Positions 1 to 63,821 of a stretch of 63,821 nt of DNA are shown piece after piece; the first letter of the stretch is position 1; each line of letters starts with the position of its first letter. The position numbers were made by a program, and so were the translations under genes. The stretch covers positions 1 through 63,821 of the forward strand of contig JAMPXY010000001.1 of assembly GCA_023700945.1 (NCBI GenBank). Direction: 5' to 3'. Origin of the DNA: Alphaproteobacteria bacterium (GTDB taxonomy: Bacteria; Pseudomonadota; Alphaproteobacteria; Micavibrionales; Micavibrionaceae). Under the pieces are notes generated by a model. The model saw only the letters and a list, made by a program, of their open reading frames with translations. It had not been told where the DNA came from and searched no databases.

Positions 1-16
1 AACTTTCGTACTAACC

Positions 17-1330
17 CTAGTAGCGATACTGATCACTCTTAAACGGTCCGGCCTCATCCACACCGATGTAGGCGGCCTGTTCCTTGTTCAGCTTGGTCAA
101 TTTGACACCCAGCTTTTCAAGGTGCAGAGCAGCAACCTTCTCATCCAGATGTTTGGGCAGAACATAGACTTCGCCAGCCTTGTAGGCGGTGGTGTTGGTC
201 CAGAGCTCAATTTGTGCCAGCACCTGATTGGTGAAGGATGCCGACATGACAAAACTGGGGTGGCCGGTGGCACAGCCCAGATTGACCAGACGGCCTTCAG
301 CCAGCAGGATTATGCGTTTACCATCGGGAAATTCGATTTCATCGACCTGCGGCTTGACGTTGTGCCACTTGTAATTGCGCAGGGCTTCGACCTGAATTTC
401 AGAATCGAAGTGGCCGATATTGCAAACAATCGCCCGGTCTTTCATTTTACGCATATGTTCGATGGTGATGACATCGATATTGCCGGTGGTGGTCACAAAA
501 ATATCGGCATAAGGGGCGGCCTCATCCATGGTGATGACCTCATAGCCTTCCATCGCTGCCTGCAGGGCGCAAATCGGGTCAATCTCGGTCACAATCACGC
601 GGGCTCCTTGGCTGCGCAGCGATTCAGCCGAACCTTTACCGACATCGCCATAGCCGCACACGACCGCAATTTTGCCGGCCATCATCACATCGGTGGCGCG
701 GCGGATGCCGTCGACCAGTGATTCGCGGCAACCGTATTTGTTGTCGAATTTGGATTTGGTAACCGAATCATTGACATTGATCGCGGGCACTTTCAGTGTG
801 CCTTTTTTGGCCATCTCATGCAGGCGGTGAACGCCGGTGGTGGTTTCCTCCGAGAGACCTTTTACGTCTTTCATCAATTCCGGGTAGTCCTTGTGCATGA
901 TGCCGGTCAGGTCGCCGCCATCATCGAGGATCATATTGGCAGTCCAGCCATTCGGGCCCTTGATGGTGTCGTGAATGCATTGTTCGGCTTCTTCGTTGGT
1001 CTGGCCTTTCCAGGCAAAGACGGGGGTGCCGCGGGCGGCGACTGCGGCCGCTGCGTGATCCTGGGTCGAAAAGATATTGCAGGAAGACCAGCGCACTTCC
1101 GCGCCCAGTTCCTGCAAGGTTTCAATCAGCACGGCGGTCTGGATCGTCATGTGCAGGCAGCCTGCGATGCGGGCCCCCTTAAGAGGCTTTTTCGGCCCGA
1201 ATTCCTTACGGATCGCCATCAGGCCCGGCATTTCGGTTTCGGCAATCACGATTTCCTTACGGCCCCATTCGGCTAGGGAAATGTCTTTGACTTTGTAATC
1301 GTTTTGAATGGCTTTGGGCGCGGTGGACAT
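17..1330 (-). CDS. ahcY: adenosylhomocysteinase (S-adenosyl-L-homocysteine hydrolase)
   Basis: 437 aa ORF. It carries AhcY hallmarks along its full length: '[24 protein letters not shown]', the NAD-binding '[10 protein letters not shown]', and the C-terminal '[10 protein letters not shown]'. Confidence 0.95.
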
Positions 1331-1446
1331 GGCTCGTGATCCTTAAAAAGTTAACCGATTTTACCTGATATTAAGAAAGCTGCGCCAGAATAGGGTTTCA
1401 TGCCAAAAAGGCAAGAAAAACTGCGCATTTGGGGGGTAATTAATCC

Positions 1447-1917
1447 ATGACCATGACGTACCGTGCCGCTAAGGACCCTATCACCAGCCAGCTGGCTTTG
1501 TTTGCCCGGCAGAAAGAGGGGCTGCCATTTAATGCCGGCCATGAAATTCCAGTCGCCATGTTTTCAAGTGCGGCCGCGGCCTTTCCGCTCGAAGCGCAGC
1601 GCTTGGCTGAGAATATTGCCGATCTCCTCAATCACCGCACACCGGCGCACAAGCTTTCTTCAGGCGACGAACATATTTTTTATACCCGCACGCCGGACAG
1701 TATCATTCTGAAAACCCACAAAAGTGGAGTTTCGGTGCCGGCTATGACTGTGAGCATCAGTCATAAAAACTCGGTGGCCGATATGGGCCAGTCATTGCTG
1801 GCGCGCATGGATCAGGATTTTATGAAACGGGTTTGCGATACGATCCTACCTGAGGGGGCGGCAGCACCCGAAGCGCAGCCACAAGAACCCGGGCGCAGCC
1901 CGCCTTTTAAAATCTAG
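1447..1917 (+). CDS. hypothetical protein (156 aa, no recognisable domain)
   Basis: The ORF fills the gap between ahcY and the antiporter gene. A G-rich stretch 'GGGGGG' lies about 10 nt upstream of the ATG. I recognise no family motif. Confidence 0.4.
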   Translation: MTMTYRAAKDPITSQLALFARQKEGLPFNAGHEIPVAMFSSAAAAFPLEAQRLAENIADLLNHRTPAHKLSSGDEHIFYTRTPDSIILKTHKSGVSVPAMTVSISHKNSVADMGQSLLARMDQDFMKRVCDTILPEGAAAPEAQPQEPGRSPPFKI

Positions 1918-1985
1918 GGGTCGTGATCTAAAGCTACTGATCATCGTCTTTACGCAGGCGAGATTTTTCATTACCGTGCCCCGCC

Positions 1986-2948
1986 ATGGATATAATTCTG
2001 ATTCTTTCTGGTTTGGTGGCGCTTTTCTTTGGTGGTGAATGGCTGGTCAGGGGCAGTGTTGGTGTAGCCAAACGTCTTGGAGTCTCGACCTTGCTGGTCA
2101 GTCTGGTTGTTGTGGGTTTTGGTACGTCAGCACCGGAATTGCTGGTTTGTATCAAGGCTGCCCTTAGTGGCGCACAAGATTTGGCGCTGGGTAATGTTAT
2201 CGGCAGCAATATCGCCAATATTCTTTTGATTTTAGGTTTAGCTGCGGTGATCCGGCCGATTAGTTGCGGTCAGGCTAGTATTCGCCGTGATGCAGTGGCT
2301 GTGTTGTGCGCCAGCCTGGTTTTGGCTTTCCTGTCCTTTTTTCATGAAATTTCCAGAATATCTGGAGCGCTAATGCTGGGCCTGCTGTTCGCGTATATGT
2401 ACGTGGCCTACAGGCAGGATAAAAAATCCTCTGTCGCCGAGAAGGCACAGGGGCAGGAATTACAGGAACATATTGAAGAGGAAGTTCATGTGGCAGGGGA
2501 TAGCACGACTAAATCAGTGCTGCTGGTTTTGCTCGGGCTGGGGTTGCTGGTTCTGGGGGCCGACTGGCTGGTTAATGGGGCCACCTCTATCGCCCGGGCT
2601 TTTGGTATTTCCGAGGCTGTCATCGGCTTGACTCTGGTGGCTTTGGGAACCTCCCTGCCAGAGCTGGCGACAGCGTTCATCGCATCTCTTAAGGGACATA
2701 GTGATGTTGTAATTGGCAACGTGCTAGGCAGTAATTTATTTAACATATTAGGAATTTTAGGGGTAACTGCTCTCATCGCACCGCTGGCGCTATCCGGCCG
2801 GATTGTTGAATTCGATCTGTGGCTGATGTTGGGTACGGCGGTGCTTTTATATCCGCTGATCCGCAGCGGGCACCGCATTACCCGGATAGAAGGCGGTTTC
2901 TGCCTGTTTTTATATGCGGGCTATATTGGCATGATGTTTATAACCTGA
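1986..2948 (+). CDS. Ca2+/Na+ antiporter, CaCA (YrbG-like) family
   Basis: 320 aa polytopic protein with two internal alpha-repeats: 'GTSAPEL...GNVIGSNIANILLILG' and 'GTSLPEL...GNVLGSNLFNILGILG'. Confidence 0.88.
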   Translation: MDIILILSGLVALFFGGEWLVRGSVGVAKRLGVSTLLVSLVVVGFGTSAPELLVCIKAALSGAQDLALGNVIGSNIANILLILGLAAVIRPISCGQASIRRDAVAVLCASLVLAFLSFFHEISRISGALMLGLLFAYMYVAYRQDKKSSVAEKAQGQELQEHIEEEVHVAGDSTTKSVLLVLLGLGLLVLGADWLVNGATSIARAFGISEAVIGLTLVALGTSLPELATAFIASLKGHSDVVIGNVLGSNLFNILGILGVTALIAPLALSGRIVEFDLWLMLGTAVLLYPLIRSGHRITRIEGGFCLFLYAGYIGMMFIT

Positions 2949-2956
2949 CGTACGCT

Positions 2957-3817
2957 CTAGCGATGGATATCGCGGTGCAGGGTGGTGACATTAAACCCTT
3001 GGTCATCCAGCCACGGTTTTAATGTTTCGACGGTAAAGACTGAGCGGTGCCGCCCGCCAGTACAGCCGATCGCAATGGTTAGATAACTTTTACCTTCTGC
3101 AGCATAACGTGGGAGTAAAGGCCCAATCAGGTTTTTGCTATTTGCCGTAAAGTTTGCAAAGTCAGAATCACTGGCTACGTAAGTACCAACGGCGCTATCT
3201 AGTCCGCTCAGGCTTTTTAACGTGGGCTCCCAGAATGGATTTTTCAGAAAACGTACGTCAAGCACAATGTCGGCCTCACGCGGCAGGCCAAAACGAAAGC
3301 CAAACGACATCAGACTGACTGTCAGGTGCCCCCTAACTCCTTGACCAAATAAGCCTTCGAGAATTTGGTGCTGTACGTGCACGGACATCTCAGTCGTATC
3401 GATGACATGATCGGCTTCGCTGCGTAAAGGAACCATCAGATCCTGCTCGGCTTTGATGCCAGCACTGACGGGGCGGTCTTTGGCCAGCGGGTGTCGCCGC
3501 CTTGTTTCTGTAAAGCGTTTATGTAGCTCGGTCTCATCGGCCGTCAAAAACAACAGTTTGGCTGATATGCGCTGACGTAGTGACAAAACAGCTTCGCCTG
3601 AAAAACCGCGGGAGCGTGCATCAATGCCGATTGCGATCGGCTGAGGCCCGCGGCCTTGATCAGCCAGCAGCGATTCTGCCAGCGTCAGAGGAAAATTATC
3701 AAAGGTTTCATAACCCATATCTTGCAGATGTTTCAGGGCGGAAGAGATGCCTGCACCAGAAAGGCCTGTGACAATCAGCACAGGGGACGGCAAGTTGGAC
3801 GCGATTGTATGTGTCAT
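2957..3817 (-). CDS. rapZ: RNase adapter / nucleotide-binding protein RapZ (YhbJ family)
   Basis: 286 aa. The N-terminal P-loop region 'VTGLSGAGISSALKHLQDMGYETFDNFP' and the C-terminal 'GCTGGRHRSV' motif are typical of RapZ. The Walker A Lys is replaced by Ile (see findings). Confidence 0.88.
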   Translation of the reverse strand: MTHTIASNLPSPVLIVTGLSGAGISSALKHLQDMGYETFDNFPLTLAESLLADQGRGPQPIAIGIDARSRGFSGEAVLSLRQRISAKLLFLTADETELHKRFTETRRRHPLAKDRPVSAGIKAEQDLMVPLRSEADHVIDTTEMSVHVQHQILEGLFGQGVRGHLTVSLMSFGFRFGLPREADIVLDVRFLKNPFWEPTLKSLSGLDSAVGTYVASDSDFANFTANSKNLIGPLLPRYAAEGKSYLTIAIGCTGGRHRSVFTVETLKPWLDDQGFNVTTLHRDIHR

Positions 3818-3829
3818 GTATGTGTCCTT

Positions 3830-5620
3830 TTAGGCGCGTTCCAGCAATACGGTAAAGCGCGCTCCCGTGATCGTATCGCCGTTATTTTGTAAATTTTCTG
3901 CCCATATTTTTCCGCTATGGGCGCTGACAATTTGGTGGGCGATAGACAATCCTAGCCCTGAATGGCGGCCATAGGCCTCATGCTTGGGCCGCTCACTGTA
4001 AAAGCGCTCGAAAATAGACTTCAGCTTATTCTCTGGTATCCCCGGCCCCTGATCGTCAACAGTAATCCGTACGTTTGATTTTTCTACACTAATAGTAATC
4101 GTCACCAGCCCTTTTTCCGGTGAGAAGGACAGGGCGTTTGAAATGAGATTCTCAAAAACCTGTGCCAGCCGGGTCTCGTTCCCGCGCACAAAAATGGGGG
4201 GTGTGGCTTGGGTTATGACGCGGATCTGGGGGCTGTCATCGGCGCTGCGCCCGGTAAAATTATCACGCAAGCCGCTGCGTTCCATCGGATTTTTGTGCGC
4301 ATCGGCCAATTTGTGCAGCAGCAAATAGATATCGAGACTAACCATTTCGTCCCGGGACAGTTCAGCATCCAGTCGGGAGGCATTGGAAATATCGGTGATC
4401 AAACGGTCAAGACGCTGGACATCATGCTGAATGATTTCCATAAGTTTATCTTTGTCTTTTTGGTTTTTGACGATGGCGGCAGTCTCGACTGCGCTGCGCA
4501 AAGAAGTGAGCGGATTTTTGATTTCGTGGGAGACGTCTGCAGCAAAGCTTTCGATCGTATCCATGCGGTCCCATAGAGCGTGGGTCATGGCGCGCAGCGC
4601 CAGCGACAGCTCGCCAATCTCGTCATGGCGATGGCTCAGATCCGGAATTTCAATTTGCCGGTTTTGACCATGGCGGATTTGCTCGGCGGCGCGGGCAAGT
4701 TTTTTTAGAGGCCGTCCGATTAGCCCGGCCAGATAGAGCGATAGAAAAATCGTTACGCTGAGTGAACCCATAAAAATGGTCAAAATCTCAAAACGTATCT
4801 GGTTCATGGCCTGCTCTATGGCCTTGCCCTCGCGGGTCAGCACGATCACCCCCATGACCTGACGGATTTTTTGCACCGGTGCGGCGGCGGATAAAATGAT
4901 TTTGCCATTGGGGCCGCGAAAGGCCGAACCGCTGACATGGCCTTCGAGGGCGTAGGGCGCATCGGGGTAGTCAAGCGCACGTTTTGATTCAATCAAGGGG
5001 TAGGGCTCAAGATTATCACTGTGTGGCAGGATCACGCTCAGGAATTTGGCGGTTTCCAGCAGCACGGTTTGCATCCTCCGCGTTGGTGCGGGGGGGCCCA
5101 TGGGCTCTTTGTGGCGCATGGCGCTGCGCGCCAGCAGTTCCTCGGAATCGCCGATCATTTTGCCGTCAATATTAAACAGCAAGGTACGACTGTCGGTGGT
5201 TTCACCCAGACGCCTGACCATCCGCCGTGCCAACTCCGGCACCAATGTTTCAATTTCAACCGGTTTGGCAAACAAAAACGGCCGGCCCTGATCTACGGGC
5301 TTAACCGCGCCTTCGGCAATCGCCCCGGCAAAGACTTGCGCTTCGGCTTTGACCGTTTCCAGTTCGGCCCGTATCAGATTATCCTGATACTGGCCCATAT
5401 AAAGGATGCCCAGCAGCAAAACAAAGGGCGCTACCAGATTAACGGCGAGAATCCGTAAGGTTAGACGGCTGGAGCGGCGGGCCGAACGAGGCTGACGCTC
5501 CTTTATCCGTGGCGGGTTCTTGTGCAGAATGCTGCGGACAGGACTCTGTTGCTCCGTGGCCTTGGTCGTGGCCGGGGGAACAGGCGGGATCTCACTCTTC
5601 TTTGTATTTGTATCCGACAC
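3830..5620 (-). CDS. chvG: sensor histidine kinase, ChvG/ExoS-like
   Basis: 596 aa with two TM segments around a periplasmic domain, a HAMP domain, and the H-box '[16 protein letters not shown]'. The HATPase region carries 'DDQGPGIP' and 'GLGLSIA'. It lies directly downstream of chvI and overlaps it by 29 nt. Confidence 0.85.
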
Positions 5621-6353
5621 CGTACAGGGTTTCTATCTGTGAGAATTCGTTATCAATGGCCCGGAATTTTTTTCGTATCCGCTTGATGTGCGAATCGATG
5701 GTCCGGTCATCGACATAGATATTCTCACCATAGGCCATGTCAATCAACTGGTCACGGTTCTTGACGTGGCCGGGCCGAATGGCCAGGGCCTTCAGTAACA
5801 GATATTCGGTCACGGTCAGGTCGACCTCGCGCCCTTTCCAGGTGCAAACATGGCGGGCATCATCCAGAATCAGATTGCCACGGGTAGTCATGCTGGCTTC
5901 TTCGGTTTTATTGCTGTTGGCCACCTGATTGCGCAAAGCTTCGCGGCGCAGCAGGGCGCGGATACGTTCAATTAGCAGGCGTTGCGAGAAGGGTTTGGTG
6001 ATGTAGTCGTCGGCTCCCATGCGCAGGCCGATCACTTCGTCGACCTCGTCATCTTTTGAGGTCAGGAAAATCACCGGCAGGGCCGATTTCTCACGCAGCT
6101 TGGAGAGAACCTCCATCCCATCCATCCGTGGCATCTTAATATCGAGCACCACCAGATCGGGGGTGCTCGTGGTGATACCCTTCAGGCCTTCCTCGCCATC
6201 GGTATAGGTGCGTACGACAAAGCCTTCGGCTTCGAGCGCCATCGCCACGGAGGTCAGGATATTACGGTCATCATCGACCAGAACGATTGTCTGCTGCACG
6301 TTTGCACTCGCATTTGTTGAGGCGGTATGTGTCTGTATAGCGGTAATAGTCAT
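5592..6353 (-). CDS. chvI: OmpR-family response regulator ChvI
   Basis: 253 aa. '[31 protein letters not shown]' and '[49 protein letters not shown]' closely match the ChvI sequence of rhizobia as I remember it. The C-terminus is a winged helix. Confidence 0.9.
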
Positions 6354-6461
6354 GATTGAAAACCCTCCCGGGAAAAGACTGTGCCAGCCTTCCCTTTATA
6401 GCCCGGCAGAATGGCCGCAATAGGGCCGCAATGAGGCATTTTGGCCCTAAAAATAGATGCC

Positions 6462-7886
6462 TCAGGGCTGGATCACAAACGTCTTTTGGCCATTAACCAT
6501 TTTAAAGGTGGCCTTGGGCGCTTCGACGTTCTCCCAGGCAGGGGCGCTGCCACCGAAATGCCCGGCGGCCTTGACAGCAATGGTGGCAATCCGGTTGGCG
6601 GTAAAGCGGCAGGCTTCGTATTTGGCCGCTTCCTGTGGCAAGTTACGAGCAATCTCCACGGCCCGGGCGGCAACGCGGCTCGTGACATCTTCCATCAATT
6701 CGTGGGCGCGGTCTTCGCTCAGGCCAATGGTCTTGCCAAAGGCGATCAGGGTCTTGGCTTTGATCCCCGAGGTTTTGCCTTGCACGCTTAACGTTTGCTT
6801 CTGTTCACTGTCATATTGCCATATTTCAGAGGTGACGTCATATGTCGGCGATAGACGTACGTTTACATATTGTTCTTTTTGGGGATTATATTCAAACAGC
6901 ATGGCGATATTTTTGCGATGCATGTCACCGTCATTAATCGCGACTGACAAAACTGTACGTCGGTATAAATCCTCGAGATCCGCTTGCGGATTCGTGGAAT
7001 GCTGGCGCAGTACCTTGGCGACTTGCTCCATCGATCCTCGCCCGCGCTCATCGGGTGACAATTCCGCCAGAGTACAAAAATCTTGAATCAGGAACCAGTT
7101 ATGGTCTTCGCTGCGGGCGTTGTGTGGAATGTCAAAGCGTTCGACCAGCACGGCAGGGGGTTTATCCTTCCCTAAGGAGAGCAGGGCGTGTTTGGCTGTC
7201 CTCAGGCCTGCGGCTTGCGAGAGCTCAAGGCACATCCATTCGTTAAAGCCCCAGCCTTCCTTACCACTGTCGGTCGGAAATTTAATGATATGGGTAAAAG
7301 GGGTAGTGATGGCAGGTTGCAGCACACCGAATTCATGCAAGGTCGCAGGCAACTTGACCTCGGCGCCGGAAAAACGCGGGACATAGCGATTGCGCCAGTA
7401 TTCCTTCAAATTTTCCTGCAGATCTTCACCGTTATCGTTGGGGAACGGGCCGGTATAGGCTCCAATGAAGGTCCCGTCAGCAATATACCGGTCAAAGTCG
7501 GTTTGCAGGCGGTCTTTCATCACGGGCAGGTCGAAGGGGGCGTTGCGGGAAATCACCAGATTGCACAGGTAGCGTAAGCCTCCTGCGATATAGGTAATTT
7601 GCTCGTCTTGCTCCAGCAACTCAAACAGCTTGTTGTCGGGGTGCATATTGACAAGGAAGTAAGGCATCCCGTCCTCGGGACGTTGGGTAAATAGTTTTTC
7701 ATATTTAGGGCTGCTGTAGCCCTCCCAGCGTAACTCATCCCCTTGCGCGGCAAAAGACCCGATCCGGTCGCCATGCCAGCACAGGTTAAAATGGTAGACA
7801 TGGGGCGCCCCTTCGGCTTCGGCGGGTTTGTTATAGGCCGGGCCAGCTTCGAAATGATCGCGCAGTTTACTCGGGTTACGGGGCAT
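6462..7886 (-). CDS. HipA-like serine/threonine kinase (toxin family), with no HipB partner
   Basis: 474 aa. The N-terminal couple_hipA-like region has 'YHFNLCWHGDRIGSF' and 'MPYFLVNMHPDN'. There is a P-loop-like 'FSGAEVKLPA', the catalytic loop 'NDGDMHRKNIAML', and 'LSPTYDVTS'. Confidence 0.8.
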   Translation of the reverse strand: MPRNPSKLRDHFEAGPAYNKPAEAEGAPHVYHFNLCWHGDRIGSFAAQGDELRWEGYSSPKYEKLFTQRPEDGMPYFLVNMHPDNKLFELLEQDEQITYIAGGLRYLCNLVISRNAPFDLPVMKDRLQTDFDRYIADGTFIGAYTGPFPNDNGEDLQENLKEYWRNRYVPRFSGAEVKLPATLHEFGVLQPAITTPFTHIIKFPTDSGKEGWGFNEWMCLELSQAAGLRTAKHALLSLGKDKPPAVLVERFDIPHNARSEDHNWFLIQDFCTLAELSPDERGRGSMEQVAKVLRQHSTNPQADLEDLYRRTVLSVAINDGDMHRKNIAMLFEYNPQKEQYVNVRLSPTYDVTSEIWQYDSEQKQTLSVQGKTSGIKAKTLIAFGKTIGLSEDRAHELMEDVTSRVAARAVEIARNLPQEAAKYEACRFTANRIATIAVKAAGHFGGSAPAWENVEAPKATFKMVNGQKTFVIQP

Positions 7887-8028
7887 TGATTATCCTGTAA
7901 TATTACGGAAAAAAGCTTATATAGTATCCGGGTGACCAAAGCAATTTCCAAAATTCTACTGCCTTGTGATTAATAAATAGCCAATATCCGCTTGGCGTAA
8001 CCTCGCTCTAAAGGAGAGGGTGGCCTGA

Positions 8029-9375
8029 TCAGGATATCGCCAGTACATGAGCTACGAGAAACAGGGAGCCGGTAATGAGGATACGGCTATCGCCGTTATC
8101 AGGCCCCAGCGCCCGCAGGGCATCCTCCAGCGTGGCGTGGCGGGTTACCGGCAGGTCGGATCGTCGGGCCAAGGCCAGTGCGGTCAAGGCTTCCGGATCA
8201 TGGCTTTGATCCGGCAGGCCGGGCAGGGCCAGCAGCGAGAGGCTTGCCAGATGCGGGAGCAGATGACCTAAAAACTGATCCGCCTTTTTGTCCTGCTTCA
8301 TGGCCATGATCAGGTGCAGCGGGCGCGGGTCATGGGCGTGCCATAGCTGCGCCTGCCGGGCCAGCACTTCGCCGGCGCTGTCATTATGCCCGCCATCCAG
8401 CCATAATTCGGCGTTTGCCGGAATCAAGGTGCGGAGCGGGTGGTGGTCGAGCCGTTGCAACCGCCCGGCCCAGTTGACCCGGGTCAGGCCTTCTGCGCGC
8501 GATTCGTCATGAATCGAAAATGAATCAATCACATGGGTGCAGGCCAGCGCGGCCCCGGCATTTTCCAGCTGGTGCGCTCCGACCAGCTGTGGCACCCGGT
8601 ATGTTTTTTGTAACGATCCGTACCGGAATTGGAAATGACTCGGATTTGACTCGGTCTGGCTGACGCTCCACTCTTGTCCGGCGCGGTGCAAAGGCGTATC
8701 AATCTGACCCGCTATCGATTCAAAAGGGAGCGTTTCCGAGTCATGACTCGGTGTTGCATCCTGAAACCCGTGCTGATACCCGATGATACAGGGTCGACCC
8801 GGTTTCATGATTCCAGCCTTTTCCCCGGCGATCTCGGACAGGGTTGACCCGAGATACTGACAATGGTCATAGGAAATCCGGGTGATAAGGGTGGCGAGTG
8901 GCCGTTCGATAATATTGGTGCAGTCGAGCCGCCCCCCCATGCCCGTTTCAATCAGGCACAGATCGGCGGTGTTGCGGCTGAAGGCGAGGAAGGCCAGGGT
9001 TGTCGCTATCTCAAAAAAAGTAATCTGCAAGTCGCAGGCGCGGGTCATGACTTCATCAAGGAGGGTTTCGAGCAGAGCATCGCTAATATCTTGACCTGAA
9101 ATGGTAATTCGTTCGTTAAACCGGACCAGATGGGGTGAGGTGTAGGTGTGAACCTTGTACCCGGCCGCTTCATACATGGCGCGCAGGAAAGCCACGGTAG
9201 ATCCCTTGCCATTGGTGCCTGCGACATGAATAACAGGAGGAATCTGGTGCTGGGGATTGCCCAGACGGGTGAGCAGAGTGCGGTAATCGGAGCGATCCGC
9301 AAGGGAACTGCGCGGGGCATGCAGGCGTAGCGCGTAAATATGGGCAAGCTTGGCCGAGAGGGAATCTTGCATCAC
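8029..9375 (-). CDS. folC: bifunctional folylpolyglutamate synthase / dihydrofolate synthase
   Basis: 448 aa with the Mur-ligase P-loop 'HVAGTNGKGST' and 'TSPHLVRFNERI'. It follows accD, as in many alphaproteobacteria. Confidence 0.9.
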   Translation of the reverse strand: MMQDSLSAKLAHIYALRLHAPRSSLADRSDYRTLLTRLGNPQHQIPPVIHVAGTNGKGSTVAFLRAMYEAAGYKVHTYTSPHLVRFNERITISGQDISDALLETLLDEVMTRACDLQITFFEIATTLAFLAFSRNTADLCLIETGMGGRLDCTNIIERPLATLITRISYDHCQYLGSTLSEIAGEKAGIMKPGRPCIIGYQHGFQDATPSHDSETLPFESIAGQIDTPLHRAGQEWSVSQTESNPSHFQFRYGSLQKTYRVPQLVGAHQLENAGAALACTHVIDSFSIHDESRAEGLTRVNWAGRLQRLDHHPLRTLIPANAELWLDGGHNDSAGEVLARQAQLWHAHDPRPLHLIMAMKQDKKADQFLGHLLPHLASLSLLALPGLPDQSHDPEALTALALARRSDLPVTRHATLEDALRALGPDNGDSRILITGSLFLVAHVLAIS

Positions 9376-9404
9376 ACAACCTCCGCTACTTCGCCCTCAG
9401 CAGG

Positions 9405-10424
9405 TCAGGCAGCTTTTTTCTTACGACTGGCTTTGTTGGCATTCGCGGGCTTTTTCCCGGTTTTGGGCCGGGTGATTTTGGCCTTGATGCCGCTGCCGCC
9501 TTTGCCATTCAGGCGTCCGCCTCTGCTCCCGCCACTGTCATTGTCGCTGCCGCCCAGACGCTGACGCGGGTCACGCATCTTACGCATGGAGAGATCAAGC
9601 AGGCGTATGAGGGTGGCCCGCAGGTCCTTGCGGGGTACGACCAGATCGACCATGCCATGGGCCTGCAGATATTCGGCTGTCTGGAAATTGGGAGGCAGTT
9701 CTTCGCGGATGGTTTCCTGAATCACACGTTTGCCGGCAAAGCCGATCATGCAACCGGGTTCGGCGATATGGATGTCACCAACCATGGCAAATGAGGCCGA
9801 TACTCCACCGGTGGTGGGGTCGGTCAATAGCACTAGATAGGGCAGGCCTGCTTCCTTGACCATATTCGCGGCAATAATCGTACGCGGCATCTGCATCAGC
9901 GAAACAGTGCCTTCTTGCATCCGGGCTCCGCCCGACGCGGGAATGGCGATCAGGGCGGCCCCGGTTTTCACGGCGTGTTCAGCCGCCACCACCAGACCTT
10001 CGCCTACGGCGGCACCCATGGAACCGCCCATAAAATCAAAATCAAACGCGGCAATCACGACCGGCAGGCCGTCCATTGTGCCTTTGGCAACCAGAATCGC
10101 ATCCTCACGACCGGTTTTGGTTCGGGTTTCCTTGAGACGGTCAGCGTAACGCTTGCGATCTTTGAATTTCAGTGGATCATAGGGCACGCGCGGGACGGTG
10201 ATTTCTTTCCAGCTGCCCTCGTCAAACAGGCTTTGCAGACGTTGTTTGACCGGTACTTTCATGTGGTGGCCGCAGTGGTAGCAGACATTCATCGCCTCCG
10301 CGAGGTCGCGATGGAAGAGCATACCCTCGCACGAGGGGCATTTCTGCCACAGATGATCGGGGATGTCTTTGGCCTCGACGATGGAACGGATTTTCGGACG
10401 AATAAAATTGGTCAGCCAGTTCAT
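9405..10424 (-). CDS. accD: acetyl-CoA carboxylase carboxyltransferase beta subunit
   Basis: 339 aa with the N-terminal Zn ribbon 'CPSC...CYHCGHH' and the carboxyltransferase core 'FDFDFMGGSMGAAVGE'. The last ~55 aa are a Gly/Lys-rich extension. Confidence 0.95.
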   Translation of the reverse strand: MNWLTNFIRPKIRSIVEAKDIPDHLWQKCPSCEGMLFHRDLAEAMNVCYHCGHHMKVPVKQRLQSLFDEGSWKEITVPRVPYDPLKFKDRKRYADRLKETRTKTGREDAILVAKGTMDGLPVVIAAFDFDFMGGSMGAAVGEGLVVAAEHAVKTGAALIAIPASGGARMQEGTVSLMQMPRTIIAANMVKEAGLPYLVLLTDPTTGGVSASFAMVGDIHIAEPGCMIGFAGKRVIQETIREELPPNFQTAEYLQAHGMVDLVVPRKDLRATLIRLLDLSMRKMRDPRQRLGGSDNDSGGSRGGRLNGKGGSGIKAKITRPKTGKKPANANKASRKKKAA

Positions 10425-10517
10425 GAATACGCCAAACCTTGGAGCTGTTTAAAGAGAGGAGATTTATCTCGCAAAGCAGTATCAACTGTCAAGCAGAAAT
10501 AATATTATGACAATAGG

Positions 10518-11345
10518 TTATCTACTCAGGGCCGCCTTGCGGGCGGGGGGCTGTAGGCCTGCGGCCAATTCCTCGATCTGGGTGATCACATCAGCGATAG
10601 TTTTTTGCCCGCTAGGGATTCGGCCAATCGTCTCGACAATGGCTGACCCCACCACGACGGCATCTGCTACCGATGCCATGGCAGCGACATCATCCGGGGT
10701 ACGAATGCCAAACCCCACCGCGATCGGTAAAGTGGTTTGGCTTTTGAGTTGGGCCAGACGAGGGGCCAGTCCGGCAGCGTTGGCGGCAGCAGCGCCGGTA
10801 ATGCCGGTGATCGATACATAATATAAGAATCCACCCGCACCGGGTAATATTTTCCCTAATCTATGATCATCGGTCGTGGGGGTGACAAGGCGTATCATAT
10901 GCAGGCCCTGCGCCCGGGCCGGGTCACCCAGTTCGGCTTCTTCTTCTGGTGGCAGATCAACGATGATCACGCCGTCAACTCCGGCAGCCAACGCCTCTGT
11001 TACGAAACGAGATGGCCCATAAATATAGACCGGATTATAGTAACCCATCAACACGATCGGGGTCTCCGGGTCATGAAGTCTGAATGACCTGACCATGTCT
11101 AGTGTCTGTGCCAGTGTCATGCCACCGGCCAGCGCACGCTGGCCAGCCATCTGGATGGTGGGGCCGTCTGCCATCGGGTCCGAGAAGGGCATGCCGATTT
11201 CAATGATGTCTGCCCCGGCGCCGGGCAGGCGTTTAAGGATATCTTCAGCTGTGGCACGATCCGGATCGCCTGCCATGATAAACGTAATCAAAGCGGCCCG
11301 GTCTTGTGCGCGGATAGTGGTCAGGCGCTGGTCGATACGGTTCAT
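10518..11345 (-). CDS. trpA: tryptophan synthase alpha chain
   Basis: TrpA motifs 'IEIGMPFSDPMADGPTIQ' and 'YVSITGITG'. I moved the start to the ATG at 11345 (MNRIDQRL), which has a 'GGAAGG' RBS. The track ORF begins 14 codons upstream. Confidence 0.93.
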   Translation of the reverse strand: MNRIDQRLTTIRAQDRAALITFIMAGDPDRATAEDILKRLPGAGADIIEIGMPFSDPMADGPTIQMAGQRALAGGMTLAQTLDMVRSFRLHDPETPIVLMGYYNPVYIYGPSRFVTEALAAGVDGVIIVDLPPEEEAELGDPARAQGLHMIRLVTPTTDDHRLGKILPGAGGFLYYVSITGITGAAAANAAGLAPRLAQLKSQTTLPIAVGFGIRTPDDVAAMASVADAVVVGSAIVETIGRIPSGQKTIADVITQIEELAAGLQPPARKAALSR

Positions 11346-11496
11346 GGCTGAATACCTTCCTTTTAATAATTGAAAACACCTTAGCACAGGCTATGCCGCG
11401 ATGCATCTGGATCATCGCCAGAAGACCAGTTGCCAGCCCGGTCAAAGGCTGCTATCGATCTTTTACAATAATAAAAATCATAACAGGGACATTGCG

Positions 11497-12021
11497 ATGA
11501 TCAAGACTTTCAAGATGAGTAAACATTTGCCATGGGCGCCGGATGACGTTTTCCGCCTCTTGATGGATGTTGAGGCCTTTCCCGAGATCCACCCGGAAGT
11601 AAGAACAGCCCGCACGGCTTGGGTCAGACCCGGATACCGTGATGTTGAGATCGATTTCAACAAGGCGGCGGGTGTGATTTTGCAGGGTCAGGCGCTGGGG
11701 TTGCGTGTCACGTCGGTACCGCCGCAGCAGATCGAAGTCATCCGCACCAAGGGCCAGATAGAACAGCTGAAAATGAACTGGAGACTGAACCCGGATGGCG
11801 AAGGCGGCACGGATATGGATTTTTCCCTGTCATACCAGACCGGTCAGGGTGATCTGGTCGATAGTGGTGCTTTTCCGCTGGTCAAAAAAATGGTGGGGGA
11901 AATCCTGTCCCGCTTTGAGTCTTATGCGGCTACTCGACTGGTACCTGGGCAAGAAGCTAGTGCTGAGCCTGAAGCAGTGGCGACCCGCCGCACTCGTCGC
12001 AGTGGTCACCAGCCATCTTAA
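11497..12021 (+). CDS. SRPBCC-fold protein (RatA / COQ10-like polyketide-cyclase family)
   Basis: 174 aa counted from the ATG at 11497. 'DVFRLLMDVEAFPEIHPEV' is typical of RatA/COQ10-type START-like proteins. It has a charged C-terminal tail. Confidence 0.65.
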   Translation: MIKTFKMSKHLPWAPDDVFRLLMDVEAFPEIHPEVRTARTAWVRPGYRDVEIDFNKAAGVILQGQALGLRVTSVPPQQIEVIRTKGQIEQLKMNWRLNPDGEGGTDMDFSLSYQTGQGDLVDSGAFPLVKKMVGEILSRFESYAATRLVPGQEASAEPEAVATRRTRRSGHQPS

Positions 12022-12076
12022 GGCCGGACCTGTATCACAGCGTTATAAACAAGACATTAGCCATAAGATCTCGCCA

Positions 12077-12586
12077 ATGAAACGCATCAATCTGACACGC
12101 CATTTCCCCTATCATAATGCCGATGTTTATGATTTAATTATGGATATTAATGCTTACCCGCAGATCTACCCGATGGTCAAGCAGGTCAGGGTTTTGAATC
12201 ATCTGCCGACCCATAAAGATATTGAACTGGAGTTGAACATCGCGGGCCCCTTTATCCCTGGTGGTAAATACCAGACTTCCCGTGTCACTGGCATTTCTCC
12301 CCGCACCATACAAGTTGTGGGTTTGAAAGGTCCGCTGAAAGTACTGAACCTGCACTGGACATTGACGACTCCTGCTACTGGTGGCACGCATCTTGAGTTT
12401 CTCATGGAATATGAATCAGGGCGGGGTATGCTGGCGGATCTGGCAATTTCCGGCGTGATTAGCCAACTGGTCACTGACACATTGTGTCAGTTTGAGCGGC
12501 ATGCCGCAGTGACGCTTAGTCCGGTGTCGGGTCACCCGGCTGCCCCGGGCCAGTCGTCGGGTCGGGGCGGGAAGCCAAAGCCGTAA
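12077..12586 (+). CDS. SRPBCC-fold protein, tandem paralog of the preceding gene
   Basis: 169 aa counted from the ATG at 12077. 'DVYDLIMDINAYPQIYPMVKQVRV' parallels the neighbouring gene. The same 'WxL.P...GGT...F...Y..G' block appears in both. Confidence 0.6.
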   Translation: MKRINLTRHFPYHNADVYDLIMDINAYPQIYPMVKQVRVLNHLPTHKDIELELNIAGPFIPGGKYQTSRVTGISPRTIQVVGLKGPLKVLNLHWTLTTPATGGTHLEFLMEYESGRGMLADLAISGVISQLVTDTLCQFERHAAVTLSPVSGHPAAPGQSSGRGGKPKP

Positions 12587-13217
12587 CCATGAGCCCTGTC
12601 CCCCGTCGGCTGGTTTCGTTCTCGAGCTTGACCAGATCAATTTCACGGATCAAATCTTGCTGCAGATAAGGAGCAATCTTGCGCCATTCCATCATGGCGT
12701 GACGACGAAAACTATCATGCAGATGCCAGTCAGCTACGGGAACTGCAAAAGGATTGGCACTGGCCTGCATCTTATGTAGTTCAGGCCAATGGCGTTCCAG
12801 TGTCATGAGAAAGCGGCGCGCAGCAACAATATGACCAATACTAATTACCGAACCCAGACCAGCTTCAAGGCCGTGTGTGGCCATCAAGCTGCGGGTGAAG
12901 GTGACATTTTCCCCTGTGTGCGTCGCCTGCGGTTCGCAGATGATTGCCTGATCCGGAACATGGCGGGCGAGCAATTCCTGACGTAAGGCTGCGGCTTCGG
13001 TCAGTCGGGCTTTGACCTTGACCCCACCCGAGACCACAATCAGCGGAAAGTGGCCGCTATGGTATAGGGTGGCGGTGCGTTCGGCCAAAGGGACGATGAT
13101 GTTTTTATTACCAAAGACTAGTGCAAAATCGGCAGGGGCCAGAGTGGTCTGCTCGATCAGAAGATAGTCATGAACGGCACGGGCAAAATCGGGCTTGATG
13201 GTAGTGCGGCGGGTCAT
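12516..13217 (-). CDS. DUF218 / YdcF-like protein
   Basis: 233 aa. 'ALVFGN...LIVVSGG' and 'ATHTGENVTFTRSLM' resemble the DUF218 (ElyC/SanA/YdcF) core. Its 3' end overlaps the convergent SRPBCC gene by 71 nt. Confidence 0.65.
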   Translation of the reverse strand: MTRRTTIKPDFARAVHDYLLIEQTTLAPADFALVFGNKNIIVPLAERTATLYHSGHFPLIVVSGGVKVKARLTEAAALRQELLARHVPDQAIICEPQATHTGENVTFTRSLMATHGLEAGLGSVISIGHIVAARRFLMTLERHWPELHKMQASANPFAVPVADWHLHDSFRRHAMMEWRKIAPYLQQDLIREIDLVKLENETSRRGTGLMVTALASRPDPTTGPGQPGDPTPD

Positions 13218-13222
13218 CGGGT

Positions 13223-14101
13223 TCAGGCCTGTGCGGCAAGCGGTGAATGATCCTCTATTCTACGCAGATCCGTAAGGCGCAAAAGCAGGGGCGGGTTGTT
13301 ATAAACAGATAATCCCAGCAGGAGCGCTCCCGCGAGGCCGTCGTTACAGGCGAGTTGGGTCGGGGTGGTGACCCAGGGGCGCAGAGCGCGGGCGACACTG
13401 CCGCACAGGGCAAAATCATGAATGCCGTAATCCATGAGGCGGGTCAGGTGCAGATCAATCGCCGCCGCGGCCTCCTGCAGAATCGCTAGCGCTGTGACAT
13501 TACCATGGCGGGCCGCTGTGAATACTGCAGGGGCCAGTCGGGCCAGCTGATGGCGTTCATCCACCAGCAACGGCGGATCTTTTGCCATAAAGACTGCTAG
13601 TTGCGGGTCATGCGCCATGTGCCTCAGGGCTTCGCTCGCGATCCAGGGCCCACAGGCGCGCTCTTCGTCGGCGACCCCGGAGCGCCAGAGTTGCTGTCCG
13701 TCATCCCCGAGAGCAATCGCGCCGGTGCCGCCGATAAAAACGCCTTGCCCGGCGCTGTGTGTTTCGAAGGCCCCCCACAGGCCTGCGACCGCGTCGCTGA
13801 GGATATAGACGGGCCCCCAGCCTTGGGTCTGCAGGCGGGCTTGCAGCCAGTTAACATTATCTTGATGACTGACACCGGGCAGGCACAAGACCAAGGGCCC
13901 GGGCCGGCTATGCAATTGTGTGAGCATGGTTGTCAGCGAGGCGGCCGTGAGGTCACGGTCGCGATGGAGATTGCAGGGGTGCTGATCAAGGATCAGGCGC
14001 TCCTCAATACGGTGCTGGCTGAGGTTATAGCGAACCCCGCGGCAGGTTGACCCGCCGCCTTCTATCACTGTCAGATATTGATCACCTTGAAGAACATTCA
14101 T
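13223..14101 (-). CDS. BadF/BadG/BcrA/BcrD-type ATPase (N-acetylglucosamine-kinase-like)
   Basis: 292 aa with the ASKHA-fold signatures 'LTVIEGGGSTCRG' and 'FIGGTGAIALG'. It starts 14 nt after the trpB stop on the same strand. Confidence 0.6.
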   Translation of the reverse strand: MNVLQGDQYLTVIEGGGSTCRGVRYNLSQHRIEERLILDQHPCNLHRDRDLTAASLTTMLTQLHSRPGPLVLCLPGVSHQDNVNWLQARLQTQGWGPVYILSDAVAGLWGAFETHSAGQGVFIGGTGAIALGDDGQQLWRSGVADEERACGPWIASEALRHMAHDPQLAVFMAKDPPLLVDERHQLARLAPAVFTAARHGNVTALAILQEAAAAIDLHLTRLMDYGIHDFALCGSVARALRPWVTTPTQLACNDGLAGALLLGLSVYNNPPLLLRLTDLRRIEDHSPLAAQA

Positions 14102-14115
14102 ATTTTTTAAGTGAG

Positions 14116-15330
14116 TTAAAGAGTGACCCCTAAACGGTCCGCTACGGTAAAGATATCCTTATCGCCACGCCCGCACAGATTCATCAAAATTCTGTGCGTT
14201 TTGGGCAGGGTTGGTGCAATCTTTAGCACATGGGCAAAAGCATGGGCCGGTTCCAGAGCGGGCAAGATCCCCTCCAGTTGGGCCAGCTTCTGGAAGGCGC
14301 TCAAGGCTTCGTTATCAGTAATGCTGACATAGCTGACCCGTTTCTGGTCGTGCAGCCACGAATGTTCGGGGCCGATACCGGGGTAATCCAGTCCGGCCGA
14401 GATAGAGTGGCCTTCCAGGATCTGGCCATCATCATCCTGTAGTAGATAGGTGCGGTTGCCATGCAGGACGCCGGGACGACCACCTGTCAGACTGGCGCAG
14501 TGCTGTCCGGTTTCAAGACCGTGGCCGCCTGCCTCGACCCCAATGATTTTAACCGCCTTATCATCCAGAAACGGGTGAAATAATCCGATGGCGTTCGACC
14601 CGCCACCGATACAGGCCACCAGTGTATCAGGCAGGGTCTTGGTCCTGTCCATGAATTGCTGGCGTGCTTCGCGGCCAATCACACTCTGGAAGTCCCGCAC
14701 CATCGCTGGATAGGGGTGAGGCCCCGCCACTGTGCCTATAATATAAAACGTATCGTTCACATTGGTAACCCAGTCGCGCAGCGCTTCATTCATTGCATCT
14801 TTGAGGGTCCCTGCTCCGGATGTGACCGGGCGCACTTCGGCTCCTAGCAGTTTCATCCGGAAGACGTTGGGTTTTTGTCGCTCAATATCGGTGGCACCCA
14901 TGAAGATCGTGCAAGGTAGTTTGAAGAGTGCGCAGACAGTGGCGGTGGCCACACCGTGCTGGCCTGCCCCGGTTTCGGCAATGATCCGGGTTTTGCCCAT
15001 GCGTTTGGCCAGCAAGATTTGCCCGAGGCAGTTATTAATTTTATGGGCACCGGTATGGTTGAGTTCATCACGTTTGAACCAGACTTCGGCACCACCTAAA
15101 TGACGAGTCGTTGATTCTGCAAAATAGAGCGGCGAGGGGCGGCCAATATAGTCCCGTGCCAGTTCCTCGAATGTTGCCCAGAAGGCCGGGTCGTCTTTGG
15201 CTTGATTCCACGCCTGCTCGACTGAAAGAATCAGCGGCATCAGTGTTTCCGAGACATAACGGCCTCCGTAAATGCCGAAATGGCCATTCTCGTCAGGAAC
15301 AGTTTTATATAGGGAAGCACTTGCGGACAT
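14116..15330 (-). CDS. trpB: tryptophan synthase beta chain
   Basis: 404 aa. It has the PLP lysine region '[11 protein letters not shown]', 'GGGSNAIG', and '[20 protein letters not shown]' at the N-terminus. Confidence 0.95.
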
Positions 15331-15495
15331 GAATTTTTGCTCTTTACAGAATGTTGAGATAGCCAGTCTTCAGAAATACACATCCGCTGGCGGCATCGCA
15401 AGCGCGTTATCGGCCATGGCGGCAGCCAAACTTGACCTTTGCGCGCCTGCCCGCTATGGAATAGCCATAATATATTCAACAAGGGGAGACCGCCT

Positions 15496-16008
15496 ATGCT
15501 CAACAAAACAGTGGCCGTACTGAGGGATGGTTTCTTGCAGGCTGCTGGCCGGGTGGCCGGAGGCGACCCCTATCAGGATTTTTTGGCGATCACGACGGGG
15601 ATTTTCGATTTTGCCGCACAGATGGCGCGGGCTAAAACCGAACAGCACTTACAGATATTGATTCGCAGTCATAATCCCCGGCATACGACTTATACTCCGG
15701 TGAGTCATCAGGCGGCGGCGCTAGAGATGATTGCAGGCTTGCCCCAGCACCAGCGTTTGGGTTTATGGACGCGTCTTTCGCGTTCCCAGAATGATGGCCC
15801 CGCCTTTGCGATTGAGATCTTGCCCGTCGGTTTGGAGACCGCTACGCGTGATCAATGGCTCAAGAGAGAGTCGTCGTTTCAGCTTTCGCGTGACAGTACT
15901 TGGCTGGTTGCACAGTTACAGCGGGCCTTGCTGCAGCACCACGCCCTCAGTTACGCAGATGCCGCCAAGATCAGGGCGTTGTCGTATCCGGCTCCGCGCC
16001 CCTTCTAA
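15496..16008 (+). CDS. hypothetical protein (170 aa)
   Basis: It occupies the 680 bp gap between trpB and trpF on the opposite strand. An 'AAGGGGAGA' RBS precedes the ATG at 15496. I recognise no domain. Confidence 0.4.
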   Translation: MLNKTVAVLRDGFLQAAGRVAGGDPYQDFLAITTGIFDFAAQMARAKTEQHLQILIRSHNPRHTTYTPVSHQAAALEMIAGLPQHQRLGLWTRLSRSQNDGPAFAIEILPVGLETATRDQWLKRESSFQLSRDSTWLVAQLQRALLQHHALSYADAAKIRALSYPAPRPF

Positions 16009-16011
16009 AGA

Positions 16012-16677
16012 TTATGAAGACTGCGGAACCGCAGTTCTGGTGATCCTGACGGCTTGTACAAACTCCTTGATCTTGGTGATGTTCTTGACGCCGGGGCGAT
16101 CTTCGACCCCGCTCGATACGTCAACCGCATCAGGTTTCAAAATCGAAAGAGCGCGACCAACATTGTCAGCATTCAACCCGCCCGACAGCATCCAGGGTCG
16201 TTTGAATTTGCGCCCCGCCAGAATTTGCCAGTCGAATGACAAGCCGGTGCCTCCGGGCAGGACAGAGATTTTTGGATCGACTTTGGTATCAAATAACAAA
16301 AGATCAGCTACCTGCTCAAAGCTGGCGAGTGGCTCGAGGTCTTCTGCGGTGGCGATACGCAGGGCTTTAATCACCGGTACTTTGAAGCGACTACGGATTT
16401 CAGCAACGCGACGGGGATCTTCATCTCCATGTAACTGGATCAGATCAAACGAGGCCGCAGACAGCGCGGCCTCCAGTTCCTCATTGCTAGGATTGACAAA
16501 CACGCCCACGATCTGCAATTCAGCCGGGGCTGCAACTGACAAGAAAGCGGCCTGATCAAGTGAGAGCGCGCGCGGCGAGCGTGGCCACATCATGAACCCG
16601 GCATAATCAAGCGCCAGTTGCCCGGCAGAGATCAGGGCCTCATTGCTGGTGATACCGCAAATTTTGATAGCGGTCAT
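16012..16677 (-). CDS. trpF: phosphoribosylanthranilate isomerase
   Basis: 221 aa with 'IKICGIT' at the N-terminus, 'LQLHGDE' and 'LSGGLNADNV'. It overlaps the pyrF stop by 4 nt. Confidence 0.9.
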   Translation of the reverse strand: MTAIKICGITSNEALISAGQLALDYAGFMMWPRSPRALSLDQAAFLSVAAPAELQIVGVFVNPSNEELEAALSAASFDLIQLHGDEDPRRVAEIRSRFKVPVIKALRIATAEDLEPLASFEQVADLLLFDTKVDPKISVLPGGTGLSFDWQILAGRKFKRPWMLSGGLNADNVGRALSILKPDAVDVSSGVEDRPGVKNITKIKEFVQAVRITRTAVPQSS

Positions 16678-17393
16678 GCGGCGGCCTTATGCAGGCTGGT
16701 GAGAATGTCGGCGGCGGCGAGCGCGGGGTCGGCGGCTTCGGTGATGGGGCGACCAATGACGAGGTGTGTGGCCCCGAGCGCCATCGCTTCTGGTGGGGTC
16801 ATTACGCGCTTTTGGTCTTGTGTCTTTGCTCCCGCTGGCCGGATACCGGGCACCATCAAAATCAGATCATCACCATGGCTGGCGCGCACTGCCTGAATTT
16901 CCTGAGGTGAGCACACAATTCCGGCGAGGTCAGCTTCCTGCGCCAGATTTGTCAGTCGCATGACGCTTTCATGTGGTGGCAGGGCATACCCGATTTCTGT
17001 CAGCGCTTCGCTATCAAGGCTGGTAAGAATGGTGACACCGAGCAGGCGAATTTTGTTACCGGCGGCATGGCGCGCCGCCTTCATCATCTCCAGTCCACCC
17101 GAGGCATGCAAGGTGAGGTAGGCAATGTTAAGATCGGCAACCGAACGTACCGCCCCGGCCACGGTATTGGGAATATCATGGAGCTTGAGGTCGAGGAAAA
17201 TCGGCAGCTGGGGGAAGGCATCAGCAATCGCCCGGATACCTTGCGGGCCGTTGGCGTTAAAAAATTCCAGACCCAGTTTGATGCCACATCCGCTGTTGCG
17301 CATGGCTTCGGCCAGCCCGGCTGCTTGTTTTATATCCGGCGTATCAATCGCGCAAAAAATACGGGGCATGGTAGCAACGGGGATCAGGGTCAT
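16674..17393 (-). CDS. pyrF: orotidine 5'-phosphate decarboxylase
   Basis: 239 aa with 'IFLDLKLHDIPNTV', 'LTLHASGG' and 'VIGRPIT'. Confidence 0.9.
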   Translation of the reverse strand: MTLIPVATMPRIFCAIDTPDIKQAAGLAEAMRNSGCGIKLGLEFFNANGPQGIRAIADAFPQLPIFLDLKLHDIPNTVAGAVRSVADLNIAYLTLHASGGLEMMKAARHAAGNKIRLLGVTILTSLDSEALTEIGYALPPHESVMRLTNLAQEADLAGIVCSPQEIQAVRASHGDDLILMVPGIRPAGAKTQDQKRVMTPPEAMALGATHLVIGRPITEAADPALAAADILTSLHKAAA

Positions 17394-17518
17394 GGGTCAC
17401 TCCTTGGCTTGAAGTTATATTTGTCGCACCGCACATCAGGAAAATCAATCCCTTGCCTCGGCTGCCGGGACTCTCTAAGACTTTAATCAAAGACATAATT
17501 TTAGAAGAGGACAGGCGT

Positions 17519-18340
17519 ATGACAGATCATCAGCAAACCATTCTGGATTATGCGTTGCGGGAAACAGCGGCAGAGACGGCAGCAGAGATGGCGACGCGGC
17601 TGGAGCGATGCCTTAGCCGGTCTGGTTATCTTCCGGTTCTACATGTTCATGATAAAGGCAAGCCGGTTTGCCCACAGGGTTTCTTCATGATGGAGTATCG
17701 CCGCCTCGATGATCCGCGTTTCCGGGCGATCACCAGCCTGCGTACAGACGGTGCTGCTGATGATATGTTGCAGGTCAGTTTTGATATGGTGCCGTTTGCG
17801 CGTGAGCGGACATGGCGTGGATTAGTGGAGGCGTTCCGTTATCGGGCGTCACAGAAGGCGCCTGTGACCCTGACAGCATCGTCTGCGGTAGAGTCCTTTA
17901 TAAAAGGCAATGATTTGCCAAATGGCCAGGCTCTAGCTTCACGCTATGCGGATCTGGCCTATACCTTGCAGCATCGTACTGGCCATACATTTTTTATCGA
18001 TCCTCAAAGGATCAGACCTGATTTTCTTGTTGTTCAGACGACAGTGGAGCCCGGGACATATACCAAGGCTGGCGAAGCCCGCCCCAGCGGATTAGAACGC
18101 TTGCTTAATAGTCGTCGTCTAATGATTGCGGTGCCGACGTTGCTGCAGAGTGAGGATCGCGGTGTTTATATACGAGCCGAATATGCGCTTTCAATTCATG
18201 ATCCTGCACGCACGCCGGTACAATATCTCAGCATGCGTCAATTCTCTCATGTCTTTCCTGCGATCATCGGGGCGCATGTTCGAGGCGATCCAATCATAAC
18301 GCCGCTCAATCGCGACAAGCCCAGCCCTAAAAATTTCTAA
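17519..18340 (+). CDS. hypothetical protein (273 aa)
   Basis: The ORF has 'GAAGAGGA' upstream of the ATG at 17519 and ends at a shared bidirectional terminator. I recognise no domain. Confidence 0.45.
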   Translation: MTDHQQTILDYALRETAAETAAEMATRLERCLSRSGYLPVLHVHDKGKPVCPQGFFMMEYRRLDDPRFRAITSLRTDGAADDMLQVSFDMVPFARERTWRGLVEAFRYRASQKAPVTLTASSAVESFIKGNDLPNGQALASRYADLAYTLQHRTGHTFFIDPQRIRPDFLVVQTTVEPGTYTKAGEARPSGLERLLNSRRLMIAVPTLLQSEDRGVYIRAEYALSIHDPARTPVQYLSMRQFSHVFPAIIGAHVRGDPIITPLNRDKPSPKNF

Positions 18341-18361
18341 CCCGGAAAAATTGAGAAATAA

Positions 18362-18396
18362 TAAAAAGGGAGCCTGCTTATGGCTCCCTTTAAAAA
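18362..18396. terminator. bidirectional rho-independent terminator
   Basis: Stem GGGAGCC (18368-18374) pairs with GGCTCCC (18382-18388) around a 7 nt loop. An A-run lies on the left and a T-run on the right. It sits between convergent genes. Confidence 0.8.
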
Positions 18397-18414
18397 TCTT
18401 GAAATCACTTGATC

Positions 18415-18732
18415 CTAGTCGTCATCGCTCTCATCGTCTTCGCCGTGATCAACGCCACCATTGAGGCGCTCACGCAGGGCCTTGCCGGTTTTGAAGAAGG
18501 GCAGACGCTTGCCATCGACTTGAACACTTTCGCCTGTGCGTGGGTTACGACCAACGCGTGGCTCGCGTATCTTGACCGAGAACGCCCCAAAACCACGCAG
18601 CTCAACCCGGTCACCGCGCGCCAGTGCCTGACTGATTTCATCAAAGATGGTGTCGATGATTTTCTCGACGTCACGCATGTACAGGTGCGGATTTTTTTCA
18701 GCCAAACGCTGGATCAGTTCCGACTTGGTCAT
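18415..18732 (-). CDS. ihfB: integration host factor subunit beta
   Basis: 105 aa. '[11 protein letters not shown]...[39 protein letters not shown]' is the IHF-beta signature. The C-terminus is an acidic tail, '[11 protein letters not shown]'. Confidence 0.92.
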
Positions 18733-19031
18733 GCCTTTTCCCCTTCATTATCTGCGTTAGCGCGGTGCGCGAGCCTTTAAAAAGCAAATTGCTGAGTGTT
18801 CTCATACACTTAAGGCTACACTTCCAGAATGCCTGAATTTCAGCCCCGCCGTCAAGGGAAGAATCATGGCAAAAACCGGGAAAGTCTTTGAAACAGAAAG
18901 GATTTTTTAGTAATTGACCCGGATGAAAGGGCAGAAATCAGGGGTTTTTGGTATGTTTCTTGACTTTAATAATTATGTCAACTAATTTGACGAGGTAATT
19001 ATGCAACATTAACAAAAAGGTCTTATTATTT

Positions 19032-19502
19032 ATGAGCAACTCAACCAAAAATACCTTTAATCAAACTAGCTTGAAAAGAATCGCTGCTTCTTTAGCTGCC
19101 GTAGCAGGGCTTGCAGGTTTAGGCGGATGCAGTAGGGATGCCCAAGTCGCTTCTGAAAATCTGTCTAGGGCTGCTGATAATTTTGAGATAAATCGCCGCA
19201 TAGTTTTCTATAACGGTATTACTGATACATATATGCTGACCGTGGAAGGGCGTTGCAGTATTGAAGTTGATGCTCCAAAAAATAAGCTTGATGTTACCTG
19301 TAAAACTGGACCAGGCGCGTTTAAAAAACACTTCCTCGGGAAGTCAGACAACGTAACGTACTTTGTTGAACAGCTTGATTCCGCTGATGTTAGTACTTAC
19401 CACTACCGCGTAGAGTTTAAGCCGCAGTCTATTCTTCCTGACGTTAGGGTTCGCGGGGATGCAGGTGCATTGGAAAAGGCTGTGACGCCGCAGCCGCGAT
19501 AA
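19032..19502 (+). CDS. putative lipoprotein (156 aa)
   Basis: It has a signal peptide with the lipobox 'LAGLGGC'. The gene and its 300 bp upstream region are visibly AT-rich. It lies between ihfB and rpsA. Confidence 0.6.
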   Translation: MSNSTKNTFNQTSLKRIAASLAAVAGLAGLGGCSRDAQVASENLSRAADNFEINRRIVFYNGITDTYMLTVEGRCSIEVDAPKNKLDVTCKTGPGAFKKHFLGKSDNVTYFVEQLDSADVSTYHYRVEFKPQSILPDVRVRGDAGALEKAVTPQPR

Positions 19503-19519
19503 GATTTCGAGTATTCATT

Positions 19520-19554
19520 AAAAACCCCGCCGAAGGTAACTTCGGCGGGGTTTC
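19520..19554. terminator. rho-independent terminator shared by the lipoprotein gene and rpsA
   Basis: An 11 bp stem, CCCCGCCGAAG (19525-19535) with CTTCGGCGGGG (19540-19550), around a GTAA loop. It is flanked by AAAA and TTT. Confidence 0.85.
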
Positions 19555-19576
19555 ATGTTCTTTAATTAGTGAGTGA

Positions 19577-21289
19577 TTACTTCTTCTTGGCTTCGCCGAG
19601 AGCGGCACCCAAGATATCACCCAGAGACGCACCGGACTCGGTCGAACCGAACTCTTCCATGGCTTGCTTGTCTTCGTCGATTTCACGCGCTTTGATCGAC
19701 AGACCGAGCTTGCGTGACTTCTTATCGATAGAGACAACCTTGGCATCGACTTTTTCGCCTACGGCAAAACGGTCAGGACGCTGCTCGGAACGCTCGCGGG
19801 AGAGATCGACTTTCTTGATGTAACCGGAAACTTTTTCGTTCACGGAAACTTCAATGCCTTTATCGTCCACAGCGGTGATCGTGCAGGTAACAACGGCGCC
19901 TTTGTTGATGCCTTCGAGGGCGCCAACATTGGGGTCTTCCCCGCCGAGTTGTTTGATCCCAAGAGCAACGCGTTCTTTTTCGGCGTCAATCTCAAGGATT
20001 TTGACCTTGACCATGTCGCCTTTGTTGAACGCCTTGAGGGCTTCTTCGCTCTCGTCATCCCATGAGATGTCAGAGAGGTGAACCATGCCGTCGATATCGC
20101 CGGAGAGACCTACAAACAGGCCAAATTCGGTAATATTACGGATTTCACCTTCGAGAACCTGACCGTCTTTATGATCAGCAGCAAACTTGATCCACGGATT
20201 TTCCGAGCATTGTTTGATGCCGAGCGAAATACGGCGTTTCTCTTCATCGACATCCAGAACCATGACCTCGACTTCTTGTGAGGTCGAAACGATTTTTCCT
20301 GGATGCGCATTTTTCTTGGTCCATGACATTTCAGAAACGTGTACCAGACCTTCGATACCGGCTTCGAGCTCAACAAAGGCACCGTAATCGGTGATGTTGT
20401 TGACACGGCCTGTGTATTTCTGGCCCGGGGCATATTTCTCAGCAATACCTTTCCAGGGATCGCTTTCGAGTTGTTTCATGCCCAGAGAAATACGCTGGTT
20501 TTCTTCGTTGTAACGGATGACCTGCACCTGAATCGCTTGGCCGACATGCAGCATCTCGGATGGATGGCTGACGCGTTTCCACGAAATATCGGTGACGTGC
20601 AGAAGACCATCAACGCCGCCGAGATCAATAAACGCACCGTAATCGGTGATGTTCTTGACCACGCCTTGCAGAACCTGACCTTCTTTGAGGGTGCCCAGAA
20701 TTTCGGAACGAACTTCTTGACGGCTCTCCTCGAGAACGGCGCGACGCGAGACAACGATGTTGCCACGGCTGCGGTCCATTTTCAGGATCTGGAAAGGTTG
20801 CGGTGTGCCCATCAACGGCGAAACATCGCGCACCGGGCGGATGTCCACTTGCGAACCGGGCAGGAAGGCCACAGCACCGCCGAGATCGACAGTGAAGCCG
20901 CCTTTAACGCGACCGAAGATAATGCCGGTGACGCGCTCTTGTTTGTTGCAGGCTTTTTCAAGCTCGACCCAAACTTCTTCGCGGCGGGCTTTCTCACGGC
21001 TGATGGCGGTTTCACCATCGCGGTTTTCCATACGTTCGATGAACACCTCGACCTTGTCGCCGATTTTAATTTCAGGCGATTGGCCGGGCAGGGAGAATTC
21101 ACGCAAAGGGACGCGGCCTTCAGATTTCAGGCCAACATCAATGATCGCAAAATCAGCGGTCATGTTAACGATACGGCCTACAACCACGTTACCTTCAACG
21201 CGTTTGCCTTTGGCCATGGTTTCGTTCAGTAGATTGGCGAAGTCAGAAACTTCGTCACGGTCTTTCAGATTTTTGGCTACACTTGCCAT
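19577..21289 (-). CDS. rpsA: 30S ribosomal protein S1
   Basis: 570 aa with six S1 repeats ('G.V..I.D.GAF..L'-type units throughout), downstream of cmk. Confidence 0.95.
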   Translation of the reverse strand: MASVAKNLKDRDEVSDFANLLNETMAKGKRVEGNVVVGRIVNMTADFAIIDVGLKSEGRVPLREFSLPGQSPEIKIGDKVEVFIERMENRDGETAISREKARREEVWVELEKACNKQERVTGIIFGRVKGGFTVDLGGAVAFLPGSQVDIRPVRDVSPLMGTPQPFQILKMDRSRGNIVVSRRAVLEESRQEVRSEILGTLKEGQVLQGVVKNITDYGAFIDLGGVDGLLHVTDISWKRVSHPSEMLHVGQAIQVQVIRYNEENQRISLGMKQLESDPWKGIAEKYAPGQKYTGRVNNITDYGAFVELEAGIEGLVHVSEMSWTKKNAHPGKIVSTSQEVEVMVLDVDEEKRRISLGIKQCSENPWIKFAADHKDGQVLEGEIRNITEFGLFVGLSGDIDGMVHLSDISWDDESEEALKAFNKGDMVKVKILEIDAEKERVALGIKQLGGEDPNVGALEGINKGAVVTCTITAVDDKGIEVSVNEKVSGYIKKVDLSRERSEQRPDRFAVGEKVDAKVVSIDKKSRKLGLSIKAREIDEDKQAMEEFGSTESGASLGDILGAALGEAKKK

Positions 21290-21447
21290 AGTTTTAGTTT
21301 CCTTTTTTAGGAAGATGTGTCCACGTCGCCAGAGGATAAGGTCGGGGCGGACCTCTGAAAGAAGCGGCCCCCAGCTTTCATGTCAGCAGGACGGCCCGAT
21401 TCATAGTGGAAAACATGAATCAAATCAATGAAATAAAAGGTTTTTTC

Positions 21448-22083
21448 TTAGCGCGGGCAGTGACGCAAGGCTTGCTGAAACACCTCATCCGGCACCAGAT
21501 GGGTGGTGTCGATATGGATGGCATCGGGGGCGGCTTTCATCGGCGCGTCGGGGCGGTTGCCATCGCGGGTATCCCGAATTTTCATGTCTTCCAGAACTTT
21601 TTCATAAGTAATATCAATACCTTGCTCTATTAACTCCTTGTGGCGGCGCTGGGCGCGGACGGGCTGTTCGGCATCAACGTAGAATTTCAACAGGGCTTTG
21701 GGGAAAATCACGGTGCCGATATCCCGGCCATCAAGGATGGCGCCGGGCTGGCCGCTTTGGGCCGGAAACTGGCGTTGAAATTCAAACAGGGCGGCGCGCA
21801 CCGGGGGCATCGCCGCCACGATCGATGAGCCGCGCCCGGCTTCGGGCCCGCGCAAGGCGGGGTCGTTCAGGCTGGCCGGGTCGATGGTCTGGGCGACTGT
21901 GAGGGCTGCTGCTGCATCTTCAAAGGGCAGGTTTTGCTCGCACAGGGTGAGCGCCACCCGGCGATAGAGCAGGCCGGTATCGAGATAGGCATATCCCAGA
22001 TGTGCGGCCAGTCGCCGCGCCATGGTGCCTTTGCCGCTGGCGGCTGTGCCATCAATGGCTATGACGGGGATGTGTTTTTCCAT
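21448..22083 (-). CDS. cmk: cytidylate kinase
   Basis: 211 aa with the P-loop 'IAIDGTAASGKGT' and 'YLDTGLLYR'. Confidence 0.9.
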   Translation of the reverse strand: MEKHIPVIAIDGTAASGKGTMARRLAAHLGYAYLDTGLLYRRVALTLCEQNLPFEDAAAALTVAQTIDPASLNDPALRGPEAGRGSSIVAAMPPVRAALFEFQRQFPAQSGQPGAILDGRDIGTVIFPKALLKFYVDAEQPVRAQRRHKELIEQGIDITYEKVLEDMKIRDTRDGNRPDAPMKAAPDAIHIDTTHLVPDEVFQQALRHCPR

Positions 22084-22137
22084 GCCCTGTTGTTAGGGCA
22101 AAAGAGCGGTTTTGTAAATCACGCCGTGAGGGGGGCT

Positions 22138-22794
22138 TTATTCCAGAATAGCTTTCCGTGTGGGCTGGATCGAGCGGCGCAGGTGCCCCGGGCAATAAGG
22201 CTGGGTTCTGAACAGTGAGGGCTTGTTGTCCGGCATGCTGCCATAACCGAATTCACGGCGCAGCACGGTGCGTTCCTCGAGAGTGGCCAGCGGTGCACCG
22301 CAATGACGGCTAAAGAGGCCAGAGAGTTTCCCGGTTGACCACTCACAACCCTCGGCGGTTTTGCCGGACTTCAATGCTTCTTGTAGAGGGCGACCCTCAT
22401 CTTGCTGAATGGCAGGGGGGCGGGGCGGGGCGATAAAGGTAATTTCCTGCGCCAGCATCTGTGCCAGATCCACCGGGTTACCAGGGATGCAGGCGCCCTC
22501 CGGCAGGCAGGAGAGGTCAATCATCTCCAGCTCTTTCAGCCACCCCTCGCTTGCACCATCGGTCAGGTTAGACAGGATCTCTTTATGGGCTGGGTTGTTG
22601 AGGACTATATGTTGCAGGTTCTCATTCATCGCCGGGGTGGGGCCGCCGATTTGTCTAATTCCCGTGCAGGCGGTCGCCAGCAGATCAGCCAGAACGATTT
22701 GTTCTGAACGGCCAGTGAAGGGAGTGGCCGCAATCTGTGCGAGGAAATCTTCGAGGGCTGTGACCAGAGTACGTTGATTGTTATTGTCTGACAT
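22138..22794 (-). CDS. hypothetical protein with a GcrA-C-terminal-like Cys/His motif
   Basis: 218 aa ORF between aroA and cmk on the same strand. The C-terminus 'CEWSTG....F...CG.P...(30 aa)...PYCPGHLRRSIQP' resembles the conserved C-terminal block of GcrA. No N-terminal HTH is present. Confidence 0.4.
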   Translation of the reverse strand: MSDNNNQRTLVTALEDFLAQIAATPFTGRSEQIVLADLLATACTGIRQIGGPTPAMNENLQHIVLNNPAHKEILSNLTDGASEGWLKELEMIDLSCLPEGACIPGNPVDLAQMLAQEITFIAPPRPPAIQQDEGRPLQEALKSGKTAEGCEWSTGKLSGLFSRHCGAPLATLEERTVLRREFGYGSMPDNKPSLFRTQPYCPGHLRRSIQPTRKAILE

Positions 22795-22872
22795 GATCGC
22801 CCCTGCCTGTTATTTTTGTGATTGATTGTCCGGCAGAATAAACAGCCTGCGGGATCATGTCAAAGATTGGTG

Positions 22873-24222
22873 TCAGGCCGCTTGCAAAGCTGCGGCCTCG
22901 ATCATGCCCCCGCATTCATTCACCAGTCTGACAAAATTGGGAAAGCTGGTACGGATCGGTGTGCCGTCATCAATCTGGATGGGTTCGGCGCTGACCATGC
23001 CTAATACCAGAAAACTCATGGCGATACGGTGGTCGAGCGCGGTTTCAATCAACGCCCCGCCTTGCGGGGGCTGGCCGTTGCCGTAAATGATCAGGCTGTC
23101 TTCACCCATCTCTAGTTTGACGCCACAGGCGACCAGACCATCGGCTATCATTTGCAGGCGGTCACTTTCTTTGACACGCAGCTCGGCAAGATTGGTCATG
23201 CGGGTGATGCCTTGAGCACAGGCGGCGGCCATCGCCAGTACCGGGAATTCATCAATCATGCTGGGGACGCGCTCTGGCGGGACATCAATTCCCGTGAGCG
23301 CGCCTTTATAGCGGATGATGATGTCGGTGACGGGTTCACCAGCATCGGTTTCAACTTTCACGTAAGTGATATCCGCGCCCATATCTTTGAGGGTCGTGTA
23401 TATGCCGTCACGGCGCGGATTGACGCAGACACGTTGCAGTCTGATATTTGAACCCGGCACGATGCAGGCGGCTACTGCCAGGAAAGCCCCTGACGAGGGA
23501 TCGCCCGGCACATCGACCGCGCAGCCCAGCAACCGGGCCCCGCCTGTGACCGAAATGGCTTCGCCGCCTGGCACTTTGGTGATGTCAACCGGAACGCCAA
23601 AATGGCGCAGCATATTTTCGGAGTGGTCACGTGTGGCATGGCCCTCAATAACAGTCGTGGTGCCTTGAGCATTCAGACCGGCGAGCAGGATTGCTGACTT
23701 CACCTGTGCCGAGGCTACCGGCAAGGTGTATTCAATACCTTTGGCACGGCCTGTTCCTTTGATCGCCAGCGGCAGGCGACCGCCGTCACGACCTAAGAAG
23801 TGCGCGCCCATCTGGCTGAGTGGTTCCATGACCCGCTTCATCGGGCGTTTGATCAACGATTTATCGCCGGTGAAAATCGCGTTTAGCTCATGTGAGGCGC
23901 AGATGCCGAGCAATAGCCGGGTCGAGGTGCCGCTATTCCCCATGTCGAGAATCTCGCTGGGTTCTTTCAAGTGGCCGACACCAATACCCTCCACCCGCCA
24001 CAAACCATCACTGTCATCGACGATTTTGGCCCCGAGCGCACGCATGGCGCTGGCGGTATTCATGACGTCTTCTCCCTCGAGCAGGCCTGAAATCATAGTT
24101 TCACCTTCGGCCAGCGCGCCAAACATCAACGCACGATGGGAGATAGATTTATCGCCCGGGATTCGGGTAGTGCCAGTCAAAGGCCCGGATTTCCGGGAAA
24201 TAAGGGGGGTTGCAAGTGTCAT
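22873..24222 (-). CDS. aroA: 3-phosphoshikimate 1-carboxyvinyltransferase (EPSP synthase)
   Basis: 449 aa with 'PGDKSISHRALMFGALAEGET', 'LGNSGTSTRLL' and 'DHRIAMSFLV'. Confidence 0.95.
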   Translation of the reverse strand: MTLATPLISRKSGPLTGTTRIPGDKSISHRALMFGALAEGETMISGLLEGEDVMNTASAMRALGAKIVDDSDGLWRVEGIGVGHLKEPSEILDMGNSGTSTRLLLGICASHELNAIFTGDKSLIKRPMKRVMEPLSQMGAHFLGRDGGRLPLAIKGTGRAKGIEYTLPVASAQVKSAILLAGLNAQGTTTVIEGHATRDHSENMLRHFGVPVDITKVPGGEAISVTGGARLLGCAVDVPGDPSSGAFLAVAACIVPGSNIRLQRVCVNPRRDGIYTTLKDMGADITYVKVETDAGEPVTDIIIRYKGALTGIDVPPERVPSMIDEFPVLAMAAACAQGITRMTNLAELRVKESDRLQMIADGLVACGVKLEMGEDSLIIYGNGQPPQGGALIETALDHRIAMSFLVLGMVSAEPIQIDDGTPIRTSFPNFVRLVNECGGMIEAAALQAA

Positions 24223-24282
24223 GATGCCTAAATAGACCAGCTATGCCGCAAACGCAAAAAGTTTCAGGGCTGGCGATTAAGT

Positions 24283-24311
24283 TTGACATAATTTTGAGGG
24301 CGGGATTATAA
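24283..24311 (+). promoter_or_regulatory. sigma70-type promoter of paralog A
   Basis: TTGACA (24283-24288), a 17 nt spacer, then TTATAA (24306-24311), 40 nt upstream of the ATG. A near-identical 'TTTGACATAA...TATAAG.CCCTA' arrangement precedes paralog B. Confidence 0.45.
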
Positions 24312-24350
24312 GGCCCTAAATGTTCAACCCCCTAAAGGGAGAATTTAATC

Positions 24351-24908
24351 ATGGTAGATATCACTAAAGGACTGGAAGACTGGGATCGCGCTGTGAGTGC
24401 TCAGGAAGATTTGGCCGGGGCGGCGGGCGCGGTTGACCCTGATCAACTGATGAAAGAAGGCTGGGCCGATTACCTGCAATATAGCTTGGGTAACGAGCAG
24501 CGCCAAACTCTGGATACTCTGGCGCAGATCTGCGGCTGCCAGCAAGCAAGCCGTAATAAGGTAGAACAGCAGCTGGCCAATATGTGCGAAGGCCACCCGG
24601 CCCTGGCGCGTCATCTCTTCAAATATCTGGCGTTACGCGCCAGCGCTCTGAAGGAATCAGCGGTAGCAGGTTCGGTTGAGCAGCAGGCTTATGCGCGATT
24701 CGAAGAGGATATGGCTGCCCGCTGGAAGAATCGTTTGTATAACGATGTTGAATACAGGCTCAGTAAAGTGGCTGAAATGAATGAAGCTCTAGCCTCTATT
24801 TCTCCGGCCTTGCGGCAGGCAGCGCAAGATTTGAAGTCCGTCAGTTTCAAGGATCATCATCAGGCTGTACGTCCATGTGATCCGCAGCGCGTTCGTTATC
24901 TGCCCTGA
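24351..24908 (+). CDS. hypothetical protein, paralog A (185 aa)
   Basis: Helical, Gln/Ala-rich. It shares 'C.C.Q', 'W..L..ND' and 'S.ALRQ.AQ' blocks with the next ORF. It has its own promoter and terminator. Confidence 0.5.
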   Translation: MVDITKGLEDWDRAVSAQEDLAGAAGAVDPDQLMKEGWADYLQYSLGNEQRQTLDTLAQICGCQQASRNKVEQQLANMCEGHPALARHLFKYLALRASALKESAVAGSVEQQAYARFEEDMAARWKNRLYNDVEYRLSKVAEMNEALASISPALRQAAQDLKSVSFKDHHQAVRPCDPQRVRYLP

Positions 24909-24930
24909 GGGTAGTGTAACGTCTTACTAT

Positions 24931-24960
24931 AAAAAAGGCGGGCTAGACCCGCCTTTTTTA
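24931..24960 (+). terminator. rho-independent terminator of paralog A
   Basis: AAAAAA-GGCGGG-ctaga-CCCGCC-TTTTTT. Confidence 0.85.
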
Positions 24961-25008
24961 TAAGCGCTGGCATGACTACAAGAGTGATAATGTCCCCCCT
25001 GTTATTTT

Positions 25009-25038
25009 TTGACATAACCTATTTTTTTATTCTATAAG
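25009..25038 (+). promoter_or_regulatory. sigma70-type promoter of paralog B
   Basis: TTGACA (25009-25014), an 18 nt spacer, then TATAAG (25033-25038). Confidence 0.45.
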
Positions 25039-25073
25039 TCCCTATAACAGAAAAATAAACAAGGAGTTCGGGG

Positions 25074-25577
25074 ATGGAATCAGCTCTTCTGCAAAAACGC
25101 AATCAGATGATCGTGGCGCTTCAGCAACACTCAAATCAGGAAGTGGCTGATAGTTTTGCTGATCCCTGCAGTTGTACGCAGCCTTTTCAGGCAACGGTGA
25201 CAAAGCTGGCCGATCACTTCGGCTATGATGCTGATACTCAGGGGCATATCATGTTGGCGCTTGATGATTTGCTCGCGCACAAAACCAGCCAGGTTGTGCG
25301 TGATCTCAGTGTGCAATTGGCCCAGACTGTGTCCATCGCTCAAGCCAGAGCCGATGCATCGGAGGCCGCAGGTTATGACGTTTTTGCGCACCGCCTTTCA
25401 GCCTATTGGCGGTTGCTTTTGCTGAACGACCAGCATACGGCGCGCCCGGTTAAAGTCATGGAGGCCGATGCTCTGATTGCGCAATCGGTGTCGTCCGCGC
25501 TTCGGCAGCAAGCCCAGCATGTTCGTCCTGTATTGTCGGGTCTGACAGGGGCCTCGCTGCGCCCGGCTTTGTGGTAA
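25074..25577 (+). CDS. hypothetical protein, paralog B (167 aa)
   Basis: 'AAGGAG' RBS. See paralog A for the shared blocks. Confidence 0.5.
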   Translation: MESALLQKRNQMIVALQQHSNQEVADSFADPCSCTQPFQATVTKLADHFGYDADTQGHIMLALDDLLAHKTSQVVRDLSVQLAQTVSIAQARADASEAAGYDVFAHRLSAYWRLLLLNDQHTARPVKVMEADALIAQSVSSALRQQAQHVRPVLSGLTGASLRPALW

Positions 25578-25593
25578 TTTTTATGGCTTGAAG

Positions 25594-25622
25594 AAAAAAG
25601 GCGGGATCATCCCGCCTTTTTA
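25594..25622. terminator. bidirectional rho-independent terminator
   Basis: AAAAAA-GGCGGG-atcat-CCCGCC-TTTTT. It also lies 20 nt from the stop of the convergent GGDEF-EAL gene. Confidence 0.85.
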
Positions 25623-25641
25623 TTTGGGCTGCTTCCCTGTA

Positions 25642-27891
25642 TCAGCTCGCACTAAAACTATTGATGTCACCGCTGTAATTCTGAACAAATTCGGCAAATT
25701 TGTCTTTGGGGATTGGGCGTGAGTAACGGAACCCCTGCACTTCATCACAATTTTGGGCCTGTAGGAAGGCTTCATGCTCTTTGGTCTCAACCCCCTCAGC
25801 GATGACTTTCAGGCTTAAGGAGTGCCCGAGTGCCACAATCGTTCGGGCAATCGCCGCATCATCAGGGTTTTGCAATGCATTGCGAATGAAGGATTGATCG
25901 ATCTTGAGACGATCAATCGGAAATTGGCGCAGGTAAGACAGCGACGAATAACCTGTACCGAAATCATCAATCGCCAGTTCAACTCCGAGATTATGCAGAT
26001 TTTGCAAAATGGTGATGGTGTGCTGAATGTCCTCCATAAATACAGACTCGGTGACTTCCAATTCCAGCTGGTGCGGCGGCAGGCCGCTTTCACGCAGTAT
26101 TTTCGATGTGAAGGCGACAATGTCGCTTTGGTAAAACTGTGCTCCTGAGACGTTGACGGCAATCCGTATGTCGTGTCCGGTCGCACGCCAGCTCATTGCG
26201 GTCTCAACTGCAGTTTTCATGACCCATTCGCCGATTGGAACAATCAGGCCTGATTGTTCGGCAATCGGAATAAACTCGGCCGGGGAGATAAAGTGCCCCC
26301 CTTCCTTGCTGCTGTCGGGTTTCCACCAGCGGATCAGGGCTTCGGCACCGATGACTTTGCCGGAATTGAGATCCAGTTGCGGCTGGTAGTAGAGCATCAA
26401 CTGGTCTTTTTCCATGGCGTCGCGCAGATCGCGCAACATCTGGAAGCGCATTTGCACGGCGCGATCGTAGTCTTCCGAGTATTCCTTGATCGTGTCACGC
26501 CCGTCTTCCTTGGCTCGGTTAAGGGCTATATCGGCATGTTTTAACACCTGATCAGGGTCGACGCCGTCATCAGGAAAGGTTGCCACACCGATCGAGGAGC
26601 GGATCTGGAAATTCTCATTGAAGACCTTGAATGGTTCAGAACGGATGACCCCGATTACACGATCAGCAACATCGCGGGATGTGATGGTTTTGCCGGTCAG
26701 AGGCATGGTGATGGCAAATTCATCCTCACCGGAGCGCGCGACAATCGCTTGTTCCGGCAGGGAGGCCCGTAACCGCTTGGCCACACCGCGCAGAATGGCA
26801 TCGCCGACATTGTGGCCCATTGAATCGTTGATATCTTTGAAATGGTCAAGGTCAAGTGCGACCACGGCATAGCGACCCGGATTTTCGCTGCCTTGGGCCC
26901 GCGCCATCTCATTGAGCTTTTGCAAGAAGAGCGTACGGTTGGGCAGGCTTGTTAGGGTGTCGAAATAAGCCAGCTTGTGGATCTGGTCTTGTGCAGCACT
27001 CTTGATTCGCTTGATGTTATCGGCGTTTTGTTTGATCAGCGATAACGAGATATCAATGGCGCTGCCAATTTCATCATTCGGGTTGAAGGGCGAGCGTTCC
27101 ACCCGTGGATTTTCAGGATTTTCGGAAGCGCGCATTAGATTGGAGCGCAGGAATAAAATAGGTTCCAGAAGCCAATAGCCCAAAGCCATCATCAATACAG
27201 TGGTGACAAAGGCTGACATAAGCAGCATCACCAGAATGTTCTGTTCAACATAGTCGAAAACCTGTTGCTGCACTGAACTGGAATCGATTTTGGCAACAAT
27301 CACGAACGGGCGACTGTATAGATTGCGTGGGCGGAAGATGACTTCGTAAGAAGTGCCATCGTTGTTGAGGCGGTTTTTGGCCTGATAGCCGTTTTGCAGG
27401 GTCAGGCTGGTCATCAATGGTTCGCCGAAAGAGCTCAGCAGATTAAAATCGACTGAATAGACGGCAAGGCCGGAAATCCGGGTGGTCTCGAGCACGCGCC
27501 GCCCTTCATCCTCACTGATAGGTGACGTCAGCAAGTTTTGAATGCGTTCCTCGATCAGCGGCACTACGGCCGAGCGGGCTGATTCGCTGATTTCATCTAG
27601 GCGTTTCTGGCGATAATCAGCAATGGTCATGCTCATGATCCCCACCTGTACGGTCAGGATGGTCAAGAACACCACCATGGTAATGCGCCAGCTCAGGCGG
27701 CTTTTCCAGATGTCACCGGGCGAGCGCATCAGACGACTGCTTAACGCTGCGGATTTTGCTGAACGGCTGGCGGCTTTGGCAGGGGTGCGTGCCGCTCCTT
27801 TACCGCGTGAGGCTGCTGTTGGGCTGCCAGAGTGGTGTACGCGCGTTGCCGCTGATGGTCGAGCCATCGGTTGTTTACTCGGAGTTGTCAT
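25642..27891 (-). CDS. membrane-bound GGDEF-EAL protein (likely c-di-GMP phosphodiesterase; degenerate cyclase motif)
   Basis: 749 aa with two TM segments around a periplasmic domain. The GGDEF domain carries 'RSGEDEF' (GEDEF in place of GGDEF). The EAL domain has intact 'EALIRW', 'ELEVTES', 'DDFGTGYSSL', 'KIDQSF', 'EGVET' and 'QGF'. Confidence 0.88.
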   Translation of the reverse strand: MTTPSKQPMARPSAATRVHHSGSPTAASRGKGAARTPAKAASRSAKSAALSSRLMRSPGDIWKSRLSWRITMVVFLTILTVQVGIMSMTIADYRQKRLDEISESARSAVVPLIEERIQNLLTSPISEDEGRRVLETTRISGLAVYSVDFNLLSSFGEPLMTSLTLQNGYQAKNRLNNDGTSYEVIFRPRNLYSRPFVIVAKIDSSSVQQQVFDYVEQNILVMLLMSAFVTTVLMMALGYWLLEPILFLRSNLMRASENPENPRVERSPFNPNDEIGSAIDISLSLIKQNADNIKRIKSAAQDQIHKLAYFDTLTSLPNRTLFLQKLNEMARAQGSENPGRYAVVALDLDHFKDINDSMGHNVGDAILRGVAKRLRASLPEQAIVARSGEDEFAITMPLTGKTITSRDVADRVIGVIRSEPFKVFNENFQIRSSIGVATFPDDGVDPDQVLKHADIALNRAKEDGRDTIKEYSEDYDRAVQMRFQMLRDLRDAMEKDQLMLYYQPQLDLNSGKVIGAEALIRWWKPDSSKEGGHFISPAEFIPIAEQSGLIVPIGEWVMKTAVETAMSWRATGHDIRIAVNVSGAQFYQSDIVAFTSKILRESGLPPHQLELEVTESVFMEDIQHTITILQNLHNLGVELAIDDFGTGYSSLSYLRQFPIDRLKIDQSFIRNALQNPDDAAIARTIVALGHSLSLKVIAEGVETKEHEAFLQAQNCDEVQGFRYSRPIPKDKFAEFVQNYSGDINSFSAS

Positions 27892-28108
27892 GTATCTATT
27901 AAACTTGCCCTGATACAGTTGCTATTCGACTCGCAACGCGATGAAACGCTAGTTTCCCCACCACAAGTCCCCACACTCTCATTTTACGACCCAAGTCGTT
28001 AAGATTATATTTAAAAATAGCCTGAACCGGCTTGTATGATTATTCGTAAAGTACTGTAAAACAATACATTTTTAGGGTATATCAAAAGATACTAAAATAA
28101 AAGCCAAA

Positions 28109-29503
28109 TTATCCGGTTTGCTGTCTGGTCCGGGCCATAGGGACGATGGCGGCTTCGGGGTTTTCCGGTTTCAGGGTTTCCTTAAACCGTACCGCCTGCC
28201 CGCAAGGCAGGCCGCTGACCTCGCCGTCTTGCATCACGACTTGCCCGCGGATGATAGTGGCGGTCGGCCAGCCGGTAACTTTCATGCCATCATAAGGGGT
28301 CCAGCCCGATTTGGATTTCTGCTGTTTGTTGGTGATTTCCTTTTTGGCCTTCATATCGACCACGGTAAAATCCGCGTCATAGCCGGGGCAGATCCGGCCT
28401 TTGCCGGCAATCTGGTGGACGCGCGCCGGACCAGAAGCGGTCAAATCGACAAAGCGCTCGAGCGTCAGGCGGCCCTCGTTGACATGGTTCAGCATCACCG
28501 GCACCAGTGTTTGGACACCGGGTGTGCCGCTGGGGCTGGCAGGATAGGTTTTGGCCTTCTCGTCGAGGGTATGGGGAGCATGGTCGGATCCAAGAATATC
28601 GATCAGGCCATTACGAACCGCCCGCCACAAGGCGTCTTGATGACGTTGTTCACGAATCGGGGGGTTTTGCTGGGCGTGGGTACCCAGACGGTCATAACAG
28701 TCCGGGGCAGCCAGTGTCAGGTGATTGGGCAGGACTTCACAGGTCGCAATATCACGGTTTTGGGTCAGTACAGCGAGTTCTTCGGCGGTCGAAATATGCA
28801 GGACATGGACGCGGCGGCCACATTCGCGGGCGATCCGGAGCAGACGGGTTGTGGCGCTGACACAGGACTCCGGCGAACGCCAGACTGGATGCAGCCGGAC
28901 ATCATTACTGTTACCAAGAATGGTTTTTTTGTTTTCATTCATCATCATTTCGTCTTCGGCATGGACGGCCACGACCCGCTGGCCGTTGGCCAGCACCGCA
29001 CGAACTTCCTCATCTGTCGCTGACAGCAGGTCACCCGTTGAAGATCCCATGAAGATTTTGACACCACAAACGCCGGGTAAATTTTCCCATGCCGGCAGTT
29101 CGCGGGCATTGATCGCCGTACCGCCAAAATAAAAGGCGTAATCGCAATAGGCGGATTGGCTGGCGATGTCCATTTTTTGCGCCAGCGTTTCCGGTGTGGT
29201 GGTCAGCGGTATGGTATTCGGCATTTCAAAGATAGCGGTGACGCCCCCCACGGCGGCGGCCATAGTGCCATGCTCGATATCTTCTTTATGGGTTGCCCCA
29301 GGTTCCCGGAAGTGAACTTGCGTGTCTATAACCCCAGGCAGGATATGCAGACCCCGGCAGGGGATAATATTAGCAGCGCCAGCTCCTTCGAGATCACCGA
29401 TCGCGGCGATTTTGCCATCACGGACGCCGATATCGACCTCCAGTGTCATTCCCGGCAAAACGGCGGTACCACCACGTAAAATTAGGTCAAAAATGTCGCT
29501 CAT
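28109..29503 (-). CDS. dihydroorotase-like cyclic amidohydrolase (type I PyrC family)
   Basis: 464 aa. 'LPGVIDTQVHFREPG..HKEDIEHGT.AA..GGVT..FEMPNT', 'GVKIFMG', 'VHAED', 'HVLHIST' and 'GSDHAPH'. The first His of the HxH motif is Gln. Confidence 0.78.
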   Translation of the reverse strand: MSDIFDLILRGGTAVLPGMTLEVDIGVRDGKIAAIGDLEGAGAANIIPCRGLHILPGVIDTQVHFREPGATHKEDIEHGTMAAAVGGVTAIFEMPNTIPLTTTPETLAQKMDIASQSAYCDYAFYFGGTAINARELPAWENLPGVCGVKIFMGSSTGDLLSATDEEVRAVLANGQRVVAVHAEDEMMMNENKKTILGNSNDVRLHPVWRSPESCVSATTRLLRIARECGRRVHVLHISTAEELAVLTQNRDIATCEVLPNHLTLAAPDCYDRLGTHAQQNPPIREQRHQDALWRAVRNGLIDILGSDHAPHTLDEKAKTYPASPSGTPGVQTLVPVMLNHVNEGRLTLERFVDLTASGPARVHQIAGKGRICPGYDADFTVVDMKAKKEITNKQQKSKSGWTPYDGMKVTGWPTATIIRGQVVMQDGEVSGLPCGQAVRFKETLKPENPEAAIVPMARTRQQTG

Positions 29504-29665
29504 TTTAAAACTTTCCAGAACTCGGCTTTCATCGAGGGGGATTCCCGCCTCTGCATAAAGCCTTTATGATCATGTTGGTAATCATACAGGGGCCTCCCCT
29601 GAACCATACAGAGAAAATTAATAATTGTCATAAAATAATAAGGGAAAAGAAGGACAGCGGCAGAC

Positions 29666-30559
29666 ATGAAGACGATCCGGGAAAGCCCCGAACATCACTT
29701 TCTAACTTTTCTCGAGCAGGCGCGCCAAAATGGCACCGACTGGTATGCGATTCATTGCGCTCAGTCGGAAACCATTATCCATGATGACATGATTGCTGAC
29801 CCTGCGCATATCAAGGGGAGACTGCACGAATATCGCCAGTCTTGTGAAGCCTTGGTCAATCGTCTGACAAAGGCGGCGGTCGATTTCAGCGATGCCATGC
29901 TTTATGTTTTTACCGATGGCGATTTACTACTGCTGGCCAACCCGGGCGGTGGAATAGAAGAAAACGCTCTGCAAAATTTTTACCGTGAATTGGCGGGGGA
30001 TTTGAGTGGTCGTTATTGCCGCTACGGAAATTTAAGCCGTGATATCTATAGCTATCAAAGGCTGGTTGATGAGCGCTTTATTTCGGCCCGGCGTATTCAG
30101 GCTTATGAAACCATGGCGGATGAGGTCAGGGTCAGTTCCTTGCCGCTGCGGCGTGGACGCCGCAAGGATACGATGGTTATGATTGTGGAAGACGATCGTT
30201 TCACTGCGGCCTATGCGGCCAATATTCTCAATAAGGACTACGAAATCATCCATGCCAAAATCGGGGAAGATGCGATTATTGCGTATCTCGATCATGCGCC
30301 GGATATTGTATTTCTCGATATTCACCTGCCAGGCCTCAGTGGTCACCAGACTTTGGATGCGCTCCGCAAGATCGATCCGGTTGCTCATATTGTCATGCTG
30401 AGTGTGGATGCGGTTAAAACCAATATTGTCGAAGCCTCCAAGGGTGGGGCGGCGGGATTCCTGAAGAAGCCGTTCACCAAGGATCGTATGATCGCCATGG
30501 TTAAAGCCTCGCCTTTTTACAAGCCACCACGGGCGGGTGGTTTGCCCCAACATCTGTAA
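29666..30559 (+). CDS. response regulator with a C-terminal receiver and an N-terminal domain of unknown function
   Basis: 297 aa. Residues ~170-285 form a CheY-like receiver ('VMIVEDD', 'VFLDIHLPGLSG', 'VMLS', 'FLKKPF'). I do not recognise the first ~165 aa. Confidence 0.75.
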   Translation: MKTIRESPEHHFLTFLEQARQNGTDWYAIHCAQSETIIHDDMIADPAHIKGRLHEYRQSCEALVNRLTKAAVDFSDAMLYVFTDGDLLLLANPGGGIEENALQNFYRELAGDLSGRYCRYGNLSRDIYSYQRLVDERFISARRIQAYETMADEVRVSSLPLRRGRRKDTMVMIVEDDRFTAAYAANILNKDYEIIHAKIGEDAIIAYLDHAPDIVFLDIHLPGLSGHQTLDALRKIDPVAHIVMLSVDAVKTNIVEASKGGAAGFLKKPFTKDRMIAMVKASPFYKPPRAGGLPQHL

Positions 30560-30623
30560 TCGCTATTGCTCCAGGCTCGAAAATCATGTTTTCTGAGGCC
30601 GTGAGTTAGCGAAAGACGGTATC

Positions 30624-32012
30624 ATGACGATCTTAACCCTGCATAACACCCTGACGGGCCGCAAAGAGGCCTTTCGTCCTATCGAGCCCGCGCATGTGCG
30701 GGTTTATGCCTGCGGCCCCACAGTTTATAATTATGCCCATATTGGTAATGGCCGCATGGCGGTGGTGTTTGATCTGCTGGTGCGGGTGCTACGCGAAATC
30801 TATCCCCGAGTAACCTACGTTTCAAATATCACCGATGTCGATGATAAAATCATGGACGCCGCCCGCCAGAACGGCGAGGCGATTGATATCATCACCCGTC
30901 GTTATGAGGCTATCTATAACGAGGATATGGCAGCGCTGGGAGTGGTTAAACCCGATATTCAGCCGCGGGCGACCGAACATATCAGCGAGATGATTGCTCA
31001 GATCGAACAGTTGATTGCGCGTGACCATGCTTATGCCGTACAGGGTCATGCCTTGTTTCACGTGCCTTCATTCCCGGCCTATGGTGGCCTGTCCGGGCGC
31101 AGCCGCGATGACCAAATCGCAGGGGCGCGGGTTGAGGTCTCGCCGTTTAAAAAAGATCCGGCTGATTTTGTGCTGTGGAAACCCAGCACGTCTGAACAGC
31201 CGGGATGGGATTCGCCGTGGGGGCGCGGGCGTCCGGGTTGGCATATTGAATGCTCGGCGATGGCAGAAAAGCATCTCGGTTTGCCATTCGATATTCATGG
31301 CGGTGGTGCCGATCTTAAATTTCCTCACCATGAAAATGAAATTGCGCAAAGCTGCTGCGCTCATGGTCATGAAAATGATCTATCAGCCTTTGCCCGGTAC
31401 TGGGTGCATAACGGTTTTGTCACGGTCGATGGTGAAAAAATGTCAAAGTCCATCGGCAATATCCGGCTGGTGCATGATCTGATTTCACATTATCCGGGCG
31501 AGGTTTTGCGCCTGACGTTGCTTTCGGCGCATTATCGGGCCCCGCTTAGTTTTACTGCTGATGCGCTCGATCAGGCGCGCAGTACGTTGGATCGCTATTA
31601 TCGCATTCTCTTCGACCTCAAGGAGGTCGAAGCCGGAGCTGGTACAGTGCCGGCTGCGGTGTTAAACGCTTTGTGCGATGATCTGAATACGCCACAAGTG
31701 ATTGCCGAGCTTAATGCTTTGGTGCGTGATGTCGCCAATGCTGATCTATCCCAGCGTCAGCAGATCAAGGCTTCACTTCTGGCCACAGGTGACTTGTTGG
31801 GGTTGTTGCAGACTGATCCGGCTGCCTGGCTGGGCTACGGTGTACAGGACGGAGTTGACGGTGTGGCGATTGAGAAATTGTTGCAGGAACGTCAGAACGC
31901 CCGTCAGAGCAAGGACTTTGGCCGCGCCGATGAAATACGCCGTGAACTCTCTGCAATGGGAATTGAGATCGAGGATACACCGCAAGGTACCAAATGGCGC
32001 AAGGCCTCGTAA
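30624..32012 (+). CDS. cysS: cysteine--tRNA ligase
   Basis: 462 aa with the HIGH motif 'YNYAHIGNGR', 'WHIECSAM' and the KMSKS motif. Confidence 0.95.
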   Translation: MTILTLHNTLTGRKEAFRPIEPAHVRVYACGPTVYNYAHIGNGRMAVVFDLLVRVLREIYPRVTYVSNITDVDDKIMDAARQNGEAIDIITRRYEAIYNEDMAALGVVKPDIQPRATEHISEMIAQIEQLIARDHAYAVQGHALFHVPSFPAYGGLSGRSRDDQIAGARVEVSPFKKDPADFVLWKPSTSEQPGWDSPWGRGRPGWHIECSAMAEKHLGLPFDIHGGGADLKFPHHENEIAQSCCAHGHENDLSAFARYWVHNGFVTVDGEKMSKSIGNIRLVHDLISHYPGEVLRLTLLSAHYRAPLSFTADALDQARSTLDRYYRILFDLKEVEAGAGTVPAAVLNALCDDLNTPQVIAELNALVRDVANADLSQRQQIKASLLATGDLLGLLQTDPAAWLGYGVQDGVDGVAIEKLLQERQNARQSKDFGRADEIRRELSAMGIEIEDTPQGTKWRKAS

Positions 32013-32035
32013 AGTGAGGACCTGCAGATGAACGG

Positions 32036-32758
32036 TCAGCGGGCAATCAAGACCTGATAATAAATATACTTGGAGGTATTCTGGTCGCGGTAGCAACCCG
32101 CTGACCGGGCCATGAGCAACGGATCTTCGTCGCTTAAAGTTTCAACATTCGCGAAGGTCCCGGCAAAGAGCGTCATGTCAGTCGCGTTATCGCTGACAGG
32201 GATTGCGTTCTTATCACTGTAACCAAGAATTTTATTGATTAGCTGGCAGGTTTCCAGCCTGACATCCGGCACCAGCATCAAAAGCTCGCTGCAGACCGCC
32301 GTGCCACAAACCGACCCTATATTTTCGACTTGGTTGCTGCCGGTGAAGAGATAGGGGGTGCCTGCCGTAGCCACACCCATATCCGGGGGCAGACGGTAGG
32401 TGATACCGCCGCCTTCGGGGTGAAAGATTTCAGCCGCCGGGTTGGTGCCATAGGTGCCATACGTCGCGTTGGCATCGGGGTGTGCGAAACTGAGGGCCTC
32501 GGCGGCGATTCCGCGCAGGCGCAGCATGCCGGCGGCCTTGTTCAGGGCATCGCCATAGGAAATGATTTCAGAAGCGGCCAACCGGGCGCGGTCCTCATTG
32601 AGGGTCTTGCCGCTCGAGCGGCTGCCTTCGGCCACGGCAAACGACAAGGCCGCCAGTAAGACAATCGCGACAAAAATATAAAAAATAGCGTTACCGCTTT
32701 CGGAATTTCTCATGTTGTCCAGTCTATCAGACGCGGAATTTTTTGAAATCGGCTTCAT
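32036..32758 (-). CDS. hypothetical membrane-anchored/exported protein with a pilin-like N-terminal helix
   Basis: 240 aa. It has a single N-terminal hydrophobic segment, 'GNAIFYIFVAIVLLAALSFAV', and four Cys in the C-terminal half. The start is uncertain (M1 or M16). Confidence 0.45.
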   Translation of the reverse strand: MKPISKNSASDRLDNMRNSESGNAIFYIFVAIVLLAALSFAVAEGSRSSGKTLNEDRARLAASEIISYGDALNKAAGMLRLRGIAAEALSFAHPDANATYGTYGTNPAAEIFHPEGGGITYRLPPDMGVATAGTPYLFTGSNQVENIGSVCGTAVCSELLMLVPDVRLETCQLINKILGYSDKNAIPVSDNATDMTLFAGTFANVETLSDEDPLLMARSAGCYRDQNTSKYIYYQVLIAR

Positions 32759-33179
32759 TGGCCTTGGGGATATGGACGGGTATGGTTGTAAGACCGTGGG
32801 CGACCAGCGTCAGAAAGGTCGCCCGCCCCGAGCCGATTTCAACATTATCGAGCATGCCAATCCCGAGAACCGGTTTATCAAGGGGCTGGTGGCTGGCCAG
32901 AGCGGCCTCAACCGCTTCGCGGCGGGGGCGTTCTGTCTCCGAGAGCTCGGCAGCTGACTTGATGCGCCCGTCCGGCAGTAGCCATTCAAAGGAAAACAGT
33001 GATTCGCGCCAGCTTTTCATGACTTTTCCGGTATCGACTGTAATGTCGATATAATGATCCGGGCGGCCTTTCGCCACCGGGTTGTCGGTGAAGGTGAGGT
33101 CTTTTGGCTCTGTGTGGGCCGGTGCTGGCATAGCTGGCTGCATCCTTTGCAAAGACTGCTTGAAACGGTTGCCCGTCAA
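32727..33179 (-). CDS. hypothetical protein (150 aa)
   Basis: The ORF overlaps the downstream gene by 32 nt, so the two are probably an operon. The track start is TTG; an internal ATG at 33143 is also possible. I recognise no domain. Confidence 0.4.
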   Translation of the reverse strand: MTGNRFKQSLQRMQPAMPAPAHTEPKDLTFTDNPVAKGRPDHYIDITVDTGKVMKSWRESLFSFEWLLPDGRIKSAAELSETERPRREAVEAALASHQPLDKPVLGIGMLDNVEIGSGRATFLTLVAHGLTTIPVHIPKANEADFKKFRV

Positions 33180-33240
33180 TGTCAGATTACGAGGGAATTG
33201 GAAATAAATCGTAAAGCCCTCTTAGTATTAGGGAAACTAA

Positions 33241-33438
33241 ATGAACCAGCCTACCCCAAAAGCCGGGACTCCGGCCCCGGAAATCCTGATCGTTGATGAC
33301 GATGCCGACGAGGTGTCTTGCGATGGTGGCGGCGGGGCGCTCGGGCACCCGGTGGTATGGTATAGCTTCGATGGCCGCAGCTCTGTGACTTGTCAGTATT
33401 GCGACCGTGAATTTGTCAAACGCAGCCATCGTGGCTGA
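33241..33438 (+). CDS. zinc-finger (zf-CHCC, NDUFS6-like) domain protein
   Basis: 65 aa. 'EVSCDGGGGALGHPVVWYSFDGRSSVTCQYCDREF' matches the small zf-CHCC proteins conserved in alphaproteobacteria. Confidence 0.75.
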   Translation: MNQPTPKAGTPAPEILIVDDDADEVSCDGGGGALGHPVVWYSFDGRSSVTCQYCDREFVKRSHRG

Positions 33439-33465
33439 TCTGTTACGCCCTGCTTTTTGGCGGGT

Positions 33466-33495
33466 TTGATTTTACAGCACGACTTTCTATATAAT
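33466..33495 (+). promoter_or_regulatory. candidate promoter of the hsp20 operon
   Basis: TTGATT (33466-33471), 18 nt, then TATAAT (33490-33495). It also loosely resembles the alphaproteobacterial RpoH pattern (TTTG-N18-CTATATA). It leaves a ~70 nt leader. Confidence 0.4.
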
Positions 33496-33567
33496 TAGGC
33501 AGGTGGTGCTGCATGGTGCGGGCCGCCAGTTAGTTTGATTGCTCGCTTTTGACAGGGGCTTTGACCG

Positions 33568-34053
33568 ATGAATAATCCGCGACTTTCACTGTTTGACCAT
33601 CCTTTTTTCCTCGGGTTCGATCATTTCGAACGTGAGCTGGATCGTTTGAAAAAAACTTCTGATGGCTACCCGCCCTACAATGTTGAGCAGGTTGGTGAAC
33701 ATGGCTTGCGTATTTCGCTCGCGGTGGCCGGGTTTACCATGAAGGATCTGGATATCGAACTCGATCACAACCAGCTGACCATTCGCGGCAAGCAAGAAGA
33801 TGACGGTACCCGCCTTTACCTGCATCGCGGGATTGCCGCCCGGCAGTTTCAGCGCAATTTTGTGCTGGCTGATGGGATCGAGGTTCTGGGCGCAGCGCTT
33901 GATAATGGCTTGCTGCATATTGATATGCGGCGTATTCAGCCGGAGAGTACCGCACGCAAGATTGAAATCCGGGCCAAGACTTCTAACGGCACGGCGCTTG
34001 CCGCCCCTCAGGCGATTGATGTTGAAGTCACCAACCGGAGGGAAAGCGAATGA
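33568..34053 (+). CDS. small heat-shock protein (Hsp20/IbpA family)
   Basis: 161 aa with the alpha-crystallin domain: 'YPPYNVE...ISLAVAGF...DL.IE......L.I.G', 'YLHRGIA.R.F.R.F.LAD' and 'A.L.NGLL.I'. Confidence 0.9.
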   Translation: MNNPRLSLFDHPFFLGFDHFERELDRLKKTSDGYPPYNVEQVGEHGLRISLAVAGFTMKDLDIELDHNQLTIRGKQEDDGTRLYLHRGIAARQFQRNFVLADGIEVLGAALDNGLLHIDMRRIQPESTARKIEIRAKTSNGTALAAPQAIDVEVTNRRESE

Positions 34054-34280
34054 ATACCGTTCCTCTTCATTCATCTGCGGCGTTGCGCGATCTTTCGGCG
34101 CAGGATTTTCTTGCCTTTGGGTTGGCACAGATGGCTTATGTCCGCCCGATCAAAGTGGAAGGACAGGCAGCTTGGGCACTGCATGCGGCGGATGGCACGG
34201 TGCTGACCATCCAGAATCAAGCCCTGCTGGTTGAGGCTTTGGCTCGGCAGAACGACCTTGAGCCGGTGTCTTTGCATTGA
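34050..34280 (+). CDS. DUF1150 family protein
   Basis: 76 aa and overlaps the hsp20 stop by 4 nt. 'FGLAQMAYVRPIKVEGQAAWALHAADGT.L' is typical of DUF1150, the usual hsp20 partner in alphaproteobacteria. Confidence 0.75.
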   Translation: MNTVPLHSSAALRDLSAQDFLAFGLAQMAYVRPIKVEGQAAWALHAADGTVLTIQNQALLVEALARQNDLEPVSLH

Positions 34281-34292
34281 TCCTTGATGTTT

Positions 34293-34342
34293 AAAAAAGC
34301 GAAAGGCTGGTTCCGCAAGAAGCAAAACCAGCCTTTCTTGTC
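34293..34342. terminator. rho-independent terminator between convergent operons
   Basis: A 12 bp stem, GAAAGGCTGGTT (34301-34312) with AACCAGCCTTTC (34326-34337). An A-run precedes it and a T-rich stretch follows. Confidence 0.75.
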
Positions 34343-34543
34343 TTGGAAAGTCGTGAACCCCAGGGCAATTGGAGTATTCCCCTTCCCAAACCTCACGCGG
34401 GCCGCCGTCTCCATGACTGGAATCCCAAAAATCCGGCGGATCAGCGTGTCAAACTTATGATCTAAGGCCTCACCATGGCAAATGGGGCGGGGGGCTGTCA
34501 AATGGTTTGCTGCCGAGACAAGTCTTAAAATAAAAACAGAGAC

Positions 34544-35068
34544 TTAGGCAGCGGCGAGGAGACGTTGGCTGCTTTGATCGAGTAAACTGCGTAGTCCATC
34601 GGCATCGGCAGCGCTACGCAAATCCTCAAGCAGGGCTGGGTTGCGCATCAGTCGGGAAATGCGCGAGAGGCGGCGCAAATGGTGTGGGCCGTCACTGCCG
34701 GGCGAGAGCAGCATCATAATCAGATCGACCGGATAATCATCAACGGCGTTAAAGTCTACCGGACGGGCGAGGCGGGCCATGATGATGAAGGGTTTTTGTA
34801 GTTTGGGCAGACGCAAATGAGGAATAGCCACCCCTTCACCAATCCCGGAACTGGCGTGTTGCTCACGTGTCATTAGCTGGGTAAACAAGGTCCGCGCCGG
34901 AAATCCCGTCATCATGTCAACCTTGTTAGAAATCGTCTGATAGGCCTGCGTGATATGCGGAGCCTTGAGATCCGGCAGGATTAAATCAATCGACAGGCGT
35001 TCATCATCAGAAACGTACAAGGGCAAACCTCTATTGATTCGTGTGCGTCTATGCTGCATCCAATACAA
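34544..35068 (-). CDS. ptsN: PTS IIA-Ntr nitrogen regulatory protein
   Basis: 174 aa with the phosphorylation-site region 'SSGIGEGVAIPHLRL' and 'VDLIMMLLSP'. It is downstream of rpoN-hpf. The exact start is uncertain. Confidence 0.85.
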   Translation of the reverse strand: MYWMQHRRTRINRGLPLYVSDDERLSIDLILPDLKAPHITQAYQTISNKVDMMTGFPARTLFTQLMTREQHASSGIGEGVAIPHLRLPKLQKPFIIMARLARPVDFNAVDDYPVDLIMMLLSPGSDGPHHLRRLSRISRLMRNPALLEDLRSAADADGLRSLLDQSSQRLLAAA

Positions 35069-35172
35069 TAGATCATCCTGCCAATCCAGAAACTTCTCCT
35101 GTGCATCGCATAAAAAATTGTAATAAAAACAATCTGTAAAGCCACACGTGGCGCCCCGGTTTTTTTCAAAGT

Positions 35173-35197
35173 AAAACGCCCCAAAAAGGGGCGTTTT
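35173..35197. terminator. perfect hairpin terminator between hpf and ptsN
   Basis: AAAACGCCCC-aaaaa-GGGGCGTTTT, symmetric with A/T runs built into both arms. Confidence 0.8.
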
Positions 35198-35227
35198 GAT
35201 TCTGACTAACCAAAAAGAGGGAGGGCC

Positions 35228-36001
35228 TCAGGCGCGCTTGCGCGTGGCTTTGGCAACCGCTTTCTTGGGTGCGGCTTTTTTGGCCGCCGTTTTTTTCTTG
35301 GCTGGCAGTTTCTTTACATTCGATTTGCCCGCCGGTTTTTTAGTCGCGGCTTTCTTGGCTGCGGGCTTGGCCACAGCCTTGCTCGCGGGTTTGGCCGTTG
35401 TCTTGGGGGCGCTCGCAGTCAGACCAGGGTCAACCCAGCCGATATTACCGTCAGCCCGGCGATAGACCATGTTGATCCCGCCATGTTTGGCGCTGCGGAA
35501 CAAGAATGCATTCTGGTGTGCCAGATCCAGACGCATCACGGCCTCGGACACGGTCAGAGTCGGGATATGTGTGGTCATTTCAGCGATCACTAACGCTTCA
35601 TCGCCCTTCGCGGCCTCCTCTTCCTCTGAATCATTGCTCGAAAGGGTATAGTCACGTGCCTTCAGCATTTCAATTTCAGGCGAGGTTTGCAGACGGTCGT
35701 GGTGATCACGCAGACGGCGCTTGTAACGGCGCAGTTGTTTGGCGGCTTTTTCGGCAGCGGTATCAAAAGAGAGGTAGGCATCACCTTCCTCGGCATCGGC
35801 CATCACCATAATCTGGCTACCGACCCGGATTGATATTTGCGCACGAATCAGGCCGTGACCGTGACCTTCTTTGGAAAAAGTTATGTTTGCATCAGTGCCA
35901 TGGTTAAAATACTTGCTGTTGATGTCTTCCAATTTGTTGGTGACATGGGTGCGCAGGGCATCGCCCACGCTCATCTGTTTACCTTGTACGGTAATATGCA
36001 T
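35228..36001 (-). CDS. hpf: ribosome hibernation promoting factor (long form) with a Lys/Ala/Pro-rich C-terminal tail
   Basis: Start taken at MHITVQGK (36001). The N-terminal sigma54-modulation/S30EA domain and the C-terminal dimerisation domain ('EAVMRLDL....F.FR......NMVYRRADGNIGWVDP') are both present. About 64 aa of 'AKPA.KA.AKKAA.KK' tail follows. Confidence 0.9.
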   Translation of the reverse strand: MHITVQGKQMSVGDALRTHVTNKLEDINSKYFNHGTDANITFSKEGHGHGLIRAQISIRVGSQIMVMADAEEGDAYLSFDTAAEKAAKQLRRYKRRLRDHHDRLQTSPEIEMLKARDYTLSSNDSEEEEAAKGDEALVIAEMTTHIPTLTVSEAVMRLDLAHQNAFLFRSAKHGGINMVYRRADGNIGWVDPGLTASAPKTTAKPASKAVAKPAAKKAATKKPAGKSNVKKLPAKKKTAAKKAAPKKAVAKATRKRA

Positions 36002-36168
36002 GGCATTCACTTCCATCTGTTGGTGTTGGGAAAATCAAATCGTCGGAAAGTTTGAAAGGATTATGTGTTTTTGGCAAGTCCCCCCTCCTTCTTCCATCTT
36101 AGACCTGAGAATATTGTCAAATCATTAAGGAATATCTAAGCCTTTCAGGCCTTGATATAGGTCAGGCT

Positions 36169-37653
36169 TCAGGAACGTCCAGATTGAGATTTTTTGATCC
36201 GGCGGCGTTGCACCGAAGAGGGAATATTCAATGATTCCCTGTATTTGGCGACTGTCCGGCGGGCAAGGTCGATATTATCTTTTTGCAGAATCTCGACAAT
36301 CGCGTCATCAGACAGGACCGCATCGGGTTTTTCCTCGTCGATCAGCCCTTTGATTTTCATGCGGATCGCCTCGGCGCTATGCACACTGCCGTCTGCACTG
36401 GTGATTGCGGTTGAGAAGAAATATTTGAGTTCGAACAGGCCACGCGGGGTACCGATATACTTATTGCTGGTGACACGGCTAACCGTGCTTTCGTGCATAT
36501 CGATTTTTTCAGCAATGTCCTTGAGGGTTAGCGGCTGGAGAAATTCAATCCCGTAGAGAAAGAACGGTTCTTGCTGCTCGATGATTTCGCTCGCCACTTT
36601 CAGGATGGTTTTGGCGCGTTGATCGAGGGCGCGAATCAGCCAGTTGGCAGAATTGAGTTGTTCATTCAAATATTCACGGGATTTTTTGTCCTTGGCGTGG
36701 GCGGATACTTCGGTGACGTATTCCTGATTGACCAGCACGCGCGGCAGGGTATCGCTGTTCAGCTCGACCCGCCAGCCGCCACCTTCGGATTTGGGAATGG
36801 CTTTCATCACCACATCGGGCACAATGGTCTGGACCACCAGATGCTCAAACAGGCTGGCCGGGCGGGGGTTCAGGCGTTTGATTTCATCGACCATATCCAT
36901 CAGATAGGTCTGGTTGACGCCGCAGATTTTGCACAAAGCGCCATAATCATGGGCACCGAGCAAAGGCAGGTGTGCCAGCAATTTTTCCATTGGTTCATCC
37001 AATTGGCCTTGTTCATCCAGCTGCAGCGCCAGACACTCCGCAAGTGATCCGGCAAAGATTCCGGGCGGGTCAAATTGCTGCAGACGGTCGAGGATATCGC
37101 GTACCAATTCGACTTTGGCGCCGAGACGTTCGGCCAGCACCTCAATATCCAGACGCAGATAACCGCTTTCATCCAGCATCTCGATCATCAACCCGCCGAT
37201 CAGATGATCTTTGGGATCATTGAACGCCATCAGCATTTGTTCATGCAGATGTTCGCGCAATGTGATCTGGCGCGAGAGTGTGTTTTCGAGTGACATTTCA
37301 TTGTCTTCAAAAGAACGGCTGCCGCCGCTGCCGGTTTGCTGGGTTCCGGCATCAAAATCAGTATTGCCCGGGGATTCGGCTCGGCTGTCAGCCTCGTTGC
37401 CGGTCCAGACCGTATCAAATTCCTCACCGACCCCATCACGGTTGTCTTGCGGGGGGGGCTCGGCCGGAGCATGATCGCCGCCCTCGGGTTCGGCTCTTTC
37501 CAGCAGAGGGTTCTGGGCGATTTCCTCCTCGACAAAATCATTCAGCTCGACATTGTTCATCTGCAGCAATTTGATCGCCTGCTGCAGCTGCGGGGTCATA
37601 ACGAGATTTTGTGACTGCCTGAGATCCAGGCGCTGGGTGAGATTCGAACTCAT
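36169..37653 (-). CDS. rpoN: RNA polymerase sigma-54 factor
   Basis: 494 aa. Region I is 'LRQSQNLVMTPQLQQAIKLLQM', and the RpoN box 'ARRTVAKYRE' lies near the C-terminus. Confidence 0.95.
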   Translation of the reverse strand: MSSNLTQRLDLRQSQNLVMTPQLQQAIKLLQMNNVELNDFVEEEIAQNPLLERAEPEGGDHAPAEPPPQDNRDGVGEEFDTVWTGNEADSRAESPGNTDFDAGTQQTGSGGSRSFEDNEMSLENTLSRQITLREHLHEQMLMAFNDPKDHLIGGLMIEMLDESGYLRLDIEVLAERLGAKVELVRDILDRLQQFDPPGIFAGSLAECLALQLDEQGQLDEPMEKLLAHLPLLGAHDYGALCKICGVNQTYLMDMVDEIKRLNPRPASLFEHLVVQTIVPDVVMKAIPKSEGGGWRVELNSDTLPRVLVNQEYVTEVSAHAKDKKSREYLNEQLNSANWLIRALDQRAKTILKVASEIIEQQEPFFLYGIEFLQPLTLKDIAEKIDMHESTVSRVTSNKYIGTPRGLFELKYFFSTAITSADGSVHSAEAIRMKIKGLIDEEKPDAVLSDDAIVEILQKDNIDLARRTVAKYRESLNIPSSVQRRRIKKSQSGRS

Positions 37654-37715
37654 GCAAGAATTGTACCACGAAAATCACGGTGCGGGAATCCGTGATTATG
37701 GTGGTATGGGGTTAG

Positions 37716-38036
37716 CTAGATTGAACTGAAGCCTATGATAATTGCAATCCATGGAAGGCAAACCGTGATCATTATAATTACGAGTAGGCTAATTAAAACT
37801 CTTATAAAAAAATTTACAGGAAGTAGAAAAAGTAATAGTGCGCTTGGCAAGGCAAAGACTGCGGCAGTCCATAAAAAACCTGAAAAACTGTATGTTTTGG
37901 AGAAACCCAGCAGGGCACTCTGTGCATGATTAGGTAAATAATTGGAGAATTTAAGGATTATAAAGGGCATTAGCGTGGCTATTACCAAAATTATATTCCA
38001 GCTTTGATGTCTAAATTGATTAATCTTGCCGATCAA
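37716..38036 (-). CDS. small hydrophobic protein (about 3 TM segments), AT-rich insertion
   Basis: 106 aa from a TTG that overlaps the lptB stop, or 84 aa from an internal ATG. There are three long hydrophobic stretches. The local sequence is much more AT-rich than the flanks. Confidence 0.4.
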   Translation of the reverse strand: MIGKINQFRHQSWNIILVIATLMPFIILKFSNYLPNHAQSALLGFSKTYSFSGFLWTAAVFALPSALLLFLLPVNFFIRVLISLLVIIMITVCLPWIAIIIGFSSI

Positions 38037-38842
38037 AGCGAAAAGCCTTCGCCCAGGTAAACCTTGCGGACATCGTCGTTGCCGACGATATCTTCAGGGG
38101 TGCCTTCCATCAACACTTTGCCATCATGCAGGATATAGGCACGATCAACGATGCCGAGGGCCTCGCGGACGTTATGATCGGTAATCAACACCCCAATATT
38201 CTTGGTTTTGAGGTAGCCGATCAGGTTACGGATCTCACTGACTGCAATCGGGTCAACACCTGCGAGCGGTTCATCGAGCATAATAAACTGCGGACGCCCG
38301 GCAAGCGCCCGGGCGATCTCGACGCGGCGGCGTTCGCCACCTGACAGGGCAATCGCCGGGGTACGGCGCAAATGGCTGATGGAAAATTCAGCGAGCAGAT
38401 CTTCCAGTAGTTGTTCCTGATCTTCCTGATTGAGGTCCTGCGCCTGCGTTACGGCGCGGATATTATCCTCTACCGACAGGCCCCGGAAGATCGAGGCCTC
38501 TTGCGGCAGGTAACCAATACCGAGACGGGCACGGCGGTACATCGGCAGACCGGTGATATCCTGACCGTCGAGCTGGATATAGCCGGAGTCCGGATTGATC
38601 AGGCCGCTGATGATATAAAAGCAGGTGGTTTTTCCGGCGCCGTTGGGGCCGAGCAGGGCCACAGCCTCGCCCCGCTGCAGCGTCAAGCTGACATCGCGCA
38701 GCACCGGGCGTTTTTTATAGCTACGGGCCAAATGGCGGGCGGTCAGGCCCTTTGGTACGGTCTTGAGTTGACGTTTACGCGGTCTTTTGCTGTTCTCGGT
38801 CATGGTGCCACGCATCATGCCTGTAATGATGCGGAAAGTCAA
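38033..38842 (-). CDS. lptB: LPS export ABC transporter ATP-binding protein
   Basis: 269 aa with Walker A 'GPNGAGKTT', the signature '[15 protein letters not shown]' and Walker B 'IMLDEP'. The start may be the internal 'MTENSK'. Confidence 0.9.
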   Translation of the reverse strand: MTFRIITGMMRGTMTENSKRPRKRQLKTVPKGLTARHLARSYKKRPVLRDVSLTLQRGEAVALLGPNGAGKTTCFYIISGLINPDSGYIQLDGQDITGLPMYRRARLGIGYLPQEASIFRGLSVEDNIRAVTQAQDLNQEDQEQLLEDLLAEFSISHLRRTPAIALSGGERRRVEIARALAGRPQFIMLDEPLAGVDPIAVSEIRNLIGYLKTKNIGVLITDHNVREALGIVDRAYILHDGKVLMEGTPEDIVGNDDVRKVYLGEGFSL

Positions 38843-38901
38843 AAAAGAGCTGGAAAATCAAGCCGGATCAACGTGCTGCCCAAGGTCATGTCGGGGTGCT
38901 G

Positions 38902-39885
38902 TTAGGGTGCCGTCAGGCGACCACGGGCGGGGGTGGGCTGAGGTTTCAAGCCGGGGGCGGCCAGGGGCGGCGGAATGGCGGCCGGGCTTTCATCAGGGAT
39001 GATGGTGACTGCCGGGGGCAGAGAGGGCGGTTGTGTTGGCGCGATGGGCATGGGTGCTGGCTGAACGGGTTTGGCAGCCTGAGTGGCGCTATCGGGATAG
39101 AATACCCCTTTGACCCGCCCGCTGGTGCTGGTACCGGTCTGGTTGCCGAACATCCGGCTGACATTGGTGGTCAGGTTGATTTCAGCACGGTCGCCTTCCA
39201 GAATATTGGGGCCGCGGGTGATTTTCACATGACCTGTGACTTCGGCGATATTGCTATCGGCGCGGTAAACCCCCCGATCTCCTTGCAAGGTTTCGGTTGC
39301 GGTGGTGATGATGACATGGCCCTCAGCTTCAAGTCTTTCGAGTTTGCGCTGGCCATTGCTGCCAGCGTCCTGCGAAAAAAAAGCCGAAGCTTGGTCGGCC
39401 TGCATTTTATCCTGCGGGCGGGTAACGACTACGTTGCCATAGGCGCTCAAGCGACCTTCCGTGACGCCATATTCGAATTTATCCCGTGCGGTCAGGGTTT
39501 GGTCGGGAGCCACCATTTTGAGGCTTTGGCCGGTCATGATCGCAACGCCGCTATCAAGTTCATAGACTGCTTTGTCGCCATAGGCCTGATTGCCTTGTGA
39601 GTTAATGGTCACCGCGCCGTCGGCGGTCATACGGTAGATATCGTAATTGGAATTTTTACCCTCGCGGTAATCGGCGGTCAGGGTATCGGCGGCGATACTG
39701 ACATTGCCTTGGCGGGCCTCGGCTTTGCCGCGGGCAATGTATTTTTTGTCGTTGCGGTGCCATTCAAGGGTTTGTTCAGCGGTAATTTCAAGTGGCTTAT
39801 CCTTCTGGCTGCTGACGGGCTGGGCCATGGCGGGTAGAGCGCAGATCAAAAAGGCAGATGCTGTTAAAAATAGTCTCATCTTCAT
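38902..39885 (-). CDS. lptA: LptA/OstA-family LPS transport periplasmic protein with a Pro-rich C-terminal extension
   Basis: 327 aa with a signal peptide and repeated OstA-like 'A....G.V.I..G...L.AD' units. The last ~90 aa are Pro/Ala-rich. Confidence 0.8.
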   Translation of the reverse strand: MKMRLFLTASAFLICALPAMAQPVSSQKDKPLEITAEQTLEWHRNDKKYIARGKAEARQGNVSIAADTLTADYREGKNSNYDIYRMTADGAVTINSQGNQAYGDKAVYELDSGVAIMTGQSLKMVAPDQTLTARDKFEYGVTEGRLSAYGNVVVTRPQDKMQADQASAFFSQDAGSNGQRKLERLEAEGHVIITTATETLQGDRGVYRADSNIAEVTGHVKITRGPNILEGDRAEINLTTNVSRMFGNQTGTSTSGRVKGVFYPDSATQAAKPVQPAPMPIAPTQPPSLPPAVTIIPDESPAAIPPPLAAPGLKPQPTPARGRLTAP

Positions 39886-40559
39886 AAACCTTTCAGCCGT
39901 TCTTTCAGAGTGAGAGTGGCCGGGCCGGTGAAGACAATCAGCCCTTCATTGTTACGCGCATCCATACCCGTGGCATGCAGGGTGGCCGCCGGGCCGGTAA
40001 TGACCACGGGCTGGTCCGTGCGTGATTCTTGGGCTTTGACATCCACGCTTAAGCGAGTGGTGTCCATCTGGTAGCCGTTGCTGTGTGTCAGGTGAACATC
40101 GCCTTCGAGTAATAATTTCCCAGCATTCTGGCGATAGGTTCCCTTGTGGGCTGTGATGATAAGCTTGTCTTCCGTCCCGAGAGTAATATCGCCCTGCGGG
40201 CTTTCCAGCAGCATGATATCGGGGTTCTGCGCGCTTTGGGTGGCGCGTTGTGCGATCAGGACATAGGGATTGTTGCGGGAATCGGTACCTTCAAAACGGG
40301 GATTGATCAATTCGTTTTGGGTCATAGCCTGCGGGGTTTCTGATACGTTTTCCGGCGTCAGCGGGGTTATCGCCTGCTCCATTTTGGGCCAGGCCATGAC
40401 AACGGCTACCACCAGCAAGGCCGCCAGCGGTAGCAGCAGGCGCATGACTTTGACAAAACGAGTATAAGTGCGCCCGGCCTTGACGGGCTGGCGGGCTTGT
40501 TGCATCAACCGTCCCAGACGTTGGGCGCGCAGATGTTTTTGCAGCGGGTGCCCGCTCAT
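39882..40559 (-). CDS. lptC: LPS export system protein LptC
   Basis: 225 aa with an N-terminal TM anchor followed by a beta-rich domain. It overlaps lptA by 4 nt. The call rests mainly on position and architecture. Confidence 0.65.
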   Translation of the reverse strand: MSGHPLQKHLRAQRLGRLMQQARQPVKAGRTYTRFVKVMRLLLPLAALLVVAVVMAWPKMEQAITPLTPENVSETPQAMTQNELINPRFEGTDSRNNPYVLIAQRATQSAQNPDIMLLESPQGDITLGTEDKLIITAHKGTYRQNAGKLLLEGDVHLTHSNGYQMDTTRLSVDVKAQESRTDQPVVITGPAATLHATGMDARNNEGLIVFTGPATLTLKERLKGL

Positions 40560-41179
40560 TCAGCCCCCTTCTTGGCCAGTTGTATTTCTCTATAAAGGTG
40601 CCATGCTGAAGGCAGAATCGATAAGACGATAATTCCAAGGACGATCGGCAGCAAATAACGATCGAGTTGTTCAGCCGGGATGAGTTCTCCGAGGAAGTAT
40701 CCCAGTACTGTCAGGCCCACCGCCCACGCCAGCGCACCGATGATGCTGTAAAGAACAAACAGCCTGTAGGGTACTTGTGCGACCCCGGCCAGAAACGGGG
40801 TAAAGGTACGGATGATCGGCAAAAAGCGGGCGAGAATAATCGCCATCTTGCCATGACGGTCAAAGAAGCGTTGGGTCATCTCCAGATGCTTGCGTTTGAG
40901 AAAACGGCGGTCACCATCCTTGAACAGGCGCAAGCCGACACGTTTGCCGACTTCATAACCCAGCATGTTGCCGGTTACCGCTGCGATAAAGCATCCCAGT
41001 GCCAGAATGCCAAGATGAAGAAAACCCTGTGCCGCAATGACACCCGCAGTAAAGAGCAGGCTGTCACCGGGGAGGAAGAAACAAAAGATAATACCGGACT
41101 CGGCAAAAACAATACCCCAGACGCCGAAATAGCCGAGTGATTTGATCAGCGGTATAATATCGAAATGCATCTCCGGCAT
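40556..41179 (-). CDS. DedA-family (VTT domain) membrane protein
   Basis: 207 aa with 'FFLPGDSLLFTAG' and 'ARFLPIIRTFTPFLAG'. Confidence 0.85.
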   Translation of the reverse strand: MPEMHFDIIPLIKSLGYFGVWGIVFAESGIIFCFFLPGDSLLFTAGVIAAQGFLHLGILALGCFIAAVTGNMLGYEVGKRVGLRLFKDGDRRFLKRKHLEMTQRFFDRHGKMAIILARFLPIIRTFTPFLAGVAQVPYRLFVLYSIIGALAWAVGLTVLGYFLGELIPAEQLDRYLLPIVLGIIVLSILPSAWHLYREIQLAKKGAE

Positions 41180-41202
41180 CCTTTAAAGATTTTTGAGGAA
41201 AA

Positions 41203-42219
41203 TTAGGCGACCCCGGCCTGCAGGCAATCTTGCATCCGGATCAGGCCACAAAAGCGGCCTTGCTCCACCACCACCAGACAGGTGATCGCCGATTTAAAGC
41301 CGTTCAGCATCAAATCAACCGCTTCAGCGGCAAGCAGGCTGGCTTCGATAGTTTTGGGGTTGGCGGTCATCAGTGTGCCTGCGGTTTTTGTCAGTAGATC
41401 AGGGTTCATGTGACGACGTAAATCGCCATCAGTAATGATTCCCAGCACGGACTTCTCCTGATCAACAATAATGACAGCGCCGAGATTTTTCTCGGTCATC
41501 ACCAGTAGTACTTGATCCATGGTGTCGGTTGCGCGTACCAGCGGCAATTTTTCGAGCGGTTGCATAATGTCGCGGACGGTGCGCAGGCGTTGACCGAGTT
41601 TGCCGCCGGGATGGAACACCCGGAATTGTTCGGCAGTGAGACCAGTACGTTCAAGTAAAGCTACCGCCAAAGCGTCACCCAAGGCCAGCATCATTGTGGT
41701 TGATGTTGTCGGTGCCAGCCCGTTGGGGCAAGCTTCGGGCATCTTTGGCAAAACTAGCTGGATATCGGAATGCTTGGCGAGCGTACTCTCCGGATTGCTG
41801 GTCATGGCAATCAGGGTGATGCCAAAACGCCGGGTATAGTGGATGAGATCAGAAAGTTCGGCGCTTTCGCCACCATTCGACAACAGCAAGACGATATCGC
41901 TTTCCGTGATCATGCCAAGGTCGCCGTGGCTGGCCTCCCCGGGATGAACGAAATGAGAAGGAGTGCCAGTTGAGGCTAAGGTGGCGGTAATCTTTTTGGC
42001 GACATGGCCGCTTTTGCCAATGCCTGCCACGATCAGTCGTCCCCGCCGGTCTTTTTTCATGTCATGGATAGCGTCAATCGCCGCGCTAAACTGATGATCC
42101 AGAGCTTGGGCCAGCGCGCTGATGCCCTCGGCTTCGGCGGTCAAAGTCCGGATGCCGCTTTGAATATCGGCGTGCGGCTGCCCGGGGGCCGGGTTCTGGG
42201 GCGCGGGTTTTGGGTTCAT
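41203..42219 (-). CDS. kdsD: arabinose-5-phosphate isomerase (KpsF/GutQ/KdsD family)
   Basis: 338 aa with a SIS domain ('GIGKSGHVAKKI.ATLASTGTPS.F.HP.EA.HGDLG') and two CBS repeats. Confidence 0.88.
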   Translation of the reverse strand: MNPKPAPQNPAPGQPHADIQSGIRTLTAEAEGISALAQALDHQFSAAIDAIHDMKKDRRGRLIVAGIGKSGHVAKKITATLASTGTPSHFVHPGEASHGDLGMITESDIVLLLSNGGESAELSDLIHYTRRFGITLIAMTSNPESTLAKHSDIQLVLPKMPEACPNGLAPTTSTTMMLALGDALAVALLERTGLTAEQFRVFHPGGKLGQRLRTVRDIMQPLEKLPLVRATDTMDQVLLVMTEKNLGAVIIVDQEKSVLGIITDGDLRRHMNPDLLTKTAGTLMTANPKTIEASLLAAEAVDLMLNGFKSAITCLVVVEQGRFCGLIRMQDCLQAGVA

Positions 42220-42255
42220 CTTGATAAATCCTTTAATACCGCGAGCAAAATGGGC

Positions 42256-42879
42256 TTAATGTGCGAAAATGTCAATTTCCGGCCAGCCTTCGGTATCGAG
42301 TCGGGCCCGCACAGGCAGAAAATCAAAACAGGATTGTGCCAGTGCGGTGCGGCCTTCGCGGGCCAGCATTTCGTCGAGCTGGTCGCGAAGCCGATGTAGA
42401 TAAAGGACATCATCGGCAGCGTAGACCATTTGCTCTTTGGTCAGTTTGGGTTGCCCCCAGTCCGAGGATTGCTGTTGCTTGTTCAGTTCTACACCCAGCA
42501 ATTCGCGGCACAGGGTCGCCAGATTATGTTTATCGGTATAGGTACGGCACAGGCGCGAGGCGATTTTGGTGCAATAGACGTTGGTTATGTCAATTTTTAG
42601 ATTGTGCTGCAGAATCGCCACATCAAACCGGGCAAAATGAAACAGCTTGGTGACTTTGGGGTCAACCAGCAGCGCCTTGAGGTGAGGGGCGTTGACTTTA
42701 CCGGGCGCGATCTGAACCAGATGAGCTTGCCCATCGCCTGCGGACAGTTGCACCAGACACAAGCGGTCACGCTGATTATTCAGGCCCATGGCCTCGGTGT
42801 CGATGGCAACGGCTTTGCCGAGTTTTAGGCTTTTGGGCAGGTCGCCTTGATGGAGATGGATTTTGGTTTTAGATGCCAT
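42256..42879 (-). CDS. rnd: ribonuclease D-like 3'-5' exonuclease (short form)
   Basis: 207 aa with DEDD-type motifs: 'VAIDTEAMGL', 'K..HFARFD...L' and 'YAADDVLYL'. Confidence 0.78.
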   Translation of the reverse strand: MASKTKIHLHQGDLPKSLKLGKAVAIDTEAMGLNNQRDRLCLVQLSAGDGQAHLVQIAPGKVNAPHLKALLVDPKVTKLFHFARFDVAILQHNLKIDITNVYCTKIASRLCRTYTDKHNLATLCRELLGVELNKQQQSSDWGQPKLTKEQMVYAADDVLYLHRLRDQLDEMLAREGRTALAQSCFDFLPVRARLDTEGWPEIDIFAH

Positions 42880-42961
42880 AACAGACCCCTGTGCTGATGC
42901 ACCCAGTTTAGCCGGAATTACCGGAAAATCAAAGGGTTAGTTACCTTCCCCCTGAAGAGAG

Positions 42962-43048
42962 TGGTGCCCAAGAGAAGACTCGAACTTCCATGACATTGCT
43001 GTCACACGGACCTGAACCGTGCGCGTCTACCAATTCCGCCACTTGGGC
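42962..43048 (-). tRNA. tRNA-Leu (anticodon CAG)
   Basis: The reverse complement GCCCAAGTGGCGGAATTGGTAGACGCGCACGGTTCAGGTCCGTGTGACAGCAATGTCATGGAAGTTCGAGTCTTCTCTTGGGCACCA folds as a cloverleaf. It has a 7 bp acceptor stem, the anticodon arm CACGG/TTCAGGT/CCGTG, a long variable arm, a GTTCGAGTC T-loop and an encoded CCA. Confidence 0.92.
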
Positions 43049-43084
43049 ATGCCAATATAAGGGCATAAGGGGAAAAGCAGGCGT

Positions 43085-43113
43085 TTATTAACCCACGGTG
43101 ACAAGAATGTCAA
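43085..43113 (-). promoter_or_regulatory. candidate sigma70 promoter for tRNA-Leu
   Basis: The minus strand reads TTGACA, 17 nt, then TAATAA, about 30 nt upstream of the mature tRNA 5' end. Confidence 0.4.
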
Positions 43114-43266
43114 ACGGGTTTATGATCGTCCCTCGTTCAGGCCCGTTCGGGTCGAATTCACCGTCAGGCCTCTATTTTTCTGCTTTCTTAAGATTCTGTT
43201 GGCAGACTGAGAGAGGAGAGTAAGATGTCTGCGCTGAGAGGCTTATTGGGAAGGGCTTGATATTAA

Positions 43267-44103
43267 ATGAAAATTCTTGTCATCGACCGTGACACGCTGG
43301 CGACCCAGCTGATTCGCTCACGGCTGGAAGTCAAAGGTCATACGATTGTTGAAGAGGGGATCAAGAATAATGCGATTGCCCTGCTGGAACGTGAGCCTTT
43401 TGAAGTTGTCTTTATTGATCCGGCGCCGCTGAACAATGCACGTCCGGTAGTACTGGGTATTCGTCGGGCCGTGCGGAATTATCCCTATGTGATTTTGATG
43501 TCACAGGATATGCCGCGAGAAGAGGCACTGCGCGCCGGGGCTAACGAAATCATGATCAAGCCGATTAATCATAGCGGCCTTGAAGTCGTGATGGAGAATG
43601 CTGAGCGCCTGACCGGACTGATCAAGCGGATGGGCGATGAAAAAGAAGATTTCCCTTCGGCTGGTGGCGTGATTGCCAAATCTGCTTTCAACCAGTTATT
43701 CCTGTCTTGTATTGATCGCGCAGATCGTTACGGCGAGCGTTCTTTCCTCGTTTTCATCGGCATCAAGAATTATCAGGAAATTTTGGCGATGGACGGTGCC
43801 TATGCCGCTGAATACGCTACAGCCAAGCTGTCCCAGTATCTCGTGCGTCTGCGTCGCCAGTCCGACATTATTGCCCAGACCGGCAAAAATGAATTTTGCC
43901 TGATGTTGCAGCGGCCAATGTATGAAACCGAGCCGATGGAGGCTGCTAACCGCTTTGCCGATGCTCTGCGTCGTTTCGATGATATCTGCGCCAGTGAGAA
44001 CGTAAAGGTCGAAGTGGCGGTGACGCTGGTCGATTTGCCGGTTGGACACAAACATGTCGAGCATGTTGTGACCTTCACCAAGCAACGCGCGAATGCTATT
44101 TAG
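43267..44103 (+). CDS. response regulator with a degenerate GGDEF domain that retains an RxxD I-site (probable c-di-GMP effector)
   Basis: 278 aa. The N-terminal receiver has 'ILVIDRD', 'VVFIDPAP', 'ILMSQ' and 'IMIKP'. In the C-terminal GGDEF fold, 'GKNEF' replaces GGDEF, and 'RQSD' sits exactly 5 residues upstream. Confidence 0.78.
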   Translation: MKILVIDRDTLATQLIRSRLEVKGHTIVEEGIKNNAIALLEREPFEVVFIDPAPLNNARPVVLGIRRAVRNYPYVILMSQDMPREEALRAGANEIMIKPINHSGLEVVMENAERLTGLIKRMGDEKEDFPSAGGVIAKSAFNQLFLSCIDRADRYGERSFLVFIGIKNYQEILAMDGAYAAEYATAKLSQYLVRLRRQSDIIAQTGKNEFCLMLQRPMYETEPMEAANRFADALRRFDDICASENVKVEVAVTLVDLPVGHKHVEHVVTFTKQRANAI

Positions 44104-44122
44104 CAATTATCGCCTGATGATT

Positions 44123-44731
44123 TCATTTTGCAAAGGGGGCCAGAAACTTGGCTACACCCCTACGGTATTCTTGGTATTCTGAAGTATCTGTCGCCCAGTT
44201 TGCGGTTTTTTCGAGCGCGGCTGATAATTTCATAGGTGGGGTTATAACGTCATACGCAACCAAAGGTTCTTGGCCCTCAGCATTACTCTTAAATATCATC
44301 CATACACGGCCGCCCGGAGTAAGACTTGGTGATACAGCGACAACATCATCCTCAAAACCTTTGTGATCGGGATGCGCATGATTTGCCATCTGAAACATGT
44401 CTCTAAGTGTCTGTGCTATATAAAACCTATTATCTTCAAATCTATTGTTATCGGCTATATCATTTTTTAGTGAATCGGCTAAGTCGATTATTCTATGGCC
44501 ATGCATTACCTGATCGGTCTTGTGCTTAAGAGAGAGACAGGCATTAGCTATATAGCCAAAAGCAGGAGATATTTTATCATGCAGACTTTGGGCAAAGGCT
44601 TGCGCCGCCTGTTCTTTTATAGCGCCTTCACCTAAGAATTTGAATTCCTGACCTAGCAATCTGAAGGACTCAATATAATGTGCCAAGGCAGTCAATTTTT
44701 GCTGGTTTTGTTGTTGTGACTCAAATGTCAT
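44123..44731 (-). CDS. hypothetical protein (202 aa), AT-rich gene
   Basis: A long ORF with visibly lower GC than its neighbours. I recognise no motif. Confidence 0.45.
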   Translation of the reverse strand: MTFESQQQNQQKLTALAHYIESFRLLGQEFKFLGEGAIKEQAAQAFAQSLHDKISPAFGYIANACLSLKHKTDQVMHGHRIIDLADSLKNDIADNNRFEDNRFYIAQTLRDMFQMANHAHPDHKGFEDDVVAVSPSLTPGGRVWMIFKSNAEGQEPLVAYDVITPPMKLSAALEKTANWATDTSEYQEYRRGVAKFLAPFAK

Positions 44732-44943
44732 TCTTTAATATCCCTACATAACACTTATGGGCAGATTAGATCCTAAATTTATTATGAATAATTATATACA
44801 GCAGGCTAGCGTTTTATGTCAATTGTTGTAAATTCTCTAACAAAATCAGGGCGATCTACCTACGAAGGTATGTATGGCTTGACAGAGTACTGTTGAAAAC
44901 ATCATGGTGATATTCACAAAGGGACGAATCCGTCCTGACGACC

Positions 44944-44972
44944 TAACCCGCTTCTTAGAGCGGGTTTTTTTA
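44944..44972 (+). terminator. orphan plus-strand rho-independent terminator (candidate sRNA 3' end or leader attenuator)
   Basis: AACCCGC-ttcttaga-GCGGGTT followed by T7. No plus-strand gene lies upstream for 840 nt. A second small hairpin, GGAC-gaatcc-GTCC, precedes it. Confidence 0.7.
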
Positions 44973-45016
44973 TTGTCATTTCTCACTCTGCGCCACCTTC
45001 ACCTAAGGAGATCATC

Positions 45017-45355
45017 ATGCCTACCCTGCTTCCCCGCGATAGTGAAAATAATATCATTCCGGCGGTGCGCCTGAAGGATAGTGCGGCCCATAGTATCAAT
45101 GCCACGACCAGTTCAGCCCGGAATGCTACAGCTTTTGCGACTGATACAAGAATTATCAGTCTTTATGCAACGGTACCGGTGCGTTTGAAATTCGGTGATG
45201 CCAGCGTCACCGCGAGCGCCAGTGATCATTATTTCCCGGCCGGGGTGTATTACGACGTGTCGATTGGTGGTGGCAAGGTTGGGCATTATCCCTATCTGGC
45301 AATCCTGCGCGAGGGCAGCAGTGATGGTGTGGTTTATATTTCAGAAAAAGAGTGA
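45017..45355 (+). CDS. hypothetical protein (112 aa)
   Basis: Strong 'TAAGGAG' RBS 7 nt upstream of the ATG. The protein looks beta-rich and Ser/Thr/Ala-rich. Its stop abuts the recR stop in the palindrome TGATCA. Confidence 0.55.
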   Translation: MPTLLPRDSENNIIPAVRLKDSAAHSINATTSSARNATAFATDTRIISLYATVPVRLKFGDASVTASASDHYFPAGVYYDVSIGGGKVGHYPYLAILREGSSDGVVYISEKE

Positions 45356-45967
45356 TCAGACCCGCGATCGTGACTTCAACGCCGTCATGATGGTGCCCTC
45401 ATCGAGATAATCCAGTTCGCCACCGACGGGCACGCCGTGGGCGAGGCGGGTAATTCTTAAATCCGGGCGGGCGTCTTGCAAGCGGTCACTCAGATAATGA
45501 GCGGTCGCCTGCCCGTCCACGGTGGCGGCCAGAGCCAAGATAACTTCTTCCACTCCTGCTAACCGTTCGAGCAAGGGGCGAATGGTCAGCATGTCAGGGG
45601 TGATACCGTCCAGTGCCGACAAGATACCACCCAGAATATGATAGCGCCCCTTGAAAGCCCCGGTGCGTTCAATCGCCCAGAGGTCAGCCACTCCTGCCAC
45701 CACACATAGTGTGTTCTGCTGCCGTTGCGGGTTGGTGCAGATCCGGCAGGGATCGGAGAGATCGAGGTTACCGCAAGCGGTGCAAATGCGCACTTGCGCG
45801 GCAGTTTGCTCGAGTGCCTGCATCAGCGGGGCCATGGCCTTCTGGCGGTTGGTCAGGAGGTGCAGGGCAATCCGCCGGGCCGAGCGAGGCCCCAGACCGG
45901 GTAGTCCGGCCAGAGCGCGGATCAGGCTGTCGAGTGGCCCGTCATTTTGGCGTGATGAGTAAGACAT
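45356..45967 (-). CDS. recR: recombination protein RecR
   Basis: 203 aa from the ATG at 45967. It has the HhH 'LPGLGPRSARRIALHLL', the Zn finger 'C..CGNL......C.IC' and a Toprim domain. The track ORF extends 36 codons further upstream. Confidence 0.9.
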   Translation of the reverse strand: MSYSSRQNDGPLDSLIRALAGLPGLGPRSARRIALHLLTNRQKAMAPLMQALEQTAAQVRICTACGNLDLSDPCRICTNPQRQQNTLCVVAGVADLWAIERTGAFKGRYHILGGILSALDGITPDMLTIRPLLERLAGVEEVILALAATVDGQATAHYLSDRLQDARPDLRITRLAHGVPVGGELDYLDEGTIMTALKSRSRV

Positions 45968-45977
45968 GCCGCTCAGT

Positions 45978-46598
45978 TTAGTCGTTGAAGCGGCGCCCTT
46001 CCAGCTTCTTCGGATCACTGTACACAAAAAGACTTGAGGGCAGATTGACGCCTGTTTGCAACTGAAACAGTTCAACTTCTGTGATGGCGCCTTGAGCGTC
46101 GGTGACGCGCCATTTCTTTAAAGCAAATGGTTCTTCACTGAAAGCAAGGGTCAAGGTTCCGGCAGCAGGATCGCTGGCTTGCACCAGACTGACCAGTACC
46201 AGCTCGTTGCCGTGCTCTATTTTACTGACTTTGATGTCGCCTTTCAGGCGCAAATCAGGGCGGAGAAGAAAATCCGCCATGGTCTGACCAATTGGAGCGT
46301 TGCTTTGCTCCTGTAATTGGCCGTCATAGAAATAAATGAAGTAGCCATCAGCCACGACATAATCCTTGACCGGGGGGTCATATTCAAAACGTAGTTTGCC
46401 CGGCCGTGACAAATAAAAAGTACCAATCGCCTGCGAGCCATCACCCGCGGTTTGAAGGAACCGGGCCTTGGCCGTTTTTAACCCCTGCAAATAGGTTTCA
46501 ACCTGCGCGGTAATCTCGGCAGAATTTTCCGCCGGGGTTTGCGCGGCGGTGGGGAAGGACAGACAGATCAGGGCCAGAGCCAGAAGAATATGTTTCAT
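45978..46598 (-). CDS. lolA: LolA-like outer-membrane lipoprotein carrier protein
   Basis: 206 aa with a signal peptide. 'A.F.Q......S....G.F...RPGKLRFEY..P....VVADG' is typical of LolA. Confidence 0.72.
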   Translation of the reverse strand: MKHILLALALICLSFPTAAQTPAENSAEITAQVETYLQGLKTAKARFLQTAGDGSQAIGTFYLSRPGKLRFEYDPPVKDYVVADGYFIYFYDGQLQEQSNAPIGQTMADFLLRPDLRLKGDIKVSKIEHGNELVLVSLVQASDPAAGTLTLAFSEEPFALKKWRVTDAQGAITEVELFQLQTGVNLPSSLFVYSDPKKLEGRRFND

Positions 46599-46652
46599 AT
46601 CCCTATTTCTAAAGAAACAAGGCGGCGAAAGAAAGGCTGAAAAAGGGTGTTT

Positions 46653-49637
46653 TTATTCCTTAAGCGATACCAGTGTCGCATTGCCGCCTTGCCGGGTGGT
46701 GTCGATAGTTACAACCTTCTCGGTGGCAAAGCGCGGCAAATAATGAGGGCCGCCCGCTTTGGGCCCGGTTCCGGAGAAACCTTGCCCGCCAAACGGTTGA
46801 ACCCCCACGACCGCACCGATCATGGTACGGTTGATATAGGCGTTACCGGCATTGATCGACCCCGTAACCGTGCGGATGGTTGAACCAATCCTTGTATGCA
46901 GGCCAAAGGTAAGTCCGTAGCCGCTGGCGTTGATATCCTTGATCACCTGATCCAGGTTTTTGGCCTGATAACGGATCACATGCAAAACCGGACCGAAGAC
47001 TTCTCGCTCGAGTTGCGAGAGGCTGCTAATCTCGAAAGCGACTGGCGCGAAGTAGTACCCTTTACCCGCAAGGTTGTCATCGAGTGGGCATTCTGCAATC
47101 AGGGTACCAATCTGGTCAAGTTTACGGCGATGGGCGCTTAAAACTGCATGGGCTTCAGCATCAATCACCGGGCCGATATCGCTGCTGTAATTTAACGGAT
47201 CGCCGATGCGCCGTTCGGCCATGGCACCTTTCAACATATGAATGATTTTGTCGGCAACATCATCTTGCACGAATAAAACCCGTAGCGCTGAACAACGCTG
47301 GCCTGCCGAACCAAAAGCACTAACCAGTACATCATCGATGATCTGTTCGGGCAGCGCCGAAGAATCGATGATCATGGCGTTCTGGCCGCCGGTTTCAGCA
47401 ATCAGAGGCACGATGGGCCCGTCTTTGGCTGCCAACGCCCGATTGATCAGGCGGGCGACGTCGGTTGATCCGGTGAAGGCCACACCGGCCACATCTTTGT
47501 GCGCGACCAGTGCTGCTCCGATGGTGCCATCGCCCTGCACCAGAATCATGACTTCTTCCGGCACGCCTGCGCGGCGCAGCAGCGTGGCGGCATAGGCGGC
47601 AATCCGTGGAGTTTGTTCGGCCGGTTTGGCGATGACGGCATTTCCGGCCATCAGTGCAGCGGCAATTTGGCCAACAAAAATGGCCAAAGGGAAGTTCCAA
47701 GGGCTGATGCACACGAATGTGCCACGCCCGTGCAGGGTCAGGATATTACTTTCCCCGGTGGGGCCCGGCAGGCGTTGTCCGGACTCGCTGAAATCAAGTC
47801 GCCCGCGTTGAGCGTAATAACGGCAAAAATCAACGGCTTCACGTATTTCGGCTATACCGTCATCCAGTGTCTTTCCGGCTTCCTTGGCGCAGAGTGCCAT
47901 CAGTTCGGCGTTGTGTTGTTCCAGCAGATCGGCAAAAGTTTCCAGAGCCTGCGCCCGCTGTAGAGCAGGCGTTTTTGACCACGTGGCGAACCCTGTTGCT
48001 GATTTGATAAAGGCTTGTTCAACGGTGGTAGTGGTAAGGGGTACCTGTGTGATATCAAAAGCATGAATCTTGGCGAGCAAAGGCTCGCGTACCGCAGGCG
48101 CGGATAAATCCAGTCCGCCTGAATTTTTGCGCTCGGGGCCATAGATATTGGCCGGCAGCGGGATATGCTTGTGGCGTTTCAACGGATGGTTTTGTGCGGC
48201 CAGCACCGGATCGGAAACGACAACATCAGCATGGACTTTTTCATCCAGCATCTGGTTGACAAAATTGCTGTTGGCACCGTTCTCGAGCAAGCGGCGCACC
48301 AGATAGGGCAACAATTCTTCATGAGACCCGCAGGGGGCGTAGACAGCCACCCCGGCTAAACCGTCAGCCAGTACCAGATCGTGCAGCGATTCGCCCATGC
48401 CATGCAGGCGCTGGAATTCAAAGCCGCTGCGGTTGTTACCAGCCAGTTCCATCACGGCGGCGACGGAATGGGCGTTATGGGTAGCCAGCATCGGGTAGAG
48501 CACATCGCGGCGCTCAAGTAGTTTACGGGCGTTAGCGATATAGGAGAGGTCGGTGTTCGATTTGCGGGTGAAAACCGGATAGTCGCTCAGGCCCATCACT
48601 TGTGCCCGTTTGACTTCCGCATCCCAGTAAGCACCCTTGACCAGTCGCACTTGTAAGCGGCGATTTGTGTTTTCGGCGATTTCGATGACTCGGTCAATCA
48701 CAGCCGGGCAGCGTTTTTGATAGGCTTGTACCGCCAGACCAAATCCGCCCCAGTTTTGTAATTGCGGCGTGCGCGCGACATCCTCGATAATCTTGAGGGA
48801 AATCTCAAGTCGGTCAACTTCCTCGGCATCGACAGTCATTGGTACATCAAAATTAGCAGCCAGTATTGCGAGATCGCGCAGGCGTTCGGTCATCATGGGC
48901 AGGCAGCGATCGGCCTGTGCTGCGCAATAACGCGGATGTAGCGCCGAGAGTTTGATCGAGATGCCGGATTTCATACCCTGCGAGGTGTGGCCGCCGATGG
49001 CGCGCAGGGCCGTGACGTAGGACTGAAAATAGCGTTCAGCGTCTTCGCTGGTACGGGCACCTTCACCCAGCATATCATAAGACAGGCGATAGCCTTTTTT
49101 CTCGTAAGCCCCTGCATTTTTGATGGCTTCATCAATCGTGCGGCCCAGCACAAATTGTTTGCCGAGCATTTTGAGTGCTTCGACAATGGCTTTGCGGATC
49201 ACGGGTTCCCCCAGTTTCGATAAGGCTGAATCAAGAGTTTTACGGGTCAGTGAAAGACCAAAACCCGCGGCCTTCATCATCAGATCTTTGCTCTCGCCCT
49301 GATTGGCCAGCCAATCAGCGGCCTTCATTTTGTCACGGATCAGGGCGTGGGCAGTCTGGGCATCGGGAATTCGTAGCAAGGCTTCTGCCAGCGTCATCAG
49401 CGCGAGGCCTTCTTCAGTATCAAGACCGTATTCACGCAAAAAACTTTCCAGTTCACCGACTTTGCGTTTTTGCGAACGTACCCGCTCTACGATGTTCTTG
49501 GCGCTGGCGTGCACACGCTGGCTGCGGGCGGCATCCCACGGTAAATCATTCAGCAGGGCTTCGACGCAGGTGGCTTCATCGGCGTAAATCAGTGTAGCAA
49601 GATTGTGTGACATGATAGGCCCCGTTGGTGGTTGCAC
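46653..49637 (-). CDS. putA: bifunctional proline dehydrogenase / L-glutamate-gamma-semialdehyde dehydrogenase
   Basis: 994 aa. The N-terminal PRODH TIM barrel has 'SIKLSALHPRY' and 'EFQRLHGMGE'. The C-terminal ALDH domain has 'FGSAGQRCSALR' and 'IAETGGQNAMI'. There is no N-terminal RHH DNA-binding domain. Confidence 0.92.
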   Translation of the reverse strand: MQPPTGPIMSHNLATLIYADEATCVEALLNDLPWDAARSQRVHASAKNIVERVRSQKRKVGELESFLREYGLDTEEGLALMTLAEALLRIPDAQTAHALIRDKMKAADWLANQGESKDLMMKAAGFGLSLTRKTLDSALSKLGEPVIRKAIVEALKMLGKQFVLGRTIDEAIKNAGAYEKKGYRLSYDMLGEGARTSEDAERYFQSYVTALRAIGGHTSQGMKSGISIKLSALHPRYCAAQADRCLPMMTERLRDLAILAANFDVPMTVDAEEVDRLEISLKIIEDVARTPQLQNWGGFGLAVQAYQKRCPAVIDRVIEIAENTNRRLQVRLVKGAYWDAEVKRAQVMGLSDYPVFTRKSNTDLSYIANARKLLERRDVLYPMLATHNAHSVAAVMELAGNNRSGFEFQRLHGMGESLHDLVLADGLAGVAVYAPCGSHEELLPYLVRRLLENGANSNFVNQMLDEKVHADVVVSDPVLAAQNHPLKRHKHIPLPANIYGPERKNSGGLDLSAPAVREPLLAKIHAFDITQVPLTTTTVEQAFIKSATGFATWSKTPALQRAQALETFADLLEQHNAELMALCAKEAGKTLDDGIAEIREAVDFCRYYAQRGRLDFSESGQRLPGPTGESNILTLHGRGTFVCISPWNFPLAIFVGQIAAALMAGNAVIAKPAEQTPRIAAYAATLLRRAGVPEEVMILVQGDGTIGAALVAHKDVAGVAFTGSTDVARLINRALAAKDGPIVPLIAETGGQNAMIIDSSALPEQIIDDVLVSAFGSAGQRCSALRVLFVQDDVADKIIHMLKGAMAERRIGDPLNYSSDIGPVIDAEAHAVLSAHRRKLDQIGTLIAECPLDDNLAGKGYYFAPVAFEISSLSQLEREVFGPVLHVIRYQAKNLDQVIKDINASGYGLTFGLHTRIGSTIRTVTGSINAGNAYINRTMIGAVVGVQPFGGQGFSGTGPKAGGPHYLPRFATEKVVTIDTTRQGGNATLVSLKE

Positions 49638-49667
49638 GCAGGCACTTTATCACCGGGGCCATGGTTC

Positions 49668-51218
49668 TTAAAGAGCGGGCCCGGGTTCTTTCGCGCTGCA
49701 GCAGCGAGAATTTACGGGTGACAGGGTCAAGGTTTTCACCGCTCGGCGCAGGCGGCGGGTATATTCCAGAATATCCTCGAGCGGCAGAGCAAAAGTGACA
49801 CGGGAAATCAAGGTGTCCCGAGGCAGGCCCATCCAGCTGGCGTTGCAGGAACTGATAGACTGACTGCTTCCCAATATGTCGATCAGGCTATAGTCATCTT
49901 CGAGTTTTTTTATGTAGTCAAAGCCGTGGCGTGGTGATTGATAAGAAGCCCCGCGTAAGGCGCTGAAATCAATCAGATGAAAAAAACCGGCTTCGGGCGT
50001 GGTGATAACCTTCACGCCCTTGATGCCGCGTTTCAGTTCCTGCCCGGCTGCCTCTGATGAACAGGTGGTAAGATCAGAATAAGTTTTGATAATCTTGCTT
50101 CGGTCAGTGGCAGTAATCTCGCCGACGCTGTCGAGGCCATTAATCAGGGCTTTCATAAACAGACCGCGAAAGCGGTGATCGCGGTTAAGACGCGCCAGAT
50201 GTCTGGTGCGGGCTGCTGCGAAGGGCTCTTTCATGCTGTAGAACGCCTCGAGCGCTGCTAGTGTCGCACGGGAGGGGAAATAATTATTGTTGATGCGCAG
50301 GCGCTCAAGCTGGCCGATATCCTCGCTATTGGCAATAACAATGCCGCCTCGTACATTGGCAAGTCCCGCCTTGGATGGCCCGGCAAGGGTAAAGGTGTCT
50401 TTGTATAATTCAGGGATCTGTGCAAATGCAAAGGCCTTGCGTGTCCCGTATTCCAGTCCATCATAGACCATATCGTCAATGATCCGGACGCGGCTGGCAG
50501 GCCCGTTCCAGACCTGGCCCGGCTTGAGCGATAATCCGTCCAGTATATCTGTTTTGATCGCAGGCTGGGTGTCTTGCCAGAGTTGCAGTTCTTTTTCATC
50601 GTTTCTTTTGTAGTGGGCGCTCAAGGCCAGAAATATATCAGCCAGCTCCTGTGTTTCAGCTTTACCTCTGATTGTGCCTAACGGGTTGTTGGGATTAGAA
50701 TCGAAATAGGCTATTACCCGCAATCCGTCATCATGTGCCTTTTTAATTGCGGTGATGATGTCGTGCCTGGCTACATGTCCGCCCGATTCCATCTGCCGCG
50801 GGACCGGAATGATCTGGATACCCCAGCTTTCGGGCGCATGCATAAAAAAACCATAGGTTGGCACAGGCATGAGCAGGGCAGGCTTGATATCACGGTTCAG
50901 GCGTTTGTTTTCGGCGATGACGTCTTGAATGAGTAGCTGGATCACCAGATTGTAGCCTTCGGTCGTACCGCCGCCCATCAATGAAAAATGACTGAGGGGC
51001 AGGCCGCTCCAGTCTGGTGGAACAATTCCGCGGGCGGTGAAATAATCGCTGATCGCTTCAAAAACCGGCCTAATTTCGGGGTCACTGTTACCTCGGTTCA
51101 TAAAACGGTACTGGTGGAGGTCTTGGGCGGCTTGGTGGAAGGCATAGCGGGCCACGCTGCGGAACGGGTGCAGCGGGTTGCCCAGTGACATATCGAGGAG
51201 TTTGCGCTTTTCCATCAA
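49668..51218 (-). CDS. class I/II-fold PLP-dependent aminotransferase (long form, 516 aa)
   Basis: 'SNPNNPLG', 'DDMVYDGLEY', 'LAGPSKAGLANVRGG' (PLP Lys). It lies 30 nt upstream of putA on the same strand. Confidence 0.75.
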   Translation of the reverse strand: MMEKRKLLDMSLGNPLHPFRSVARYAFHQAAQDLHQYRFMNRGNSDPEIRPVFEAISDYFTARGIVPPDWSGLPLSHFSLMGGGTTEGYNLVIQLLIQDVIAENKRLNRDIKPALLMPVPTYGFFMHAPESWGIQIIPVPRQMESGGHVARHDIITAIKKAHDDGLRVIAYFDSNPNNPLGTIRGKAETQELADIFLALSAHYKRNDEKELQLWQDTQPAIKTDILDGLSLKPGQVWNGPASRVRIIDDMVYDGLEYGTRKAFAFAQIPELYKDTFTLAGPSKAGLANVRGGIVIANSEDIGQLERLRINNNYFPSRATLAALEAFYSMKEPFAAARTRHLARLNRDHRFRGLFMKALINGLDSVGEITATDRSKIIKTYSDLTTCSSEAAGQELKRGIKGVKVITTPEAGFFHLIDFSALRGASYQSPRHGFDYIKKLEDDYSLIDILGSSQSISSCNASWMGLPRDTLISRVTFALPLEDILEYTRRLRRAVKTLTLSPVNSRCCSAKEPGPAL

Positions 51219-51276
51219 TCGCCTGTCGGTTAGGATGGGGCAACCCTAGCACCATATTTTTACATATTGCAAATTT

Positions 51277-52656
51277 GTGATGAGTTCCGACCTTTTCAGC
51301 GCACCTGCCCCTGCCGCTCCGGCACGTTCCAACGTCCCGGAATTAAGCGTGTCCGAGCTGTCCGGTTCGGTTCAGCGCACACTGGAAGAAAGCTTTGGCC
51401 GGGTCCGGGTCCGCGGTGAGATTGCGGGTATGAAGCTTGCGGCTTCTGGGCATCTTTATGCTGATCTTAAAGATGAAAACGCCAACATTAATATGATTTG
51501 CTGGCGTACCACCGTTCAGCGACTCAAAATCAAACCTGAAGACGGGCTTGAGGTGATTTGCACCGGCAAGATCACGACCTATCCCAAATCATCGCGCTAT
51601 CAGTTGATTGTTGAATCGATTGAACTGGCGGGCGCGGGTGCGCTCCTTAAGATGCTGGAGGATCGCAAAAAAAGATTGGCTGCCGAAGGATTGTTTGATC
51701 CGGCACGCAAGGTGGCGTTACCTTATTTACCGCGTGTGATCGGAGTGGTGACATCGCCGACCGGGGCGGTGATCCGTGATATTTTGCACCGCCTCAATGA
51801 CCGGTTTCCCCGGCATGTGCTGGTGTGGCCGGTGATGGTGCAGGGTGAGGGGGCGGCGGAACAGATTGCTGCCGCCATCCGCGGTTTTGCGATGTTACCT
51901 GCAGATGGAAGTACCCCGCGCCCGGATTTGATTATTGTTGCGCGCGGTGGTGGCTCGCTTGAAGATTTGATGGCGTTTAATGAAGAGGCGGTCGTACGGG
52001 CGGCAGCAGACTGCACGATCCCGCTGATTTCAGCGGTCGGTCATGAAACCGATACCACCTTGATCGATTTTGCTGCAGATGTTCGCGCCCCGACCCCGAC
52101 CGCCGCGGCGGAAATGGCGGTACCGGTGCGGGCCGAATTGTTGGCGACCGTGATGGATAGTGCGCGGCGCTTGTTCACAGGCATGATCCGTCTGGTTGAT
52201 CACCGTCGCGAACGAGTTCAGGCTATCGCAGCACGGTTGGGTGACCCGCAGCGTTTGCTGGCAATCAAGGCGCAGGGGCTGGATCATCTCAGTCATAAAC
52301 TGGATAGTGCGTTTGATAAGGGCAACAAGGTACGGGAGACGCGTGTGGTACGTTTGGGGGCGGCGCTGCGTCATCCCCGCAGTCTGATCGAACGCGAAAG
52401 CCAGCGTTTGCAAGATCGTGTGGAAAGATTGAAGAACACCGCACCGCGGCTGCTGTCTGACAAGGCGCAGGCCCTAAACGGGCTGGTGCGGATGCTCGAG
52501 AGCCTTTCTTTCGAACGGGTTCTTGACCGCGGCTATGTAGTTGTCCGCGATCCGGTTAGCGACCGGCCTTTCGGCGAATCGGCGGAAATGGCGCCGGGAC
52601 AGGCTGTGACCTTGCAGTTCAAAGCGGGTCAGCGTCGCCGGGCTGTGGTTGACTAA
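51277..52656 (+). CDS. xseA: exodeoxyribonuclease VII large subunit
   Basis: 459 aa. The OB-fold N-terminus has 'V.V.GEI...K....GH.Y..LKD'. Also present are 'P..IGVVTSPTGAVIRDI' and 'RGGGSLEDL..FNEE'. Confidence 0.9.
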   Translation: MMSSDLFSAPAPAAPARSNVPELSVSELSGSVQRTLEESFGRVRVRGEIAGMKLAASGHLYADLKDENANINMICWRTTVQRLKIKPEDGLEVICTGKITTYPKSSRYQLIVESIELAGAGALLKMLEDRKKRLAAEGLFDPARKVALPYLPRVIGVVTSPTGAVIRDILHRLNDRFPRHVLVWPVMVQGEGAAEQIAAAIRGFAMLPADGSTPRPDLIIVARGGGSLEDLMAFNEEAVVRAAADCTIPLISAVGHETDTTLIDFAADVRAPTPTAAAEMAVPVRAELLATVMDSARRLFTGMIRLVDHRRERVQAIAARLGDPQRLLAIKAQGLDHLSHKLDSAFDKGNKVRETRVVRLGAALRHPRSLIERESQRLQDRVERLKNTAPRLLSDKAQALNGLVRMLESLSFERVLDRGYVVVRDPVSDRPFGESAEMAPGQAVTLQFKAGQRRRAVVD

Positions 52657-52892
52657 CCTTGTTTTTTACCATGTTATTTACAAGTAAAACATAAGTTTAC
52701 CTAATCATTAGTGATAATAATGAAATAAAATTTCTGATAAGGCCAGAGTTCAGCATGATTTTGTCGATTTTTTAGGCCTGTTCCGGTTTTCCTTGTGTGC
52801 AATGCACAAAGAGGCGCATAGGGTTTTTTATCATCGCCGCACACGCTGCAGATGAGAACAAGAGCCCTTTCAGCCTCGTACAGGTTTATGCC

Positions 52893-53492
52893 ATGTCACA
52901 AGATCTTCACTCTCTCCACACTTCACAATCCGTTCCGCTCAACTCTGTCACAGTGGATGCGGTTAATTTCATCATGGACAATATTTTCGACTGGGATGCC
53001 CATCAACAACATGCAGGGTTGCGCATGAGTTATCAGGATTACAAAAAGCTTTCCCAGTCTTTGAAGGCCAACTTGCAGTCGACGTGCCCCGGTTCAAGAA
53101 GTGCCGATGCTGTCGAGCTTTACGCAGAACTGCTCCATAATAACTGGGCGGGAGAGTTTCAGGATATACGCGATCTGACCCGCCGTGTGGTGGTAGCCGC
53201 AATGGAAGCTGAAGTGGGCGAACCCCAGTCTCTGAAATCATTGACCTTGCAGCTCAAGGGTAAGATCGATTTCATGGAAGCGCATTATCCGGCCGTACGT
53301 CACCGTGAAGAAGTACCAATGCATGTGAAGGCGGCGGTGATGGACAAACGTGAAGACGGTCCGCGTCAGAAGGTTGAAGGGTTGCAGGCATTGGCGGCAC
53401 AGGCACAAGAGGTGATTGATCGCCGCTCCAGCGCCGAAACCAGCCAGGCCCGACGTAAATTTACCGGGTTATTCAAATTAGCCAATCGCTAG
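52893..53492 (+). CDS. hypothetical protein (199 aa)
   Basis: ORF taken from the ATG at 52893 after a 235 bp AT-rich spacer, followed by a hairpin at 53533-53559. I recognise no domain. Confidence 0.4.
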   Translation: MSQDLHSLHTSQSVPLNSVTVDAVNFIMDNIFDWDAHQQHAGLRMSYQDYKKLSQSLKANLQSTCPGSRSADAVELYAELLHNNWAGEFQDIRDLTRRVVVAAMEAEVGEPQSLKSLTLQLKGKIDFMEAHYPAVRHREEVPMHVKAAVMDKREDGPRQKVEGLQALAAQAQEVIDRRSSAETSQARRKFTGLFKLANR

Positions 53493-53648
53493 GGCAATCA
53501 CCGGAATCAAGACTTTTCCTAGAAAAAACGAGTCAGCAGCGGCTTAAAAGCCCTGCTGATTCGGTCTTTTCGTGTTTTTTCTTTCCCAAAGGGGTCTTTT
53601 TGCATTACTTTCCGCGCACAAATTGATCCTAAAGGATATACTTAAAGC

Positions 53649-54152
53649 ATGCGTGTACCGTTGAAAGAATTGATGGACAAGATAGGCGTCGGCTTTGTGC
53701 CGGGTGCCTATGAAAGCGTGCCATGGTCAGCGTACGACGTGACTAAGGGTCTGACCTGCAGCGCCGAAATACGTATGGGCGCTGATGCGGACGAGGTTGA
53801 GGGTGAAATTCAGTTTATGTATGAAACCCCGCCTGCCGGAAAAAAGCCGATGGAGCATATTTGTTTCCTGCGCGCTGTGCCGCTGGCAGATAAAAACTGG
53901 AATATCATGGAGTTTAAAATCCGCGGCGAAGCTTATGGCGCGGATAAGTATAACTGGGAAGAAAAAGCCTGCGCCTTTTTTCAACTGGTGGTGCAGGAAC
54001 TGGTTGCGGGTGAGATTCCGAATATTGATGACTTGCTCGAAGAGGCTTTCCATTCCCGCGACCGTTTTGCCGACCAATATGGCGGCGGCAGCAGCAAATC
54101 ACCGAAGATCAAGCCGGAGCAGATGCTCAATATCAAAGGGCGCGGTTTCTGA
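53649..54152 (+). CDS. hypothetical protein (167 aa)
   Basis: The composition looks like real protein. It ends 3 nt from the stop of the convergent TerD gene. I recognise no domain. Confidence 0.45.
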   Translation: MRVPLKELMDKIGVGFVPGAYESVPWSAYDVTKGLTCSAEIRMGADADEVEGEIQFMYETPPAGKKPMEHICFLRAVPLADKNWNIMEFKIRGEAYGADKYNWEEKACAFFQLVVQELVAGEIPNIDDLLEEAFHSRDRFADQYGGGSSKSPKIKPEQMLNIKGRGF

Positions 54153-54155
54153 TTA

Positions 54156-54965
54156 TCAGCCGCTTGATTGCAATTCCTGAACAACAATGCCGTACTGGGT
54201 GGCGATCTCGCCGAGGCCGCCATTAACGAACTGGCCTGTGGCTTCAAAAGTCCAGCGCGGGCCTTCACGGATCAGCGAGGCGACATAGATACCATTGCCC
54301 CCGATCAGTTCGCTATCCTCAAAGGCAAAACGGCAGACCTCTTCACCGCTGTCCTCGTTGACGATGCGCAGGAAGACATCCCGTACCAGACTGAAGTTTA
54401 GTCCTTTCATCTCTTCGTCATAGATGGAAAAAATGAATACGACTTTCTGGATATCAAACGGCAGGGCGTTGAGATCGAGAATGACTGTTTCGTCATCGCC
54501 TTCGCCGGCTCCGTTGCGGCTGTCGCCGCTATGCTTGCAGCCGCCATCAAAACCGCTCTGGTTGTTGTAAAACACAAAGTCGCTGTCTTCGCGGGTTTTC
54601 TCATTACGATCAAGAAAAAATACGGAGAGATCAATGTCGACCTTGTCCTCTTCCATGGCGCGCTGTTCCCAGCCCCCACCGATGCGCAGCACCTTTAATG
54701 TGGGATCCTTGCGCAGGATGTCGACATATTCGCCGCGCTTGATAAAGTTGATGCCGCTGTCAAAAACATGTGAGGCCAGTTCCTCGGGCATTTCCTGCCT
54801 GAATTCCTCAGCCGGATTGATCAGGTCAGACTCAGGGAACGGGGGGCTGCCCGGACTCTGGCTTCTGCGTGCCGCTGTATCCGCACCGATATCAATCGGT
54901 TTGATATCGTCGTCTTCGGCCTGCATTTTTTTGAAGATGTCGTCTTCGTTCTCAAAGTCACTCAT
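54156..54965 (-). CDS. TerD-domain stress protein with an acidic N-terminal extension
   Basis: 269 aa. 'L.IGGGWE......VDIDLSVFFL........DSDFVFYNN', 'HSGD...G.GEGDDE....DL..LP..I.KVVF' and 'A.L.R.G..W.F.A' form the TerD fold signature. Confidence 0.8.
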   Translation of the reverse strand: MSDFENEDDIFKKMQAEDDDIKPIDIGADTAARRSQSPGSPPFPESDLINPAEEFRQEMPEELASHVFDSGINFIKRGEYVDILRKDPTLKVLRIGGGWEQRAMEEDKVDIDLSVFFLDRNEKTREDSDFVFYNNQSGFDGGCKHSGDSRNGAGEGDDETVILDLNALPFDIQKVVFIFSIYDEEMKGLNFSLVRDVFLRIVNEDSGEEVCRFAFEDSELIGGNGIYVASLIREGPRWTFEATGQFVNGGLGEIATQYGIVVQELQSSG

Positions 54966-54983
54966 CAGGTAAAACCCTTTATA

Positions 54984-55718
54984 TTATTTCTCGCCATCAT
55001 CCCATCGCAGGCCATAGCCATAGGCGCGGTCCATTTCGGCATGGCCGGGGAAATATTCACCAAAATTAGTGAATTTGATGTTGTTGTTGATGTTTTCAAT
55101 CGCGGCGATGGCGCAGACGGGCAAATCATTCTTCTTGATCGCCGGGGTGATGGTCAAAGGCTGTTCGCCCGGCATCCGGATATGAATTTTGGGGCGAACC
55201 TTATCCCAGTTCACATCACCGCTATAAATATAAACATAGATCATCAAACGGCGAATTTCCGACCATTTTTTGCCGTTGATATGCATGCTTTCATCGTCGC
55301 CCTCTTTGTCGCCGGTGCGCTCGTCACCGGAAATGTTCATGTAAGGGGCGTCATCATACTCGCCAAACATTTCGCCAAAGGCCTGCAGGCAGCCCCGGCT
55401 GCCATCCTGCATTTCATAAAGGCAGCCGAGATCAATATCGACCCCCTGCTTGGTGACTTTTTTGACCAGCTTGCCAATCAGGCCAGCCTCCTTGACCTGA
55501 ATATTATCCCACGACGCCGCCACCACGATATCTTCGAACCCGTTATCCGGGGCATTGATCACGATGGTTTCGCCAAAGCCGTTCAGGAGGCTCTCAACAT
55601 GCTCTTCGTTATCGGCCCGGTAGCCGGCAGCACCCTTGGCTTTGCCGTGGCCGGAAAATTCAGACCGGTCGCGGGTCGCTTCGGAGAGGGCGTCAGTTGA
55701 GATTGTATCGCGGGGCAT
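54984..55718 (-). CDS. TerD/TerA-like tellurium-resistance-family protein
   Basis: 244 aa from the ATG at 55718, which has an 'AAGGAGA' RBS. 'GVDIDLGCLYEMQDGS.G.LQAFG..FG.....PY...SGDERTG...GDDE' matches the TerA/TerD-like subgroup. Confidence 0.75.
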   Translation of the reverse strand: MPRDTISTDALSEATRDRSEFSGHGKAKGAAGYRADNEEHVESLLNGFGETIVINAPDNGFEDIVVAASWDNIQVKEAGLIGKLVKKVTKQGVDIDLGCLYEMQDGSRGCLQAFGEMFGEYDDAPYMNISGDERTGDKEGDDESMHINGKKWSEIRRLMIYVYIYSGDVNWDKVRPKIHIRMPGEQPLTITPAIKKNDLPVCAIAAIENINNNIKFTNFGEYFPGHAEMDRAYGYGLRWDDGEK

Positions 55719-55784
55719 CAGGGGTCTCCTTCGGAAAATGAGGCAGCAGCAGGATAGCACCATCCGCCCGACCGTAAAACCTTG

Positions 55785-55829
55785 AAAAAACAGGACAGGG
55801 CTACGTACCCGGGGGTTGCTGCCCTATCC
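55785..55829 (-). terminator. rho-independent terminator after the 89 aa ORF
   Basis: On the minus strand, GGAUAGGGC pairs with GCCCUGUCC (9 bp, one G-U pair), followed by UGUUUUUU. Confidence 0.6.
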
Positions 55830-55955
55830 TCTTGCCTATTGTGGCCTTTGTCTCGTTAAGGAAAAGCAAACGCCCGCCGCTCTCTTTTAACATAAATCGA
55901 AACAGGTATGGGCCCGGGCGCAATGCCGCCGGGGACGTTATGCCCAAGCCACAGC

Positions 55956-56225
55956 CTAGAGGCGCTGCAGGGATAGAAGTGTGCTGGCCGATCCCGGTTC
56001 GGCAGGGGCGATGGCGCAGCGAACGCGGTCCCCGGGTTTTAGCAGATTGGCTTCAGGGGTATCATCGGCAATCGCCACCCAGCCAATCAAACCGTTGCTA
56101 TAGGCAACCGCCTTGTCGAAAGAAACCCCGAGCCGCGGTATGTCCTTGGGTACATAACCCAGAGCGTCTTCAGTTTCCCGATAGAAAGTGTCCGTAACAA
56201 CCCCTGCAATATTCTCAATCTCCAT
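55956..56225 (-). CDS. hypothetical small protein (89 aa)
   Basis: 'AAGGGGA' RBS and a protein-like composition. The overlapping plus-strand ORF is Arg/Pro-rich noise. Confidence 0.45.
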   Translation of the reverse strand: MEIENIAGVVTDTFYRETEDALGYVPKDIPRLGVSFDKAVAYSNGLIGWVAIADDTPEANLLKPGDRVRCAIAPAEPGSASTLLSLQRL

Positions 56226-56371
56226 CCGGATTCCCCTTATTTATAAAATATGCGCCTTTATCTATAGGTGAGAGATATAGCGGATTGATGGGGGGAATTA
56301 AAGGCCCGCCTTCACAAGGGGTATGCTATTTTAAAGTCGTGAAATGTCGGGCCTGATTCGTCGAGGATAAA

Positions 56372-57532
56372 ATGAAATCAAATCTGGGGCTGCTTATAAA
56401 ATCATTGATGCTGGCAGGGTTTCTGCTGTGCCCTGTTCCTGTGTTTGCGGAAGATTCGGCAAATCAAAAAAACGTGGTGACGGAGCACTCAAGCGGCCTG
56501 TGGCCCGATGAAATCACACTCGACGGGCAAGTGTTCAAGAAAGATCAGCTGAATCAGGCTTTTCTGGATGCGGTGTTTATTGCTGACGTTCTTAATAAAC
56601 GCGGGGAACAGCTTGTTCTTGGAATTCCTGTAGAGATGCCAAGAGACTGGATTTTGCACCCGGAAACTTTAAAAGTCGGCTACCCTTGGCTTTATCCTCA
56701 TGTCTATCCGCAGGACGGGCTGCCTCGCACATTATCGGCCAATAAGTGGGTCAAGCCTGTTCGTATTTCATTTGGAATGCCGAATGGCTTGAAACCTTAT
56801 GTTCCAAATAAGATGCTGGGAACGGATACCCTTTTTTACTCGAATGTGAACGTTGAGGAAATTGAGAGGTTTTTTGATACCCCTGTGGCTCATGATATTG
56901 TCAATGATATATCTGAAATTTCTTCCGTATTAAATGATTTAACCGGATTGAATGTAAGTTTTAAGAATTCTGACGCTGAGAGTGCTGACGTTAAGGGCTT
57001 TGGGATTCAAATCAATTTTATAACAATGGATAAAAATCTAGAAAAGTATCGATTCAAAGCGAGGGATTTAAGGGGATTTGTTAGTGCTTATGTGGGGCGC
57101 TTCATGGTGTTTCGTGGGGATACTGAGGACTATATAAAGACAGGGTTTCCGTTCACTCCTGTTTCTGCAAAGCAAGTTGATGGCTACATTCTTTCAAACT
57201 CCAAGAACGAAATTCAGGCCGCGGTTTGTTACATCTGGATTGGCCACGAACCGGAGATGATCAAAGCGCTTGTGCGCGAATGTCTGATCCGTTCCTTGGG
57301 TCTTCCCGGTGCTATGCGCATGAACTTTGCCCAAAGGCCGGTACCGGTCAGTTATCTCACGCTCTGGAATGATCCTGAAAAATGGAGCGAGTCTTATCGA
57401 TCTCAGGTGAAAACACCTTCCGAATTAAGTGAGTTCGATCAGTACATGATCCGTACGCTTTATAATCCGGCGATCAAGCCCGGCATGGATTATGTGGCAG
57501 CACAGAGAATTCTTCTGGGTACTGAATATTGA
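56372..57532 (+). CDS. secreted protein, possibly DUF2927-like
   Basis: 386 aa with the signal peptide 'LAGFLLCPVPVFAEDS'. The C-terminal 'VRECLIRSLGLPG' and 'D.YMIRTLYNPAIKPGM' resemble the DUF2927 ending as I remember it. The central part of the gene has lower GC. Confidence 0.45.
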   Translation: MKSNLGLLIKSLMLAGFLLCPVPVFAEDSANQKNVVTEHSSGLWPDEITLDGQVFKKDQLNQAFLDAVFIADVLNKRGEQLVLGIPVEMPRDWILHPETLKVGYPWLYPHVYPQDGLPRTLSANKWVKPVRISFGMPNGLKPYVPNKMLGTDTLFYSNVNVEEIERFFDTPVAHDIVNDISEISSVLNDLTGLNVSFKNSDAESADVKGFGIQINFITMDKNLEKYRFKARDLRGFVSAYVGRFMVFRGDTEDYIKTGFPFTPVSAKQVDGYILSNSKNEIQAAVCYIWIGHEPEMIKALVRECLIRSLGLPGAMRMNFAQRPVPVSYLTLWNDPEKWSESYRSQVKTPSELSEFDQYMIRTLYNPAIKPGMDYVAAQRILLGTEY

Positions 57533-57572
57533 TCTCGTGAAACGGGCGGGTCCGGCCCCCGAGATTTGCGCG

Positions 57573-57600
57573 TTGAGTTTTCCGCGGGTTCTCATATATA
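57573..57600 (+). promoter_or_regulatory. candidate sigma70 promoter of ettA
   Basis: TTGAGT (57573-57578), 16 nt, then TATATA (57595-57600). It leaves a ~90 nt leader containing the hairpin GTCCCGTCC/GGACGGG. Confidence 0.4.
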
Positions 57601-57697
57601 ACTAGGCACGCCTGTAAGCCGCGCGGTTGTCCCGTCCCTTGGTGGACGGGTGGAGTTGCGCCGGGTGATGCAAAAATAATGAAACGGAATCAATAAG

Positions 57698-59377
57698 ATG
57701 GCCTCTTACGAATACGTCTATGTGATGAATAATCTGACCAAAACCTATCCCGGCGGGAAGAAGGTTCTGGAGGACATTACTTTAAGCTTTTTCCCCGGTG
57801 CCAAAATCGGGGTGCTGGGCCCGAACGGTTCGGGTAAATCAACCCTGCTCAAGATTATGGCGGGGCTGGATAATGAATATACCGGTGAGGCCTGGGCGGC
57901 CAAGACCGCTCGTGTGGGTTATCTGGCGCAGGAGCCTTACCTCGACCCGCAAAAGACCGTGCAGGAAAACGTGATGGAAGGTCTGGCCCCGGTCAAGGCG
58001 ATGGTCGATCGCTTCAATGCCATCGGCATGGAAATGGCCGAGCCCGACGCCGACTACGACAAGCTGATGACAGAAATGGGTGATCTGCAGGAAAAAATCG
58101 ATGCGGTGAATGGCTGGGAGCTGGAGCGCACGGTGGAGATCGCGATGGATGCCCTGCGCTGCCCGCCGCCCGAGGCCAATGTTACGACTTTATCAGGGGG
58201 TGAGCGCCGCCGGGTGGCCTTGTGCCGCCTGCTGCTTGAGAAACCCGATATGCTGCTGCTTGATGAACCGACCAACCACCTTGATGCCGAAAGCGTGTCG
58301 TGGTTGCAGCGATTCCTGGGTGATTATACCGGGACGGTGGTGATGGTCACCCATGATCGCTACTTCCTGGATAATGTCACAGGCTGGATTCTCGAGCTCG
58401 ATCGCGGTCGTGGTATTCCTTATGAAGGTAATTACTCGGCTTATCTTGAATCCAAACGTAAACGTCTGGCGCAGGAATCCAAGGAAGAGGATGAGTTGCA
58501 AAAGACACTGGCAAAAGAGCTGGAGTGGATCAGGGGTACGCCCGAAGGTCGGCGCAAAAAATCGAAAGCCCGCGTGGCGGCTTATGACGAGTTGCTGGCG
58601 CAATCAGAAAGACAGGATACGCGTGGCACCCAGATCGTGATCCCGACGCCGCCGCGCCTCGGTGAAGTCGTGATCGATGCCAACCATATCCGCAAGGCGT
58701 TTGGTGACCGTCTGCTGATTGAAGATTTGTCCTTCAAATTGCCGCCGGGCGGTATTGTCGGCGTCATCGGCCCGAACGGGGCCGGTAAAACCACCTTGTT
58801 TCGCATGATCACCGGGCAGGAAACGCCCGATGCCGGAACCTTCAAGGTCTCCGATAATGTGAAGCTCGGCTATGTCGATCAAAGCCGCGATTCACTCGAC
58901 CCGAACAAGAACGTCTGGGAAGAGGTTTCGGATGGTTTGGATATTCTGGATCTGGGCCGGATCAAGATGCCTTCGCGCGCTTATGTGGGTTCGTTCAATT
59001 TCCGTGGCCCCGACCAGCAGAAAAAAGTCGGCCAGCTTTCGGGCGGGGAACGTAACCGCGTTCATCTCGCCAAAATGCTGAAAAGCGGCAGCAATGTCCT
59101 GCTGCTCGACGAACCGACCAACGATCTGGATACCGAAACCCTCTCGGCGCTTGAGGAAGCGTTGGAGAGTTTCCCCGGCTGCGCGGTTATCATCTCGCAC
59201 GACCGTGCCTTCCTTGACCGTCTGGCTACCCACATCCTCGCGTTTGAAGGGGATTCGCAGGTGGTGTGGTTCGAGGGCAATTATGAGGATTACGAGAGGG
59301 ATCGTCAGCGACGTCTTGGCAAGGATGCCGATCAGCCGCACCGGATCAAGTACAAACCGTTAACCCGGGCGGCATGA
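57698..59377 (+). CDS. ettA: energy-dependent translational throttle ABC-F protein
   Basis: 559 aa with two ABC cassettes ('GPNGSGKST', 'GPNGAGKTT', two 'LSGGER' signatures). The EttA-type N-terminus is '[14 protein letters not shown]'. Confidence 0.95.
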
Positions 59378-59454
59378 TCAGGCCTTGGGCAGGGCCGGGA
59401 AATCACACCCTTCCTTTAGAGCTTTATTATTGAAAATCATGGATAATTTTGCAG

Positions 59455-59484
59455 GGCCGGTTCTGGCAAACGAACCGGTTTTCT
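59455..59484 (+). terminator. rho-independent terminator of ettA
   Basis: CCGGTTC (59457-59463) pairs with GAACCGG (59472-59478), followed by TTTTCT. Confidence 0.7.
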
Positions 59485-59580
59485 GCTATTATGTTTAGTA
59501 AGGATAATTAAATAAAATTTTATGTATCTGGCGGTATGATACTATAAGCGCAGTAGTATATGGGGGAATTTTCATAAAAA

Positions 59581-62535
59581 TTGCAGTTACTTCAGCAACT
59601 TAACTCAAAAAAGGTTCTGACCTACACGATGCTGCCCGGGGTGATTCCGCGGGTGAAGGCGTTTGCTGCCGATGGCTTTACTTGGCTGGCGGCGCTGATG
59701 GCGGCCATATACGCGGGCGTTGGATTATTACCCTATAACCACCCTTATCTGAATGCCGAGAACAAGGGCCGCTTCGGCATGCGCCATGTTATTCTCGAGG
59801 CCGGGCGTCGTTTGAAATTTGATCGCAACCATATCGATCAGGTCATCATTTATTTCACGTTATTGCTGGGGTTTGTGCTGTTGCTGGCACAAATTGCGTT
59901 GCTGGCTGTGGGGCTGGTGTTGAATCCGGTCTTTGCCGGACCGCCGTTTCTGGGGTTATTTGCAACCCCGCTCCCGGATGAAGATATCGCCTATATGCTG
60001 CTTGACCGCGTTTTTGCGGTGCCGGGACTCTACGGCTCGCAGTGGGACCCCGCGCTGATCGGCATGACACCGTTCAGTGACGGCCTTCATTCTCTGTTCC
60101 AGTTCTACAGTCAGGCGATGTTGATTGTTGCGATCTTTATCGTCCTTTATTATGTGGTCATTCTGGTTGCCGAGACTGCGCAAACCGGGACGCCTTTTGG
60201 CAAGCGGTTTGATACGATCTGGGCACCGATCCGTCTGGTTGTCGCGATTGGTTTACTGGTACCGATTAACTGGGGTTACAACAGTGCGCAATATCTGGTT
60301 TTGTTTGCCGCTAAATATGGATCGAGCTTTGCTACCAATGCCTGGAACATTTATAACGATACCGTGGCCGCGAGCGCCATGGGGTGTGCCCTTGGAGCGA
60401 ATGATAATGCTGTCGGCTGGTGCGATAGCTCGCTGATTTCGATCCCGCGTCTGCCTGATCCCCAGCACCTGATTCAGTTTATGTCGTTGGCCCGTTCCTG
60501 CAAACTGGCCTATGAGACTACCTACCGTGCCGCTTCCGGCCCTGCTTTTGAAATCAAGCCGTATCTGGTCAAGAAGACCGCGACTGGCCAGGTCGCGACC
60601 GAAATTACCTATGCTGGCTGGGTTGCTGGTCTGGCAACAGCGCTGGATGACTGGATTGATGCTGTCGATTTTTATAACTATGCCGATATTTTGATCGTCT
60701 TTGGTCAGGAAAATGCCGCACACACCCAGTTTACCGGCAATGTGAAGCCTTTTTGTGGTGAAATTGTTCTCGCGACCTCAAGCGTCAAGACAGATTTGCT
60801 CGCGGCAGCGCAGGATATGGCGGTTGTAACGCAATCTTTGTATCTGCTCTCGGTCAAACATATGTGGTTTGGCGATAATGATTTTGAGGAATTTGCCCGC
60901 AAGGCAAATTCCAAGTTCATAGATAAATATATCAGGGAATATGGCGGGCCATGTGTGGCCTATAATCAGGTTTCGTTTGGCGATGTGGGCGCCTGTGAGG
61001 CCACAGCGGCGACCGCTGATAATCCAGCCACAACGGCGGGTTTAAGTACCGAACTGCCCGGCTCTGAATGGGGCCATATGCAGATTAACCACTATACCGG
61101 CTTGCTGGATCTGGCGATTACAGCGGTGCGTGCCGGGGCGATTGTGGCCACTGACTTTACCGTCACTACCGACATGGAAAAACGCGGTTGGGCGGGAGCA
61201 GGGATCTGGTACAACAAGATTGCCGAATGGAATGGCGCATTCTTCTCGGCGGTGATCAATATTCCCACACCCAAATCCATGCCGCTCGTCATGAAAGAGG
61301 TCGAAGCGCAGAAGAGCGGTACCGACCAGAATATCAATGCCGTTGATCGTTATGATCCTAACCTTGCCAGTAAGGATCGTGAGAATATGGTGAATTTGAC
61401 ACCTGACGATAAGCCGATTGCCGAGATGCTCAGCCATATCTTCAAGTACTGGCGCGGTAAAAACAACACTGAAACAGTCGAAATGAAGTCAAGCGGCAAT
61501 GCTATTTTTGACGTTCTGTCGGCTATTTTTGGCCTGAATGGTCTTTTCACCATTCGCGAAACCAGTGAAATTCACCCGATGGCACAGCTTTCAGGGATCG
61601 GGCGCAGTATTGTTGAATCGGCAATCCGTAACTTGATGGTGGCCATGGGATTTTCGTTCTTAGGCGGTATGACGGAAATCATTGATCGCCAACTGGGCGG
61701 AGCCATGACAGCCATTAGCAGTATGTTTGTGACATTTACGACGATGGGGCTGACGGTCGGCTTTATTCTTTATTATGTGTTGCCGTTCTTGCCCTTCATG
61801 TATTTCTTTTTTGCGGTAGGGTCGTGGCTCAAGTCAATTTTTGAAGCGATGGTCGGTGTGCCGCTGTGGGCTCTGGCACACTTGCGTATTGATGGACATG
61901 GCTTGCATGGCGATACCGCCTTAAATGGTTATTTCCTGATTTTTGAGATTTTTATCAGACCGATTCTGACAGTATTCGGCTTGCTGGCCAGTATGGCGAT
62001 TTTTGCGGCCATGGTACGGACGCTGAATGGCATCTTCCCGATGGTTACAGCCAACCTCACGGGCTTTGATCCAAACAGTCCGAAAGTGGCCGGGAAGATT
62101 TTGGGGATTGAATTCAAGCGCAGTATTATTGATGAGTTTTTCTTCACCCTGATTTACACCATCATCGTTTACATGATTGCGCTGTCTTCTTTCAAAATGA
62201 TTGATATGGTGCCGAATCACATCATGCGCTGGATGGGCTCTGGGGCGCAGAGCTTTAGTGAAAGTGCTGAGGGCAGTATGAACCAGTTCATCAGTTATGC
62301 TGCTATTGGTGGATCTCAGCTGACAAAACAGGCCACAGGCGCCATGGTCAGTGGTGCGCGGCTGGGTGGTAATGTTATGGGGATGCCGTTTGGGTTATTG
62401 AGTCGAGCTGGCGGCGGTGGAGCGGCCGGGGGCAGTGCTCGCGGTGCTCCTTCGCGTGGCGGTGGCAATGAAGGCGGGGGCGGTGGTGGCGGCCAGGGAC
62501 GTTCTGGAGATGCGGGTGGTACGCCCACAGAGTGA
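59581..62535 (+). CDS. large polytopic membrane protein, tentatively DotA/TraY-like (paralog 1)
   Basis: 984 aa. It has an N-terminal TM cluster, a ~400 aa non-hydrophobic central domain, a C-terminal TM cluster and a Gly-rich tail. The block 'AETAQTGTPFGKRFDTIWAPIRLVVAIGLLVP...GY...Q' resembles the conserved DotA/TraY block as I recall it. The CDS is near-certain; the family call is tentative. The TTG start is from the track. Confidence 0.5.
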   Translation: MQLLQQLNSKKVLTYTMLPGVIPRVKAFAADGFTWLAALMAAIYAGVGLLPYNHPYLNAENKGRFGMRHVILEAGRRLKFDRNHIDQVIIYFTLLLGFVLLLAQIALLAVGLVLNPVFAGPPFLGLFATPLPDEDIAYMLLDRVFAVPGLYGSQWDPALIGMTPFSDGLHSLFQFYSQAMLIVAIFIVLYYVVILVAETAQTGTPFGKRFDTIWAPIRLVVAIGLLVPINWGYNSAQYLVLFAAKYGSSFATNAWNIYNDTVAASAMGCALGANDNAVGWCDSSLISIPRLPDPQHLIQFMSLARSCKLAYETTYRAASGPAFEIKPYLVKKTATGQVATEITYAGWVAGLATALDDWIDAVDFYNYADILIVFGQENAAHTQFTGNVKPFCGEIVLATSSVKTDLLAAAQDMAVVTQSLYLLSVKHMWFGDNDFEEFARKANSKFIDKYIREYGGPCVAYNQVSFGDVGACEATAATADNPATTAGLSTELPGSEWGHMQINHYTGLLDLAITAVRAGAIVATDFTVTTDMEKRGWAGAGIWYNKIAEWNGAFFSAVINIPTPKSMPLVMKEVEAQKSGTDQNINAVDRYDPNLASKDRENMVNLTPDDKPIAEMLSHIFKYWRGKNNTETVEMKSSGNAIFDVLSAIFGLNGLFTIRETSEIHPMAQLSGIGRSIVESAIRNLMVAMGFSFLGGMTEIIDRQLGGAMTAISSMFVTFTTMGLTVGFILYYVLPFLPFMYFFFAVGSWLKSIFEAMVGVPLWALAHLRIDGHGLHGDTALNGYFLIFEIFIRPILTVFGLLASMAIFAAMVRTLNGIFPMVTANLTGFDPNSPKVAGKILGIEFKRSIIDEFFFTLIYTIIVYMIALSSFKMIDMVPNHIMRWMGSGAQSFSESAEGSMNQFISYAAIGGSQLTKQATGAMVSGARLGGNVMGMPFGLLSRAGGGGAAGGSARGAPSRGGGNEGGGGGGGQGRSGDAGGTPTE

Positions 62536-62567
62536 TCTTTTACCCGACAGAGTAATTTGAGATAGGT

Positions 62568-63821
62568 ATGGCAAGAATAACCGCAGGGAACATTCTGAAA
62601 GTCGCGATTCTGCCGGGGATTGTACCCCGGACCAGAGAGTTGATGGCTGGGGGGTTCGGTTATATTGCTTTTTATATCGCGCAAATTTTTTGGGCAGTAA
62701 AACTACTCCCCACAGGTCACCCTTATCTCAGTGTGGCTAATTTTGGCCGCTTTGGTATCAGTCATGTGACTTCCGAAGCATGGCGGTCAGTTGTCAAAGG
62801 ACAGCGGCATATAGATCAAATCATTATTTTCTGTGTGATTTTGGTTGGGATTGCCATTCTTTTCATACAGTTCTGTTTTCTGGGTGCGGCCCTTTTCACA
62901 CAGGCGGCGCACGCTTTGCCGCCGCTTCCGGCGGGGGGGTTTCTGGGGACGGCCAACCCTGATAATGATGTAGCTTTTGTCTTGCTGGATTATGTTTTTG
63001 GCATTCCTTCTGATGGGGTTAACCATTTTTTTGGTTCTTGCGTGGCTCAGGAAATCCAGTGTTTTACAGACAGTCCCTGGCCCATCCCTGGCCCATCTTT
63101 TCCCTTTGCTTACCATGACGGTTTGCATGCCATGTTGCAGGTTTACAGCATCGGTCTGCTGGTGATTGCCATGGTGATTTTTTCCTATTTTGCTGTAGCC
63201 ATTTTACTGGAAACAGCAGAATCAGGCACACCTTTTGGTCGCCGCTTTAATGCCTTGTGGGCGCCTGTCCGCATGGTGATGGCCATAGCCCTGCTGATGC
63301 CAATTGCCAACGGCCTGAATGCGGCCCAGTATGTAGTTTTGTATGCGGCAAAATGGGGCTCTGGTTTTGCCACGAATGGTTGGAATTTGTTTGTAGCTGA
63401 TGCTACGGCCCCGGCGAACTTTTCGATATTGGGTGATCCTAAAGATCTGGTTGCAGCGCCGAGCACGCCACCCGTGAATACTTTTGTCCAGTTTGCCACA
63501 GTGTTGGCCGCTTGCAAGATCGCTGAAGCCTCGGGGACAAATCCGCGTGACGTCAACGCCTATGTTGTGTTCCCCCAGACTATGGGCCCGGCAGGCCGGG
63601 CAGATCTGGTTGGACTTAGTTACGCTGATGCACTTGATCGCAGCAATAATGGCGACATTTATTATGTTTTTGGTGTTTATGAAACAGATTCATCAGGTCA
63701 ACCGCTGCACGCAAACTATCCGGGGCAAGTGAAGCCGGTGTGTGGTGAAGTGGCGTTGCAGGTCACTGATGTTGATGATGCCTTTTCTCCCGGCTCTTAC
63801 TACATGCTAGAGCAATACCAC
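62568..63821 (+). CDS. large polytopic membrane protein, paralog 2 (5' part; runs off the window)
   Basis: This ORF is not in the ORF track because no stop falls within the window. I translated it by hand from the ATG at 62568: 418 codons stay open to the window end. It aligns with paralog 1 at 'LPGIVPRTRELMAGGF', 'LLPTGHPYLSVANFGRFGISHV', 'LETAESGTPFGRRFNALWAPVRMVMAIALLMP' and 'GQVKPVCGEVAL'. Confidence 0.5.
   Translation, partial: MARITAGNILKVAILPGIVPRTRELMAGGFGYIAFYIAQIFWAVKLLPTGHPYLSVANFGRFGISHVTSEAWRSVVKGQRHIDQIIIFCVILVGIAILFIQFCFLGAALFTQAAHALPPLPAGGFLGTANPDNDVAFVLLDYVFGIPSDGVNHFFGSCVAQEIQCFTDSPWPIPGPSFPFAYHDGLHAMLQVYSIGLLVIAMVIFSYFAVAILLETAESGTPFGRRFNALWAPVRMVMAIALLMPIANGLNAAQYVVLYAAKWGSGFATNGWNLFVADATAPANFSILGDPKDLVAAPSTPPVNTFVQFATVLAACKIAEASGTNPRDVNAYVVFPQTMGPAGRADLVGLSYADALDRSNNGDIYYVFGVYETDSSGQPLHANYPGQVKPVCGEVALQVTDVDDAFSPGSYYMLEQYH
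63075..63096 (+). repeat. perfect 11 bp tandem duplication (CCCTGGCCCAT x2) inside paralog 2
   Basis: Read directly from the sequence. It lies in a loop that is about 18 aa longer than in paralog 1. The reading frame is conserved on both sides. Confidence 0.9.

What the first reader, a model, noticed from the sequence alone, without database searches (positions are those of the whole stretch)
59378..63821. Tandem giant DotA/TraY-like membrane protein paralogs with no other visible secretion genes
Seen directly:
- The 984 aa ORF (59581-62535) is followed after 32 nt by a second ORF (from 62568, open to the window end, missing from the ORF track).
- The two are clearly paralogous.
- Block 1: 'LPGVIPRVKAFAADGF...LLPYNHPYLNAENKGRFGMRHV' vs 'LPGIVPRTRELMAGGF...LLPTGHPYLSVANFGRFGISHV'.
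- Block 2: 'AETAQTGTPFGKRFDTIWAPIRLVVAIGLLVPINWGYNSAQYLVLFAAKYGSSFATNAWN' vs 'LETAESGTPFGRRFNALWAPVRMVMAIALLMPIANGLNAAQYVVLYAAKWGSGFATNGWN'.
- Block 3: 'GNVKPFCGEIVLA' vs 'GQVKPVCGEVALQ'.
- Paralog 1 has about 5 N-terminal TM helices, a ~400 aa soluble domain, 6 or more C-terminal TM helices and a Gly-rich cytoplasmic tail.

Inference:
- This topology (large periplasmic domain between TM clusters, cytoplasmic C-tail) and the block that follows a TM helix resemble DotA/TraY of type IVB (Dot/Icm, IncI) systems as I remember them.

Why it is odd:
- Nothing upstream is secretion-related. The neighbour is ettA with its own terminator, then a 200 bp AT-rich spacer.
- The gene is duplicated in tandem.
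- The host looks like a metabolically complete alphaproteobacterium.

The locus may be the edge of an uncharacterised DotA-based or DotA-derived membrane system.
Basis: partly seen in the sequence, partly recalled or inferred. Interest (0 to 1): 0.75.

Follow-up and report, generated by a model that had tools for sequence, protein, structure and literature searches.

The report
Tandem DotA channel genes in Micavibrio
The two large membrane-protein genes are true relatives of DotA, the inner-membrane channel of Legionella-type (type IVB) secretion machines, and they begin a conserved row of three or four such genes carried in the core chromosome of Micavibrio-like predatory bacteria, far from any other secretion gene, which makes them a candidate part of the unknown prey-attack machinery.

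Summary
ORF1 (59581-62535, 984 aa) and ORF2 (62568 to the window end, cut) are paralogs: 35% identity, E 5e-77.

ORF1 is a DotA/TraY-family protein.
- It scores 246 bits against TIGR04346 (cut-off 100) and covers the whole profile.
- Its AlphaFold model (pLDDT 84.5) matches one solved structure only: DotA of the Legionella DotA-IcmX protochannel (Foldseek E 1.7e-13).

The window is a Micavibrio-type chromosome, syntenic with M. aeruginosavorus ARL-13.

In 116 related loci the pair belongs to a same-strand, operon-like array.
- Of the 61 arrays bounded on both sides, 43 have three copies, 16 have four and 2 have one.
- The array is usually flanked by ettA on one side and mlaC-mlaA-lptGF on the other.
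- No other type IVB gene lies within 10 kb.

All copies keep about 60 invariant residues.

The ARL-13 genes I equate with the array, by synteny only, are transcribed, more in the attack phase. That genome also lists an unremarked 'icmO'.

Best reading: a domesticated, multiplied DotA channel module of a dispersed or reduced type-IVB-like translocon. It parallels the VirB6 paralog arrays of Rickettsiales.

I could not test whether the rest of a T4BSS exists elsewhere in these genomes. This is a new variant of a known kind.

The parts
57698..59377 (+). ettA (energy-dependent translational throttle ABC-F protein). It is the conserved upstream flank of the array, not part of the system.
   Evidence: 559 aa ABC-F ORF. 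An EttA ortholog lies upstream of the array in 63 of 116 related loci. It matches GMV_200 of ARL-13, which is also 1680 bp.
59378..59580 (+). AT-rich spacer with a terminator-like hairpin for ettA (59454-59486) and two sigma-70-like promoter matches (59402-59430, 59463-59492).
   Evidence: Sequence; RNA fold; promoter scan. These are consensus matches only, and no function is shown.
59581..62535 (+). DotA/TraY-family paralog 1 (984 aa from TTG 59581; 968 aa if read from ATG 59629). It is the first gene of the array.
   Evidence: TIGR04346 246 bits against a cut-off of 100. PDB sequence hit to DotA, E 2.4e-12. AlphaFold model pLDDT 84.5. Foldseek hit to 9ngy DotA, E 1.7e-13, TM 0.41/0.46. Position-1 orthologs in relatives are 35-70% identical.
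62536..62567 (+). 32-nt spacer between paralogs, of operon-like size.
   Evidence: The median spacer between consecutive copies in 116 loci is 29 nt, and all copies lie on one strand.
62568..63821 (+). DotA/TraY-family paralog 2: the N-terminal 418 codons, cut by the end of the contig.
   Evidence: TIGR04346 99.2 bits on the fragment. 35% identity to paralog 1, E 5e-77. The full-length second copy in L003 is 919 aa and scores 245.7 bits.

Best explanation
**What it is**
- The two ORFs are the first two genes of a vertically inherited, co-oriented array of three or four DotA/TraY-family genes.
- The array is a hallmark of Micavibrio-type (Micavibrionales) epibiotic predatory alphaproteobacteria.

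**How each protein is built**
- Each copy is a polytopic inner-membrane protein predicted to fold like Legionella DotA.
- It has N-terminal membrane helices, a large periplasmic 'extended' domain that probably carries a conserved disulfide (the invariant pair C307 and C392), and a bundle of long hydrophobic helices.
- In Legionella DotA that helix bundle forms a pentameric chamber with a hydrophobic lumen.

**Origin (inferred)**
- The family most likely descends from the DotA/TraY of a conjugative type IVB element.
- It was fixed in the core chromosome and multiplied into at least two ancient paralog classes.
- The paralogs differ mainly in the periplasmic domain.

**How it most likely works (inferred)**
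- The paralogs are alternative or co-assembling channel subunits of a dispersed or reduced type-IVB-like translocation apparatus.
- At least one further part, the coupling ATPase IcmO/DotL, appears to be encoded elsewhere.
- The apparatus would be used when the predator contacts prey.

**Shown versus inferred**
- Shown: family membership, fold, array structure, conservation, and core-genome context.
- Shown for three ARL-13 genes that I equate with the array by synteny only: transcription in both phases.
- Inferred: pentamer formation, partnership with IcmO, and a role in predation.
For: **Family and fold**
- All four copies in L003 score 222-246 bits on TIGR04346.
- The only fold match is DotA in the DotA-IcmX protochannel.
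- DotA is a VirB6-like pentameric inner-membrane chamber (bioRxiv 10.1101/2025.06.23.660953).

**Array structure**
- Of 61 arrays bounded on both sides, 43 have three copies, 16 have four and 2 have one.
- All copies lie on one strand, with a median spacer of 29 nt.

**Selection on every copy**
- 96 positions are at least 90% identical across 128 full-length copies. About 60 columns are invariant.
- Identity is highest in the membrane helices (0.6-0.8) and lowest in the periplasmic domain (0.34-0.47).

**Age of the paralogs**
- Copies group by position in the array rather than by genome in a neighbour-joining tree.

**Core-genome context**
- ettA lies upstream in 63 loci. mlaC and mlaA lie downstream in 53 and 49 loci. 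lptF/G, pepA, efp and earP are also nearby.
- GC content of the array region (0.51-0.53) lies within the window's range (0.49-0.57), and there is no tRNA or integrase nearby.

**Mobile-element relatives**
- One of the two deepest-branching relatives in the tree (L046, single copy) sits among relaxase, ArdA and AbiEii genes.
- Plasmid DotA/TraY proteins are 24-31% identical.

**Expression in ARL-13**
- GMV_196, 197 and 198 have lengths of 2694, 2763 and 2742 bp. They lie between Ttg2/VacJ and M50/ABC genes.
- Their expression index (attack / attachment phase) is 11.9/3.9, 4.8/1.7 and 3.6/2.8, while many housekeeping genes in the same table read 0-1 in the attack phase.

**Other type IVB parts**
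- ARL-13 lists GMV_383 as 'icmO'.
- pT4SSi was detected in seven marine Micavibrionales MAGs (PMC9418006).

**Precedent**
- Rickettsiales carry four to five divergent, enlarged VirB6 paralogs in a duplicated T4SS that lacks VirB5 (PMC8035066).
Against: **No type IVB partner found nearby**
- None lies within 10 kb of any of the 116 arrays. 27 seed proteins gave only one marginal hit.

**ARL-13 record**
- Its gene table, as held, has no TrbI, VirB, TraG or 'conjugal' annotation.
- An outer-membrane core and a VirB4-type ATPase may therefore be truly absent.

**Weak links in my own chain**
- I equated GMV_196-198 with the array by gene length and synteny, not by sequence.
- I could not fetch a Micavibrio IcmO or inspect its neighbours.

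**Departures from canonical DotA**
- The score on the strict DotA equivalog model NF033886 is 185 bits against a cut-off of 500.
- The family has its own conserved N-terminal extension of about 150 aa (LPGxxPR, LLPxxHPYL). It lies outside the part of ORF1 matched by TIGR04346 (which starts at residue 150) and outside nearly all plasmid DotA/TraY matches.
- This fits a function that has moved away from canonical DotA.

**Alternative hint from context**
- The conserved neighbours are lipid and LPS transport genes (mla, lpt).
Confidence: 0.55

Rival explanations
1. Stand-alone DotA-derived system. The three or four paralogs form inner-membrane and periplasmic chambers that work without a type IVB outer-membrane core, a VirB4-type ATPase or IcmX. 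They would act as a new kind of conduit or envelope device, for example for moving hydrophobic cargo or lipids, possibly linked with the neighbouring Mla and Lpt lipid-transport genes.
For: - No type IVB gene lies next to any of the 116 arrays.
- The ARL-13 authors found no T4SS, and the gene table as held shows no TrbI, VirB or TraG annotation.
- The family has its own conserved N-terminal extension and fails the strict DotA equivalog cut-off.
- mlaC-mlaA and lptF/G are conserved neighbours.
- The DotA chamber has a hydrophobic lumen.
- T4SS-driven lipid mixing has been reported (bioRxiv 10.64898/2026.01.14.699567).
Against: - ARL-13 does list an icmO.
- Some Micavibrionales MAGs score as pT4SSi with MacSyFinder.
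- The mla and lpt genes lie on the opposite strand, so they are not co-transcribed with the array. The adjacency may be no more than frozen synteny.
- The lipid-mixing report assigns that activity to DotG, not DotA.
Confidence: 0.28
2. Ordinary component of a complete, canonical Dot/Icm-type T4BSS. The remaining roughly 20 genes sit in one or two other chromosomal regions, as in Legionella. The extra copies would be simple redundancy.
For: - Legionella splits its dot/icm genes over two regions (established knowledge).
- MacSyFinder detected pT4SSi in seven marine Micavibrionales MAGs.
- icmO is annotated in ARL-13.
Against: - In Legionella and in IncI plasmids, dotA/traY is single-copy and lies inside the gene cluster, for example traW-traX-traY in L050.
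- Here there are 3-4 anciently diverged copies, each under purifying selection. That argues against simple redundancy.
- The ARL-13 annotation shows no VirB10/TrbI-type or other T4SS genes.
- The protein does not reach the DotA equivalog cut-off.
Confidence: 0.12
3. Decaying remnant of an integrated conjugative element, with no present function.
For: - DotA/TraY is typical of conjugative MPF_I elements: 3895 plasmid records match.
- The single-copy relative L046 lies in a mobile element.
- The ARL-13 paper reports nine ICE-like islands.
Against: - All copies are intact reading frames of 850-1090 aa, with about 60 invariant residues across 119-128 proteins.
- The same chromosomal position and flanks recur across lineages whose orthologs are only 35-70% identical.
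- GC content lies within the window's range, and there is no integrase or tRNA nearby.
- The genes equated with the array are transcribed in ARL-13.
Confidence: 0.03

Closest known systems
Legionella pneumophila DotA (Dot/Icm type IVB secretion system; PDB 9ngy/9nh0)
   Same: - Same protein family (TIGR04346), and the only fold match.
- Same layout: membrane helices, a large periplasmic extended domain with cysteines, then a bundle of long hydrophobic helices.
- The best-conserved block here (PFxYFFFA..W.K..FEA..PLWALAH, residues 735-767) aligns with DotA residues 729-837.
   Different: - Only 16% identity in the structural alignment, and below the DotA equivalog cut-off (185 against 500 bits).
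- Three or four tandem copies instead of one.
- Not next to icmV/W/X or dotB/C/D.
- An extra conserved N-terminal region of about 150 aa.
- The host is a predator of bacteria, not a parasite of eukaryotic cells.
TraY of IncI1-type conjugative plasmids (MPF_I)
   Same: Same family. Plasmid homologs match the C-terminal half at 24-31% identity.
   Different: - TraY is single-copy, shorter (about 720 aa in L050) and embedded in the tra operon next to traW, traX and excA.
- The array here is chromosomal, vertically inherited and lacks any tra neighbour.
rvhB6 (VirB6) paralog arrays of the Rickettsiales vir-homolog type IVA system
   Same: - Several strongly diverged, enlarged paralogs of the inner-membrane channel subunit (five in Rickettsia, four in Ehrlichia) in a host-dependent alphaproteobacterium (PMC8035066).
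- The VirB5-type partner is absent there.
- DotA is described as the VirB6 counterpart.
   Different: - It is a different T4SS class (IVA against IVB), and I found no detectable sequence relation.
- In Rickettsiales the rest of the T4SS is known to be present. Here that is untested.
VirB6/TrwI of the R388 and Agrobacterium type IVA systems
   Same: Functional analogy only: a pentameric inner-membrane platform under a VirB5 pentamer, as compared.
   Different: No sequence or Foldseek match to VirB6-type chains was obtained. It is much smaller and lacks the extended periplasmic domain.

Membership tests
DotA/TraY family (NCBIfam TIGR04346) | Whole-protein HMM score above the curated cut-off (100 bits), with end-to-end coverage of the profile | tested here: met
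   ORF1 scores 246.4 bits, with residues 150-886 on profile positions 9-656 of 656. The ORF2 fragment scores 99.2 bits on the first 160 profile positions. The full-length copies 1-4 in L003 score 222-246 bits.
DotA/TraY family (NCBIfam TIGR04346) | DotA fold: membrane helices, an extended periplasmic domain and a bundle of hydrophobic helices | tested here: met
   AlphaFold model with pLDDT 84.5 and pTM 0.77. Foldseek against the PDB gives 9ngy DotA at E 1.7e-13, probability 1.00, TM 0.41/0.46 over 948 columns. The next hit has E 0.34.
DotA/TraY family (NCBIfam TIGR04346) | Encoded as a single gene inside a type IVB (dot/icm or IncI tra) gene cluster | tested here: not met
   Bounded arrays have 3-4 tandem copies in 59 of 61 cases. 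No type IVB seed protein matches within 10 kb in 116 loci. Compare traW-traX-traY in L050.
DotA/TraY family (NCBIfam TIGR04346) | Forms a pentameric ring or chamber | not testable with these tools
   Only monomer prediction was available. The pentamer is known for Legionella DotA.
Type IVB secretion system protein DotA, strict equivalog (NCBIfam NF033886) | Score at or above the 500-bit equivalog cut-off | tested here: not met
   185.4 bits for ORF1, and 147-180 bits for the L003 copies.
Complete type IVB secretion system (Dot/Icm, MPF_I) | VirB4-type ATPase DotO/IcmB (TraU) in the same genome | not testable with these tools
   Absent from the window and from the +-10 kb of 116 loci.
Complete type IVB secretion system (Dot/Icm, MPF_I) | Coupling protein DotL/IcmO in the same genome | tested here: inconclusive
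   The ARL-13 gene table lists GMV_383 as 'icmO', 2583 bp, but the sequence could not be retrieved. The DotL family has 949 clusters at 50% identity, and none could be tied to Micavibrio.
Complete type IVB secretion system (Dot/Icm, MPF_I) | Outer-membrane core (DotC, DotD, DotF, DotG, DotH) and the DotA partner IcmX | tested here: inconclusive
   None lies near the arrays. No TrbI, VirB or conjugation annotation appears in the ARL-13 table as held, and the authors report no T4SS. However, MacSyFinder called pT4SSi in seven marine Micavibrionales MAGs.
Rickettsiales rvhB6 (VirB6) paralog arrays | Sequence or fold membership in the VirB6/TrbL family | tested here: not met
   No Pfam hit at all and no VirB6-type chain among the Foldseek matches. 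The resemblance is organisational only.

The most novel reading that the evidence does not exclude
Micavibrio-type predators have stripped a type IVB machine down to its inner-membrane channel. They multiplied that channel into three or four specialised DotA paralogs. These work without the classical outer-membrane core and VirB4 ATPase, perhaps with IcmO alone, or with pili or porins. The result would be a new kind of predator-to-prey conduit for injecting effectors or for withdrawing hydrophobic or lipid cargo.
Probability: 0.22. Interest if true: 0.88.

Novelty: new variant of a known kind. Interest (0 to 1): 0.62.

Why it matters
**The open question**
- How Micavibrio attaches to prey, kills it and 'leeches' its contents from outside is not understood.

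**What this adds**
- Micavibrio-type genomes carry a conserved, transcribed array of DotA-type channel proteins. ARL-13 carries what appear to be its counterparts, plus an unremarked icmO.
- This gives concrete candidate genes for a contact-dependent translocon in an epibiotic predator.

**Interest for type IV secretion research**
- It would be a type IVB counterpart of the puzzling VirB6 multiplication in Rickettsiales.
- It is also a natural experiment on what DotA can do away from its usual gene cluster.

**State of the literature and annotation**
- The literature library held no paper that mentions both Micavibrio and DotA.
- Automatic annotation already labels some of these proteins 'DotA/TraY family protein'. 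The family assignment itself is therefore not new.

Tried and rejected
**1. Looking for other type IVB genes next to the array**
- I clustered all ORFs of 46 genome loci.
- I ran Pfam and NCBIfam on conserved and odd neighbours.
- I ran phmmer with 27 seed proteins against all ORFs of 116 loci.
- Nothing was found. The seeds were IncI TraM to TraX and TrbA-C, an environmental IcmO/IcmL/IcmK set, three DotM, IcmS and Legionella DotL.

**2. Fetching the Micavibrio IcmO**
- I rebuilt Legionella DotL residues 102-606 from a PDB alignment.
- The word-indexed search returned only Legionella.
- The exhaustive representative search returned 150 unnamed clusters out of 949.
- Thirty candidates were checked for names and contig sizes.
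- Five genomic contexts were read. Four were mobile-element-like (SLT, DotM_C, IcmS, Peptidase_M15). One was a chromosomal Dot/Icm cluster of a 30% GC organism.
- None could be tied to Micavibrio, so I abandoned this route.

**3. Literature**
- No paper links Micavibrio with DotA.
- Searches pairing Micavibrio or Micavibrionales with 'type IV secretion', 'secretion', 'Icm' and 'T4SS' gave only the ARL-13 paper and Needham et al. 2022 as relevant.
- Supplementary Data 11 of the latter is not held.
- Pasternak et al. 2014 is not held.

**4. ICE remnant or foreign island**
- Rejected on GC content, the absence of a tRNA or integrase, synteny and conservation.

**5. Alphaproteobacterial plasmid context**
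- The Bosea plasmid was not informative: all neighbouring genes were hypothetical.

**6. Structure prediction**
I repeated it with permitted database hits.
Full report
**1. The observation**

ORF1 runs from 59581 (TTG) to 62535 and encodes 984 aa. ORF2 begins 32 nt later, at 62568, and stays open to the last base of the window. BLASTP of the two gives 35% identity over 450 columns with E 5e-77, so they are true paralogs.

The exact 968-aa product read from ATG 59629 is on record in a public collection. The longest contig carrying it is 63,821 bases, which is the window's own length, so the window is most likely a whole contig that breaks inside ORF2. The family-conserved motif VLxYxxLPG begins upstream of that ATG, so I prefer the TTG start.

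- four or five N-terminal hydrophobic helices;
- a soluble mixed alpha/beta domain of about 400 aa (roughly residues 255-660);
- five or six long C-terminal hydrophobic helices;
- a disordered Gly-rich tail.

**2. What the proteins are**

- NCBIfam TIGR04346 (DotA/TraY) matches ORF1 at 246 bits against a curated cut-off of 100. The match covers profile positions 9-656 of 656. The truncated ORF2 reaches 99 bits on the part it has.
- Pfam has no model that hits.
- Among all PDB sequences the only match is Legionella DotA.
- An AlphaFold2 model built on 119 homologs is confident, with mean pLDDT 84.5 and pTM 0.77.
- Foldseek against the PDB returns a single significant match: DotA in the in-situ DotA-IcmX protochannel 9ngy. 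E is 1.7e-13, probability 1.00 and TM 0.41/0.46 over 948 columns. The next hit has E 0.34.
- The proteins do not reach the strict 'DotA equivalog' cut-off (185 against 500 bits).
- They carry a conserved N-terminal region of about 150 residues (P19, P23-R24, P51, H54) that lies before the TIGR04346 match, which starts at residue 150.

**3. Whose genome**

A scan of one genome per bacterial species found 46 loci encoding relatives. Most of these records are labelled Micavibrio or unclassified Alphaproteobacteria; a few carry the labels Pseudobdellovibrionaceae, Bdellovibrionales, Rhodospirillales, Pseudomonadota or Hyphomicrobiales. The best match is 68% identical, on a complete 2.39-Mb chromosome.

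The gene order of the window, read by eye, matches genes GMV_130 to GMV_200 of M. aeruginosavorus ARL-13. That order is ahcY, trpAB, rpsA, aroA, rpoN, lptABC, putA, xseA, ettA. The host is thus a Micavibrio-type obligate epibiotic predator. None of the window's other ORFs looks secretion-related.

**4. The full structure of the locus**

In the closest complete genome (L003) ettA is followed by four co-oriented DotA/TraY genes of 944, 919, 912 and 858 aa. All score 222-246 bits. Convergent mlaC and mlaA follow.

A metagenome scan added 70 loci. Over all 116 loci:
- 61 arrays are bounded on both sides. Of these, 43 have three copies, 16 have four, 2 have one and none has two.
- All copies lie on one strand, with a median spacer of 29 nt.
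- ettA is present in 63 loci, mlaC in 53 and mlaA in 49.

Further out lie lptF/lptG, pepA, efp/earP, TerD-domain genes and xseA. The window therefore shows the first two genes of an array expected to hold three or four.

**5. Conservation and history**

Across 128 full-length copies, 96 positions are at least 90% identical. Alignments of 30 and 119 sequences have 43 and 62 invariant columns. The conserved features include:
- the block ETAxxGTPFGxRF (198-210);
- an invariant cysteine pair (C307, C392), as expected for a periplasmic domain;
- the block PFxYFFFA..W.K..FEA..PLWALAH (735-767).

Identity is highest in the membrane helices and lowest in the periplasmic domain. In Legionella that is the part of DotA that contacts IcmX.

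In a neighbour-joining tree the copies group by position in the array rather than by genome. This indicates at least two ancient paralog classes plus later lineage-specific duplications.

The two deepest-branching sequences are single-copy genes. One (L046) lies among relaxase, ArdA and AbiEii genes, which is a mobile element. The other (L047) lies among housekeeping genes. Plasmid DotA/TraY proteins are 24-31% identical.

GC content of the array region (0.51-0.53) lies within the window's range (0.49-0.57), and there is no nearby tRNA or integrase.

The simplest history is capture of a conjugative-element DotA/TraY, fixation in the core chromosome, then multiplication.

**6. Is there a secretion system around it?**

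Not locally. No conserved neighbour is secretion-related. phmmer with 27 type IVB seed proteins against every ORF of the 116 loci gave one marginal hit only.

Genome-wide the question stays open.
- The ARL-13 paper states that there is no evidence of type III or IV secretion.
- Its expression table, as held, has no TrbI, VirB, TraG or 'conjugal' entries.
- The same table lists GMV_383 as 'icmO' (2583 bp), next to gyrB and argS. Its two neighbours are of DotN-like and DotM-like size.
- Needham et al. 2022 report MacSyFinder pT4SSi calls in seven marine Micavibrionales MAGs.
- I tried hard to retrieve a Micavibrio IcmO and failed. The DotL family is enormous: 949 clusters at 50% identity below E 1e-30.

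**7. Expression**

In ARL-13 three 'putative membrane protein' genes of 2694, 2763 and 2742 bp (GMV_196-198) lie between Ttg2/VacJ (MlaC/MlaA) and M50/ABC (EttA) genes. That is the position of the array. Their expression indices (attack / attachment phase) are 11.9/3.9, 4.8/1.7 and 3.6/2.8. Many housekeeping genes in the same table read 0-1 in the attack phase. I equated these genes with the array by length and synteny, not by sequence.

**8. Mechanism**

Legionella DotA is the VirB6-like subunit. Five copies form a hollow chamber with a hydrophobic lumen. The chamber is anchored in the inner membrane, is capped by an IcmX pentamer and is caged by DotG. It opens on host contact.

By homology and fold, each Micavibrio paralog should form the same kind of chamber. 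This is an inference. Three or four anciently diverged copies, each under purifying selection and differing most in the periplasmic domain, point to specialised or co-assembling channel subunits rather than to redundancy.

The closest precedent is the Rickettsiales rvh system. It has four or five enlarged VirB6 paralogs and no VirB5.

I consider a dispersed or reduced type-IVB-like translocon used at prey contact the most likely function (about 0.55). A stand-alone DotA-only device, possibly lipid-related given the mla and lpt neighbours, is the main rival (about 0.28). A fully canonical T4BSS encoded elsewhere (about 0.12) and a dead ICE remnant (about 0.03) are less likely.

**9. Verdict**

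- The 'edge of a larger gene cluster' idea is not borne out.
- The family label is already applied by automatic annotation.
- The organisation appears not to be described: a core-genome array of three or four DotA paralogs, conserved across Micavibrio-type predators and detached from any T4BSS cluster.
- It bears directly on the unsolved mechanism of epibiotic predation.
- I rate it a new variant of a known kind, with interest 0.62.

Noticed in passing
M. aeruginosavorus ARL-13 gene table (PMC3189940, supplementary file 4), GMV_382-385; no window coordinates: GMV_383 is annotated 'icmO' (2583 bp) beside gyrB and argS. It is followed by hypothetical genes of 582 and 1215 bp, sizes close to DotN and DotM. 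The paper's text nevertheless says no type IV secretion system is present. All of these genes are transcribed in both phases.
   Followed up: partly
window 59581 vs 59629: Public gene calls start ORF1 at ATG 59629 (968 aa). The motif VLxYxxLPG, conserved in all paralogs, starts upstream of that ATG. TTG 59581 is therefore the more likely start.
   Followed up: partly
window 54156-55763 (- strand) and 56372-57532 (+): The L003 counterparts of the window's two ORFs at 54156-55763 carry TerD domains, and both lie upstream of ettA in 17 and 20 of the 46 genome loci. A DUF2927-domain ORF (56372-57532) sits where ARL-13 has an M50 peptidase (GMV_199).
   Followed up: partly
L046 1-17655: A single-copy DotA/TraY gene sits in a mobile element with two relaxase-like genes, ArdA, AbiEii and HipA-like genes. 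The element also carries a thymidine-hypermodification set (aGPT-Pplase3/ADDT plus a ThyA-like gene).
   Followed up: partly
L056 / L057 10001-22619: A chromosomal Dot/Icm-like cluster (IcmO, two IcmL, IcmK and a 1996-aa ORF) next to topA, ruvB and rpoD in a 29.8% GC organism. Its IcmO is indexed in 80 blocks of the public collection. The organism was not identified.
   Followed up: no
protein representative search with Legionella DotL (P0121): DotL/IcmO-type coupling proteins form 949 clusters at 50% identity with E<1e-30. The top 150 are all at least 40% identical to Legionella DotL. Many carry N-terminal extensions of 300-500 aa. The family is far wider than Legionellales.
   Followed up: no
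L051-L055: A recurrent mobile-element module: an SLT lytic transglycosylase, DotM_C, one or two small ORFs and IcmO, often followed by Peptidase_M15 and a DsbC/thioredoxin-like gene.
   Followed up: no
window 42962-43048 (- strand): The only tRNA gene in the window (tRNA-Leu, anticodon CAG). It is 16 kb from the array and not associated with it.
   Followed up: yes
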